Source of the DNA: Chloracidobacterium sp.
GTDB taxonomy: Bacteria > Acidobacteriota > Blastocatellia > Pyrinomonadales > Pyrinomonadaceae
Length of the DNA stretch: 46,533 nt
Reading direction: 5' to 3'
NCBI GenBank assembly: GCA_043773225.1
Contig: JAYVFJ010000146.1
Location: 1 to 46,533 of the forward strand
In this document: positions 1-46,533 of the stretch, one piece after another
How the letters are laid out: each line of letters opens with the position of its first letter
How positions within the stretch are numbered: position 1 is the first letter of the stretch
Notes under the pieces: model-generated
Seen by the model: the letters and a program-made list of their open reading frames with translations, nothing else
The model's database searches: none
What the model was told of the DNA's origin: nothing
Position numbers and translations under genes: made by a program

Positions 1-1023
1 CTCAAGCTCAGGCCGGTTGTCTATGGCAAGATCAATCGCTTCTGTCAGTGTCGGATCGGGAACTGCTATCTCGACAGGCTCGACTGGCATCAGCGCGGCA
101 TTCCAAATCTCACTGGTTCGGTTTGGCGAGATGAGATTTTTTAGAACGTTCTCTGACAGGTTTACGGCATTTAGCGCGTCGTAAACAGCTTGCTCAAAAT
201 TTGCCACCTGCGTTTCAGAGGCAACTATATCAATCGGAGCGAGTTGGCCTTCGCTGACAAGCCGGCGATTGTGCTCAAGCTGCGATTTTGCATCGCGAAC
301 CGCGTCACGCTGCACCTGTAGATTGCGCAGCGCGTAGGTCAGATCCCAATACGCTTTTTGCACTGTCGCAACCGTTTCGATAGAACGCTGTCGAAACTGC
401 GTATCGGTCAGTTCGATATTTCTCTTGGCGATCTCTATCGTCCGCCGTGCCTGATCAAATTTGCGTCCGCGAAACAACGGCTGCGTCACCGAGAAACCAA
501 GACTCGAATTGAGTTGCGGGCTGAGAATCGTAATCGGGTTATTTGTCGTCGCCCGCTGGTTGTTAAACGTGCCCGAAAACTGCGTTCCGTTGCTCGGCAG
601 CGAACCGGTCAGAGCGAGATTGCCAACAAACGAGCCGATCGTGTTTTTTTGATTACTGCTAAAGATGCTGACATTTGGCGTCGTCGAGCGGTCGTAATAA
701 GTTTGCCCGGCAAGCCGCGGCTGATAAAATCCGCGAGCGATGCGTAGGTCAAAATCGGCAATCGTCGCCGTCTTTCTCGTTACCTCGATGTCGCGGTTGT
801 TTTCGAGCGCAAGGGTGATGGCGTCGTTTAACGTCAGAGTTTTTTGCTGGGTTACATCAACGCCGACGCGTCCAAGATCGGGCAAGCCGCGCTTATCGGA
901 TTTGTAGTTTGGCGCGATCTCAGGCGCAGGCACATTCTCTGGCAACGGCGTTGGGGTTTGCGCGCCAATTCCGGCCGCCAGAGCGAGCACAGTGAGAGTT
1001 AAAATCAATAAATACCGCGTCAT
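1..1023 (-). CDS. TolC-family outer-membrane efflux protein (N-terminal part; C-terminus runs off the left edge)
   Basis: My own minus-strand translation from the ATG at 1023..1021 gives MTRYLLILTLTVLALAAGIGAQTP (signal peptide). It continues with LTLNDAITLALENNRDIEV and QPLFRGRKFDQARRTIEIAKRNIELTDTQFR..AYWDL, a TolC/OprM-like pattern. The start lies 12 nt downstream of the RND stop. It is absent from the ORF track because the frame is open at the window edge. Confidence 0.8.
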   Translation of the reverse strand, partial: MTRYLLILTLTVLALAAGIGAQTPTPLPENVPAPEIAPNYKSDKRGLPDLGRVGVDVTQQKTLTLNDAITLALENNRDIEVTRKTATIADFDLRIARGFYQPRLAGQTYYDRSTTPNVSIFSSNQKNTIGSFVGNLALTGSLPSNGTQFSGTFNNQRATTNNPITILSPQLNSSLGFSVTQPLFRGRKFDQARRTIEIAKRNIELTDTQFRQRSIETVATVQKAYWDLTYALRNLQVQRDAVRDAKSQLEHNRRLVSEGQLAPIDIVASETQVANFEQAVYDALNAVNLSENVLKNLISPNRTSEIWNAALMPVEPVEIAVPDPTLTEAIDLAIDNRPELE

Positions 1024-1035
1024 AAAAATTTGCGA

Positions 1036-4000
1036 TTATTGTTTGCCGAACAGTGAGCTTGCCGTCGCTGCAAATCGGCGCTTCAGTCCGCCGAACAGCC
1101 AATTTGCAAAACGGTTTATGTATCTAAACAGTCTCATTTCGGCGAGGTCGTCAAATACTGAGTAGAAGACGGGAACAGCAAGCAAGGTAAGCAGCAGACA
1201 CAACGTCTGTCCGCCGACAACGAGAACGCCGATTGACCGATTTGTTCCCGAACCCGCGCCGGTCGAAACAACCAGCGGAATCATTCCCGCGACAAGAGCG
1301 ATCGTCGTCATCAGGATCGGCCGCAGACGGTCGCGGTTTGCCTGTATGATCGCATCGTAGCGATTCATCCCCTGAGATCGTAGGTGATTTGTATGATCGA
1401 TCTGCAAAATTGCGTTCTTTTTGACGACACCAAACAGCAGAAGCAAACCGAGGCCGGAAAAGATATTCACCGTCTGGCCCATCACCAAAAGACTGAAAAT
1501 ACCAAATGGTATTGAAAGCGGCAGCGTCAGCAGGATCGTCACCGGATGGATAAACGATTCAAATTGCGCGGCAAGCACGATATACATAAAAATAAACGAC
1601 AGCATGAACGCAAGCATGAAGTAGAAACCGGCCTTGCCCATTTCCTTTGACTGGCCTACATAGCCGGTGCGGTAACCGACCGGAAGTTTCAATTCCTTAA
1701 CGTAGCTGTCGATCGCCGAGGTTATGCTTGCGGCGCTGCCGCCGGGCTTTGTGTTGGCGAGCAGCGTCACCTGTTTTTGCCGGTTAGTCCGGTCAATCGC
1801 GCTCGGGCCGGTTCCCGGTTTGGTCTTGACGACACGGTCGAGCGTGACCCAACCCAGCTTGGCTGACGGCACGATCATTCGCTTCAAACCCTCTTCGCTG
1901 GTGCGAAACGAATTGATCGCCCGAACGTAAACGTCATGCTGGTCCGAGCCGGCGTTAAACGTCGTCGCTTCTTGTCCCGCGACGAGTGTGTTGAGAGCTT
2001 GCGACACGTCGCCAACTCTCACGCCGAGGTCGGCGGCTGTGTCGCGGTCAACCTCGAGCCGCAATTCGGGCTTACCTGAGATGAGCGTCGTGTCAACGTC
2101 AACCGCGTCAGGTATGGTCTTCATTTTTTCGAGGATCTTTTTCGAAGTTTCCTCGAGCACCTTGATGTCCGGGCCGGAGATCAGGAACTGAACATTAGCA
2201 TTGCGAAAGCCGCCGCCGGAAAATGCCTGCACGATCTGGACGCTGGTTCGCAATTCCGGCGGAAACTTTGACAAGGTCTCACGAGCGTCGGCCATCATAA
2301 TTTCCTGTGACTTTGCACGCGTTCCGACATCACTCAATTTTACGTAGATGGTCCCGGCGTTGACGACTTGCTGCTGTCCGCCGCCCACTGTTGCGAGAGT
2401 GTCAGTGACGCCCGGCATTTTGCGAATTTCTGAAGCGATCCGCTCGAAAGACTGTGCCGAGGACGAAAGGCTTGTTCCCTCTGGCGTTCTGACCGAGACC
2501 TCAAACTGCGACTGGTCATCAACCGGCAAAAAGTTCTTGCCAACCAGCATAAAGAGCGGAACGATACTCAGGAAAACGAGAACGATAAGTGTGATTATCA
2601 CCCAACGATGCCCCATCGAGAACCGCAGCATCCACGCATAAACCGTATCCACCCGACGAAACCAACCGGTGTAATGACTGTCAGTCTTTTCGATCGCGTG
2701 CTCGGGATCAACCTTGATGTTGTCGAGGTCGGACGCAGGTTTTTTCTTTTTCTTTTTAATTAACCGTGCCGCAAGCATCGGTGTAAGCGTAAACGACACG
2801 ATCAGCGAAACACCGACAGCGAACGACGCCGTAAGGCCAAACGACGACATAAATTTGCCGACGATGCCCTGCATAAAACCAATCGGCACGAACACTGCCA
2901 TTAGCGATAAAGTCGTCGCCAAAACCGCGAGGCCGATCTCACGCGTTCCTTCAATGGCTGCCTGAAACGGGTTCATCCCTTTTTCTTCGACAAAACGATA
3001 GATGTTCTCAAGCACCACAATCGCATCGTCAATGACGATTCCGACCATGAGGGTAAGCGAAAGCATCGTGATCGAATTGAGCGTGTAGCCCATCGCGTAA
3101 ACGAGGGCAAAAGTCGAAATGATGGACGTCGGGATCGCGAGGGCCGCTATAAAAGTCGCGCGGAAATTCCACAGGAATAAGAAAACGACCAGCGACGCGA
3201 GGATCGAGCCAAGTATAAGGTGCTCCTCGATCGCATTAAGCGAGTTTTCGATGAAGATCGAGTTGTCGCCGATCACACGCATTTGGAAACCTTTAGGCAG
3301 CGTGGGTTCGATCTCCTTTAGACGCGCCTTTATCTCTCGAGCTACTGCGACCGTATTTTGCCCCGACTGTTTTGAAACGATCAACGTAACCGCCGGCTGG
3401 CCGTTTAGACGGGCCTCCGATCGGACCTCGGCGCCGCCGTCCTCCGTGTAACCAAGGTCTTTGACCTTTACCTGATAGCCGCCGCGCGTTGCGACCACAA
3501 CATCATCGAACTGTTCGGGCTTTTGTATCTTTCCGACTGTTCGTATGGCCGTTTCGGTCTGTCCCTCATCAATGCGGCCGGAGGGAAATTCCATATTCTG
3601 GATCCGCAAGGCGGCGGATACTTCGCCGGCCGTTACGTTATACGAACGCATTTTGTCGGGATCAACCCAGACGTTGATCTGCCGTTCCTGACCGCCGATG
3701 ATCGTGATCTGACCGACCCCGTTGACGGATTCGATGCGTTCCTTGACCTTGTCTTTAGCGATCTCAGTCACCTCGCGAAGCGATGCCGGTGCGGATATTG
3801 AGATTCTTAGAACAGGCGCGGCATCGGTATCGAGCTTTTGCACTGTAGGCTGTTTTGCCGTCTCAGGCAGGTTTGGAATGACCGTTTGGACGCGATTCTC
3901 GACTTCCTGCGCTGCGACATTAACGTCTTTTTCGAGTACAAATGCAACAAAAACCTGCGAGATGCCCTCGATCGAAGTGGAGCGGAGTTCGTCAATGCCG

Positions 4001-4227
4001 GAAATTGTATTGACGGCCTCTTCGATTTTCTCGGTTATCTCAGTCTCAATCTCCTGCGGCGAAGCTCCCGGATTTTGCACCGTTACGGTGATCGTCGGAA
4101 AATCTATCTTTGGAAAAAGGTCAACGCCGAGGCTAAAAAATGAAAATGCACCGACGACCACGAGCGACATGACCAGCATCGTCGCAAAGACCGGTCTTTT
4201 AACACAAATTTCTGCCAACCACTGCAT
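1036..4227 (-). CDS. RND efflux transporter, inner-membrane permease (AcrB/HAE1-like)
   Basis: 1063-aa ORF starting [26 protein letters not shown], with a 12-TM layout and two large periplasmic loops. It sits between the MFP and TolC-like genes. Confidence 0.95.
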
Positions 4228-4239
4228 ACTTCTTCACCC

Positions 4240-5547
4240 CTAGTTCATTTGCCTGACGAAAACGCCGTCGGATAGTGCATTTAGATTGCTAGTAGCGATC
4301 ATGTCGCCTTCGTTGACGCCTTGTTTCACCTGGATCATTCCGTTTTCCAGCAAACCTAATTGCACCATCTGCTGATGGGCGGCTCCGTCTTTGATGACAA
4401 AGATCGAGTTAGTTTCGCCTTCGGTTTTGACGGCTTCGACCGGCACCATCACGGCGTTTTCGGGTTTTGACTGCGTGATCCGAACCGTTGCAAACTGTCC
4501 CGGTTTTAGCAGGCCGTCGCCGTTGGCAACCTCAGCCTCGACCGTAAGCGTTCTCGCCGATACATTTAAACTCGGCGAAATGCGAACGACAGTTCCTGCA
4601 AAATTGCGTTCAGGATAGGCGCTTGTCTGCAAAGATATTCCCTGTCCGCGAGATACCTTTCCTATGGATTGCTCGGGAACGTCAATCTTCATTCGCAGAG
4701 TTGATGTCTTGACTATTGTTGCGATCTTGGAATTCGGCGTATTCGGGCTGATATACTCGCCCGGATCGGCGACGCGTTCGGCTATGTAACCGCTGATCGG
4801 TGCGTAAATAATGGTGTCCGTCAAACCTTTCTCAGCCTGTTCGACCTGTGTTTTTGCGGTCGCTACGGCTGATTTAGCCGATGCGACTTGAGCTTCGGCG
4901 GTATTGATCGCCTTCGTGGCGACCGCGGCGTTTGAGCGTGCCTCGTCCAACTGCCCTAGCAATGCGTCGCGCTGTGAACGCCTCTGATCGAGCATCGAAC
5001 GCGAAACATCGCCCGTCTCAACCAGCTTCTGTGCCCGCTGCAATTCCTTTTCGGCTAATTCCAGATTGGCCTTGACCGATTTTACCTGCGAGAACGTCTC
5101 GATATTAAACGTTTCGCCGTCCTTCACACCAAGCCGCACCTGAGCCTGTCTGAGTGCCGCGACCGCCTGGTCAACGGCCCTTTGCTGTTGCTCGACCTGA
5201 TCGCGGGCGGTTGCGAGCCTTATACGCGCGTCGCGGTCGTCGAGCCGCACAAGAACGCTGCCCTTTGTGACAAAGCTGCCGACGTCAAAGTTCACCTCGG
5301 TTATCTTGCCGCTGACCGCCGGCGCGACGTCGGTCTGAGCATCGCTCACCAGATTGCCGGTCGCTTCGAAATATGTTGGGATCTGCTTGACCACTGCCTG
5401 TGTAGTTGTCACATCAATGGTCTGCGTCTGCGTATTCGCCGAGTTTGCATTCGCCGAATTTGCGCGTGAGCCGCAGCCAAAATTCAGCAAGGCTATCGTC
5501 AACACGACGGCGATCAGTGGAACAAATACTTGACTGTTTCTTTTCAT
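4240..5547 (-). CDS. RND efflux periplasmic adaptor (membrane fusion protein, HlyD/AcrA family), lipoprotein-like
   Basis: 435 aa. N-terminal signal with LNFGCGS lipobox-like Cys, a long coiled-coil (QVEQQQRAVDQAVAALRQAQ..) and a beta-barrel C-terminus. It lies 12 nt upstream of the RND gene. Confidence 0.9.
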   Translation of the reverse strand: MKRNSQVFVPLIAVVLTIALLNFGCGSRANSANANSANTQTQTIDVTTTQAVVKQIPTYFEATGNLVSDAQTDVAPAVSGKITEVNFDVGSFVTKGSVLVRLDDRDARIRLATARDQVEQQQRAVDQAVAALRQAQVRLGVKDGETFNIETFSQVKSVKANLELAEKELQRAQKLVETGDVSRSMLDQRRSQRDALLGQLDEARSNAAVATKAINTAEAQVASAKSAVATAKTQVEQAEKGLTDTIIYAPISGYIAERVADPGEYISPNTPNSKIATIVKTSTLRMKIDVPEQSIGKVSRGQGISLQTSAYPERNFAGTVVRISPSLNVSARTLTVEAEVANGDGLLKPGQFATVRITQSKPENAVMVPVEAVKTEGETNSIFVIKDGAAHQQMVQLGLLENGMIQVKQGVNEGDMIATSNLNALSDGVFVRQMN

Positions 5548-6179
5548 TGTTCTGTTGTCCCGGCCTTGGCCCGAATGCCCCCGAGCAGTATCTCGGCAAA
5601 GTTACCGGCTGCTTCCTCATTGGAAATGTTCAAAAGATTGCGGTTCTTGTCCCACAAAATGTTGTTGAGCGAATGGTGGATCATCATGCCGAGAAAGGAG
5701 CGGACGGCAATTCTCGGGTTGATCTCACGGAAAGCACCGTCCTCGATTCGTTCCTCGACATATCCGCCGATAAACCCGTAAATTCGGGCCACAAATTCGC
5801 CAAAGAACCGCTCGGCCAGCACGTGCTCCTCCAGGGCCGAGTAAAACAGCAGCCGCATAAACCCGACATCATCCTGGTGCTTATTCAAAGCATCCAAAGC
5901 AATGTTGTAAAATACGGCGAAATCGTCCTTTTGTTCTATCGCCCGCTGAAGCGTCTCGTTTGCTTCCCACGGAAAGCGGTGGACGCCGTCCGAACAGCTT
6001 TTGTTGTCGAGGATCGCACCGTAAAGCTCGTCCTTTGTCGCAAAATGGCGAAATACCATCGCCTCCGAAACGCCTGCCACACGGGCGATCTCCTTGGTGG
6101 TAGTGCCCTTAAAACCACGCTGCGAAAACAGGTCCACCGCCGTCTGCAATATCTGCTCGCGGCGTTTGTCGCCTTTCAT
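5544..6179 (-). CDS. TetR/AcrR-family transcriptional repressor
   Basis: HTH signature REQILQTAVDLFSQRGFKGTTTKEIARVAGVSEAMVFRHF. I prefer the internal ATG at 6179 (MKGDKRREQIL) over the track start at 6248. Its stop overlaps the MFP start (ATGA), implying co-transcription. Confidence 0.85.
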   Translation of the reverse strand: MKGDKRREQILQTAVDLFSQRGFKGTTTKEIARVAGVSEAMVFRHFATKDELYGAILDNKSCSDGVHRFPWEANETLQRAIEQKDDFAVFYNIALDALNKHQDDVGFMRLLFYSALEEHVLAERFFGEFVARIYGFIGGYVEERIEDGAFREINPRIAVRSFLGMMIHHSLNNILWDKNRNLLNISNEEAAGNFAEILLGGIRAKAGTTEQ

Positions 6180-6235
6180 ACGCACCGTCGGGTCGCAATT
6201 AAACAGTTCCTTGATCAAAATCTCTCCTATCCACA

Positions 6236-6253
6236 AGTAAGTAAGCACTTACT
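6236..6253. promoter_or_regulatory. Candidate TetR operator palindrome AGTAAGT-aagc-ACTTACT
   Basis: Perfect 7-bp inverted repeat with a 4-nt spacer, 57-74 nt upstream of the proposed tetR ATG (6179) on the operon's promoter side. Confidence 0.35.
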
Positions 6254-6404
6254 ATTTTGGATAGAATCGCATTTTGGGGCAGGTTATGTCAACCCAAAGC
6301 AGTAAAGAAAATCGTTGACAACCGAAGGCTGGAAATCTCCTTCTAATGATACAGTTAGTGCACTTGCTCTGTTGCCGGTGTTCATTGGCAGCAGTTGGTT
6401 CATT

Positions 6405-6441
6405 CAGAAAAAAGCGGTCGTTGACGATGCGGCCGCTTTTC
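6405..6441 (-). terminator. Rho-independent terminator candidate downstream of the CPBP protease gene
   Basis: The minus strand reads GGAAAAGCGGccgcatcgtcaacgaCCGCTTTTTTCTG. This is an 8-bp stem (AAAAGCGG/CCGCTTTT) running into a T tract, 17 nt after the stop at 6458. Confidence 0.5.
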
Positions 6442-6457
6442 CTTTAATGCACGAATT

Positions 6458-7222
6458 CTAAAACGAAAGATAGATGGCGGAGATAAGAACGAGGTGAGCC
6501 GAAATGTGGGCGATCATCGCAGATTCGAGGCCGCGTCGCCAATATAGAAAACCTGCGACAATGCCGAAAAGCGAATTTCCCATGATAACGTAGATCACGA
6601 TTGGCAGCGTCAAGCCGCCGGCAAGCATCGCTGCGACCGGCAAATGGCCCATGCCGAAGAGCACGGCTGAGACAACAATCGCCGTGACAAACCAAACAGG
6701 CCTCGGCGTCCCTTCGCCCTTTTGAAACAGCCGCCACGCTGCCCAAACCAAAAATGTCATCACACCCCATCGCAGCAGCAACTCCTCGGTAAAGCCGCCG
6801 TAGAGAAAACGCGTGATATGCGGCAGGAATTTGTTGAATTCCTGCGCACGATCAATAAATTCCGGCGAGAGAAAAGGTTTGGCGACGACCCAGCTTGCGG
6901 TTATCGCGGCGCCGGTCAAAAGGCCCGCGACCACGCCGGGCACGATCTGCGGCCTCAATTTCTCGAAAAAAGGCTCGCCGTTCGCCGCCGCTTCGGCAGC
7001 CGGAGCGTGCAGGCGGACGCCGGCCCCAAGCCAGACGCCGACAGCAACAGCAAGAGTCGTTAAGAGAGCGGGCTGAATAACGCTGATGAGCTTGAACAGG
7101 GCCGGCGGCGGCAGTTCGGGCAGCGTTTCGCCCGGCGGCAGAGGTATCGCCGCGATCAACGCGTGCAGATCGACAAACAGGAACGACGCAATGCCCAGCA
7201 ACCCGACAGTCCACAATATCAA
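6458..7222 (-). CDS. CPBP-family (CAAX/Abi) intramembrane glutamic protease
   Basis: 254-aa polytopic membrane protein carrying EELLLRWG (EExxxR), FGMGHL (FxxxH) and HISAHL motifs. Confidence 0.8.
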   Translation of the reverse strand: MILWTVGLLGIASFLFVDLHALIAAIPLPPGETLPELPPPALFKLISVIQPALLTTLAVAVGVWLGAGVRLHAPAAEAAANGEPFFEKLRPQIVPGVVAGLLTGAAITASWVVAKPFLSPEFIDRAQEFNKFLPHITRFLYGGFTEELLLRWGVMTFLVWAAWRLFQKGEGTPRPVWFVTAIVVSAVLFGMGHLPVAAMLAGGLTLPIVIYVIMGNSLFGIVAGFLYWRRGLESAMIAHISAHLVLISAIYLSF

Positions 7223-7296
7223 AAATACTTTGTCTTTGGCTTCACGATACCGCCATCTTACGCTCGATCAGGTGGAAAAACAATCAGTCCGCGCGG

Positions 7297-7325
7297 TTGA
7301 ATCGTTCGGAGCTTATGCCTATAAT
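7297..7325 (+). promoter_or_regulatory. Sigma-70-type promoter candidate TTGAAT-N17-TATAAT
   Basis: TTGAAT at 7297-7302 and TATAAT at 7320-7325 with an exact 17-nt spacer, about 92 nt upstream of the 7418 start. Confidence 0.45.
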
Positions 7326-7417
7326 TTGTCCGATGCGTTGGTCGAGCAACATTTCTACCGTGCGAAGGTGTAGAATGTTCTGGTCAACAGTAAACCGGTC
7401 TCGGAGCTAGGCGGTCA

Positions 7418-9310
7418 ATGAAATTTTTTCATATATTCGTTTGCCTCGTGCTTGTCAGTTTTTTGATCTGGCTGAACCGCGTATTTGTTCCGGCGGATGC
7501 GGTTGTTTACGGCGGGCTGTCGTGGATCGGCTGGGCGAGCATTGTGCTCGTAGGTATGGGCATAGGACTCTTGGCGATCTTTAACGATTCGTCGCGGGCA
7601 GTTGGTTTCTTTAGGATCCGAGATGAAAAGGTTTCTCCTCCGACAAAGATAAGAACGCTTTCCGGCGGTGAGTTGGCCGAACTCGGCCTCGACAAATACC
7701 GCGGCCCGAGTTACCCGCATCCGGTAATTTTTCCCGAAAGATGTATCGGCTGTCAGGCTTGCGTTGATGCGTGTCCGCATGACGTGCTGGCGATCGTTGA
7801 CGGAACTGCTGCTGCGGTCGCGCCCGACCTTTGCATGGAAGATACCGCCTGCCAGGCCGAGTGTCCGGTCAATCCGAAGGCGTGCATCATCATCAACACC
7901 GCAAAAGACGTGCGTTCGATGCCGACGCCGACGCGAGACGGTGCGACGTTTGAGACGAATGTGCCCGGCTGTTATTTGATCGGCGATGTTTCGGGCGTTC
8001 CGCTTATTAAAAATGCCGTCAAAGAAGGTGCCGAGGTCATCACGTATATCGCCGCCGAATTGAAAATCGCCGCGCCCGAACCAAAAGCCGCTTATGACGT
8101 AGCGATAATAGGCATCGGCCCCGGCGGCGCGTCTGCCGCGGCGACCGCGAGCGATGCAAATCTGCGTTACATCGGGATCGAACAAGGCAGCGTTTTATCA
8201 ACAATCGTCCGGTATCCAAAGGGCAAGTATATTTTCTTTAAGCCCGATACAAACGACTGGAACGGCGGCATTTCCGTCGCGGGGCTTGGCCTTGCAAAGG
8301 CGAAATACGCGATTGATTCCGGTGCGGATGACGATGCGATCTTAAACGACCTCGGCCCGGATGTCGCCACGCTTGTCCAGACGGAGGCACCGGCATTGCA
8401 CGCTCAGTTGATAACGCGCATCCCAAAAGATCTGCGGCCGGAACTTTCAACGCTTCTGACGGAAAAGATCGAGAAAGAGATCAAAAAGCGTATCTCCGCT
8501 TTCCTGCGTTCAAAAGGGTCAGGAAACTGGCCGAGTCTTTACCAGACTCACTTTCTTCCTGACAGGCAAAATCTTTTTGCAGTTTTTTTGCGCGAGATAG
8601 CCGATCAGCTTCAGACAAAGATTCCCGGCGACCAGCGTGAAAACATTCTCAGCGTCTGGCTTGGCAATCTGGCAGATCGCGGCGTGACGATAAACGAGAA
8701 CGAGCTTTGCAAGTCGGTCGAAAAAGCCGCAGACGGCGACTATTTTGTCATCAAAACAGAGCCAAAAGAAAAGCCGCCGCAAACTTATACGGCAAGGCGA
8801 GTCGTCATCGGGATCGGCCTGATGGGAGCGCCAAATAAGCTGCGGCTCGATAATGAAGAAATGAAGATCACCATGGACGGCAAAGAGGTGCCAAAGGTTA
8901 TCTACGGCCTTAGCGAACCGATGGATTTTCGCGGAAAAAATCTTGTCGTTGTCGGCGGCGGAAACGTGGCGGTCGAGGCAGCGGTTGACCTGATCGCTGT
9001 CCGCGACGGAGCGGCAATCACCCCTCGAAAACCCGAGGACATGAACCGCGTGACCGTTCTCGTGCGTGATTTTTTGGCGCCGACGGTAAAATTTGGCAAC
9101 AAGTTTCAAATATACAATTGTGCCGAGAACGGACTGCTAGATCTGCGTTTCGGCGTCGCCATCAAAGAGATGCGCGAAAATGAATTAGTTTTGGAAGATG
9201 TCAAAACAAAACAAGAACTCGATACGATTCCAAACGATCATGTCTTTGCGCTGATCGGCGGCGAACGTCCAAACCGATTTTTGGAAGCGATAGGAATTAC
9301 GATCAAGTAG
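7418..9310 (+). CDS. Membrane-anchored 2x[4Fe-4S] ferredoxin-domain / FAD-NAD(P)-binding oxidoreductase
   Basis: 630 aa. Two N-terminal TM helices. CIGCQACVDACPHD and CMEDTACQAECP cluster motifs. TrxR-like GD motif NVPGCYLIGDVSG. GxGxxG motifs at IIGIGPGGASAA and VVVGGGNVAVEAAVD. Confidence 0.8.
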   Translation: MKFFHIFVCLVLVSFLIWLNRVFVPADAVVYGGLSWIGWASIVLVGMGIGLLAIFNDSSRAVGFFRIRDEKVSPPTKIRTLSGGELAELGLDKYRGPSYPHPVIFPERCIGCQACVDACPHDVLAIVDGTAAAVAPDLCMEDTACQAECPVNPKACIIINTAKDVRSMPTPTRDGATFETNVPGCYLIGDVSGVPLIKNAVKEGAEVITYIAAELKIAAPEPKAAYDVAIIGIGPGGASAAATASDANLRYIGIEQGSVLSTIVRYPKGKYIFFKPDTNDWNGGISVAGLGLAKAKYAIDSGADDDAILNDLGPDVATLVQTEAPALHAQLITRIPKDLRPELSTLLTEKIEKEIKKRISAFLRSKGSGNWPSLYQTHFLPDRQNLFAVFLREIADQLQTKIPGDQRENILSVWLGNLADRGVTINENELCKSVEKAADGDYFVIKTEPKEKPPQTYTARRVVIGIGLMGAPNKLRLDNEEMKITMDGKEVPKVIYGLSEPMDFRGKNLVVVGGGNVAVEAAVDLIAVRDGAAITPRKPEDMNRVTVLVRDFLAPTVKFGNKFQIYNCAENGLLDLRFGVAIKEMRENELVLEDVKTKQELDTIPNDHVFALIGGERPNRFLEAIGITIK

Positions 9311-9317
9311 AGTATTC

Positions 9318-9363
9318 ATTCGTGCATTCGTGGCTAAATTTTTTTTGCCACGAATGCACGAAT
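9318..9363. repeat. Perfect 17-bp-stem hairpin; arms are a tandem 8-mer (cattcgtg x2); possible terminator
   Basis: attcgtgcattcgtggc (9318-9334) pairs perfectly with gccacgaatgcacgaat (9347-9363). The loop is taaatttttttt. No T tract follows the stem on either strand. Confidence 0.6.
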
Positions 9364-9376
9364 AACGGAACAAGAA

Positions 9377-10072
9377 ATGAAAAGTAACATCATGTTCGCC
9401 GTGCTTGGACTGATTGTCGGCCTTGTCATCGGTTTTGTGGGTGCAAACAGCATCAACAAATCCGCTTACGAAAAGCAGCCGACGACATCCGCTTCGACGA
9501 AAGAGACAAACAGCAACCCTGCGCTTCCAAAAGATCATCCGCCGATAGGCACGAGTTCCGGTGATCAAACCGCGCCGCGTCCCGAGGTAATGGCCGCAAT
9601 CGAAAAAGCAAAATCGCAGCCGCAAAATTACGAAGCGCAGATGACCGCCGCCGATCTTTATTACCAGATACAGCGTTTTGACGAGGCGGCAAAATTCTAT
9701 GAGACCGCTGCCAAACTCAAGCCCGCAGACGCCGAACCGATGGTAAAGGCCGGCAATGCCTATTTTGATTCCGAGCAATACGAGCAGGCCGAAAAATGGT
9801 ATATGCAGGCACTGCAAAAAGACCCAAAAAATATCATCGCGCGGACTGATCTCGGTTTGACTTTTTTCCTGCGCGAACCGCGAGACATCGACCGGGCTAT
9901 CAAAGAATACAAGACCTCACTAAGCATCGATCCGGAACACGAGATAACGCTGCAAAATCTCGCGCTCGCCTACAGCGAAAATGGCGACACAGAAAACCAC
10001 CAGGCAACAATGGAAAAATTAAAAAAAGTAAATCCGAAAAACCCGGTCGTCACAAAAAATGAGGGAAAATGA
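9377..10072 (+). CDS. TPR-repeat protein with N-terminal membrane anchor
   Basis: 231 aa. TM segment IMFAVLGLIVGLVIGFVGA, then TPR-like repeats (AADLYYQIQRFDEAAKFYETAAKLKP, AGNAYFDSEQYEQAEKWYMQALQKDP). Confidence 0.8.
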   Translation: MKSNIMFAVLGLIVGLVIGFVGANSINKSAYEKQPTTSASTKETNSNPALPKDHPPIGTSSGDQTAPRPEVMAAIEKAKSQPQNYEAQMTAADLYYQIQRFDEAAKFYETAAKLKPADAEPMVKAGNAYFDSEQYEQAEKWYMQALQKDPKNIIARTDLGLTFFLREPRDIDRAIKEYKTSLSIDPEHEITLQNLALAYSENGDTENHQATMEKLKKVNPKNPVVTKNEGK

Positions 10073-10088
10073 TATGCAGTAAGTGAAA

Positions 10089-11855
10089 TTACTTTGTCGG
10101 CATCACATATTTGCCGCCGCATTTTTGCCAATAAATATGATAGGTTCGCGCAGGGCCGATGAGATATTGATAATCGCGAAACCCTGTCGAATGAATCAAT
10201 GCCGCAAGTCTTAGATTTCTTTTGCTGAGAATCTCGCGGGGAAAATCGGATTCACGCAAAAGATCTTTGGCCTGTTTCATCACGCGGCGTTTTTGCGTCT
10301 TGTTCTCTGCCGATTTATATTCGTCTGCCCATTGGTAAGCGAGGTTGTCAGAAACCGGAACCGGACACGGCTGATGCCCGGGATAAACTTGCCACGCAAC
10401 CGACGTAACCGCCGGCGGAAAAAGCGACAACCATTTGACATAAAGTCTGTGCCTGAGACATATGTCAATCGGAACAGAGGCGATCAGGGCGAGAAACGAA
10501 CTGTCAAAAAACGGCAACTGAAATTCGAGACGATGACGGTCTATATTCTCAAAATGTTTGCCAAGTTTCCGGTGCTGGTCATTTAAGAGAAGATGAAAAT
10601 AAAAATTGCGAGCCGGATCGTGAGAATGAAAATTGTTCAGTTCCTCGCGGATGCCGTCATTGATCGCTCTCGACAAAATGCCGGACACTTCAGAACGGAA
10701 AAGTCTCGGAACAACCTGTGCCGATTCTCGTCTCAGATGTTCTTCGATCACCGCATTCAGATTTCCTGCCCGCATTAAGTCAACCATTTCCTCGGTCAAA
10801 TGAACGTGGCCGAGCGCAACGCTGCCGCCTTCGCCGCTCCAAACGATCATCGGCCGTTCGGCAGGCGCGTTGCTGCGGCTATTCACCGCCGTCCAAACTT
10901 CGGCCATCAGCGATGAATAATCGGGAACAGAGTCGCCGGGCCTTTTTGGGATTTCCTCGTGTATCGCTCTTATCGCCTTTGCAAATTCCAAACCGAGTAC
11001 CTGATCCTGAGTATGCGGACGGGCGAAGTTAAATGTGTGAACCCGAACGCCTTTTTCGCGCAGCCCTGCGACAATACACCGCGAATCGAGGCCGCCGCTC
11101 AAATACGCGGCTGTGGTTGTGTCGTTCCTAACCCGTCGCGCAACGGCTCGATTAAAGCTGTTATAGAGTTCTGCTAAAAGTTCATCTTCAGACGCGGTGG
11201 AAACTTCTATCTCGTCCCATCGCCAATATTTTTGACGCGAAGTTTCATTTTCGGTGATCGTCACGACCTCGGCGGCGCGAACCATGCAAATATCCGCGTA
11301 TGGCGTCCGCTCGCCGAGCGGATAACCAAGCCCGACAATTTCGGTAACCGCCCGGACATCAACCTTTTTCGGTATCAAATCCAAATCTTCGAGAATGCGA
11401 AGAGCGCTTGCAAACACCGCGTATTCGTCACTGATCCAAAAATACAATGGCCGCAGGCCGAGTTTGTCGGCGATCAGATTTAGTTTGCCCGTAGAGGGTT
11501 GATAGTGAACGGCGCTAAAAACTCCGTTTGCTCTCTGCAAAATGTCCGGATCGTGTCGGGCGAAACCGTCATGTATCAAAGCGGTATCTTTTTCACGGCT
11601 TTGCCACGTTTCATTGCTATCGCCATCCAGCAACGGCTCACCTGTCACCAATGTGATCGCACCGTTTTCATCTATCTTCTCGGCCGGTTCGCCAAACGCA
11701 CCGATGTCCACCTTTATAAAATAGCTTCGCTCGTCTTGGAAAACGCTAACCTCATCACGCGGGTCGCGCGAGATCGTCCGTTGCAAACTGTCACAAACAG
11801 AGACGGGTAAAAGGCGATTGGAATTTCGGCTGATTATACCGGCAATTAGCGTCAT
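10089..11855 (-). CDS. Asparagine synthase (AsnB)-family adenylating enzyme lacking the N-terminal Cys nucleophile
   Basis: 588 aa with the PP-loop AAYLSGGLDSRCIVAGL. The N-terminus is MTLIAGII rather than MCGIxG. An in-frame stop lies two codons upstream of the ATG. Confidence 0.85.
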   Translation of the reverse strand: MTLIAGIISRNSNRLLPVSVCDSLQRTISRDPRDEVSVFQDERSYFIKVDIGAFGEPAEKIDENGAITLVTGEPLLDGDSNETWQSREKDTALIHDGFARHDPDILQRANGVFSAVHYQPSTGKLNLIADKLGLRPLYFWISDEYAVFASALRILEDLDLIPKKVDVRAVTEIVGLGYPLGERTPYADICMVRAAEVVTITENETSRQKYWRWDEIEVSTASEDELLAELYNSFNRAVARRVRNDTTTAAYLSGGLDSRCIVAGLREKGVRVHTFNFARPHTQDQVLGLEFAKAIRAIHEEIPKRPGDSVPDYSSLMAEVWTAVNSRSNAPAERPMIVWSGEGGSVALGHVHLTEEMVDLMRAGNLNAVIEEHLRRESAQVVPRLFRSEVSGILSRAINDGIREELNNFHSHDPARNFYFHLLLNDQHRKLGKHFENIDRHRLEFQLPFFDSSFLALIASVPIDICLRHRLYVKWLSLFPPAVTSVAWQVYPGHQPCPVPVSDNLAYQWADEYKSAENKTQKRRVMKQAKDLLRESDFPREILSKRNLRLAALIHSTGFRDYQYLIGPARTYHIYWQKCGGKYVMPTK

Positions 11856-11950
11856 TGATTAATGTCCATTTGGCACAAGCCAATCTTATAGGAAAGTTGA
11901 ATCATAAAGCATTTTCAGTTATTCGAGGACTTTGTTCCAAAAACCGAGGT

Positions 11951-11979
11951 TGTGTCACAGAATGACACAAACTGTCACA
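11951..11979. promoter_or_regulatory. Palindrome TGTGTCA-N5-TGACACA plus an extra TGTCACA half-site
   Basis: Perfect 7-bp inverted repeat at 11951-11969. A third half-site sits at 11973-11979. Located in the 497-bp divergent intergenic region between the AsnB-like gene and the sigma-54 activator gene. Confidence 0.3.
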
Positions 11980-12039
11980 GGATGAACGATGTAAGTTACA
12001 GTAAATACAAGGTTTAAGCCTAGTTCCGGAAACGTTCCA

Positions 12040-12071
12040 TGTCCCAGGTTGTCCCATTTCCGTGTGGGACA
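12040..12071. promoter_or_regulatory. TGTCCCA direct repeat and palindrome TGTCCCA-N8-TGGGACA
   Basis: TGTCCCA at 12040-12046 and 12050-12056. Its reverse complement TGGGACA is at 12065-12071. A related GTGTCCCAC is at 12115-12123. Confidence 0.3.
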
Positions 12072-12351
12072 GTCTAAATGTTGTAAATATTAGACTTACA
12101 TGGCGTATTTTGCCGTGTCCCACGAATTTTCAAAAAAATGCAGCTGTTGTCAAATAGCAAAATAATATATGTAAACCTTATCAGAAAATTGCATATTTGT
12201 CAAGATATTTTACTGATGCAACAGATGTCAAGATCGCGTTTTCTGAAAAAAATTGTGGACGAAACGGATTTTTTTTGTTAGATTTCAACTGCGCAACTGT
12301 TTACTTAGTATTCAATTAGTTGAAACCCGTCGGCAATTCGTCGTTTTGTCA

Positions 12352-15300
12352 ATGGCGCGACAAATGAAAAAGGACCAGCATATTACCTCGTCTTCACGAC
12401 CTGGAACCGCTCGCGGCGGCCACGCGGCTGCGGCTCGGGCGATCTCGTTTGAGAGTATTGACGCCGTGTTTAAGAGCGTCGGGCAAAAGCTGCGCGAGGG
12501 ACTCTCCGGCGAGGCGGAAAAGATTCTTGTCAAAACTATTGACGGCTACGACCACACACCGGACAATCTTGCTAATCTTAAACGCCTCTTGTCCTTCACG
12601 CTCGAAACAAGCGGCCGCTACAAGGAATCTCTCGAAACTCTCAAGCCCTTTGAAGCTGAAGAAAATCTGGCAAACCTGTCCGTTGAGACGCAAATACGCA
12701 TAACGACGCATCTCGCAATCGCATACAACAATCTGACAGACCAGCCAAAGGCGGTGACGCTGCTCAAGCAGACGGTGAAAAAGGCTGAGGAAAATGACCT
12801 TCGGCATCTTTTAGGCAGCGTTGACATTGGTCTCGCACGGGTTTACCGCAAGCTCAGCGAATATCCGATCAGCCGCGATTATGCGCAAAAGGCGCTCGAC
12901 CGTTTTCGTGATAATGGCGATTGGCTGGGCATGGCAGAGGCCTATCGAGAGATCGCAAACAGTTATCACCAGGAGGGAAACAGCCAAAAATCGCTCGAAA
13001 ACTTTGAACTTGGGATCAAGATCATCGGCGGCAACAGCGCTCCGTTCATGCTCGGCAAGCTATACACCGATCTATCCGGCGCTTATTGGTTTTTAAGACG
13101 TCCGCAGGACGGTATCGCCTGTCTCGAAAAATCAATCGAATTTTTTGAGCAAACCGAGCACGCTCTCAATTCAGCCATCGCGCACGGCAATCTTGGCATT
13201 CACCTGACACTCTTGGGCGAATGGACAAAGGCCGAAGAAGTGCTCAGACAGGCGCTGGAGTTGGCTCTGAGAGAGAATCATGTTCACGTTGCGGGAATTT
13301 ACGACTCTCTGGGTGAACTCGAAATTCTCCGAGGCAATCTCGACGAGGCCGCAGAGCTTTTGGAAAAAGCCGTTGCTTTTGCCAAAGAGCGAAAACATCA
13401 ATGGTACACCGCCCAGTCAATGCGAAACCTCGCCCGATGCTATCTGCTGCGGGGCGAGCTAAAAAAAGCTACCAAACTTGCGAGCGAGACTATAGATTTT
13501 TCGGACGAGATCGGGAATAAGCACTATGCGAATATGGCGGGGCTTGTGCTTGCGGAATGCTACCTAAAGCAGGGCGAGGCCGAATCATGTGAAACTTCGC
13601 TGCACGTGATCGAAGAAACTGACCCTTCCAATGACTTTTTTGTCCTCGGCACCATACAGCGGATCCGCGGCCTCGCCGCACTCGAAGACGATGACCGCGA
13701 ACTCGCCGTTCACCACTTTAGCCGCGGCTTGACGATCTTTGAGACAGGCGGCGACGTTTACCATACTGCCCTTATGAATTATCTCGTCGGGGCAAATCTG
13801 GACAGGCGAAGTTCGACCCGGGCAAAGCGCCATCTTTCATCGGCGTCTGAAGGTTTCAAACATCTTGGTGTACCGTCCTATTCCGATCTCGTCGCCCGCG
13901 AACTACAGCGCCTGGAAGGAACACCCGCCGAATCAAAACCGCAGCGATATGATCGTCGGACAAATTCCGTAGTCTCACAGCTTTTGACCGTTCGCCTGGC
14001 CGAAGCCACCGCGTCGCGCGAACTTCTGTTCCGCGAACTCGTCGCCGTTCTTCAGCAGGACAGCAACGCCGACAAGATAATCATCGCCCAGTTCAACGAT
14101 CAGAAACGTCTCTATCCTTTCATAACTCACGGTTATTCGCCGCAGGAAAGCAACGAGCTTGTCACAAAACTTAACGACGCCCGCGCGTCGGGCAGCGAAA
14201 AGACTTTTGCGCGAACAAAGAATATCGCCGTTCTTCCGCTGCACGCATCGGCCGCAGCGCCTGCTTTTTTGCTTATCAATCCGCAATCGGGTGCTTGTCT
14301 GAGCGATGAGAGTTCGCTGGCTCCGCTGCTTCGCATTGTTGAGTTGGGAATGGACGTCATTGCGCTTCGCGAACGAGACAAGTCGGCCCCGGCCGAGCGG
14401 GAATCTTCGCCCTACGCGTCAAACAGCGTCATGCCCGGCTTTATCCACTCGTCGCCGGCGATGACCTCGCTGGTCGAGGAAGTTTACAAGATACGCTCGT
14501 CCGACGTGACAGTGCTCGTGACAGGCGAATCGGGGACCGGCAAGGAACTGGTCTCGCGGGCAATCCATACTCTGTCGAACCGCAAGGACAAAATCTTTGT
14601 GCCGTTCAACTGCACCGCCGTGCCAAAAGAATTAGCCGAGGGACATCTTTTCGGTTACAAAAAAGGCGCGTTTACCGGCGCGGTCGAAGATTCGCCCGGC
14701 ATGATCCGCACAGCGGATGGCGGAACGCTGTTCCTCGATGAGGTCGGCGATTTGCCGATTGACGTCCAGCCAAAACTTTTGCGCTTTTTGCAGGAAGGCG
14801 AGATACAGCCGCTCGGCGATAAAAAACCGATAAAGGTAGATGTCCGTATCATCGCCGCGACCAATATGCCGCTTGAGGAAAAAGTTGCAAACGGCACCTT
14901 TCGCGAAGATTTGTTTTATCGTCTAAATGTTATTCGCCTGCGGGTGGCTCCGCTGCGGGAACGCCGTTCAGAGATACCGCCGATCATAAATTATTACGTT
15001 GATCATTACTCATCGCGTTTTGGGAAACACGACATCACATTCACGCCGCAAACGGTTGATCTTATGATGGTCTGCAATTGGCAGGGCAACGTCCGGCAGC
15101 TTTGCAACGAGGTTCAGCGGATTGTCGCCCGCGCGGTTGATAATGAGGTGATAACACCCGACCATCTCTCGCCCGAGCTTAAGAGCAGCGCGCAGCCGCT
15201 TACACGCTTTGACTCCGATTCAAACGTAAAACCGATCGCGTCCTACGACCGAGTCTTTTCCCCGTTTGCAAACATGTCAGAAGGCGGCACGCTCGAAAAC

Positions 15301-15450
15301 GCCGTCTCCGATCTCGAAATGCAGCTCATCCGCGCATCGCTCGCCCGTCACCGCTGGAACATCTCGCGCGTCGCGGGCGAACTCGGCCTAACCCGCCGCG
15401 GGCTTTATCTAAAATTAGCACGATACGGTATCGAAAAGGCTGTCTCTTAA
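12352..15450 (+). CDS. Sigma-54-dependent transcriptional activator (bEBP) with N-terminal TPR and GAF-like sensor regions and no receiver domain
   Basis: Walker A VLVTGESGTGKE, GAFTGA motif (KKGAFTGAV), Walker B TLFLDEVGDL, and a C-terminal Fis-type HTH NISRVAGELGLTRRGLYLKLARYGI. About 700 aa of TPR-like repeats lie upstream. ATG at 12352 (MARQMKKDQ) is preferred over the TTG at 12253. Confidence 0.9.
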   Translation: MARQMKKDQHITSSSRPGTARGGHAAAARAISFESIDAVFKSVGQKLREGLSGEAEKILVKTIDGYDHTPDNLANLKRLLSFTLETSGRYKESLETLKPFEAEENLANLSVETQIRITTHLAIAYNNLTDQPKAVTLLKQTVKKAEENDLRHLLGSVDIGLARVYRKLSEYPISRDYAQKALDRFRDNGDWLGMAEAYREIANSYHQEGNSQKSLENFELGIKIIGGNSAPFMLGKLYTDLSGAYWFLRRPQDGIACLEKSIEFFEQTEHALNSAIAHGNLGIHLTLLGEWTKAEEVLRQALELALRENHVHVAGIYDSLGELEILRGNLDEAAELLEKAVAFAKERKHQWYTAQSMRNLARCYLLRGELKKATKLASETIDFSDEIGNKHYANMAGLVLAECYLKQGEAESCETSLHVIEETDPSNDFFVLGTIQRIRGLAALEDDDRELAVHHFSRGLTIFETGGDVYHTALMNYLVGANLDRRSSTRAKRHLSSASEGFKHLGVPSYSDLVARELQRLEGTPAESKPQRYDRRTNSVVSQLLTVRLAEATASRELLFRELVAVLQQDSNADKIIIAQFNDQKRLYPFITHGYSPQESNELVTKLNDARASGSEKTFARTKNIAVLPLHASAAAPAFLLINPQSGACLSDESSLAPLLRIVELGMDVIALRERDKSAPAERESSPYASNSVMPGFIHSSPAMTSLVEEVYKIRSSDVTVLVTGESGTGKELVSRAIHTLSNRKDKIFVPFNCTAVPKELAEGHLFGYKKGAFTGAVEDSPGMIRTADGGTLFLDEVGDLPIDVQPKLLRFLQEGEIQPLGDKKPIKVDVRIIAATNMPLEEKVANGTFREDLFYRLNVIRLRVAPLRERRSEIPPIINYYVDHYSSRFGKHDITFTPQTVDLMMVCNWQGNVRQLCNEVQRIVARAVDNEVITPDHLSPELKSSAQPLTRFDSDSNVKPIASYDRVFSPFANMSEGGTLENAVSDLEMQLIRASLARHRWNISRVAGELGLTRRGLYLKLARYGIEKAVS

Positions 15451-15456
15451 TTCTTT

Positions 15457-15544
15457 CGTTTTCAGTTTTCACTTTGTAGTTTTAAGTTTGTTCGGATTGT
15501 ACTTTCCGAAAAAACTGAAAGCTGAAAAGTAAAACCTGAAAACG
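15457..15544. repeat. Long imperfect hairpin (39-nt arms, 31/39 paired) built from about 7-nt tandem units; likely bidirectional terminator
   Basis: cgttttcagttttcactttgtagttttaagtttgttcgg pairs with ccgaaaaaactgaaagctgaaaagtaaaacctgaaaacg. It lies between convergent genes ending at 15450 and 15550. Confidence 0.55.
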
Positions 15545-15549
15545 CTAGG

Positions 15550-16695
15550 CTAGGCAGTTCGTACTTTTAGTCCGTTTACAATTGGCGACAGGGCAGCGAG
15601 CACCTGACCGACTTCCGATTCTGTATTAAATCGTCCCAACGAAAATCGTATCGAGCCCATCGCATAGGAATACGGCACGTTCATCGCCTGTAGGACTGCT
15701 GATGCCGCGTGACCTTTTGAATGGCAGGCTGAGCCGGTTGAGACGCAGACGCCGAGTTCGTCGAGGCGGTGCATTATCATTTCGCCGTTTGTATTTTCAA
15801 ACGATATGCTCGATGTGTTGGGAAGACGTTTTACAGTGTCGCTCGTGCCGTTAAGACGTGAGTTTGGAATGTTAGTCAAAATTCCGGTTTCCAAACGGTC
15901 ACGCATAGAGCGTATTTTTTCGAGCGACGACAGATCTTTTATAAACTCGGCAGCCGCACCTAATCCGGCGACTTGGTGCGTGGCCTCGGTTCCGGCTCGA
16001 CGGCCATTTTGCTGTCCGCCGCCGACAAAAAACGACGGCAATTCGACGCCTTCGCGGATATAGAGAGCTCCGATGCCTTTCGGGCCGTAAAATTTATGCG
16101 CCGCAATCGAAAACAGATCAATCTCAGTGTTTTTCAGATCAATCGAAACTTTGCCGACGGCATTCACGCCATCAACGTGAAACAGTGCGTTTGACCTCTC
16201 TTTGACGATCTTGCCGATCTCCTCGACCGGAAATAGAATGCCGGTTTCGTTATTTGCGAGCATCGCCGAAACAATCGCCGTCTTTTCATTAAGAGCCGAA
16301 CGCAGAGCATCGAGGTCAAGGCTGCCGGCTTCGTCCACATCGAGCCACGTCACGCGGTGCGAGCGGGTTTCGAGTTTTTCACAAAGTTTGCGAACTGCTT
16401 CATGTTCGACGCGGGTCGTGATAATGTGATCTTTTTCCGGCTGGCTCTCAAGCGCGCCGAGTATCGCCCAATTATCGCTCTCGGTTCCGCATGACGTAAA
16501 AACGATCTCATCTTCGGAATGGGCACCGAGCAGATCGGCTACATTTTGGCGAGCTTGGGCGACAACTTTATAAGACTCGCGGCCAAGCGTGTGGGCAGAC
16601 GATGAATTTCCATACGACGAAACCAAATACGGCTTCATCGCATCAAAAACCTCTGGCGCGATCTGCGTGGTCGCATTATTGTCAAAATAGATCAT
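15550..16695 (-). CDS. Cysteine desulfurase (NifS/IscS class, PLP-dependent)
   Basis: MIYFDNNATTQ start, PLP lysine context SIAAHKFYGPKGIGALY, and active-site loop STGSACHS. ATG at 16695 is preferred because the track start (16710) falls inside the adjacent palindromic repeat. Confidence 0.9.
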   Translation of the reverse strand: MIYFDNNATTQIAPEVFDAMKPYLVSSYGNSSSAHTLGRESYKVVAQARQNVADLLGAHSEDEIVFTSCGTESDNWAILGALESQPEKDHIITTRVEHEAVRKLCEKLETRSHRVTWLDVDEAGSLDLDALRSALNEKTAIVSAMLANNETGILFPVEEIGKIVKERSNALFHVDGVNAVGKVSIDLKNTEIDLFSIAAHKFYGPKGIGALYIREGVELPSFFVGGGQQNGRRAGTEATHQVAGLGAAAEFIKDLSSLEKIRSMRDRLETGILTNIPNSRLNGTSDTVKRLPNTSSISFENTNGEMIMHRLDELGVCVSTGSACHSKGHAASAVLQAMNVPYSYAMGSIRFSLGRFNTESEVGQVLAALSPIVNGLKVRTA

Positions 16696-16704
16696 AAAAG
16701 TGTT

Positions 16705-16780
16705 GCACAAGCCCGCACGTTAGTAAGGGCGTAACACCCAACATTGAGGATACCGCCCTTACTAACGTGCAGGCTTGTGC
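16705..16780. repeat. REP-like palindromic element, copy 1
   Basis: 27-nt arms, gcacaagcccgcacgttagtaagggcg and cgcccttactaacgtgcaggcttgtgc, with 1 mismatch and a 22-nt loop. About 80% identical over its length to 44015-44088. Confidence 0.7.
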
Positions 16781-16839
16781 ATATGTTGTCAAAAAATCGA
16801 AGCGCGCTCAATTTACCATTTGCGCATTAGCCATTACAA

Positions 16840-18552
16840 TTGAGGATTAACTTGGACGCAATACTTAAAATAACAGAACCGACCGGCAGAACATGGGAAA
16901 CGCGGCTCGCCCACGGCTCGACCTATTCCATCGGACGCGCCCGCGAAAACGACATCGTCCTCGACGACCGCCGCGTTTCGCGCAAGCATGCGTTTATTTT
17001 CGGCGACGGCAAGGTGTTTAAGGTAATTGACGGCCACCTGGAAAACGGCCAGCTTATCCGCAGCGTCAACCACGTTTTTGTAAACGATAATATTCAAATA
17101 CAATGCCCGCTCGCCGAGGACGACGTCATAACCATCGGTGAAAGTAGTCTGAAATTTAACTCGCTAGCCGTCGAGAGCAAAGATCCGAGTGTCGAGATGT
17201 CCGAAACTGTCGAATCTGATACAGAGGTTGAAAAAGCGCAGACTGTAAATTACGACGACTCTCCGCTCGGCCACACGCAGGTTCAGATATCCGTCAACGA
17301 CATTATCGGCCGCCAATCGAGCTTATCGCTCGACACCGCCATTGCGACGCCCGAGGAGATCAAAAACCTGCGGCGAAAGGCAAAGATACTCGATCTTTTA
17401 TTCGAAATGAGCAAAACGCTCGGCACCGTTTTTGACTTGACCGAGATCTTTGAAAAGGCAACCGATCTTATTTTTCGCGGAACGCCCGCCGACCGCGTCG
17501 TTGCGTTGCTAACTGATGAGGCCGACGCCGATGCTGCCGACCACAGCCTTTACCAGATCGGCGCCCGGACACGCGAAGAAAGCATAAAAAAATTAACCGA
17601 AAAGCTGCCCATAAGCCGCACGATAACGCAAAAAGTGATGAGCGACCGCGTGGCTCTTTTGTCGCAGGATGCAAAAACCGACGAGCAGTTTCAGGGTGCC
17701 GAATCAATCGTCACGCAGGGCGTCCGGTCAACGATCTGCGCTCCGCTGATAACGCAGTCTAGCGTTCACGGCGTTCTGTATGCCGACAGGCTTGACCCTT
17801 TTGCCGCATTTACGCCTGACCATTTGGATCTGATCAGCGCGGTCGCGGCTCAAACCGCGGTGACGGTCGAAACTGTAAAAGCACACAAACGCTTAGCCCG
17901 CGAGGAAGTCGCGCGTGCCAACTACAGCCGCTTCATGCCTGAGTATGTCGTCCAACAGCTGCTAGAAAATCCCGATTCGTTCCGCCTCGGCGGTGCTAAT
18001 CAGACGATCACAGTTCTGTTTGCCGACATTCGCGGATTCACCTCGCTCTCAGAAAAAGAAAATCCGGAAAAAGTTGTAGGTTTGTTAAATCTCTATTTTT
18101 CCGCGATGACCGAGATAATTTTCGAGCACGGCGGAACGCTCGATAAATACATCGGCGACGAGTTGATGGCGCTTTTCGGAGCACCGACCGCCACGCCCCA
18201 GGATGCGCAAAATGCTGTCAAAGTTGCGGTCGCCATGCAGAAAAGACTCATATCTCTCAATAGAGATCTGGCCATTATCGGCTATTCGCAGATCGCAGTA
18301 GGTATCGGTCTTCATACCGGCGAAGCGACCGTCGGTTACATCGGTTCCGATCGGCGCTCAGAATATACAGCTATCGGTGACACCGTTAATATCGCTTCGC
18401 GTCTGCAGTCAAATGCTGACGGCGGACAGATACTCCTCAGCGAAGCAACGGCGACGGCTGCCGGCGACACATTCCCGATGACAAAACGCGAACCCCTCAT
18501 TGTAAAAAATCGCTTGCAACCGGTAGAGCTATTTGAGGTAAAATGGCAATGA
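16840..18552 (+). CDS. FHA-GAF-class III adenylate/guanylate cyclase
   Basis: FHA domain: YSIGRARENDIVLDDRRVSRKHAFIF. A central GAF-like region. Cyclase motifs TVLFADIRGFTSLSE, YIGDELMALFGAP and IGDTVNIASRLQS. The start codon (TTG at 16840 or 16852) is uncertain. Confidence 0.9.
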   Translation: MRINLDAILKITEPTGRTWETRLAHGSTYSIGRARENDIVLDDRRVSRKHAFIFGDGKVFKVIDGHLENGQLIRSVNHVFVNDNIQIQCPLAEDDVITIGESSLKFNSLAVESKDPSVEMSETVESDTEVEKAQTVNYDDSPLGHTQVQISVNDIIGRQSSLSLDTAIATPEEIKNLRRKAKILDLLFEMSKTLGTVFDLTEIFEKATDLIFRGTPADRVVALLTDEADADAADHSLYQIGARTREESIKKLTEKLPISRTITQKVMSDRVALLSQDAKTDEQFQGAESIVTQGVRSTICAPLITQSSVHGVLYADRLDPFAAFTPDHLDLISAVAAQTAVTVETVKAHKRLAREEVARANYSRFMPEYVVQQLLENPDSFRLGGANQTITVLFADIRGFTSLSEKENPEKVVGLLNLYFSAMTEIIFEHGGTLDKYIGDELMALFGAPTATPQDAQNAVKVAVAMQKRLISLNRDLAIIGYSQIAVGIGLHTGEATVGYIGSDRRSEYTAIGDTVNIASRLQSNADGGQILLSEATATAAGDTFPMTKREPLIVKNRLQPVELFEVKWQ

Positions 18553-18571
18553 CCTTCGATCGCAAATCTTT

Positions 18572-19645
18572 ATGCTAAAGATCTCAGCCTTAAAAAACTT
18601 CGTTACCGATTCGATGGCGATCGACCTCGGCACGGCCAGCACGATTATCGCCGTAAAAGGCCGAGGTGTGGTGCTCGATGAGCCGTCGCTCGTCGCCATC
18701 AACGAGACCAGCGAAACGATCTTCGCCTATGGTTCCGAAGCCGCCGAAATGCGCGGCCGCGAGGGGCGCGACCTTGTCGTTCAGGCGCCGCTGACCGGAG
18801 GCGTTGTCGGTGATTTTGAGCGGACAAAAAAAATGCTTGCCCATTTTGTAAAAAAGGCAAAATCGGGCGGTTCGAGCATTTCAATTCAGGCGGTGATGAG
18901 CATGACCTCGGACGTTACACACGTCGAGCAGCGGGCGCTTTTTAACGCCGCCGAAGACGCCCATATCGGCAAGGTCTTTATGATGGAAGAAGGCCTGGCA
19001 GCGGCTTTCGGCGCGGGCGTTTTGCCGACCGACAAACGTGCATCGGCAATCGTTGACATCGGTGCCGGCACGACAAATATCGCCATAGTCGCAAAAGGCT
19101 CGATAGTTCATTCGACATCCGACCGCCTCGGCAGCAACGCGATCAACGAAAGCCTCGCCACGCACCTGCGCCGTCATCGCGGCCTGCAAGTCGGCGTGGA
19201 AACAACCGAATTGCTCAAGACAAACTTTGCATCGGCGTTTCTTCCCGGCGACATTACCAAAACAATCGAAGTCCGTGGCCGAGATGTAACAACCGGCAGC
19301 CCGGCGGCGGTCGAGATCACCTCAGGCGAAATCTATCCGATTGTCGAAACGATCGTCCGCCGCATCGCCCTGAGGGTCAAGGACACGCTCACCGAGCTTC
19401 GCCCCGAGGTCGCAGCCGACATCTTCGATCGCGGCATCATCCTCACCGGCGGCGGCGCCTTGCTCGATGGCCTCGATCAATACATGCGTGCATTCACAAA
19501 TCTGCCCGTCATCATCTCCGACGAACCGCGATACGCCACGGTCAACGGCCTCGTCAAAATGTTCGACGACGAAAAGCTTCTCGAACGCGTCTCGCGCAAA
19601 GAACTTGGCGTCTTCCAACACGGCGAAATTCCATTCGAAGCGTGA
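18572..19645 (+). CDS. MreB/Mbl-like actin-family ATPase (divergent paralogue)
   Basis: Actin-fold phosphate and adenosine motifs MAIDLGTASTI, VDIGAGTTNIAIV and IILTGGGALLDGLDQYM. No mreC or mreD follows. Confidence 0.85.
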   Translation: MLKISALKNFVTDSMAIDLGTASTIIAVKGRGVVLDEPSLVAINETSETIFAYGSEAAEMRGREGRDLVVQAPLTGGVVGDFERTKKMLAHFVKKAKSGGSSISIQAVMSMTSDVTHVEQRALFNAAEDAHIGKVFMMEEGLAAAFGAGVLPTDKRASAIVDIGAGTTNIAIVAKGSIVHSTSDRLGSNAINESLATHLRRHRGLQVGVETTELLKTNFASAFLPGDITKTIEVRGRDVTTGSPAAVEITSGEIYPIVETIVRRIALRVKDTLTELRPEVAADIFDRGIILTGGGALLDGLDQYMRAFTNLPVIISDEPRYATVNGLVKMFDDEKLLERVSRKELGVFQHGEIPFEA

Positions 19646-19697
19646 TCGCTGTGTTATTCTTAGTGCGAGTTAGCTATCAGCTAAAAGGCAAAGAAAA

Positions 19698-20546
19698 GTG
19701 GAAGTCACAAACTACATACCGACGATAAATACGCTTCGAAATGTCCTCGACATTGCGCTCGTTTTTATCATCGTCTATGTCGTGCTCAAGCTGCTGCGCG
19801 GGACGCGGGCAGTGCCGACAGTCGTCGGGATGTTGATCCTCGCGCTGTTGTATTGGCTGGCTGTCGTGCAGGATCTTTCGACTCTGGAATTTGTGCTTCG
19901 ATATGCCGTCGGATTTATCGGCATCGCGATCATCGTGCTGTTTCAGTCTGAGATTAGGCAGGCCTTGATCTATTTTGCCAACCGATTTCGGTTTCCTATT
20001 CTGAAGCGGCAGCGCGGGCAATTTGGCGGCAGTGTTTATGACGAGATCGTGTTGGCGGTGACTACGCTGGCATCGGAAAAAACGGGCGCGCTTCTCGTCA
20101 TCGAGCGAAAGGTTGGCCTGCGAAACTTTATAGACGCCGGCGTCCAACTCGATGCAAAACTCAGCTACGATCTGCTCGTCACGATCTTTAACCCGTCAAC
20201 GCCGCTGCACGACGGAGCCGTCGTGATCCAAAACGAACGCCTCGCCGCCGCATCAGTTTTCCTGCCGCTGACAAAAAACCCGGAAGTCTCACGCGAGCTT
20301 GGTACTCGTCACCGCGCTGCGATCGGCATCACGGAAGGCTCAGACGCGATCTCGATCGTTGTATCTGAGGAAACGGGCTTGATAACCTACGTCGAAGCCG
20401 GCGCGGTCCGCCGAAACCTCGATACTACACAGCTTCGCAAACTGCTCCTCGACGCAATGGAAATTCCGCTTACAGATAATCGCAGAGAAAGAGCTTTTGC
20501 CACAGAGGACACTGAGAACACAGAGGCATTTATTGGCATTAAGTAA
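19698..20546 (+). CDS. cdaA: Diadenylate cyclase CdaA (membrane-anchored DAC domain)
   Basis: Three N-terminal TM helices. DAC motifs PLHDGAVVI (DGA) and GTRHRAAIGITE (RHR). GTG start. The last about 13 codons lie in a hairpin arm. Confidence 0.9.
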   Translation: MEVTNYIPTINTLRNVLDIALVFIIVYVVLKLLRGTRAVPTVVGMLILALLYWLAVVQDLSTLEFVLRYAVGFIGIAIIVLFQSEIRQALIYFANRFRFPILKRQRGQFGGSVYDEIVLAVTTLASEKTGALLVIERKVGLRNFIDAGVQLDAKLSYDLLVTIFNPSTPLHDGAVVIQNERLAAASVFLPLTKNPEVSRELGTRHRAAIGITEGSDAISIVVSEETGLITYVEAGAVRRNLDTTQLRKLLLDAMEIPLTDNRRERAFATEDTENTEAFIGIK

Positions 20547-20606
20547 GATGATGGTGAGAGACAACTAATTGCTATGTGATCTTGTGCCTATGTGGTAATA
20601 ATTAAA
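20508..20606. repeat. Imperfect hairpin with arms of about 9-nt tandem units (cacagagga/cactgagaa/cacagaggc)
   Basis: The left arm gccacagaggacactgagaacacagaggc (20508-20536) is partly complementary (about 70% by eye) to gctatgtgatcttgtgcctatgtggt (20581-20606). It spans the cdaA stop and the cdaA-cdaR gap. Confidence 0.4.
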
Positions 20607-20607
20607 A

Positions 20608-21489
20608 ATGGCAGGACAACTGTGGGCAAAACACATTATCCGCAAGCTCTTTCTCGAAGATTGGGGCTTAAAGTTGCTTGCGCTTGCAATCACGCTTGCT
20701 CTTTGGTTTGGTGTTACGGGTTTGAGCGCTCCGACGACGAAACGCTTTTCGATCCCGCTAAACCCGAGCACTTCAAATAACGCCGAGATCACCAACACGC
20801 TCATTCCAGAAGTTGACATCGTCGTCAGCGGCTATAAACGAAATCTCGACCAGATAAACAAGAACGATCTTGCCGCAACGCTCGACCTGACCGACGTCGC
20901 TCCCGGCGAACGCGTTGTCTCGCTGTCGCCCGAAACCGTCTATGTCGCCCTGCCGCAGGGCATAAAACTCATCGAAGTTCAGCCGAGCCGTATCCCTGTC
21001 CGACTCGAAGCCGTCGAGGAAAAAGAGGTCGAGGTAAAGGTTCAAACCAAGGGAAATCCGGCGGACGGTTATGAGGTCTATACGACCGTCTCATTGCCGC
21101 CAAAAATTAGAGTTCGCGGGCCGGCCAGCTTTACGAAAAAGCTCGATTTCGTCGAAACGGACAAGATCGATCTGTCGGGCAGAAAGGACGAGTTCACCGC
21201 AAAACAAATACCCGTCAGCGTCGCCAATCCGAACGCCGCAGTTCTCGACACCGTCGTCGATGTCTATTTTCGTATCGGCGAAAAGCGCGTTGAACGTCAG
21301 TTTTCTCTTCCTGTGTCAGGATCTCCCGGCAAGACCGCTAGCTTCACGATCTACGGCCCCCGCACCCTGCTTTCAAAAACGCGCACCGATGCATTTAAAG
21401 TGGAAATGTCGAATGACGGCACGCCGCAGGTCGTTGTGCCTGCCGAACTTCAAGACCTGATCGAGATAAGAAACCTCACCGTCAAATAA
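20608..21489 (+). CDS. cdaR: CdaR / YbbR-domain regulator of CdaA
   Basis: 293 aa. N-terminal TM segment (LKLLALAITLALWFGV), then repeated YbbR-like beta modules. It sits immediately downstream of cdaA, as in the canonical cdaA-cdaR operon. Confidence 0.8.
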   Translation: MAGQLWAKHIIRKLFLEDWGLKLLALAITLALWFGVTGLSAPTTKRFSIPLNPSTSNNAEITNTLIPEVDIVVSGYKRNLDQINKNDLAATLDLTDVAPGERVVSLSPETVYVALPQGIKLIEVQPSRIPVRLEAVEEKEVEVKVQTKGNPADGYEVYTTVSLPPKIRVRGPASFTKKLDFVETDKIDLSGRKDEFTAKQIPVSVANPNAAVLDTVVDVYFRIGEKRVERQFSLPVSGSPGKTASFTIYGPRTLLSKTRTDAFKVEMSNDGTPQVVVPAELQDLIEIRNLTVK

Positions 21490-22153
21490 AACGTTTCAGC
21501 CACTCAGCCATATCAACCCGCATCTCGTCGGTGATCTCGTGTTTTGCAGCGTAATGTTTTGAGTGGTAATTCGCCAGCATTGAGGCGAGCTTTTCATTAA
21601 AACCTGCGAATTGTTCCTGCGTGTAAAACTCATCGTCATTGCCGTAAAGATAAAACGTCTCAGCCGCAAACGGCTTATACAGCGGATTTGTATCGAGGTC
21701 GCCCGGAATGCCGCCGCAGACGCCGACGATGCCGCGCAGCACTTCAGGATAGGTGAACGCAAAACGAAAATTGACGGCACACGCCTGCGAAAAACCGAAC
21801 AGAAACACCCGCTCGCCATCAACCAGATTATCGGCGGCCAATTTCTCTATCACGTCGAGCACAAACTTATGATGCAGCCGCACATAGTCCTCGCTCTTGT
21901 GGTCGGTCAGCCAGCCAAAGCCGGTGCGATATCCGTCTTTCGTGGAACGATAATGCTGGTGCGGACCTTGTATCGAAGCAATGACAAAATTGTCCAGCGC
22001 AACACGCTGAGCCTCGCGCATCATGTAGCGTTTGTGTGCTCCGTAACCATGAACCGCGATCAGCAGCGGCGCAGGTGTCGTCATATTTTCCGGCACATGG
22101 AGGTCGTAATAAAGATTGATCTCTGCGGTTATTGACAGGTCGCTTTCAAGCAT
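21482..22153 (-). CDS. Alpha/beta hydrolase (phospholipase/carboxylesterase-like)
   Basis: 223 aa with nucleophile elbow LFGFSQACA (GxSxG-type) and a HGYGAHK loop. Its 3' end overlaps the 3' end of the convergent cdaR by 8 bp. Confidence 0.75.
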   Translation of the reverse strand: MLESDLSITAEINLYYDLHVPENMTTPAPLLIAVHGYGAHKRYMMREAQRVALDNFVIASIQGPHQHYRSTKDGYRTGFGWLTDHKSEDYVRLHHKFVLDVIEKLAADNLVDGERVFLFGFSQACAVNFRFAFTYPEVLRGIVGVCGGIPGDLDTNPLYKPFAAETFYLYGNDDEFYTQEQFAGFNEKLASMLANYHSKHYAAKHEITDEMRVDMAEWLKRFI

Positions 22154-22706
22154 ATTTTGATGCGTTCGTCACTTTATACAAAACATAAACACACCCATTC
22201 TTAAAAGGGCGGCACTCGATAAGTTCGAGGTCAATCTGCCGGGACATTTCGTGAAAAAGTGGAATGCCGGAGCCAAGCAAAACCGGATGAATATTAAAGC
22301 CGATCTCGTCAATCACGCCGGCCTCGAACAGCGACCTCGCCAGCTCGCCGCCGCCCATTACCATAATGTCCTTGCCTTCCTGCTGCTTTAATTCACGCAC
22401 AAACTCGCCGGCGTCCGAGTTTACATACTCAACACCATCGCGCTCGCCCGGTTCCAGCGTTGTTGAAAAAACATACGTCTTTATTCCCGACTGAGATTTC
22501 CTTGCCTGTTCAAGCTCTTCTTCCGTAAATTGCTCTTGCGACGTCGTCCAGGTCTTCCTACCCATCACCATCACATCGAACCGCGGCCAAAAATCCTTCA
22601 TTATCTCTGCCGCCTCATCGCTCCACATCAGCCAGTCCACCGAGCCGTCTGCCCTCGCAAAATAATTATCCAGACTATTCGCCCCGCCAAATATCACTTT
22701 TCGCAT
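22146..22706 (-). CDS. Dihydrofolate-reductase-fold protein (RibD C-terminal domain family)
   Basis: 186 aa. MRKVIFGGANSLDNYFARADGSVDWL and IMVMGGGELARSLFEAGVIDE are typical of RibD_C/YwjB-type proteins. It overlaps the esterase start by 8 nt. Confidence 0.8.
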   Translation of the reverse strand: MRKVIFGGANSLDNYFARADGSVDWLMWSDEAAEIMKDFWPRFDVMVMGRKTWTTSQEQFTEEELEQARKSQSGIKTYVFSTTLEPGERDGVEYVNSDAGEFVRELKQQEGKDIMVMGGGELARSLFEAGVIDEIGFNIHPVLLGSGIPLFHEMSRQIDLELIECRPFKNGCVYVLYKVTNASKYA

Positions 22707-22836
22707 ATCGCCTCCAAGCTATTGAGAATTGTATCGCTTGCGGCAACCAACGTCATAATTGCCCGCAAAGACAAGTTTTGGTATCTTAAAAAGTTACCCG
22801 AATTACTAATATATTGATATAGAAAAGGATTTATTA

Positions 22837-25125
<2,289 letters not shown>

Positions 25126-25234
25126 TATCAAGTCGCGGCAAGGCTTGCGATGGCCTATGCAACAAGTAGGAGAAATAGCTTTTAGACACAGACGCATAAA
25201 TGCTAAACTGCCCTCTAGGATGGATAACAATGCG

Positions 25235-25459
25235 ATGAAAATAACTTTTACTGCGGTATTCCAAAAAGTGCCGGAAGGTTACATCGGCTATGTAGAAGAA
25301 TTGCCGGGAGCAAACACCCAAGGCGATACTTTAGAGGAAGCGCGCGAAAACCTTAAGGAAGCCATCGAACTGGTATTGGAAGCGAATCGCGAGTTGTCGG
25401 AAGAATCGCTCGCGGGAGCCGATGTCATTCGTGAACCGATGCAAATGGCATTTGTATGA
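25235..25459 (+). CDS. hicB: HicB-family antitoxin (short, N-terminal UPF0150-type domain only)
   Basis: MKITFTAVFQKVPEGYIGYVEELPGANTQGDTLEEARENLKEAIELVLE. The start could also be 25220. It overlaps hicA by ATGA. Confidence 0.8.
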   Translation: MKITFTAVFQKVPEGYIGYVEELPGANTQGDTLEEARENLKEAIELVLEANRELSEESLAGADVIREPMQMAFV

Positions 25460-25641
25460 AACGCCGCGACCTCGTTCGGCATTTGGAAAAGCACGGCTGC
25501 GAGATGTGGCGCGAGGGCGGCAATCACACAGTCTTTGTCAATCGCGCTAAAAGAAAGACTACAGCAGTTCCACGTCATCGAGAACTCAACGAATTTTTGG
25601 CCCGAAAAATTTGTCGCGATTTGGACATTCCAGAAGTTTAG
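25456..25641 (+). CDS. hicA: HicA mRNA-interferase toxin
   Basis: 61 aa: MKRRDLVRHLEKHGCEMWREGGNHTVFVN...VPRHRELNEFLARKICRDLDIP, matching the YcfA/HicA pattern. Confidence 0.85.
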   Translation: MKRRDLVRHLEKHGCEMWREGGNHTVFVNRAKRKTTAVPRHRELNEFLARKICRDLDIPEV

Positions 25642-25647
25642 CGATAT

Positions 25648-25936
25648 ATGGCAGAGAAATTTAGTCGATACGATACGGCCGAATACCTCGAAACTGAAGA
25701 GGACATCCGTCATTATCTGGAAGCGTGTCAGGAAGATGGAGATCCGACGCTCATTGCGGCGGCACTAGGTGACATTGCCCGCGCGCGAAATATGACCGAG
25801 CTGGCCAAATCGGCAAAAATGACAAGAGCCGGATTGTATAAAAGCACTGTCGCCGGAAGGTAATCCAAGTTTTGCCACAATAACACGAGTCGCCAAGGCG
25901 TTAGGGCTGAAAGTCAAGATTGAGTTGGCCTCCTGA
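25648..25936 (+). pseudogene. HigA-like 'addiction module antidote' HTH protein, frameshifted
   Basis: Frame 1 gives ...DPTLIAAALGDIARARNMTELAKSAKMTRAGLYKSTVAGR*. The +1 frame continues ALSPEGNPSFATITRVAKALGLKVKIELAS*. A single extra A in the run at about 25843-25846 breaks the conserved GLYKALSxxGNPxF motif. Confidence 0.7.
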
Positions 25937-25983
25937 AAGATCGATTTCGTTCCTTAGAAAATCTCTTGGAAAGAACTTTAACC

Positions 25984-26601
25984 ATGTGGATAAAGCAGTC
26001 AGCCCTAATGAAACTTATTCTTTTTTGTCTTGCGCTGCTTGGCTCGGCTTCTACGGTGTCCCCTCAAGACACAAAGCAGAAATCTATCAATCCGAAAAGC
26101 CCCTTCAATCATGACGGCAAGTTTGTCACAAAGTTTGAGGCTGACGAAAATACGACGCATGTATTTCTTGAGCCTATAATTGTCGAGTCCTCGGAATCAG
26201 CGAAAACCTCATTGAGATTAGGCGCAGATTTTCAGTATGAAGGTAAATCATCTGTTAAACCGAAGCATATATCTTTGGCGTTTTATACTTTTTACCCTCA
26301 GTGCAAATTTTCAGGCAAGCCGAAAATGACGCTGTTTCTTGATGGAGAATCGACTGAGTTCAGATTCAGCTTCAAATCATTCCGCGAAAGAAAACCAGAT
26401 GAAGAAGGCATTGCCTTTAGCTTTAATGATATTGAAGGAGATCGGTGTAATGGACTTGTGGTCATGTTCATTTCTCAAGAAAACTTTCGTAAAGTCGTAA
26501 AAGCGCGAAATGTCGACGTTCAGATTGACGACTTCAAATTCAAGTTGAAGGAGTCTAATCTTGAAGCTCTGCGTGATCTTGCAAGTCGGATGACAATGTA
26601 G
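25984..26601 (+). CDS. Hypothetical secreted protein (AT-richer than its surroundings)
   Basis: MWIKQSALMKLILFCLALLGSASTVSPQ signal peptide. I recognise no motif. The start (25966 TTG, 25984 ATG or 26008 ATG) is uncertain. Confidence 0.6.
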   Translation: MWIKQSALMKLILFCLALLGSASTVSPQDTKQKSINPKSPFNHDGKFVTKFEADENTTHVFLEPIIVESSESAKTSLRLGADFQYEGKSSVKPKHISLAFYTFYPQCKFSGKPKMTLFLDGESTEFRFSFKSFRERKPDEEGIAFSFNDIEGDRCNGLVVMFISQENFRKVVKARNVDVQIDDFKFKLKESNLEALRDLASRMTM

Positions 26602-26653
26602 GCGAAATTTCAGAATAGAATTGTTTGGTTAAATTTCAAATTTCGCAATTTTT
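26602..26653 (+). terminator. Hairpin plus T-tract terminator candidate
   Basis: gcgaaattt (26602-26610) pairs with aaatttcgc (26638-26646) and is followed by aattttta. The 27-nt loop is large for a terminator. Confidence 0.35.
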
Positions 26654-28099
26654 ATGACGTTAACAATCACCCTTCGTTTGTCCCTAATTCTTGCTGGACT
26701 GCTTTGGTTTAGTCTTGCGCCTTGTGCCGCACAAGATGGGATCACAGCCAAAGTTGACGAGTTTATCAAAAACGAAATGCAGAAACAGCATGTTCCTGGC
26801 GTGTCGTTGGCCGTCGTCCAAAATGGAAAAATCGTTCTCAGCAAAGGTTACGGCTGGGCAAATGTCGAGCATCAAGTCGCGGTAAAACCGGAGACTATTT
26901 TTCAATCCGGTTCGGTCGGAAAACAATTTACAGCAACAGCCGTGATGATGCTGGTCGAAGAGGGCAAAATAGTTTTGGACGAGAAAATCAGCAAATATCT
27001 TGGCAATGTGCCGGATGCATGGAAGAATATCACCGTGCGGCATCTGCTGACGCACACGGCTGGTTTGACCGATTATCCACGGGACTTTGATTTTCGCCGC
27101 GACTATACGGAAGATGAATTGCTCAAGCGGGAGCAGGCAATTCCCGTCGCTTTTCAGCCGGGCGAAAAATGGCAATACAGCAATATGGGTTACGTCACGC
27201 TCGGTATTTTGATTGGGAAAGTTACGGGAAAATTTTACGGTGATTTTCTGCGGGAAAGGATCTTTAAGCCATTGGGAATGACAACGACCCGCATCATCAG
27301 CGAAGCCGATATCGTGCCGCACCGTGCGGCCGGTTATAGTCTCGTTAAAGGCGAACTCAAAAATCAGGAATGGGTTTCGCCCTCGATGAACACCACCGCC
27401 GACGGCTCGCTGTATCTGACCGCGCTCGATATGGTGAAATGGGATGCCGCGCTGAACGGCGAAAAACTTTTGAAGAAAACAAGTCTCGAACAGATGTGGA
27501 CACCCGTCAAACTAAATGACGGTAAAACGTCGCCTTATGGTTTCGGTTGGGCTCTAGGCACCTTGCGTGGGCATCGCATCATCCATCACGGCGGTGCGTG
27601 GCAAGGATTCAAATCATTTATCGCCCGTTACCCGAACGACGGTTTGACCGTTATCTTTTTTGCCAATCTCAGTCAGGCAAATCCGGATATCTTTGCTCAC
27701 GGTGTCGCCGGTATTTACAATCCCGAACTCACCCCGCCATTGCCGATTTCGGATGTGATTGCGAAAACCATCGAGCAAAAAGGTATTGATGCCGCCATTA
27801 GTCAATACCGCGACCTGAAACGCACCCAACCTGACGAATATAATTTTAGCGAACCTTTGCTTAACGCCTTGGGCTATCAACTTCTCACCGGCAAAAAGCT
27901 AAAAGAGGCAATTGAGATCTTCAAACTGAACGTCGAGATGTTTCCTCAATCGTCGAACGTCTATGACAGTTTAGGCGAGGCCTACATGGTGAACGGAGAT
28001 AAAAGCCTTGCCGTAAAAAACTATGAAAAATCACTCGAATTAGATCCACAAAATACAAATGCGGCTGATATGTTAAAGAAGCTGCGAGAAAGCAAGTAG
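26654..28099 (+). CDS. Serine hydrolase of the beta-lactamase/PBP fold (class C-like) with C-terminal TPR module
   Basis: Signal peptide, SxxK (SGSVGKQFT), YxN (WQYSNMGY) and HGG (IHHGGAWQG) motifs. The C-terminal TPR-like region is [29 protein letters not shown]. Confidence 0.85.
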
Positions 28100-28111
28100 G
28101 CAGCGAAGGGT

Positions 28112-28921
28112 CTATGGTTTGATTCGATAAACACCTGTAGCCAGCCTCTCGGCAAAGCCTTCGTCAACGAGTTCGTGATTAGCCTTGCCGGATTCCCAGC
28201 GTTGGAAGCCGAATTTGCCTGAGAGTTCGCCGACTAGGGTCATTCCGCACATTTGCAGATAACAGCGGGCAAGCTCGCGGACGGCGTCTTCGCGGGGCAT
28301 TTTGATCTTTAATTCTTCGGGAAAGCGGGCTTCGGCGAGGGTCCAGATGTAGGTAAATTTTGGGACATAGACGACTTCCTGCGGCACGACCTTCATACGG
28401 CGTTGGAGTTCGTCCATTGCGGTTGTCAGGTCTTTTTTGTCTTTGAAACCGCATTCTTCGCGAAGGTCGGCGGTCGCCATTTCCCATTCTTTTCTGAGAA
28501 CTTTCAAGACCAGTTGCGCATTTTTTGACAAAATGCCTGATTCGCCTTTGCGCGAGCAACCCCAGATCGCGTTAAAGACCGGTATCATTCGCGGCGCGAG
28601 AAACCAAGATTTGCCTTTTAGCAGTTTTGCGTAATAGAGTTTGCCGCGAGCGATTACTTCGTCCTTGAGCACCCACGCGCGGCTTGCCTCGTAATCCTTC
28701 TGAACATTTCGCGGCATGTGGGCGTCGCGTCGGCCGCATACAGCAATATAAACCGACGGCATCATTTTGCGCGCGTCGGTCAGGCCGAGTGCAAAGCCGA
28801 GTTCCTCGACCAACGCCTCGACCTCTTCGGCGGAGTCGATCTTGAGCGATTCCTCACGCCGCCATTTGCGGTCGCGGTAGATCTCGATCTCCTCTGGTAG
28901 TGTTTTGAAAGAATTTGCCAC
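28112..28921 (-). CDS. Hypothetical protein (possibly winged-helix/AlkZ-YcaQ-like; unverified)
   Basis: 269-aa ORF with a GTG start and coding-like composition. The family guess rests only on overall resemblance, not on a diagnostic motif. Confidence 0.55.
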   Translation of the reverse strand: MANSFKTLPEEIEIYRDRKWRREESLKIDSAEEVEALVEELGFALGLTDARKMMPSVYIAVCGRRDAHMPRNVQKDYEASRAWVLKDEVIARGKLYYAKLLKGKSWFLAPRMIPVFNAIWGCSRKGESGILSKNAQLVLKVLRKEWEMATADLREECGFKDKKDLTTAMDELQRRMKVVPQEVVYVPKFTYIWTLAEARFPEELKIKMPREDAVRELARCYLQMCGMTLVGELSGKFGFQRWESGKANHELVDEGFAERLATGVYRIKP

Positions 28922-29025
28922 AGATCACACAGATAGAACGGATAAGAAATCATAACAAATCGAAAAAGGCGAACAAAGTTTTTGCCCGCCTTTAAATTAT
29001 CTGTGTTATCCGTGAGATCGGTGGC
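28917..29025. repeat. Imperfect long hairpin with arms of 9-nt tandem units (NGATNNNAC), enclosing a canonical terminator
   Basis: The left arm gccacagatcacacagatagaacggataag is partly complementary to attatctgtgttatccgtgagatcggtggc. The arm bases are gccac/gtggc. Confidence 0.45.
28963..28993 (-). terminator. Rho-independent terminator candidate for the 29033..30631 gene
   Basis: The minus strand reads AAAGGCGggcaaaaactttgttCGCCTTTTTCG, a 7-bp stem followed by a T tract. Confidence 0.5.
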
Positions 29026-29032
29026 TAAATTC

Positions 29033-30631
29033 TTATCTTGGCCCTGAGTTATACGGTGACGAAGACTGCACCGTTATCGTCGAGCCCGGCATCAGTCGGA
29101 TGTCTTCTTTGCCGGTTGCGATAACCGAACCGGCGCCAGCACCGCCGCCGATTACGGCACCAATTGCCGCGCCTTTTCCGCCACCTATGATCGCACCAAG
29201 AATTGCCCCCGCACCGGCGCCGATGCCTCCGCGTTTTGCGGTTTCTTTGGTTTGGCTGTCGCCTTTGGCGGTGCCTTCGTTATCTATTTTGACGGTTTTG
29301 CCGTTTGCGTCCTTAATGCTTTGAAGGGTTCCGGCAAAGTCATACGTCTGACCATTTCGCAGGGTAATGCGTTCAAAATTAAACGTGACGTTCGACTGTC
29401 CCGAAACCTTGCCCGAGCGCCCGACGCCGGAAATGTAGCCTTCGACAACCGCGCCGCGAAACTCAATTGGCGACTGCACCGTCATTCGAAAACGGTCATT
29501 GTTCTGCGACACTTTTGTATTGATCTCATTTTCGAGATTGCCTGTGATAATAGTGCCATTGGGCACGACATAATTGCCGGGCCGTGCAGTCACGATGCTC
29601 GGAGCGCCGCTGTTCGGGACATTGCCTTGCTGGTCGTTATCCGAATAACCGCCGCTCGGATCGCTGTTGTTTCCGCCTGGATTTATGCCAAGCTGGGCGA
29701 CCGAATCGGTCTTGTTATAAACGCTCTCGGCGATGACAGTTTGGTTTAGATAATCGGTCGTAATGCGACGCGAGACTTTCATCGCCTTACCGTTGCTTAG
29801 AGAGGTGAATGTGATCGTGTAATCCGTATCACCGCCGAGGCTTGAAATTATCAGCTTCTCACCGCTAAGCGTTGCCCGCACCCGAATGGTTTGGCCCGAA
29901 GATGACCGCTCGGTCTTATCGCGGCCATCGGCTGTAAATGTCACCGGCGAAGCGTTTGAAGTAGCCAAAGTAACCTGATCACCGCGAATATCGAGAGCGA
30001 TCTGACCCGGAGCCTCTAGCTTGTCCTTGAGATCGTCGCGTTGCTCTGTGCCGAGGCTTCGGTCGGCGACGATGTCATCAATATTTTCGCTCCGTGCGGC
30101 ATCGAGATCGTATGTGCCGGAAAGCCCGACGCTTAAAGTATTGTTCTGGCTCGGAGCAGGATAGTTACTTACCGGTTCGGTGTCATAATCGGCGTTCCAG
30201 TTTGGCGTAATGCCATAGTTCGCTCCGAGCCGCTCGATTTGCCGTTTAACGGCTGTCCAGTCGTCTTCGACGCGGCGGTTCTGCGGGTTTGAACGTAAAA
30301 ATTCATTGACGCGGCGAGCGGCATTGACGATCTGGTTCACGTCATCGCGATTTTCACGTCGGCGGTCAAAATTGCCCTCAAATTCCTGCACGCTGTCGCG
30401 CAAGTTGCGGACGGTGTCCAAAAAATCGGCGATCATCTGGCTTTTCGACGAAATAGTTTGCATTTGATACCGTGCATTTTGCTCAAAATCGTCGATCTTT
30501 GAATTTAGGCTGCGCAGCGAATCGCGGATGTCGCGGTCGTTCCGCCGCTGGGCTTCAGCCAAACCGGCGCTGCCAAGCAGCAACGCCACAACTAACAATG
30601 AAAACGAAAAAGTGCTTTTGATCCTGTTCAT
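29033..30631 (-). CDS. Secreted hypothetical protein with C-terminal glycine-zipper segment
   Basis: 532 aa. Signal peptide FSFSLLVVALLLGSAGLAEAQ. The C-terminus GGIGAGAGAILGAIIGGGKGAAIGAVIGGGAGAGSVIATG is glycine-zipper-like. Confidence 0.7.
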   Translation of the reverse strand: MNRIKSTFSFSLLVVALLLGSAGLAEAQRRNDRDIRDSLRSLNSKIDDFEQNARYQMQTISSKSQMIADFLDTVRNLRDSVQEFEGNFDRRRENRDDVNQIVNAARRVNEFLRSNPQNRRVEDDWTAVKRQIERLGANYGITPNWNADYDTEPVSNYPAPSQNNTLSVGLSGTYDLDAARSENIDDIVADRSLGTEQRDDLKDKLEAPGQIALDIRGDQVTLATSNASPVTFTADGRDKTERSSSGQTIRVRATLSGEKLIISSLGGDTDYTITFTSLSNGKAMKVSRRITTDYLNQTVIAESVYNKTDSVAQLGINPGGNNSDPSGGYSDNDQQGNVPNSGAPSIVTARPGNYVVPNGTIITGNLENEINTKVSQNNDRFRMTVQSPIEFRGAVVEGYISGVGRSGKVSGQSNVTFNFERITLRNGQTYDFAGTLQSIKDANGKTVKIDNEGTAKGDSQTKETAKRGGIGAGAGAILGAIIGGGKGAAIGAVIGGGAGAGSVIATGKEDIRLMPGSTITVQSSSPYNSGPR

Positions 30632-30763
30632 ATTATCCTCACCTGACTGTAATGCTTTAGGCGCGAAATCACCTGCGCATTATGAAGCATTTTTCATGCC
30701 AATGGTTGTTTATAAATGCGGCAAACCACAGGCGAAGTATGCTAGAATTTCGTTGCTGTAATT

Positions 30764-31186
30764 ATGTCTGACAACACTTACAAGGCAAACGTAATGTATG
30801 CGGGTGACGAATTCTTTATCGGCACGCCGCCGAGCGGTAATGCTCAAGTCATTGATGCAAAAGGAGATAGACGTGCCGCGCCATCGCCTCTTGAGATGCT
30901 GCTTGTTTCCGTCGCCGCCTGCACCGCCGCCGACGTTATCTCGATCCTGCTCAAAAAACGCCAGGACGTAACAGCCTACAATGTCGAGGTAACAGGCGAG
31001 CGAAAAGAGGAACATCCGCGTGCCTTTATCAAGTTCCACGTCCACCATATCGTGCAAGGCCGCAACGTTTCCGAAAAAGCCTTAGCCGACGCCATCGAGT
31101 TGTCCGATACAAAATACTGCTCCGTCGCCGCCACCGTCCGCCCGACAGCCGAGATCACGACGAGTTTTGAGAGCGTTGAAGTGTAA
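30764..31186 (+). CDS. OsmC/Ohr-family peroxiredoxin-like protein
   Basis: 140 aa with PLEMLLVSVAACTAADVISIL and DTKYCSVAATV, the two conserved Cys contexts. Confidence 0.85.
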   Translation: MSDNTYKANVMYAGDEFFIGTPPSGNAQVIDAKGDRRAAPSPLEMLLVSVAACTAADVISILLKKRQDVTAYNVEVTGERKEEHPRAFIKFHVHHIVQGRNVSEKALADAIELSDTKYCSVAATVRPTAEITTSFESVEV

Positions 31187-31207
31187 GATAAAAAATAGGC
31201 CTTTTCC

Positions 31208-31256
31208 GTATGACCAAATCGTTTCTCGTATGACCGTATTGGGCATCGGTATGACC
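31208..31256 (+). repeat. Three phased direct repeats of GTATGACC (20- and 21-nt spacing)
   Basis: GTATGACC at 31208-31215, 31228-31235 and 31249-31256, directly upstream of the gene remnant at 31261. Confidence 0.5.
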
Positions 31257-31260
31257 AACT

Positions 31261-31385
31261 ATGAACCGCGTGGCATTTGAGAGGAAGGGCGAGCCTCAGG
31301 CCTTTAACCTGCTTTTTAACAAGGTAAAACCCGTATCGGCCTCAAACCGACGGGCCTCGCTGCCCGCAATGCCTAACCCGATGGT
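31261..31385 (+). pseudogene. Truncated, frameshifted remnant paralogous to the 33529..33945 gene
   Basis: MNRVAFERKGEPQAFNLLFNKV aligns with MNRRGYIAMSGRTFEKLGEPKACNLLFDAV. Nucleotide similarity continues after a 1-nt shift (atcggcctcaaaccg..gcccgcaatgcc) and then hits a stop. Confidence 0.55.
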
Positions 31386-31393
31386 TCTAACCA

Positions 31394-33118
31394 TTATTTT
31401 TTACCTGGAATTCCGGGGATTGGATAATAAACATCATACAACTCTCCTGAAGATGAAGATAATGATTTTTCCTCGGCGGCGGCGTTTTTATTTAAGAGTG
31501 CATTGGCAATATACCACCTGAAAAACAACCGTTGATCGGTGTCTGTAAAGTGGTCGGCGAGCCGCACGGTTCGTTCAAAATCCGCATGTGCAAGGGCACG
31601 GATCACATCGATCGCAAGTGTTGAATTGGAAGCTATTTGACGCCGCCTCTTTTCAAAATTTGATATTTCGTCGTTTTCTTCGGCTGTAAAATCTTTAAGT
31701 TCTTTGGAAATGCTTATAAGCCGATTTGCACGATCTAAAAGTTTCTCGGCCATGACAAATCCTCTGGCTGGCTCAATAAACGCCAACGACAAAGTGTAGT
31801 TTTCGGCAAGGGTAAATTCCTCTTTGTTTTTGGGCTCCGTTGGCACCAGCGGCTCTATCTCGTCAAAGAGTTTTTTTGCTCCGGCCAGGTCGTTCTTTTT
31901 TGCCAGAGCGACCGCGGCAGAACTTAGTGAACTGATCCGAATCAAACGGTCCGAATCAGCCTTAAAAAACGGTCGAGACGGCGGGAGAGGTTCGACATCG
32001 GGAAAATCATTTAATCCGGGAATGCCCGCAGGTGTTCTAAAAATATCAGGCACGCTCGGTTTGATTTCCTTTCGCTGCTTGACCGATAAACTTTTTTCAA
32101 AACGCGCAAACTCAATAGGCGCATACTTCTTTAGATTTTCATAAACGGATTCAACAACGTAGGGATGAAATTTTTTTGCTTTTATCAAAGACATCACCAT
32201 CAAACGGGCAAGCTCCTTTATCTCCGGCTCGCTAAGCAAGACCGGATCGCCTGTGTTTTTTGCCTTTTCGCCGGCGTCAACGGCGAAGTTTAGAAGTGCC
32301 GCGGCCGTTGAAAAAGGGATTCGCTCGTCGGCAGAACTCGTTGCTGGCACCATGCGATTTGCAAACGCATTAGTGAATGTAAAGTTGGCAGCGGGCTTAG
32401 TCCAGTTACCCGGAATACCATTAAAATTAGGGAAGTTGCCAGCTGACGGAATCTGCGGATATGGCGTGGGCACATGGAGTGACTTGCCGCTGAGTTTTTT
32501 GAGAACTGCGCTGGCCACGTTTGCACCATAGTCCTTGTTTGCAGTATAGAGTTTTCCTAATTTTCCATCTCCCATAAAGTCGAAAGAGTTGGACGAGGCT
32601 TTCAGGTAAGGAAGATAATTGTTTGCCTCGACAGCTTTTTTCGCCTCCAGAAATGCTTCATCCGGGTATTGCTCGACATAATAGTCATAAACGGCGGCCT
32701 TATCATACTCACTAAATAATGATTGCGACAATTCTGCTATCTTAAGAGCGAGTTTTGCGTCTCTGGCGGCTATGAGTGCAAGATCAATGTTGCGATAGTA
32801 AAAGGATTCCTTGCCTGCGTCAGAAGCAAGTGATAAAAACAATGTTCTTGCCCTTTGTTCTTCCTCTTCCCAAAGCAGATCGGTAAGCAGGAAGCGCATT
32901 TTGATCGAGTCTGTTTTTGGTTCAACGGCAGCCGACTCAGCCATTACCTCGTTGAGAAGTCCAAAGGCCTTTTTTCTCACCTCTGGCGAGACTTCGGCCA
33001 TTCTGGTTTTGATCTCCTTTACGGCAGGCTGCGTATTTTTACTTGCGTGCCCGAACCAGGCCCAACTTCCAAATGCGATCAAACTAAGAACCATTGCAGA
33101 AATTTTTAGATAGGTCAT
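31394..33118 (-). CDS. Hypothetical membrane-anchored or secreted protein, helical-repeat-like
   Basis: 574-aa ORF with N-terminal hydrophobic segment ISAMVLSLIAFGSWAWFG. I recognise no motif. Confidence 0.7.
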   Translation of the reverse strand: MTYLKISAMVLSLIAFGSWAWFGHASKNTQPAVKEIKTRMAEVSPEVRKKAFGLLNEVMAESAAVEPKTDSIKMRFLLTDLLWEEEEQRARTLFLSLASDAGKESFYYRNIDLALIAARDAKLALKIAELSQSLFSEYDKAAVYDYYVEQYPDEAFLEAKKAVEANNYLPYLKASSNSFDFMGDGKLGKLYTANKDYGANVASAVLKKLSGKSLHVPTPYPQIPSAGNFPNFNGIPGNWTKPAANFTFTNAFANRMVPATSSADERIPFSTAAALLNFAVDAGEKAKNTGDPVLLSEPEIKELARLMVMSLIKAKKFHPYVVESVYENLKKYAPIEFARFEKSLSVKQRKEIKPSVPDIFRTPAGIPGLNDFPDVEPLPPSRPFFKADSDRLIRISSLSSAAVALAKKNDLAGAKKLFDEIEPLVPTEPKNKEEFTLAENYTLSLAFIEPARGFVMAEKLLDRANRLISISKELKDFTAEENDEISNFEKRRRQIASNSTLAIDVIRALAHADFERTVRLADHFTDTDQRLFFRWYIANALLNKNAAAEEKSLSSSSGELYDVYYPIPGIPGKK

Positions 33119-33282
33119 ATCGTCTCCTGTCTTGTGGTTGGCTGGGCGTCGGGTTTCTTGCTACTTCCCCCAAAAGTTCCAGCGGTGTTACGAACAGCGG
33201 AACAAAACAAACTCATCATAACATTGACTCGAGATATATGACCGAATTTGTTGGGGTTTGTTATTTTCTTATCCCGCGTTTT

Positions 33283-33391
33283 CTTGTATCTTAATTAGTG
33301 TCTCTTGGGAGGTTTTCAGATGAAAAGGAAGATACTGCTTTTTTTGGTGATAGCGTTGGCTCTTGCCCTACGCCGATCACGGTGTCGATGA
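33283..33391 (+). pseudogene. Duplicated 5' region (leader, RBS and signal-peptide start) of a YARHG-gene-like locus, truncated after 23 codons
   Basis: gttttcttgtatcttaattag...gggaggttttcagATGAAAAGGAAG matches gttttcttgtatcttattag...gggaggtttcagATGAAAGGGAAC at 36536-36590. The ORF MKRKILLFLVIALALALRRSRCR* stops at 33389-33391. Confidence 0.45.
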
Positions 33392-33528
33392 TCGTCCCGA
33401 TCACGAACTTTGCCACAAAGCACACAGAGGGATCGAGATCGAGCGCAATTTATATGTTTTGACTATGCAACATCCACGCACTTCTGTTACACTACTGGAA
33501 AATCCAGAATGAAGGAGAAAAATACAGT

Positions 33529-33945
33529 ATGAAACCAGATTGGCGAGAGTGTCCGCGTGGCGATGTAACCGGGCAGTGGGCCGCGCTATATGTAACGATG
33601 AACCGGCGAGGGTATATCGCGATGAGCGGCAGGACGTTCGAGAAGCTCGGCGAGCCCAAGGCTTGCAACCTGCTTTTTGACGCCGTAAACAACCGCATCG
33701 GCCTGAAACCGGCGGCGCTGGCGGCCCGCAATGCCTTCCCCGTAGCAAAACAAGGCCGCCACGGCGGACGCCTCATACGGGCCTATCGGCTGATGCAGGA
33801 ATTTGGCATAGACCTGCCCGAAACCATCCATTTCCACGACGCCGAGATAGATCAGGACGGCATCCTGATCCTCGACCTCAGAACGGCCAGAGTCTCGTTC
33901 CGCGCACTCGGCCAGGCAAAGTCGATGAAAGCGGCGTCCGGATAG
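33529..33945 (+). CDS. Hypothetical small protein (weak AbrB/SpoVT-like pattern)
   Basis: 138-aa ORF. The start could be the internal MNRRGY. It has a degraded paralogue at 31261. The family guess is weak. Confidence 0.55.
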   Translation: MKPDWRECPRGDVTGQWAALYVTMNRRGYIAMSGRTFEKLGEPKACNLLFDAVNNRIGLKPAALAARNAFPVAKQGRHGGRLIRAYRLMQEFGIDLPETIHFHDAEIDQDGILILDLRTARVSFRALGQAKSMKAASG

Positions 33946-34081
33946 ACGCTCAGTAGAATGATTTGATCGCGGCTTTGCCGCTCGATTTGCGGAAAAACTG
34001 TGCTTTTCCGTTGGCATATATTTATTGATTGCGGCTACGCCGCCGCACAGAGGCATCGCCTCGAAGATAGTTGGAATCTTT

Positions 34082-34272
34082 CCGGTGAAGCTGAGTTTCA
34101 CCGTAATAGAGCGGCACAGCCGCATTTTCCCCCCGTTTCGCAAGCCTGCGGAGCAGGCGGTATATTTGTAGCCACACGTGCAAACGTGTGGAACGCCATA
34201 CAAAATCAACGAGCGTGCGGAGCACGCGACATTTGCCGCGTGTTCCACACGCTCGAATTATTTTGTTTGCCG
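34082..34272 (+). ncRNA. Candidate structured RNA / attenuator-like segment ending in a terminator-like stem plus U tract
   Basis: Hairpins at 34083-34103, 34111-34123, 34144-34158, 34172-34191 (GCAA loop) and 34213-34227. There is a 10-bp alternative pairing of 34185-34194 with 34242-34251. An outer stem 34210-34217/34248-34255 is followed by aattattttgttt. No coding ORF. Confidence 0.3.
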
Positions 34273-34334
34273 ATACCCCCACGTTCCGCTTCGCTTCACA
34301 TGGGGCAACAAATATGTCGGCGGCGTTGCCGATT

Positions 34335-34524
34335 TGTCGCCAACGGCGACCGACCTATAAAGCCTATGGTGAAACCATAGGATGGCGATTAAACCCACCC
34401 GGTCGCTGAAGGCGACAAACAATAGCGTCGGCATGTTGCTCCCCTTCAGGGAGCGAAATCCTATCGTTCTGCAACCCTAGGGTGAAGCACCCTAGGCTTT
34501 ATAGGTTCGTCGCCGTTGGCGACA
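34335..34524. repeat. 190-nt symmetric multi-hairpin palindromic element (MITE-like or structured RNA)
   Basis: 34-nt terminal inverted repeats, tgtcgccaacggcgaccgacctataaagcctatg and cctaggctttataggttcgtcgccgttggcgaca, pair at 31/34. Internal hairpins: 34364-34381, 34402-34416, 34439-34453 and 34476-34496. Confidence 0.6.
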
Positions 34525-34710
34525 ACAGAGTTCACAATAATATTCACCCTTGAATGTTTTTAAGAAATGTTTTTAAGTTCGGCCTGTCTTGCTCGGAAGG
34601 CTAAGGACGCGTCCCAAACACCAGACAATTGATCACGACCACAACAAAAATGGACAGCCCCACGCCGTCCTTTTCCTTTTATTCACCAATTTGAGTTTCG
34701 GAATATCTGT

Positions 34711-35472
34711 TTACCAAAAGGAACCGACGGTAGAGACGCCGCCGCCGCCGCTGATGGTGTAACTGGGCGGCAAAAAGGTTGATGAGATTGTTCCATCGGC
34801 GCGAATGTATGGCGCAATAATAATGTTGCCCGCAACCTCAGCGCCGCCGCCGGTACGCGCCCAACCGCCCTCTCCAACTACGAGGATAAGACCCCGGAAT
34901 CTGAAGTTTCCCGCGTTGGTGAGCTTTCCGGTCACAACGAGGATTCCGCCGCCGTCACCGGCCTTGCAGTCGCCTTCGCAGAATGTGATTCCTTGGGCAT
35001 TCGTATAGAACGAGGTTGGTGATGTTACGTGCCCGCCATTTACATTAAAATATCGATTGCTGTGTTGCGCAGTGACACGTAAATTCGAGATCAATTGAGC
35101 AAGATTGCCCGGCGTTTGCAGCCACGAAGGCAGGAGGTTGACGTCTGTAAGATAAACACCCGGTGGATCAATGTGCACATTAGATGAAGTGTGGGTAAAC
35201 ATCCAATTCATGACTTGCCCGTCCGTAACGGCAAACGCCGGGATAATTCCCCCGTCGCACTGTCCGCCTGAATATCTTACACCACTTGACCTTCCCGGCT
35301 GCCAATGATCACCGTCGCCAAAGTTCAACGTCCCATTAGTAAATGGGCCGACCAACACCATAGTTCCGACAGCATAGCAGCCACCTTGGCCCCGTGCTGT
35401 TTCCCCGGAAAACAGGCCAACAAAGAAAACAAGAAGCATCATCGAAAACCTTAAAGCTCGAGAAGAAATCAT
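34711..35472 (-). CDS. Hypothetical secreted Gly-rich protein
   Basis: ATG at 35472 gives MISSRALRFSMMLLVFFVGLFSGETARGQ (signal peptide). The Gly-rich C-terminus GGILVVTGKLTNAGNFRFRGLILVVGEGGWARTGGG has no motif I can assign. Confidence 0.65.
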   Translation of the reverse strand: MISSRALRFSMMLLVFFVGLFSGETARGQGGCYAVGTMVLVGPFTNGTLNFGDGDHWQPGRSSGVRYSGGQCDGGIIPAFAVTDGQVMNWMFTHTSSNVHIDPPGVYLTDVNLLPSWLQTPGNLAQLISNLRVTAQHSNRYFNVNGGHVTSPTSFYTNAQGITFCEGDCKAGDGGGILVVTGKLTNAGNFRFRGLILVVGEGGWARTGGGAEVAGNIIIAPYIRADGTISSTFLPPSYTISGGGGVSTVGSFW

Positions 35473-35714
35473 AATATCCCCAAGATAATCGATTTTCCGC
35501 GCAAATGCGATAGAAATCGACTCACCGATTGTATAAAGATGTGAAAACACTCATTTTCCAGCCAAAACCTCTATTTCCGGCCCGTTTGGTCATAGACTAC
35601 AATAGATCGCTCTAGGCATCCAATAATATCTTCGGATTCTTTCGAGCTAATGACAAGAGTTTGAGGCTGGCGCCGTTGGGTTTGCCGTGGCCTTGTCCGA
35701 TGGAACATATTTTA

Positions 35715-36065
35715 TCACAGCGGGAGGCGTTCGATCTTGCCGTTCCATTCGTTATCGTGGCTGCATTCGGCGATGATAACGATCTCGTTGATGGCTTGGC
35801 CGATGGGAAAGTTTTGATCTATGAGAAACAGCCCCGGCATGGGTTTGCCGGCGAGTAGTCTGGCACTGGCGTGGGTTGCCATCGTGTGAACGTCGTGGCT
35901 TAGGACGATTCGATTGTTTAAAGCAGCAAACTCAAGAATAGCCGGGTCTCGTGCGGTGCGAAGACCTACATCCTGGACCCGCACGATGTCGAGATCGGGC
36001 AACCGCCTGCGGACGCCTGCTAGCACGTATCTATTGAAGTCTTCGTCGGCTAGGAACTGGATCAT
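35715..36065 (-). CDS. DUF5615-family PIN-like putative toxin
   Basis: MIQFLADEDFNRYVLAGVRRRLPDLDIVRV..ILEFAALNNRIVLSHD. It overlaps the upstream DUF433 gene by 4 nt. Confidence 0.8.
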   Translation of the reverse strand: MIQFLADEDFNRYVLAGVRRRLPDLDIVRVQDVGLRTARDPAILEFAALNNRIVLSHDVHTMATHASARLLAGKPMPGLFLIDQNFPIGQAINEIVIIAECSHDNEWNGKIERLPL

Positions 36066-36406
36066 TTCTTCCAGTTCGGATCGGTGCCGTTCTTTCTGGC
36101 AAGGAGCATCTCGCGGGTTAGCGTTGGCGGATTTTTTGCTTTATGCTCCTTCCAAAACCGTTCCCGATCCTCTTCGTGTTTTGAAATATACGCGTCAACC
36201 TCGGCCTTGTTGTGAAGATAATACGCAATGGCGGCATGGACTTGGGCCAAAGAGAGCGAATCGTATTGATCCCGAATCTCGGCGGCATCTTCGCCGTTGT
36301 TGAAATGGTAAACAACGGTATCGAGCGAGACACGCGTGTCACCCACCTTAAAGACGCCTTCTACTACGCGAACCGGTTTTGGAATTGTGCCGACTATCGA
36401 GGCCAT
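36062..36406 (-). CDS. DUF433-domain putative antitoxin
   Basis: VGDTRVSLDTVVYHFNNGEDAAEIRDQYDSLSLAQVHAAIAYYLHNKAEVD matches the DUF433 pattern. It has an extended charged C-terminal tail. Confidence 0.8.
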   Translation of the reverse strand: MASIVGTIPKPVRVVEGVFKVGDTRVSLDTVVYHFNNGEDAAEIRDQYDSLSLAQVHAAIAYYLHNKAEVDAYISKHEEDRERFWKEHKAKNPPTLTREMLLARKNGTDPNWKK

Positions 36407-36460
36407 AACATTCGTAATTTTAACATAGGATTTGTAGGTTTGGAATAGAAAAAGCCTTAC

Positions 36461-36531
36461 AAGTCAAAAGTAAAAAGGCAAAAGACAATTTTTTTTGGTT
36501 ATTTTTCCTTTTTACTTTTACCTTTTAACTT
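36461..36531. repeat. Imperfect hairpin with A-rich/T-rich arms of 7-nt tandem units
   Basis: aagtcaaaagtaaaaaggcaaaagac is partly complementary to tcctttttacttttaccttttaactt (shared core aaaagtaaaaagg). It lies between divergent genes. Confidence 0.45.
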
Positions 36532-36578
36532 AAGGGGTTTTCTTGTATCTTATTAGAGGATTTCGCGGGAGGTTTCAG

Positions 36579-37778
36579 ATGAAAGGGAACATAAGAATTT
36601 TGCTCGTTTTGGCGGCATTTGTATTTGCATTTGCGGGCGCGGGGCTCTCGCAGGATGTTGATCCGGTTGAGCGGGCCGGCCGGTGGAAGGAGTTTAACAA
36701 ATATAATTTTGACAAGTTCAATTTCGCTAAATCAAGGCTCGCCAAAACACGCATCGCCAAGTTGAAAGAGGATGAATATGCCGACGATTTTGCTTTGCTG
36801 CGCGGGGTTGTGTTTGGCAAGCGCGGGCGTGTTTTTAAGGAACGCTCGATACAGGACTATCTTGAGAAGCAGGCTTGGTATAAGCCGAATCCGAAATTTA
36901 GCAATGCTGTTTTGACGACTGTCGAGAGGGCAAATCTCGATCTGATACGTCTCGCCGAGGCTGAAAAGCATCCGTTTGTCGAACCCGGAGACATGCGCAT
37001 CTGGAAGGTGAAACTTATCACCGACGACAATCTGCGCGATTACAGCGGCGCAGAGTTGACGATTCTGATCGGCGAGATCGAGGCGATTCACGGCAAGCCT
37101 TTTTCGGAAGAGTGGCTGCAGAAATATTTTGACGAGCGATATTGGTATAAGAAAAATCCTGCCTACGACGCGGCGGTGCTGACCGAGACCGAACGCAAAA
37201 ATATCGAGCGGCTGACAACCGAAAAAGAAAAGAACCGCAAGACCGCCATCTCGATCGGCGATATGGGTAATTTTCAAACTGTTCTGCTGACCGAGGACAA
37301 GCTCGCCGGTTTGAGTTTGAATGAGCTGCGGATATTGCGCGAGGAATTTTACGCGCGGCGCGGCAAGAAATTTGACGCACCGGGCATTCGCGATTATTTT
37401 ACCTGGCGCGACTGGTATCGGCCGGCAAAGAATCAGAAGGCCATCAAGCTGAACGCGACCGAGCAGAAGAATGTCGATCTACTCGCCTCATACGAAGCGA
37501 AGATACGCGAGTGGCTCTCGACAAATCCTGTCACCGACGAAACGCTCGGCTTTCTATTTGCCGAGGATCTTCGAGTTCTGAGAAACGAGATCTACGCCCG
37601 GCACGGCCGCGTGTTCAAGGACAAGCAACTGCAAAAATACTTTGAGACGCAATCGTGGTATAAAGCTGATCCGGAATTCATGGACGATCAGCTAAACGAG
37701 ATCGAGGTCCAGAATCTGGCAAAGATAAAAGAGGCCGAAGAAACCGCGACAAGCAAGTTCGCGGAAGCCGAGGGCTGA
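36579..37778 (+). CDS. Secreted YARHG-domain repeat protein
   Basis: Signal peptide MKGNIRILLVLAAFVFAFAGAGLSQ after a GGGAGG RBS. Repeated modules end in FYARRGKKFD and IYARHGRVFKD...WYK. Confidence 0.85.
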   Translation: MKGNIRILLVLAAFVFAFAGAGLSQDVDPVERAGRWKEFNKYNFDKFNFAKSRLAKTRIAKLKEDEYADDFALLRGVVFGKRGRVFKERSIQDYLEKQAWYKPNPKFSNAVLTTVERANLDLIRLAEAEKHPFVEPGDMRIWKVKLITDDNLRDYSGAELTILIGEIEAIHGKPFSEEWLQKYFDERYWYKKNPAYDAAVLTETERKNIERLTTEKEKNRKTAISIGDMGNFQTVLLTEDKLAGLSLNELRILREEFYARRGKKFDAPGIRDYFTWRDWYRPAKNQKAIKLNATEQKNVDLLASYEAKIREWLSTNPVTDETLGFLFAEDLRVLRNEIYARHGRVFKDKQLQKYFETQSWYKADPEFMDDQLNEIEVQNLAKIKEAEETATSKFAEAEG

Positions 37779-37840
37779 TAAAGCCAACGCTTCGGTTCCG
37801 CGTGCCGGAACCCTTGAATAAATTACAGTTTTGATTTAAT

Positions 37841-37902
37841 TCTAGCTGCTAGCTGCTAGCTGCCAGCTACTAGCCGCTAGGAGCTAGTGGCTAGGGGCTA
37901 GA
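37841..37902. repeat. Tandem heptamer array, 9 units of period 7 centred on CTAG (8 of 9 units carry CTAG)
   Basis: CTAG at 37842, 37849, 37856, (CCAG at 37863), 37870, 37877, 37884, 37891 and 37898. The array is self-complementary and can fold as a hairpin. Confidence 0.85.
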
Positions 37903-37935
37903 ACGAATTGCTTGCGCCAGTCTCATTATTTCTTT

Positions 37936-40182
37936 ATGAAAAATACGTTCATCGCCGCCTCGTTTATTGTTATTTGCGTTTCATTAACAAGTGCTCAGAT
38001 CACAACAGACACGCTCGTAAAGATCGTCAAAGCCGAGGATGCACGCGGTTATGACAGTGGGCTCGAAGATCTGCTTCGTTCGCCCGATCCGGCCGTTCGC
38101 AAACGTGCGGCGCTTGCCGCAGGCCGTATCGGCGATGAGAAGGCTGTCGCGGGATTGGCCGCATTATTGCGTGATGACAAATCGAATGACGTGCGGGCGA
38201 TGGCCGCGTTCGCCCTCGGTGAGATCGAATCGGTCAAAGCCGCCGATGCCATTTTGAAAGTTCTGAATGACACGGCTACGCCCGCTGTCGTTCGTGCCCG
38301 TGCCGTTGAAGCAGCAGGAAAGATCGTCGCCGCCAATCCGAAAGCCGCAGAATCAAAAAGCCTCGGCGAGGCGATTCTTCTAAAGCTTGACGAGCAGAAT
38401 CGGCCGAAAGCGAAACCTGATCGGGACACGGTGCTTCTCGGACTGACTGCTGCGGCAAGAGTGACGGCCACTGACGCAAAACGCCGCCGCCCTGACGACA
38501 CCGATTTTCTGACGGCGGAATTTTTGAAAAGCAAGGATGCGCGTGTTCGCGCCGACGCGGCAAATACGCTTGCCCGGCTGCGCGCAAATCAAGCAAATGC
38601 GGCCCTGCAAAAGATACTCACTTCGGACGCCGATCCTGTGGCGCGATCGAACGCAGCCCGAGCTCTTGGCTCGGCGGCAGACGTAAAAGCGTTTGATCTG
38701 CTTGTCAAAAGCGCGACCGAAGATTTTGATCTACGCGTCCGCGTTTCGGCAATGTCGGCGCTGGGCAGCCTCAGAAATCCAAAGGCTGCTGATAAGCTGA
38801 TCGAGCGTGGCGAAAAACTTCTCGTTGGTTATAAGAGTTCTAAGTTTGCTCACCCGGCGGAGAAAAATGAGCTGATAGTGATCGCGACGGTTTTGGGCAG
38901 GCTGCTTGCAGATTCGGGAAATGAGCGGACGGTCAAATTTCTCGACGAGCTTGTCCGGCTCGACGACGGCCACACTACGGAATTCTCGGTGGCGCGAATG
39001 CGTGTCAAGCCGGGCGATTTCACCATCTCGCCGACGGCGCTAAAAACAAGTTGGGGCTTGACCACGACGGCACAGGTCGCTGCCGAACTCGCCGCGATGT
39101 TTCCACGAACGGAAGAAGTCCAGAAAATGCGCACTGCGGCTCCCGCACTTCTGCGCCGGATGGCCGACCGGCTGTCAACGCCTTACACCGACGAGGACAA
39201 GAAAAACATTATCGCCGCAGCGGATTTCATCCGCGCTTTTGCTGCGTTTAAGCCAAAGGACCTTGACGTTTTTTTACGCATGCGCCTTGCGAACGATGAC
39301 GTGTTTGTCCGCACGGCCGCGGCCGAGCTTTTGGCCGAGCGGCCGTCCTCAAAGGAAAATATTGCGGCGCTTCAGCAAGCATTTGAATACGCATATAAAA
39401 CCGATAAAGATTATAACGACGCGCGGTTAGCCATAATGGACGCGCTATTTAAACTTGATAAAAAGGAAGCGGCCAAAACGCTTCAGACGGCGTTTAACTC
39501 CGCCGATTATCTGACTCGAAAAAAAGCACTCGATCTTCTTTCGGATACTCAATTGCGAAAGCTGGCGCCCGATGTCACGCCATTTGTCGAAAAGGCAATT
39601 GCAAGACGCACCAACCGCGTTTTTCCTTACACCGCAGCTTACGTGACAAAACTCGGCCAAATGATGAGCACGAAGGAAGAATACAACCGAGCGGTTTCGC
39701 GCAAGAACAGCACGGTAAAGGCGATCCTAAAAACTGAAAAAGGAACATTCACTATCGATTTTTATCCAGAAGACGCTCCGCTGACAGTAGATAATTTTAT
39801 CAAGCTTGCCCGCTCTGACTATTTCAACGGCGTTGAAGTTCACCGCGTCGTGCCCAATTTCGTTATGCAGGACGGCGATCCTCGCGGCGACGGCAATGGC
39901 GGCCCCGGCTGGTCGATCCGCTGCGAGATCAACATGCGCCCCTTTGATCGCGGAGCGGTTGGCATGGCTTTGTCGGGCAAAGACACCGGCGGCTCACAAT
40001 GGTTTGTCACGCATTCGCCTCAGCCGCATCTCGATGGCGGCTACACCGTCTTTGGCCGCGTGAACGAAATCGGCATGAAAGTCGTAGATACAATCGTGCG
40101 CGGAGACAAAATAATCAGCGTGATAATAATCGAAAGCGGATTCACCACAAAGACACAAAGGACACAAAGAAAGAAAAAGTAG
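37936..40182 (+). CDS. Secreted HEAT-repeat protein with C-terminal cyclophilin-type peptidyl-prolyl isomerase domain
   Basis: Signal MKNTFIAASFIVICVSLTSAQ. HEAT-like repeats (PDPAVRKRAALAAGRIGD, NDVRAMAAFALGEI). PPIase motifs HRVVPNFVMQDGDP, GAVGMALSGKDTGGSQWFVT and GGYTVFGRV. Confidence 0.85.
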   Translation: MKNTFIAASFIVICVSLTSAQITTDTLVKIVKAEDARGYDSGLEDLLRSPDPAVRKRAALAAGRIGDEKAVAGLAALLRDDKSNDVRAMAAFALGEIESVKAADAILKVLNDTATPAVVRARAVEAAGKIVAANPKAAESKSLGEAILLKLDEQNRPKAKPDRDTVLLGLTAAARVTATDAKRRRPDDTDFLTAEFLKSKDARVRADAANTLARLRANQANAALQKILTSDADPVARSNAARALGSAADVKAFDLLVKSATEDFDLRVRVSAMSALGSLRNPKAADKLIERGEKLLVGYKSSKFAHPAEKNELIVIATVLGRLLADSGNERTVKFLDELVRLDDGHTTEFSVARMRVKPGDFTISPTALKTSWGLTTTAQVAAELAAMFPRTEEVQKMRTAAPALLRRMADRLSTPYTDEDKKNIIAAADFIRAFAAFKPKDLDVFLRMRLANDDVFVRTAAAELLAERPSSKENIAALQQAFEYAYKTDKDYNDARLAIMDALFKLDKKEAAKTLQTAFNSADYLTRKKALDLLSDTQLRKLAPDVTPFVEKAIARRTNRVFPYTAAYVTKLGQMMSTKEEYNRAVSRKNSTVKAILKTEKGTFTIDFYPEDAPLTVDNFIKLARSDYFNGVEVHRVVPNFVMQDGDPRGDGNGGPGWSIRCEINMRPFDRGAVGMALSGKDTGGSQWFVTHSPQPHLDGGYTVFGRVNEIGMKVVDTIVRGDKIISVIIIESGFTTKTQRTQRKKK

Positions 40183-40229
40183 AAAACCCAATCTTATTAA
40201 CTTTGTGCTCTTTGTGCCTTTGTGGTGAA
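40141..40229. repeat. Long hairpin (29-nt arms, 26/29 paired) with arms of 8-nt tandem units (cacaaaga/cacaaagg)
   Basis: ttcaccacaaagacacaaaggacacaaag pairs with ctttgtgctctttgtgcctttgtggtgaa across a 31-nt loop. The PPIase stop codon (40180-40182) is in the loop. Confidence 0.7.
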
Positions 40230-40234
40230 AAAAT

Positions 40235-40720
40235 ATGACAGAGATCGAACAACGAAAGCAGATCGAAGTTGAAAAAGGTCTCGACGATCTCGCCTTTTAT
40301 CTCGACGGGCTATTTCGCGTTCCGGGAACGGGTTGGCGGTTCGGGCTTGATGCTTTGATCGGCCTGATCCCGAATGTCGGCGACACGCTCACGTCGTTCG
40401 CGTCGTTCTACATCCTCGTTGCGGGCGTCCGCTACGGCGTGCCTAAGATCACTCTGCTGCGGATGGCGTTCAATATCGGGCTGGATTATCTCGTCGGGAT
40501 AATTCCGTTTATCGGCGACGCGTTTGATTTTTTCTGGAAATCCAACCGCCAAAATATGAACCTCATCCGCACCCGCGCCGCCGGCCACGGCAAAGGCAAA
40601 ACGAGCGATTACATATTTGTCTTCGGACTGATCGGGCTGCTGATCCTGCTGCTTATCGGCTCGATCATTGCGAGCGGGCTTATACTGTATTGGGTTCTAA
40701 CCAGTCGCTCATTATTTTGA
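40235..40720 (+). CDS. DUF4112-family membrane protein
   Basis: FRVPGTGWRFGLDALIGLIPNVGDTLTS and IPFIGDAFDFFWKSNRQN are characteristic. Confidence 0.8.
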   Translation: MTEIEQRKQIEVEKGLDDLAFYLDGLFRVPGTGWRFGLDALIGLIPNVGDTLTSFASFYILVAGVRYGVPKITLLRMAFNIGLDYLVGIIPFIGDAFDFFWKSNRQNMNLIRTRAAGHGKGKTSDYIFVFGLIGLLILLLIGSIIASGLILYWVLTSRSLF

Positions 40721-40952
40721 AGTTTACCCGCGCTTTTTCATTTCCACTCGTTAACCTGTATAATTTTGAGTTTAGTTGATCGGTGCAGAGAGGCAACTTT
40801 TGACAGGCCGCCAGAATCTTAAAGGCGAGTAAATTTGACTTTGAAATGCCGTTTTTGTCGGCTTTTCGTTTTACTTCATATCGAGAGCACCGGCTGGCAA
40901 AAAGCTCACAGTATCTCTTTAATTTACACAGAGTAGGGAAATTTCGCTTTTT

Positions 40953-43900
40953 ATGTTTATCGCACGCGCACTCGGATTTGTTGTATTGGTTTCGGCTTTT
41001 TTAGTTCCGCCGGCCGTTGCCAACACCAAATTGATCGCACATCAGCAGGTTGTCGAAAGCGTTGATATTCAGGGCAATCGCCGTCTGCGCGACGAAGATT
41101 TGCTTTATTACATAAAAACGCGGGCCGGTGACGTTTATGACCCTGCCGCTCTTGAACGCGATCTCAAGGAACTGCTCTCGCTCAACTTTTTTGATAAAAC
41201 TGCGACCCGTGTGCTCGTCGAGGATGGAGTGCAAGGCGGCGTAAATGTCATTTTTGAGGTGCGCGAATTGCCGATCATCCGCGATCTTCAGTTCAAAGGC
41301 TCGGGTGCGATCACCGAATCTGACATCCTCAAGGAATTTCGAGAAAAGCGCGTCGGCATTTCAAAAGAAGCCGTTTACGACCCTGTCAAAACCAACGCTG
41401 CCAAGCGGACACTGCGAGAAATGTTGGCGTCAAAAGGTTACCCGAACGCAAAGGTCACGGTTCAGGCGGACGAGGTTTCGGCCACGTCGGTCGCTGTCAC
41501 GTTTGACATAGATCAGGGCAACCGCTCGCGTATTGTCGAGATTGATTTTGAAGGGAACCAACACTTTAAAGATAGTGAACTTCGCGGTGCTTTGCAGTAT
41601 GTAAAAGAAACCGGTCTGATATCCCGCGTTAAGGGAATGGACATTCTCGATCTTAGAAAACTAGAGGCCGACCTTCAGCGAAACGTCCGCGCTTATATGT
41701 GGTCTAAGGGTTATTTCCAAGCACGGGTTGGCGAACCGGAAGTCGTCGGCCTCGGCTATAAGCGGACTGGGCCACCGCTCATAGGCAGCCTACCGTTGCC
41801 TCTCATCACTTCAAAAGACGATACGTTAAAGATAAAAGTCCCTGTTAGCGAAGGGAAAGTTTTTCGTGTCGGTGTATTAAAGGTTGAGGGAAATTCTATC
41901 TTTTCGGAGCAACAGATACTTTCATACGTCGGCCTGAAAACGGGCGAGATAGCCGATGGCAAACGCCTTCAGGATGCGCTCTATGAAGACCTGAAAAAGG
42001 TTTACGGCTCGCAGGGGTTTGTTCAATATAATGCGGAACCCGAAAGGGAAATGAAAGACAGCCCGACAAATCCGAACGAAGGAATAGTTGATATAACCAT
42101 CACCATAGATGAGGGCAAACAGTTCACGCTTCGCCGGCTTGAATTTAGCGGCAACACATTTACGCGTGACAAAGTGTTGCGGCGTGAGTTTTTGCTCAAC
42201 GAAGGCGATATTTACAATCAGAATTATCTTGAGATCTCGCTCGCCCGCCTTAACCAGACTCAGTATTTCGACCCGCTCGACAAGGACCAGGACGTTGAGA
42301 TCCGCACCGATGAGGAAAAAGGCGACGTTGATCTGATCGTCAAGGTAAAAGAAAAAGGCCGCCAGCAAATTTCATTTAACGGCGGAATTTCGGGCATCGG
42401 CGGTTCGTTTTTTGGACTCGAATATTCGACAAACAATCTGGCCGGACGAGGCGAGATTTTGTCGATCAATTTGGGTGCGGGAAACCGGCAGCAGAGTTTG
42501 CAGTTCAGCTATCAGGAGCCATATTTCCGCGACCGTCCGATCTCGGTTGGTTTTTCGGCTTTTGCCAGCAAGTATAAATTCTTTGGCGAAGGGACATTTC
42601 TGACGCAAAACACCGATGTTCTAAACGCCCTCTTTGACCCGCTCGGATCTATCAGAACCGACGAGAGCAATCTTTTTACGCAAACAACGATGGGCGGAAA
42701 TATTTTTGCGACAGCGCCGCTCTCCGAGATCTTTTTTAAGAAACGCCGATTTACGCAATTTTCGCGTATCGGCTTGACCTATCAGTTATCGGCGACAAGC
42801 ATCGCCGATCCGGAGGTAAATGCCTCAGCCGACCCGGCGGCGAGAATACCGGTTCTTTACCGCCAGCCAAATATTATTACAAGTCAGATAACAGGCTCAT
42901 TCGTTTACGACACGCGTCAGCCTGCCAAAAACGGTATTGACACCATCGGCGGCAAACAGCTTTCATTCTCGATAGGATTTGCCGGCCTGGGCGGCGCGGT
43001 GCGAACTTATCAGCCGTCCATTTCTTATTCACAGTTTATCCCGATCAGAAAAACGAGATCAAAAAATCCAGAGATTTTAGCATTCAGGCTGCAAGCGGGC
43101 ACGATACAGTCGTGGTCTATCACCAGCAAAATTCGTAACGCGAACTCGATCGGATTTATCGGCGGCGTTCCGGCATATTCGCGTTATTTTCTCGGCAGCG
43201 AAAATGACATTCGCGGTTATGAATCGCGTTCTATCGGGCCGGTCGCTCCGTTTGACACCTATATCACCAGCCGCGATGTGGTTGTTGCGACAAATGGTTC
43301 GGGAACACCCAACACCAACACGGGACTCGACACCCGAACCACGAACGAGCTTATTTCTATCGGCCAGCTCACAGGCATCACCGGAGCGAACCCTGCATTA
43401 TTCTCGCGTAATTACCGTTTTATCGGCGGCGACACGCAACTGTTGGCCAATGTCGAATATCGCCTGCCGATATTTGGCCCCGCCACCATGGCGATATTTG
43501 CCGATGTCGGGTCGGTTTTTAATCTTCGCAAAACCGGCTCGCAGATCATCAACAGTGAATTCCTGCCTGATGAAACATTCATCGGGGCGTCGCGGTTGAC
43601 TGCTTTGGGTTTGATAAACACGCCTGTTCTCGAGAGCAGTTTTGGCAGCATTTTGTATTATCGCGGGCGGGTGATGACAAAGACCGACTTTATCAATGAA
43701 TTTTGCCGCGGCAACCGTTTTGGCTGCCCGACCAGCCTTTCGCCGCAGGTGCAGCAGCTTTATCTGCGAGGCGATGTCCAGCAGAATTCGATCCTGCGAA
43801 CCGATGTTGCGAGTTTTAGCAAGTTTAGTAATTATAAAGCCAGCGTCGGAGTAGAATTGCGTGTGCAGGTTCCGGTGGTTAACGTGCCGTTTCGCATCTT

Positions 43901-44009
43901 TTACTACTACAACCCAAATGCAAAGCTCGGTTTTACCGAGGAGCTGCCGGGAATATTCCTGCCCGGAAAGCGCTCAGGCGTGAAATTTACCGTTGGCCGG
44001 ACGTTTTAA
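40953..44009 (+). CDS. bamA: Outer-membrane protein assembly factor BamA (POTRA repeats plus Omp85 barrel), long form
   Basis: 1018 aa. Signal peptide, POTRA-like units (VESVDIQGNRRLRDEDLLYYIKTRAGDVYD, IRDLQFKGSGAITESDILKEF, IVEIDFEGNQHFKDSELR), a barrel, and a terminal ...FTVGRTF. Confidence 0.9.
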   Translation: MFIARALGFVVLVSAFLVPPAVANTKLIAHQQVVESVDIQGNRRLRDEDLLYYIKTRAGDVYDPAALERDLKELLSLNFFDKTATRVLVEDGVQGGVNVIFEVRELPIIRDLQFKGSGAITESDILKEFREKRVGISKEAVYDPVKTNAAKRTLREMLASKGYPNAKVTVQADEVSATSVAVTFDIDQGNRSRIVEIDFEGNQHFKDSELRGALQYVKETGLISRVKGMDILDLRKLEADLQRNVRAYMWSKGYFQARVGEPEVVGLGYKRTGPPLIGSLPLPLITSKDDTLKIKVPVSEGKVFRVGVLKVEGNSIFSEQQILSYVGLKTGEIADGKRLQDALYEDLKKVYGSQGFVQYNAEPEREMKDSPTNPNEGIVDITITIDEGKQFTLRRLEFSGNTFTRDKVLRREFLLNEGDIYNQNYLEISLARLNQTQYFDPLDKDQDVEIRTDEEKGDVDLIVKVKEKGRQQISFNGGISGIGGSFFGLEYSTNNLAGRGEILSINLGAGNRQQSLQFSYQEPYFRDRPISVGFSAFASKYKFFGEGTFLTQNTDVLNALFDPLGSIRTDESNLFTQTTMGGNIFATAPLSEIFFKKRRFTQFSRIGLTYQLSATSIADPEVNASADPAARIPVLYRQPNIITSQITGSFVYDTRQPAKNGIDTIGGKQLSFSIGFAGLGGAVRTYQPSISYSQFIPIRKTRSKNPEILAFRLQAGTIQSWSITSKIRNANSIGFIGGVPAYSRYFLGSENDIRGYESRSIGPVAPFDTYITSRDVVVATNGSGTPNTNTGLDTRTTNELISIGQLTGITGANPALFSRNYRFIGGDTQLLANVEYRLPIFGPATMAIFADVGSVFNLRKTGSQIINSEFLPDETFIGASRLTALGLINTPVLESSFGSILYYRGRVMTKTDFINEFCRGNRFGCPTSLSPQVQQLYLRGDVQQNSILRTDVASFSKFSNYKASVGVELRVQVPVVNVPFRIFYYYNPNAKLGFTEELPGIFLPGKRSGVKFTVGRTF

Positions 44010-44014
44010 AGAAT

Positions 44015-44088
44015 GCGCAAGCCCGCGCGTAAGCAAGGGCGATACATCCAACGTTCGCTATCGCCCTTACTGACGTGCGGGCTTGGGC
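44015..44088. repeat. REP-like palindromic element, copy 2
   Basis: gcgcaagcccgcgcgtaagcaagggcg ... cgcccttactgacgtgcgggcttgggc, starting 6 nt after the bamA stop. Both arms and loop (acatccaacgtt vs acacccaacatt) resemble 16705-16780. Confidence 0.7.
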
Positions 44089-44228
44089 AAGCTGGATGAT
44101 TGACATTGTCAGCCCTTTTAATTACCATTGCTATTTTTTGAATCACCAAGCAACAGTTTTGGTTAAAATGGTCTCAAACAATATTAGGATTTTGATCGGC
44201 CAGGAGTTTTAAGGAGTTTTACACAATA

Positions 44229-44846
44229 ATGAAAAGAATCAGTTTATTTATCGCCGGCTTCGTGTTTGCGGTTGTTTTTGCGGGATCGGCTTTTGCACAG
44301 ACGCCCGCACCGGTTAAGATCGGGGTCATCAACACATTTGCCTTTGGCGATGAAAAAGTGGGCATCACTAAATATATTAATGCTTTAAAAAGCCTCAATG
44401 CCGAATTTGCTCCGGCGCAAGTGGAATTGGACACTTTGTCCAAAAAGCTAACCGCTCTCGCTAAAGAAGTGCAACTGCTGCGTGAACAGGCAGCCAGCGG
44501 AAAAGTCCCTATTGATGAAAAAGCCGCACAGGCCAAAGTAGAAGAAGCCGAAAGACTCCAGCGCGACATTAAATTTAAGCAAGAGGATGCAAAGGCTCGC
44601 TATGAAAGGCGGCAGCAGGCAGTCATTGGCCCCGTAATGCAGGATATCGGCAAGGCCGTTAATGATTTTGCCAAACAAAAGGGATATACCCTTATCCTCG
44701 ACATCGCGAAGGATGAAGCAGGGTTTTTGCTTGCCATCGGCGATGAGAAAATTGACGTAACCAAGGATTTTATTACGTTTTACAATGCCCGTCCGGCAGC
44801 CACAGCATCCACCGCCAGTCCGCCGGCCCCGCCGAAACAACAGTAA
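44229..44846 (+). CDS. skp: OmpH/Skp-family periplasmic chaperone
   Basis: 205 aa with a signal peptide and coiled-coil (ELDTLSKKLTALAKEVQLLREQ, QRDIKFKQEDAKARYERRQQ). It occupies the position downstream of bamA. Confidence 0.85.
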   Translation: MKRISLFIAGFVFAVVFAGSAFAQTPAPVKIGVINTFAFGDEKVGITKYINALKSLNAEFAPAQVELDTLSKKLTALAKEVQLLREQAASGKVPIDEKAAQAKVEEAERLQRDIKFKQEDAKARYERRQQAVIGPVMQDIGKAVNDFAKQKGYTLILDIAKDEAGFLLAIGDEKIDVTKDFITFYNARPAATASTASPPAPPKQQ

Positions 44847-44931
44847 ATTACGCCTTACTTCATATCCCTTTAGCCGGTGAATTGTGATTTACCGGCTTTT
44901 GGTTTATATAATGTCTATTCACGCTAGTTTT

Positions 44932-45384
44932 ATGACGATCCTAGACTCGATACAGATCCAAGAGATATTGCCGCACAGATACCCGTTTCTGTTCGTTGAT
45001 AAAGTGATCGAACTAGAGCCGCTCAAGCGAATTGTCGGCGTCAAACAGGTCACGATCAACGAGCCATTTTTTGCCGGGCATTTTCCGGGTGCTCCGGTCA
45101 TGCCCGGCGTTCTGCAGATCGAGGCGCTTGCTCAGGTCGGAGCCATACTCGTGCTCAGAGAATTTGAGGATCGGGAAAACAAAATACCATTCTTCACCGC
45201 CATCGAATATGCAAAATTTCGCCGTCCCGTGGTGCCCGGCGACACGCTCATGCTCGAGGTGACAGCCCTTCGGATCGGCAGCAAAGTGCAAAAAATGCGC
45301 GGCGTGGCGACAGTCGGTGGCCAGGTCACGGCCGAGGCCGAGATCATGTGCATAATCGCCAACAGAACTGATAAGCAGGATTAA
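44932..45384 (+). CDS. fabZ: 3-hydroxyacyl-ACP dehydratase FabZ
   Basis: ILPHRYPFLFVDKVIELEP and GHFPGAPVMPGVLQIEALAQ. The start is 44932 (MTILD) or 44911. Confidence 0.9.
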   Translation: MTILDSIQIQEILPHRYPFLFVDKVIELEPLKRIVGVKQVTINEPFFAGHFPGAPVMPGVLQIEALAQVGAILVLREFEDRENKIPFFTAIEYAKFRRPVVPGDTLMLEVTALRIGSKVQKMRGVATVGGQVTAEAEIMCIIANRTDKQD

Positions 45385-45389
45385 TTTAT

Positions 45390-45665
45390 ATGGATATAAC
45401 TACAATGACCGCACGGGAAATAATGCTCTACAGCATCCTCTTAAATACAGGTGTCGGTTTAGTATTAGGGTTGATCCCTTTGATAACGGGCATCATAAAG
45501 GAAAATCGTAAGTTTGGTCTTTTTGGTTTACTCGGTTCGATTGGCGGCGGCGCACTGCTTGGGATTTATCTTGCAATTCCTGTTGCTGCAATTTTCACAT
45601 GGTTGATAATTCGTAATTCAAAAAAACCTGGAACGAGTGCAACTGTAAACCAAAGGGACAGTTAA
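45390..45665 (+). CDS. Small hypothetical membrane protein (2-3 TM)
   Basis: 91 aa with hydrophobic segments IMLYSILLNTGVGLVLGLIPLITGI and LLGIYLAIPVAAIFTWLII. It is tightly packed between fabZ and lpxA. Confidence 0.55.
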   Translation: MDITTMTAREIMLYSILLNTGVGLVLGLIPLITGIIKENRKFGLFGLLGSIGGGALLGIYLAIPVAAIFTWLIIRNSKKPGTSATVNQRDS

Positions 45666-45675
45666 TATCGCCCCT

Positions 45676-46455
45676 ATGTCCCAGTTTATCCACGCATCTG
45701 CCATTGTCAGCCAGAAGGCAAAGATCGGTTCCGATTGTTATATCGGGCCTTTTTGCACAATTGGCGATCAAGTGACGGTGGGCGATCGTGTCCGTCTCGA
45801 TTCTCACGTGGCGGTTGACGGCAAAACGTCGATAGGAGAAGACACGCATATATTTCCATTTGTTTCGATCGGCCACGCGCCGCAGGATCTGAAATACGCC
45901 GGCGAACCGACCGCGACCGAGATCGGAAAACGCAATCAGATCCGCGAATTTGTGACCATTCACCGGGGCACTGTCGGCGGCGGAGGTTTGACAAAGGTCG
46001 GCGATGACAATCTGTTGATGGCGCAATCTCACGTTGCGCACGACTGCAAACTCGGCAACGAGATCATCATGGCAAACGCGGCAACGCTCGCCGGCCACGT
46101 CGAGATCGCAGACAAAGCCAGCGTCGGAGCCTACTCCGGCGTTCATCAATTTTGCCGCATCGGTTACGAAGCGTTTATCGGCGGCTATTCCGTGGTCGTA
46201 AAAGACGCGATGCCGTTTGCCATCATCCAGGGCAATCACGCCAAATGTTACGGCCTCAACAGCCTCGGCATGAAGCGTCGCGGTTATTCAAAAGAGACAA
46301 TAAAAAATCTAAACCACGCTTTTCACCTTCTGCTCTCGGCCAAATTGAACACCACTCAAGCTGTTGACCGCATTGCGTCAGAGATCAGTGGTTGCCCAGA
46401 AGTCGATCTATTAAGAGAATTTATCACAACCTCAAAACGAGGCGTCGTAAAATAG
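45676..46455 (+). CDS. lpxA: Acyl-ACP--UDP-GlcNAc O-acyltransferase LpxA
   Basis: Left-handed beta-helix hexapeptide repeats (IHASAIVSQKAKIGSDCYIGPFCTIGDQVTVGDRVRL), GHAPQDLKY, and a helical C-terminal domain. Confidence 0.9.
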   Translation: MSQFIHASAIVSQKAKIGSDCYIGPFCTIGDQVTVGDRVRLDSHVAVDGKTSIGEDTHIFPFVSIGHAPQDLKYAGEPTATEIGKRNQIREFVTIHRGTVGGGGLTKVGDDNLLMAQSHVAHDCKLGNEIIMANAATLAGHVEIADKASVGAYSGVHQFCRIGYEAFIGGYSVVVKDAMPFAIIQGNHAKCYGLNSLGMKRRGYSKETIKNLNHAFHLLLSAKLNTTQAVDRIASEISGCPEVDLLREFITTSKRGVVK

Positions 46456-46488
46456 GTCAGAACCGGGAGCGATAGCGACTGGGTTGAT

Positions 46489-46533
46489 ATGGAAAATAAT
46501 CAACACGTTTTAGAGGAATTCGGCAAACGCATC
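46489..46533 (+). CDS. Start of an unidentified ORF running off the right edge
   Basis: ATG at 46489 gives MENNQHVLEEFGKRI. Only 15 codons are visible. Confidence 0.25.
   Translation, partial: MENNQHVLEEFGKRI

Follow-up and report, generated by a model that had tools for sequence, protein, structure and literature searches.

We are fairly confident that the 192-nt multi-hairpin element described here is a gene-less, non-autonomous copy of a mobile repeat family of the Blastocatellia/Pyrinomonadaceae, which is associated with a Y1/HUH transposase. The best reading of the element is that it is REPIN/MITE-like, an ordinary kind of bacterial mobile DNA, and not a structured RNA gene. It was analysed in a window of 46,533 nucleotides from Chloracidobacterium sp.; this 46.5-kb window belongs to a source-genome scaffold of 84 kb. 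The coordinates of the element and of its parts are collected in Table 1.

Table 1. Coordinates of the element, its hairpins and the neighbouring terminator in the window
Feature	Position	Strand	Basis or remark
Whole element	34334..34525	+	Inverted repeat I1; 192 nt including the weakly conserved TT...AA extension
Conserved core GTCGCC...GGCGAC	34336-34523		188 nt
Hairpin H1, left-arm terminal, GTCGCC-AAC-GGCGAC	34336..34350	.	6/6 pairs essentially invariant in 93 copies
Left-arm linker NN-ACCTATAAAGCC	34351..34364	.	Invariant or near-invariant columns in alignment A1
Hairpin H2, CCTATGGT-GAA-ACCATAGG	34363..34381	.	Alignment A1 and pair counts
Hairpin H3, GTCGC-TGAAG-GCGAC	34402..34416	.	Pair counts in 93 copies
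Hairpin H4, GCTCCC-CTTCA-GGGAGC	34438..34454	.	Mirror of H3, with the loop TGAAG on the opposite strand
Hairpin H5, CCTAGGGTG-AAG-CACCCTAGG	34476..34496	.	Inverted repeat I15, alignment A1 and pair counts
Hairpin H6, GTCGCC-GTT-GGCGAC	34509..34523	.	Right-arm terminal; reverse complement of H1
Terminator-like hairpin with T-run	34652..34670	-	Serves the gene at 34711-35472/35550; lies between that gene and the element

The plus strand of the element has the consensus polarity of the family, and the family profile (nhmmer) matched it at full length with 142 bits on the plus strand and 103 bits on the minus strand. The initial annotation had described terminal inverted repeats pairing at 31 of 34 positions. 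The repeat search confirmed them as real, slightly longer and better than claimed: the two arms (34334-34371 and 34488-34525) are 38 nt long and 92% complementary, and the expected count of the arm pattern in shuffled sequence was 0.00. There are six local hairpins in the element. The four internal ones that had been listed before were all found, the first of them starting at 34363, one base off the earlier position. The GTCGC/GCGAC stem (family D1) occurs three times, as had been stated and as the repeat search bore out, while the terminal palindrome, formerly written with a four-nucleotide loop, has in fact a 6-bp stem and a 3-nt loop. The minimum free energy of the plus strand was -102.4 kcal/mol against -57.5 in shuffled sequences (z -10.0), and that of the minus strand was -106 against -62.3 (z -9.9); in both cases 0/200 shuffles equalled the element. 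The absence of any plausible ORF over the element was upheld, given that the overlapping ORFs, of 58-126 aa, were all without a Pfam match. The Rfam scan proposed in the initial annotation (Rfam 15, gathering threshold, entire window) returned 0 matches, and at E<=10 the gap gave only noise, the best sub-threshold matches nearby being miRNA-like hairpins upstream of the element. No tRNA or tmRNA was detected in an ARAGORN scan, and neither a second copy nor a solo arm was present in the 46.5-kb window, according to a fuzzy pattern and nhmmer.

The search for additional copies, also proposed in the initial annotation, revealed a dispersed family. Using a search pattern built on the linker ACCTATAAAGCC, the arm sequence was retrieved from 41 genome loci, in about 20 Acidobacteriota MAGs (Pyrinomonadaceae/Blastocatellia), and from at least 120 contigs of soil metagenomes; viral contigs, plasmids and phages gave 0 matches to the element. 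The loci fetched contain 93 full-length gene-less copies of 180-267 bp, which share the six hairpins, their order and their polarity. The ends of these copies are sharp, with 85/93 starting at GTCGCC and 90/93 ending at GGCGAC. The flanks have a mirror-image bias, TTYTT before the element and AARAA after it, which may belong to the element itself or reflect a preference for certain targets. At the junctions of the paired elements there was no target-site duplication (21/21), and the flanks were weak mirror images of each other. Among 45 copies that could be classified by the type of gap, 30 were in tandem, 14 in convergent, and 1 in divergent (promoter) gaps. It was also possible to see that 33 of the 93 copies lie at 400 nt or less from a contig end. 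The copies were detected at 1-8 places in each MAG; the pattern used finds about 63% of the elements, and the MAGs are incomplete, with assemblies broken by repeats. The numbers per genome seem modest, far below those of classical REP/REPIN populations. The sequence between hairpins and the loops of H2 and H5 vary freely and are deletable. Orthologous short copies remain in place in L035 and L037, with about 80% flank identity and compensated stem changes. Orthologous copies diverge at least as fast as their flanks (76.5% versus 81-82%), and decay of copies by truncation was seen in L004/L023 and L008.

At about 40 loci, a Y1/HUH transposase gene (tnpA) encoding 147-149 aa was located between or beside the same arms. 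It was the only gene ever found in that position, where a DDE enzyme never appeared. The parent unit is of about 660 bp (0.65-0.7 kb) and has end modules on both sides of tnpA, each about 95-100 nt long, mirror images of one another and including the 36-38-nt terminal inverted repeats. These long units were observed in L002, L011, L030, L038, and L039, among others. The transposase matched the Pfam family Y1_Tnp (PF01797) with 87 bits (cutoff 23) and the NCBIfam family IS200/IS605 (NF033573) with 65 bits (cutoff 55). The nearest solved structure is that of ISHp608 TnpA, and the best PDB relatives are TnpA proteins of the IS608/ISDra2 type; E. coli TnpA-REP was absent among the PDB matches at E<=1. 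In 24 homologues of 147-149 aa, with 62-97% identity, the HuH histidines, the catalytic Tyr, WQ, and Y-x3-Q-K-x-HH were invariant. The HuH motif is DHIH, with a few cases of NHIH/NHSH, the Y motif is YIRDQKEHH, and there is a conserved C-terminal block, DEFRxLCxxYxVxxDERxCWD. Some JGI records name homologues of this protein 'RayT'.

The gene-carrying units of different genomes have 55-97% protein identity. In three genomes (L002, L030, and L011) the tnpA unit is found at one syntenic locus, with flanks that are merely 72-76% identical. The tnpA-bearing loci of the genome collection (L001-L041) come from different assemblies, one each, except that L034 has two tandem units, the only case of two gene-carrying units in one genome among the loci fetched. 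These tandem units, together with a frameshift in L017, speak against a strictly single-copy or stable gene; when L008 was compared with L038, at 94% flank identity, the tnpA unit was found lost or replaced. A deletion intermediate of 267 bp was identified in L014 (2919-3185), where the last tnpA codons (...DERFCWD*) remain. In L072, two complete short elements in inverted arrangement enclose tnpA, and a sister copy of 188 nt (118-305) that belongs to the short-loop subtype of the window lies directly beside this gene; it shares 92% column identity with the window copy in a pairwise alignment that includes flanks of about 20 nt.

Comparison of the window element with the 93 copies allowed us to describe the individual hairpins. 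H1, which is presumed to be the recognition hairpin of the transposase, varies at its innermost pair by C·G to T·A swaps, and its loop is AAC or AAA, co-varying with the loop of H6. The linker that follows H1 is the most conserved unpaired stretch and has a mirror copy at 34495-34508. The H2 of the window is a shortened form of the hairpin of about 36 nt found in the family (CCTAGGGT...ACCCTAGG), with a compensated G·C to T·A change; the pair counts at H2 include compensated swaps, A·T to G·C among others. H5 mirrors H2 and is likewise shortened, and the same short forms of H2 and H5 are present in L072. Covarying pairs were observed in H3, with T·A/A·T in 71/19 copies and G·C/C·G in 57/30, and pair 5 of the H4 stem was fully compensated (C·G 42, G·C 41, and T·A 7). 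In the gene-carrying units, H3 is placed directly upstream of the tnpA start codon and the equivalent of H4 comes after the stop codon.

The conservation of the stems was evaluated in alignment A1, where 97.8% of the cells of the local hairpins are paired, compared with 27-43% in slid controls, and 13 pairs have double changes, a number reached by 0/500 shuffles; these controls correct only partly for the relatedness among copies. Throughout the 93 copies, 98% of the stem positions are Watson-Crick pairs, with many compensated swaps. The remaining ones, among 3,587 stem cells, are G·T in 24 cases, A·C in 21, and others in 26. Considering that there is no excess of G·T over A·C and that both strands fold equally, the constraint on the hairpins appears to act at the DNA level, which argues for stems kept as DNA hairpins and not as strand-specific RNA. 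The stems do covary, but the premise of the initial annotation that covariation would speak for RNA fails here, since it is also expected for the single-stranded DNA substrates of HUH transposases. A long-range helix between the two arms was rejected as the conserved structure: it has 7 covarying pairs versus 5.1 expected, and 42/500 shuffles reach that number. Such a helix is supported for the most part by conserved sequence and weakly by covariation, and we prefer the local hairpins as the structure of the element.

With respect to the locus, the element lies past the 3′ ends of a convergent gene pair. The gap had been described as an ORF-free stretch of 765 bp. Its length, from a 138-aa ORF (ending at 33945) to a minus-strand gene (stop at 34711), is indeed 765 bp and the element itself is ORF-free; the left part of the gap fits the description less surely, as the gene caller of one source annotates an ORF of 220 aa there on the opposite strand (33586-34248). 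Because a canonical terminator stands between the minus-strand gene and the element (Table 1), the latter is probably dispensable for termination, and it may lie outside the transcript of that gene. No promoter-like site adjoins the element, and nothing indicates a function of its own for the window copy. The neighbouring protein of 243 aa has one homologue (P0002, 78%), in locus L043, which is non-syntenic, and the homology ends at the stop codon. The other contigs covering the window locus are the source scaffold itself or, in the case of a Logan contig, end inside the element. For none of the copies was a transposition event, an empty site, or an excision junction seen; L043 was the one relative of the window locus among the loci fetched.

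Taking into account the associated enzyme, we infer that the element is mobilised in trans by the Y1 transposase through hairpins in single-stranded DNA. It is known that Y1 HUH enzymes use such hairpins and that REP doublets flank RAYT genes (PMC6006769, PMC3733652, PMC5581495), and the mechanism proposed here is modelled on the IS200/IS605 and RAYT/REP paradigms. The element consists of two inverted modules of about 95 nt, each formed by H1 (GTCGCC-AAC-GGCGAC), H2 (CCTAGGGT...ACCCTAGG), and H3 (GTCGC-TGAAG-GCGAC). The two modules mirror each other, so that one and the same hairpin is available at either end but on opposite strands (top at one, bottom at the other), comparable to REP doublets (REPINs). 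In this reading, the short form originated from the parent unit by loss of the gene and then spread as a doublet. Wherever the DNA becomes single-stranded, the replication fork being one example, the local hairpins would fold, and a Y1 transposase provided in trans by a single or low-copy gene would recognise the terminal hairpin and its neighbouring bases. Its catalytic tyrosine would cleave at the GTCGCC boundary, and the element would be joined to a new site without duplication of the target. The site of the window copy, beyond convergent 3′ ends, would be a place that tolerates such insertions. No tnpA gene was detected in the 46.5-kb window by tblastn, and the copy found there may have become an immobile relic.

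The initial annotation had left two possibilities, a multi-way-junction structured RNA and a MITE-like non-autonomous element. A structured non-coding RNA gene on one strand of the convergent gap, with the hairpins as RNA helices, would fit the very stable predicted fold (z about -10), the covarying stems, and the fact that REP-like elements downstream of genes are frequently transcribed (PMC3733652). We consider it very improbable, because the opposite strand is equally stable, Rfam gives no family at its gathering threshold and only noise up to E 10, and the G·U-type pairs (24, versus 21 A·C and 26 others) are not enriched as they are in functional RNAs. In addition, the same sequence is found beside a transposase gene in both orientations, the inter-hairpin and H2/H5 loop sequences can vary or be deleted, a terminator intervenes between the nearest gene and the element, and no promoter-like site stands beside it. 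The MITE-like description holds in substance, for there is a dispersed family with a transposase-encoding parent unit. The element is nevertheless not the plain MITE that the initial annotation had named as a refuting outcome, given that target-site duplications are lacking and the stems covary. A classical MITE, that is, a deletion derivative of a DDE-type IS moved by cut-and-paste through its terminal inverted repeats, would likewise be non-coding and dispersed, of about 190-220 bp and with 38-nt terminal repeats, and it is nevertheless the reading to which we give the least credit, next to none: direct target-site duplications are lacking in all of the paired elements, the only gene associated with the arms is the Y1/HUH transposase, never a DDE enzyme, and the internal hairpins are kept by compensated changes, something that a DDE MITE does not require.

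It could also be that the copies have the same origin and are now kept for host use, with mobility secondary or extinct; as REP-like hairpins of DNA or RNA located downstream of genes, they could serve as terminators, as stabilisers of mRNA 3′ ends, or as sites bound by nucleoid or topoisomerase proteins. The bias towards tandem and convergent gaps (1/45 divergent), the orthologous copies of L035/L037 kept in place with compensated substitutions, and the behaviour of tnpA, which resembles that of a host gene passed on vertically (a case also made for RAYTs, PMC5581495), are in agreement with this idea, which we hold to be rather improbable. Avoidance of promoters would follow just as well from purifying selection that removes harmful insertions, no T-run comes after the terminal hairpins and the neighbour gene of the window has its own terminator, and the orthologous copies diverge as fast as their flanks or faster and decay by truncation. 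As for the window copy in particular, it may be an inert fossil, its cognate transposase lost from the source genome and its sequence decaying. This is on balance unlikely; in its favour are the single copy in a window devoid of tnpA, the loss or replacement of the tnpA unit among close relatives (L008 versus L038), and the missing long loops of both H2 and H5. Against it, the arms are still 92% complementary, the six hairpins are intact with compensated changes, and the absence of tnpA covers part of one 84-kb source scaffold. The presence of the short-loop subtype next to an intact tnpA in L072 points to a propagating lineage and not to a private decay product.

Regarding annotation, the candidate 'novel structured RNA' can be dropped, and the repeat family can now be labelled in Acidobacteriota genomes or masked there; it accounts as well for assembly breaks at such sites in these soil bacteria. 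The novelty is modest and consists in associating repeats with an enzyme that matches the motifs of TnpA-Y1 subclass 1.2, published as having none and listed in the 2018 classification without repeats or IS behaviour. A defined putative substrate, GTCGCC-AAC-GGCGAC within a three-hairpin module, is now linked to this subclass, whose activity becomes testable in vitro. For the question of whether associations of the RAYT-REPIN type have arisen more than once, the family provides a further case, from outside the Proteobacteria. A broader proposal, to which we give slightly less than even credence, is that the subclass 1.2 Y1 enzymes, published as IS200 relatives devoid of IS properties, are replicases of their own REPIN-like six-hairpin doublets, which across Blastocatellia would be handed down vertically together with one syntenic tnpA locus. 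If true, the RAYT-REPIN lifestyle would have originated a second time, independently, within the IS200 class, with a three-hairpin composite end in place of the single REP, and an orphan enzyme subclass would gain a concrete DNA substrate for biochemistry.

Among known systems, DDE-type MITEs resemble the family in their terminal inverted repeats (38 nt here) and in the 180-267 bp copies without a Pfam-supported ORF; they differ in that no fixed-length target-site duplication is found here and that the parent unit encodes a Y1/HUH enzyme (PF01797), not a DDE one. The IS200/IS605 elements (e.g., IS608 and ISDra2, with their gene-less derivatives) have the nearest relatives of the enzyme by sequence and structure, hairpin-dependent ends without target duplication, and, in IS200, a unit of similar size, about 0.65-0.7 kb. 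However, their hairpins are read on the same strand and their ends are not inverted repeats, whereas mirror-image ends are present here; moreover, those elements are multi-copy, near-identical, and horizontally mobile, while the gene-carrying unit described here appears, from the loci fetched, to be low-copy and syntenic across diverged genomes.

By comparison with Table 1 of Quentin et al. 2018 (PMC6006769), the transposase resembles subclass 1.2 in length (147-149 aa versus a median of 148), in the HuH motif DH[IV]H, in the W motif WQ, and in Y---Q--HH (YIKNQKEHH versus YIRDQKEHH). The lack of IS200-type same-strand subterminal hairpins is also shared, and an extra conserved C-terminal block and apparently few copies per genome may be further points in common. 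Subclass 1.2 was published as 'REP: no' and mostly from Cyanobacteria and Bacteroidetes (PMC6006769), whereas the genes found here are from Acidobacteriota and flanked by inverted hairpin modules that constitute a dispersed repeat family. Repeats and host range are descriptive traits of the subclass and not its definition, and for this reason they count as a difference and not as an exclusion. We conjecture that subclass 1.2 corresponds to IS200 Group 3 of Bertels. In the literature searched, no later description of repeats of subclass 1.2 or of such repeats in Blastocatellia was found.

TIRtrons are likewise formed by a Y1 gene (TIRYT) between long terminal inverted repeats, some of them partly self-complementary, and these TIRs double as moderately abundant repeat families, often as dimers; a group specific to Acidobacteria has been described (Di Nocera et al. 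2013, PMC3733652). TIRYTs, however, belong mostly to subclass 2.1 and are longer, with an HTH C-terminus, in contrast with the 147-149 aa and the class-1-type Y motif observed here, and most TIRs share GGGGWSAS, which is not present in these arms, beginning with GTCGCCAACGGCGAC. The acidobacterial TIRYTs (with GGGGWSAS TIRs) and the acidobacterial class 3 Y1 proteins (with CnGA-footed structures) were both ruled out on motifs.

In the REPIN-RAYT systems, REP-associated tyrosine transposases move REP doublets (Bertels & Rainey 2011, PMC3116915; Bertels et al. 2017, PMC5581495). As in those systems, the family consists of non-coding doublets of inverted palindromic modules that also flank a Y1/HUH gene, and the copies are chromosomal, downstream of genes, without target duplications and absent from the plasmid, phage, and viral sets searched. 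The tnpA gene also appears to be low-copy, and in three genomes it keeps a conserved syntenic locus. The differences concern the enzyme, with YIRDQKEHH in place of the YIxxNP of class-2 TnpA-REP, and the repeat: there is no GTAG/GTGG foot and the bases 5′ of H1 are T/C-rich (TTYTT), the module has three hairpins and about 95 nt versus a single REP of 20-40 nt, local hairpins are maintained instead of one long doublet hairpin, and the copies per genome seem to be units to tens versus hundreds. Considering that the enzyme is a Y1/HUH single-strand transposase, the closest analogue of the element is a REPIN/REP doublet or a 'TIRtron' repeat.

The region 34334-34525 was found to be built as the initial annotation had described it, with inverted arms and all four internal hairpins (table), and the repeat search also returned the 15-nt palindrome GTCGCC/T-NNN-GGCGAC, which the element contains three times. 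From shuffles, the number of arm matches expected by chance was 0.00. No further copy was detected in the window, where the element is single-copy and represents a short-loop subtype of 188 nt. Folding of a 201-nt stretch gave minimum free energies of -102.4 kcal/mol for the + strand and -106 for the - strand (shuffles, -57.5 and -62.3), with z about -10 on both strands alike. Such an equal fold marks a DNA palindrome and, alone, is uninformative on RNA. The Rfam scan that had been proposed was performed and gave no match at the gathering threshold in the whole window and only noise in the gap at E<=10; neither tRNA nor tmRNA genes were found in the window.

Positions and sequences of the element's parts, of the hairpins beside the transposase gene and of neighbouring repeats
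Feature	Position	Sequence or description
Inverted arms	window 34334-34371 and 34488-34525	38 nt, 92% complementary (repeat search)
Internal hairpins (4)	window 34363-34381, 34402-34416, 34438-34454, 34476-34496	
Hairpin H1	both sides of tnpA	GTCGCC-AAC-GGCGAC
Hairpin H2	both sides of tnpA	CCTAGGGT...ACCCTAGG
Hairpin H3	both sides of tnpA	GTCGC-TGAAG-GCGAC
Right-end stretch	window 34524-34546; L072 95-117	AACAGAGTTCACAATAATATTC vs AACAGGAGTTCACGATCATATTC
Direct repeat right of the element	window 34553-34577	12 nt, AATGTTTTTAAG x2, perfect, 13-nt spacing
REP-like repeat outside the left arm	L004 ~4240-4313; L023 ~964-1040; L008 ~5020-5128 and 5184-5230; L038 ~2979-3012	GAACCGCGAGCGGTAGCGACCGGTTTCTT / GTACCGGGAGCGGCAGCGACCGGGTTCT

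An 18-base arm pattern, searched in one genome per species, located 41 loci. Of these, 39 come from Acidobacteriota (Pyrinomonadaceae, Blastocatellia, 'Chloracidobacterium'), where about 20 MAGs hold several each; one of the 39 is in a bin that carries the label Ferruginibacter, and the two remaining loci look like chance matches. The same pattern was present at no fewer than 120 loci of soil and rhizosphere metagenomes and absent from viral contigs, and the element had no match in plasmid/phage records. A family profile was built from the first copies and then used to find further ones, and in this way 93 gene-less full-length elements were collected (180-267 bp, mode 205-225 bp), so that the additional copies in relatives which the initial annotation had advised to look for do exist. 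The six hairpins, their order and their polarity are common to all 93 (median difference between orientations, 37 bits); 85 start with GTCGCC, 90 end with GGCGAC, and the sequence outside is unrelated. Since the pattern in its exact form picks up about 39% of arms and about 63% of elements, the counts of 1-8 places per MAG are lower bounds, and read as such the copy number per genome is modest.

In L002, L011, L030, L038, L039 and other loci, the same arms are found at a distance of ~650-680 bp, with an ORF of 147-149 aa between them. The protein, with tblastn matches at 40 loci, is by its sequence a Y1/HUH transposase (Pfam Y1_Tnp, 87 bits; NCBIfam IS200/IS605, 65 bits), encoded by the gene here called tnpA. 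Among solved structures the nearest were TnpA of ISHp608 and of the ISDra2 type; the search did not match E. coli TnpA-REP. Across 24 homologues (62-97% identity), little or no variation is seen in the HuH histidines, in WQ, in the catalytic Tyr of Y-x3-QK-x-HH or in the C-terminal block DEFRxLC...DERxCWD, so the enzyme is under purifying selection. Given that tnpA is flanked on each side by the same three hairpins in mirror-image order, the window element is the pair of end modules, put together with the gene missing between them. The 267-bp element of L014 is a deletion intermediate, because it retains the last tnpA codons (...DERFCWD*). A sister of the window copy at L072 (92% column identity in a pairwise alignment including ~20-nt flanks), with H2 and its mirror counterpart H5 shortened alike, directly adjoins an intact tnpA, and two complete short elements in inverted orientation bracket that gene. 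The window copy and this sister also have in common ~23 nt past the right end, a stretch absent from every other copy, which could be a co-mobilised flank, a common target or remnant orthology.

The initial annotation had proposed either a structured RNA or a MITE-like element, and had advised a test for compensatory changes. In an alignment of 20 copies the six local hairpins were 97.8% paired, with both sides changed in 13 of 39 pairs; 0/500 shuffles reached the observed level, and when the partners were slid the pairing fell to 27-43%. Throughout the 93 copies, 3,516 of 3,587 stem cells were Watson-Crick and full swaps were frequent, as in pair 5 of H4 (C·G 42, G·C 41, T·A 7) or in one pair of H3 (G·C 57, C·G 30). 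One long arm-to-arm helix, an alternative structure supported mainly by conservation (7 pairs vs 5.1 expected, reached by 42/500 shuffles), was not retained. A functional RNA on one strand is expected to tolerate G·U and not A·C. Mismatched stem cells were G·T in 24 cases, A·C in 21 and other in 26, with no excess of G·T (binomial p = 0.77). Because G·T is no commoner than A·C and both strands are equally perfect, the covariation is here no evidence for RNA; it is expected from a single-strand transposase that recognises hairpins, and the equal perfection fits DNA-level hairpins used on either strand. Taking into account also the lack of Rfam match and the equal strand folding, the structured RNA is not supported. 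The MITE-like proposal holds in substance, the element being a gene-less mobile repeat with dispersed copies. It is not a plain MITE: its stems covary, no target-site duplication was seen in 21 paired elements, and its parent is a tyrosine/HUH transposase unit.

The flanks of the copies have a weak mirror-image bias (TTYTT left, AARAA right); either the inverted repeat extends into them but is poorly conserved there, or targets are chosen with a symmetric preference. By a rough ORF-based classification, 30 of the gaps holding copies are tandem, 14 convergent and 1 divergent. Up to 400 nt from a contig end lie 33 of the 93 copies, and the Logan contig of the window locus ends within the element. 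L002, L030 and L011, from three genomes, have the tnpA unit at one and the same syntenic position, with flanks only 72-76% identical. Short copies are orthologous in L035/L037 (flanks 81-82%, element 76.5% identical, stem changes compensated in place), in L004/L023 (right end truncated identically) and in L040/L041. Of the close relatives L038 and L008 (94% flank identity), the former has the unit intact, and in the latter only ~55 nt of one arm are left (5129-5183). Together, these cases indicate long vertical persistence with occasional loss, which is the RAYT/REPIN pattern, unlike ordinary insertion sequences (PMC5581495). Two transposase units stand in tandem at L034 7000-8000, and the gene is frameshifted at L017 5889-6501 and truncated at L009 553-900; with L008, they show decay and rearrangement of transposase units. 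No empty site was identified at the window locus because L043, the only relative compared there, is not syntenic.

In the left part of the gap that holds the window element (33990-34333), nested palindromes form another cluster (z -7.6 when folded as single-stranded DNA), which may be a further small repeat family; its large hairpin (34200-34266) had sub-threshold miRNA-like Rfam matches, and 34142-34188 (47 nt) matches intergenic L043 8800-8846 at 87%. Opposing genes were called over 33529-34248, of 138 aa on the + strand (33529-33945, Logan contig) and 220 aa on the - strand (33586-34248, ENA scaffold), both without Pfam match; the latter is probably spurious, since its frame crosses the palindrome cluster and has no such match. 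Directly outside the left arm, several genomes carry 2-4 tandem copies of a different REP-like repeat, which suggests that the element inserted beside, or was targeted by, a second repeat family. A direct repeat lies just right of the window element. L005 is syntenic with window genes 23560-25125 and 28126-28906 (75-80% nt identity) and has between them a short element in a 0.9-kb convergent gap (1257-2156), where the window has instead ~3 kb (25125-28126) with HicB-like/toxin-antitoxin genes and a beta-lactamase-family gene; the site appears to be a variable hotspot. Just past the neighbour gene there is a DUF433/DUF5615 gene pair (35715-36406), likely a toxin-antitoxin-type module, and then a YARHG-domain protein (36543-37778); with the HicB-like genes further left, they fit the earlier impression of accessory content.

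The observations show that the element belongs to a family, that it has its ends in common with the tnpA unit, that a deletion intermediate exists, that the hairpins are constrained and how the copies behave in genomes. Beyond these, a mechanism is proposed that is modelled on IS608/ISDra2 and E. coli TnpA-REP (PMC6006769, PMC3479197). The hairpins would form in single-stranded DNA, and the Y1 enzyme, in trans, would recognise the terminal hairpin and adjacent bases, cut at the GTCGCC boundary and re-ligate the element elsewhere without duplication. Owing to the mirror symmetry, the hairpin presented at one end recurs at the other on the opposite strand, as in REP doublets.

All the key features that Quentin et al. 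2018 tabulated for subclass 1.2 (148 aa, DH[IV]H, WQ, YIKNQKEHH) are matched by the transposase; they described this subclass as low-copy, without IS properties or REP, and mainly from Cyanobacteria and Bacteroidetes (PMC6006769). The transposase is not a member of class 3 (NHVH, W[TA], Y----Q; PMC6006769), and the Acidobacterial TIRYT group, with GGGGWSAS TIRs and mostly subclass 2.1 (Di Nocera et al. 2013, PMC3733652), was excluded. Bertels et al. 2017 (PMC5581495) noted a 'RAYT-like IS200 Group 3' that lacks duplicates and is flanked by abundant 16-mers; it may be the same clade. In a limited collection of later literature, we found no paper linking subclass 1.2 to repeats or describing these Blastocatellia repeats. 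The element is real, well defined and of an ordinary kind: a mobile repeat, rich in hairpins and lacking a gene, that derives from a tyrosine/HUH transposase unit. What is new, with modest added value, is that an enzyme subclass published as having no repeats now has a concrete repeat as candidate substrate. The system differs from RAYT in its clade and in lacking the GTAG foot, and from IS200/IS605 in that its hairpins are not on the same strand, but it would be functionally alike to REPIN-RAYT or TIRtron.
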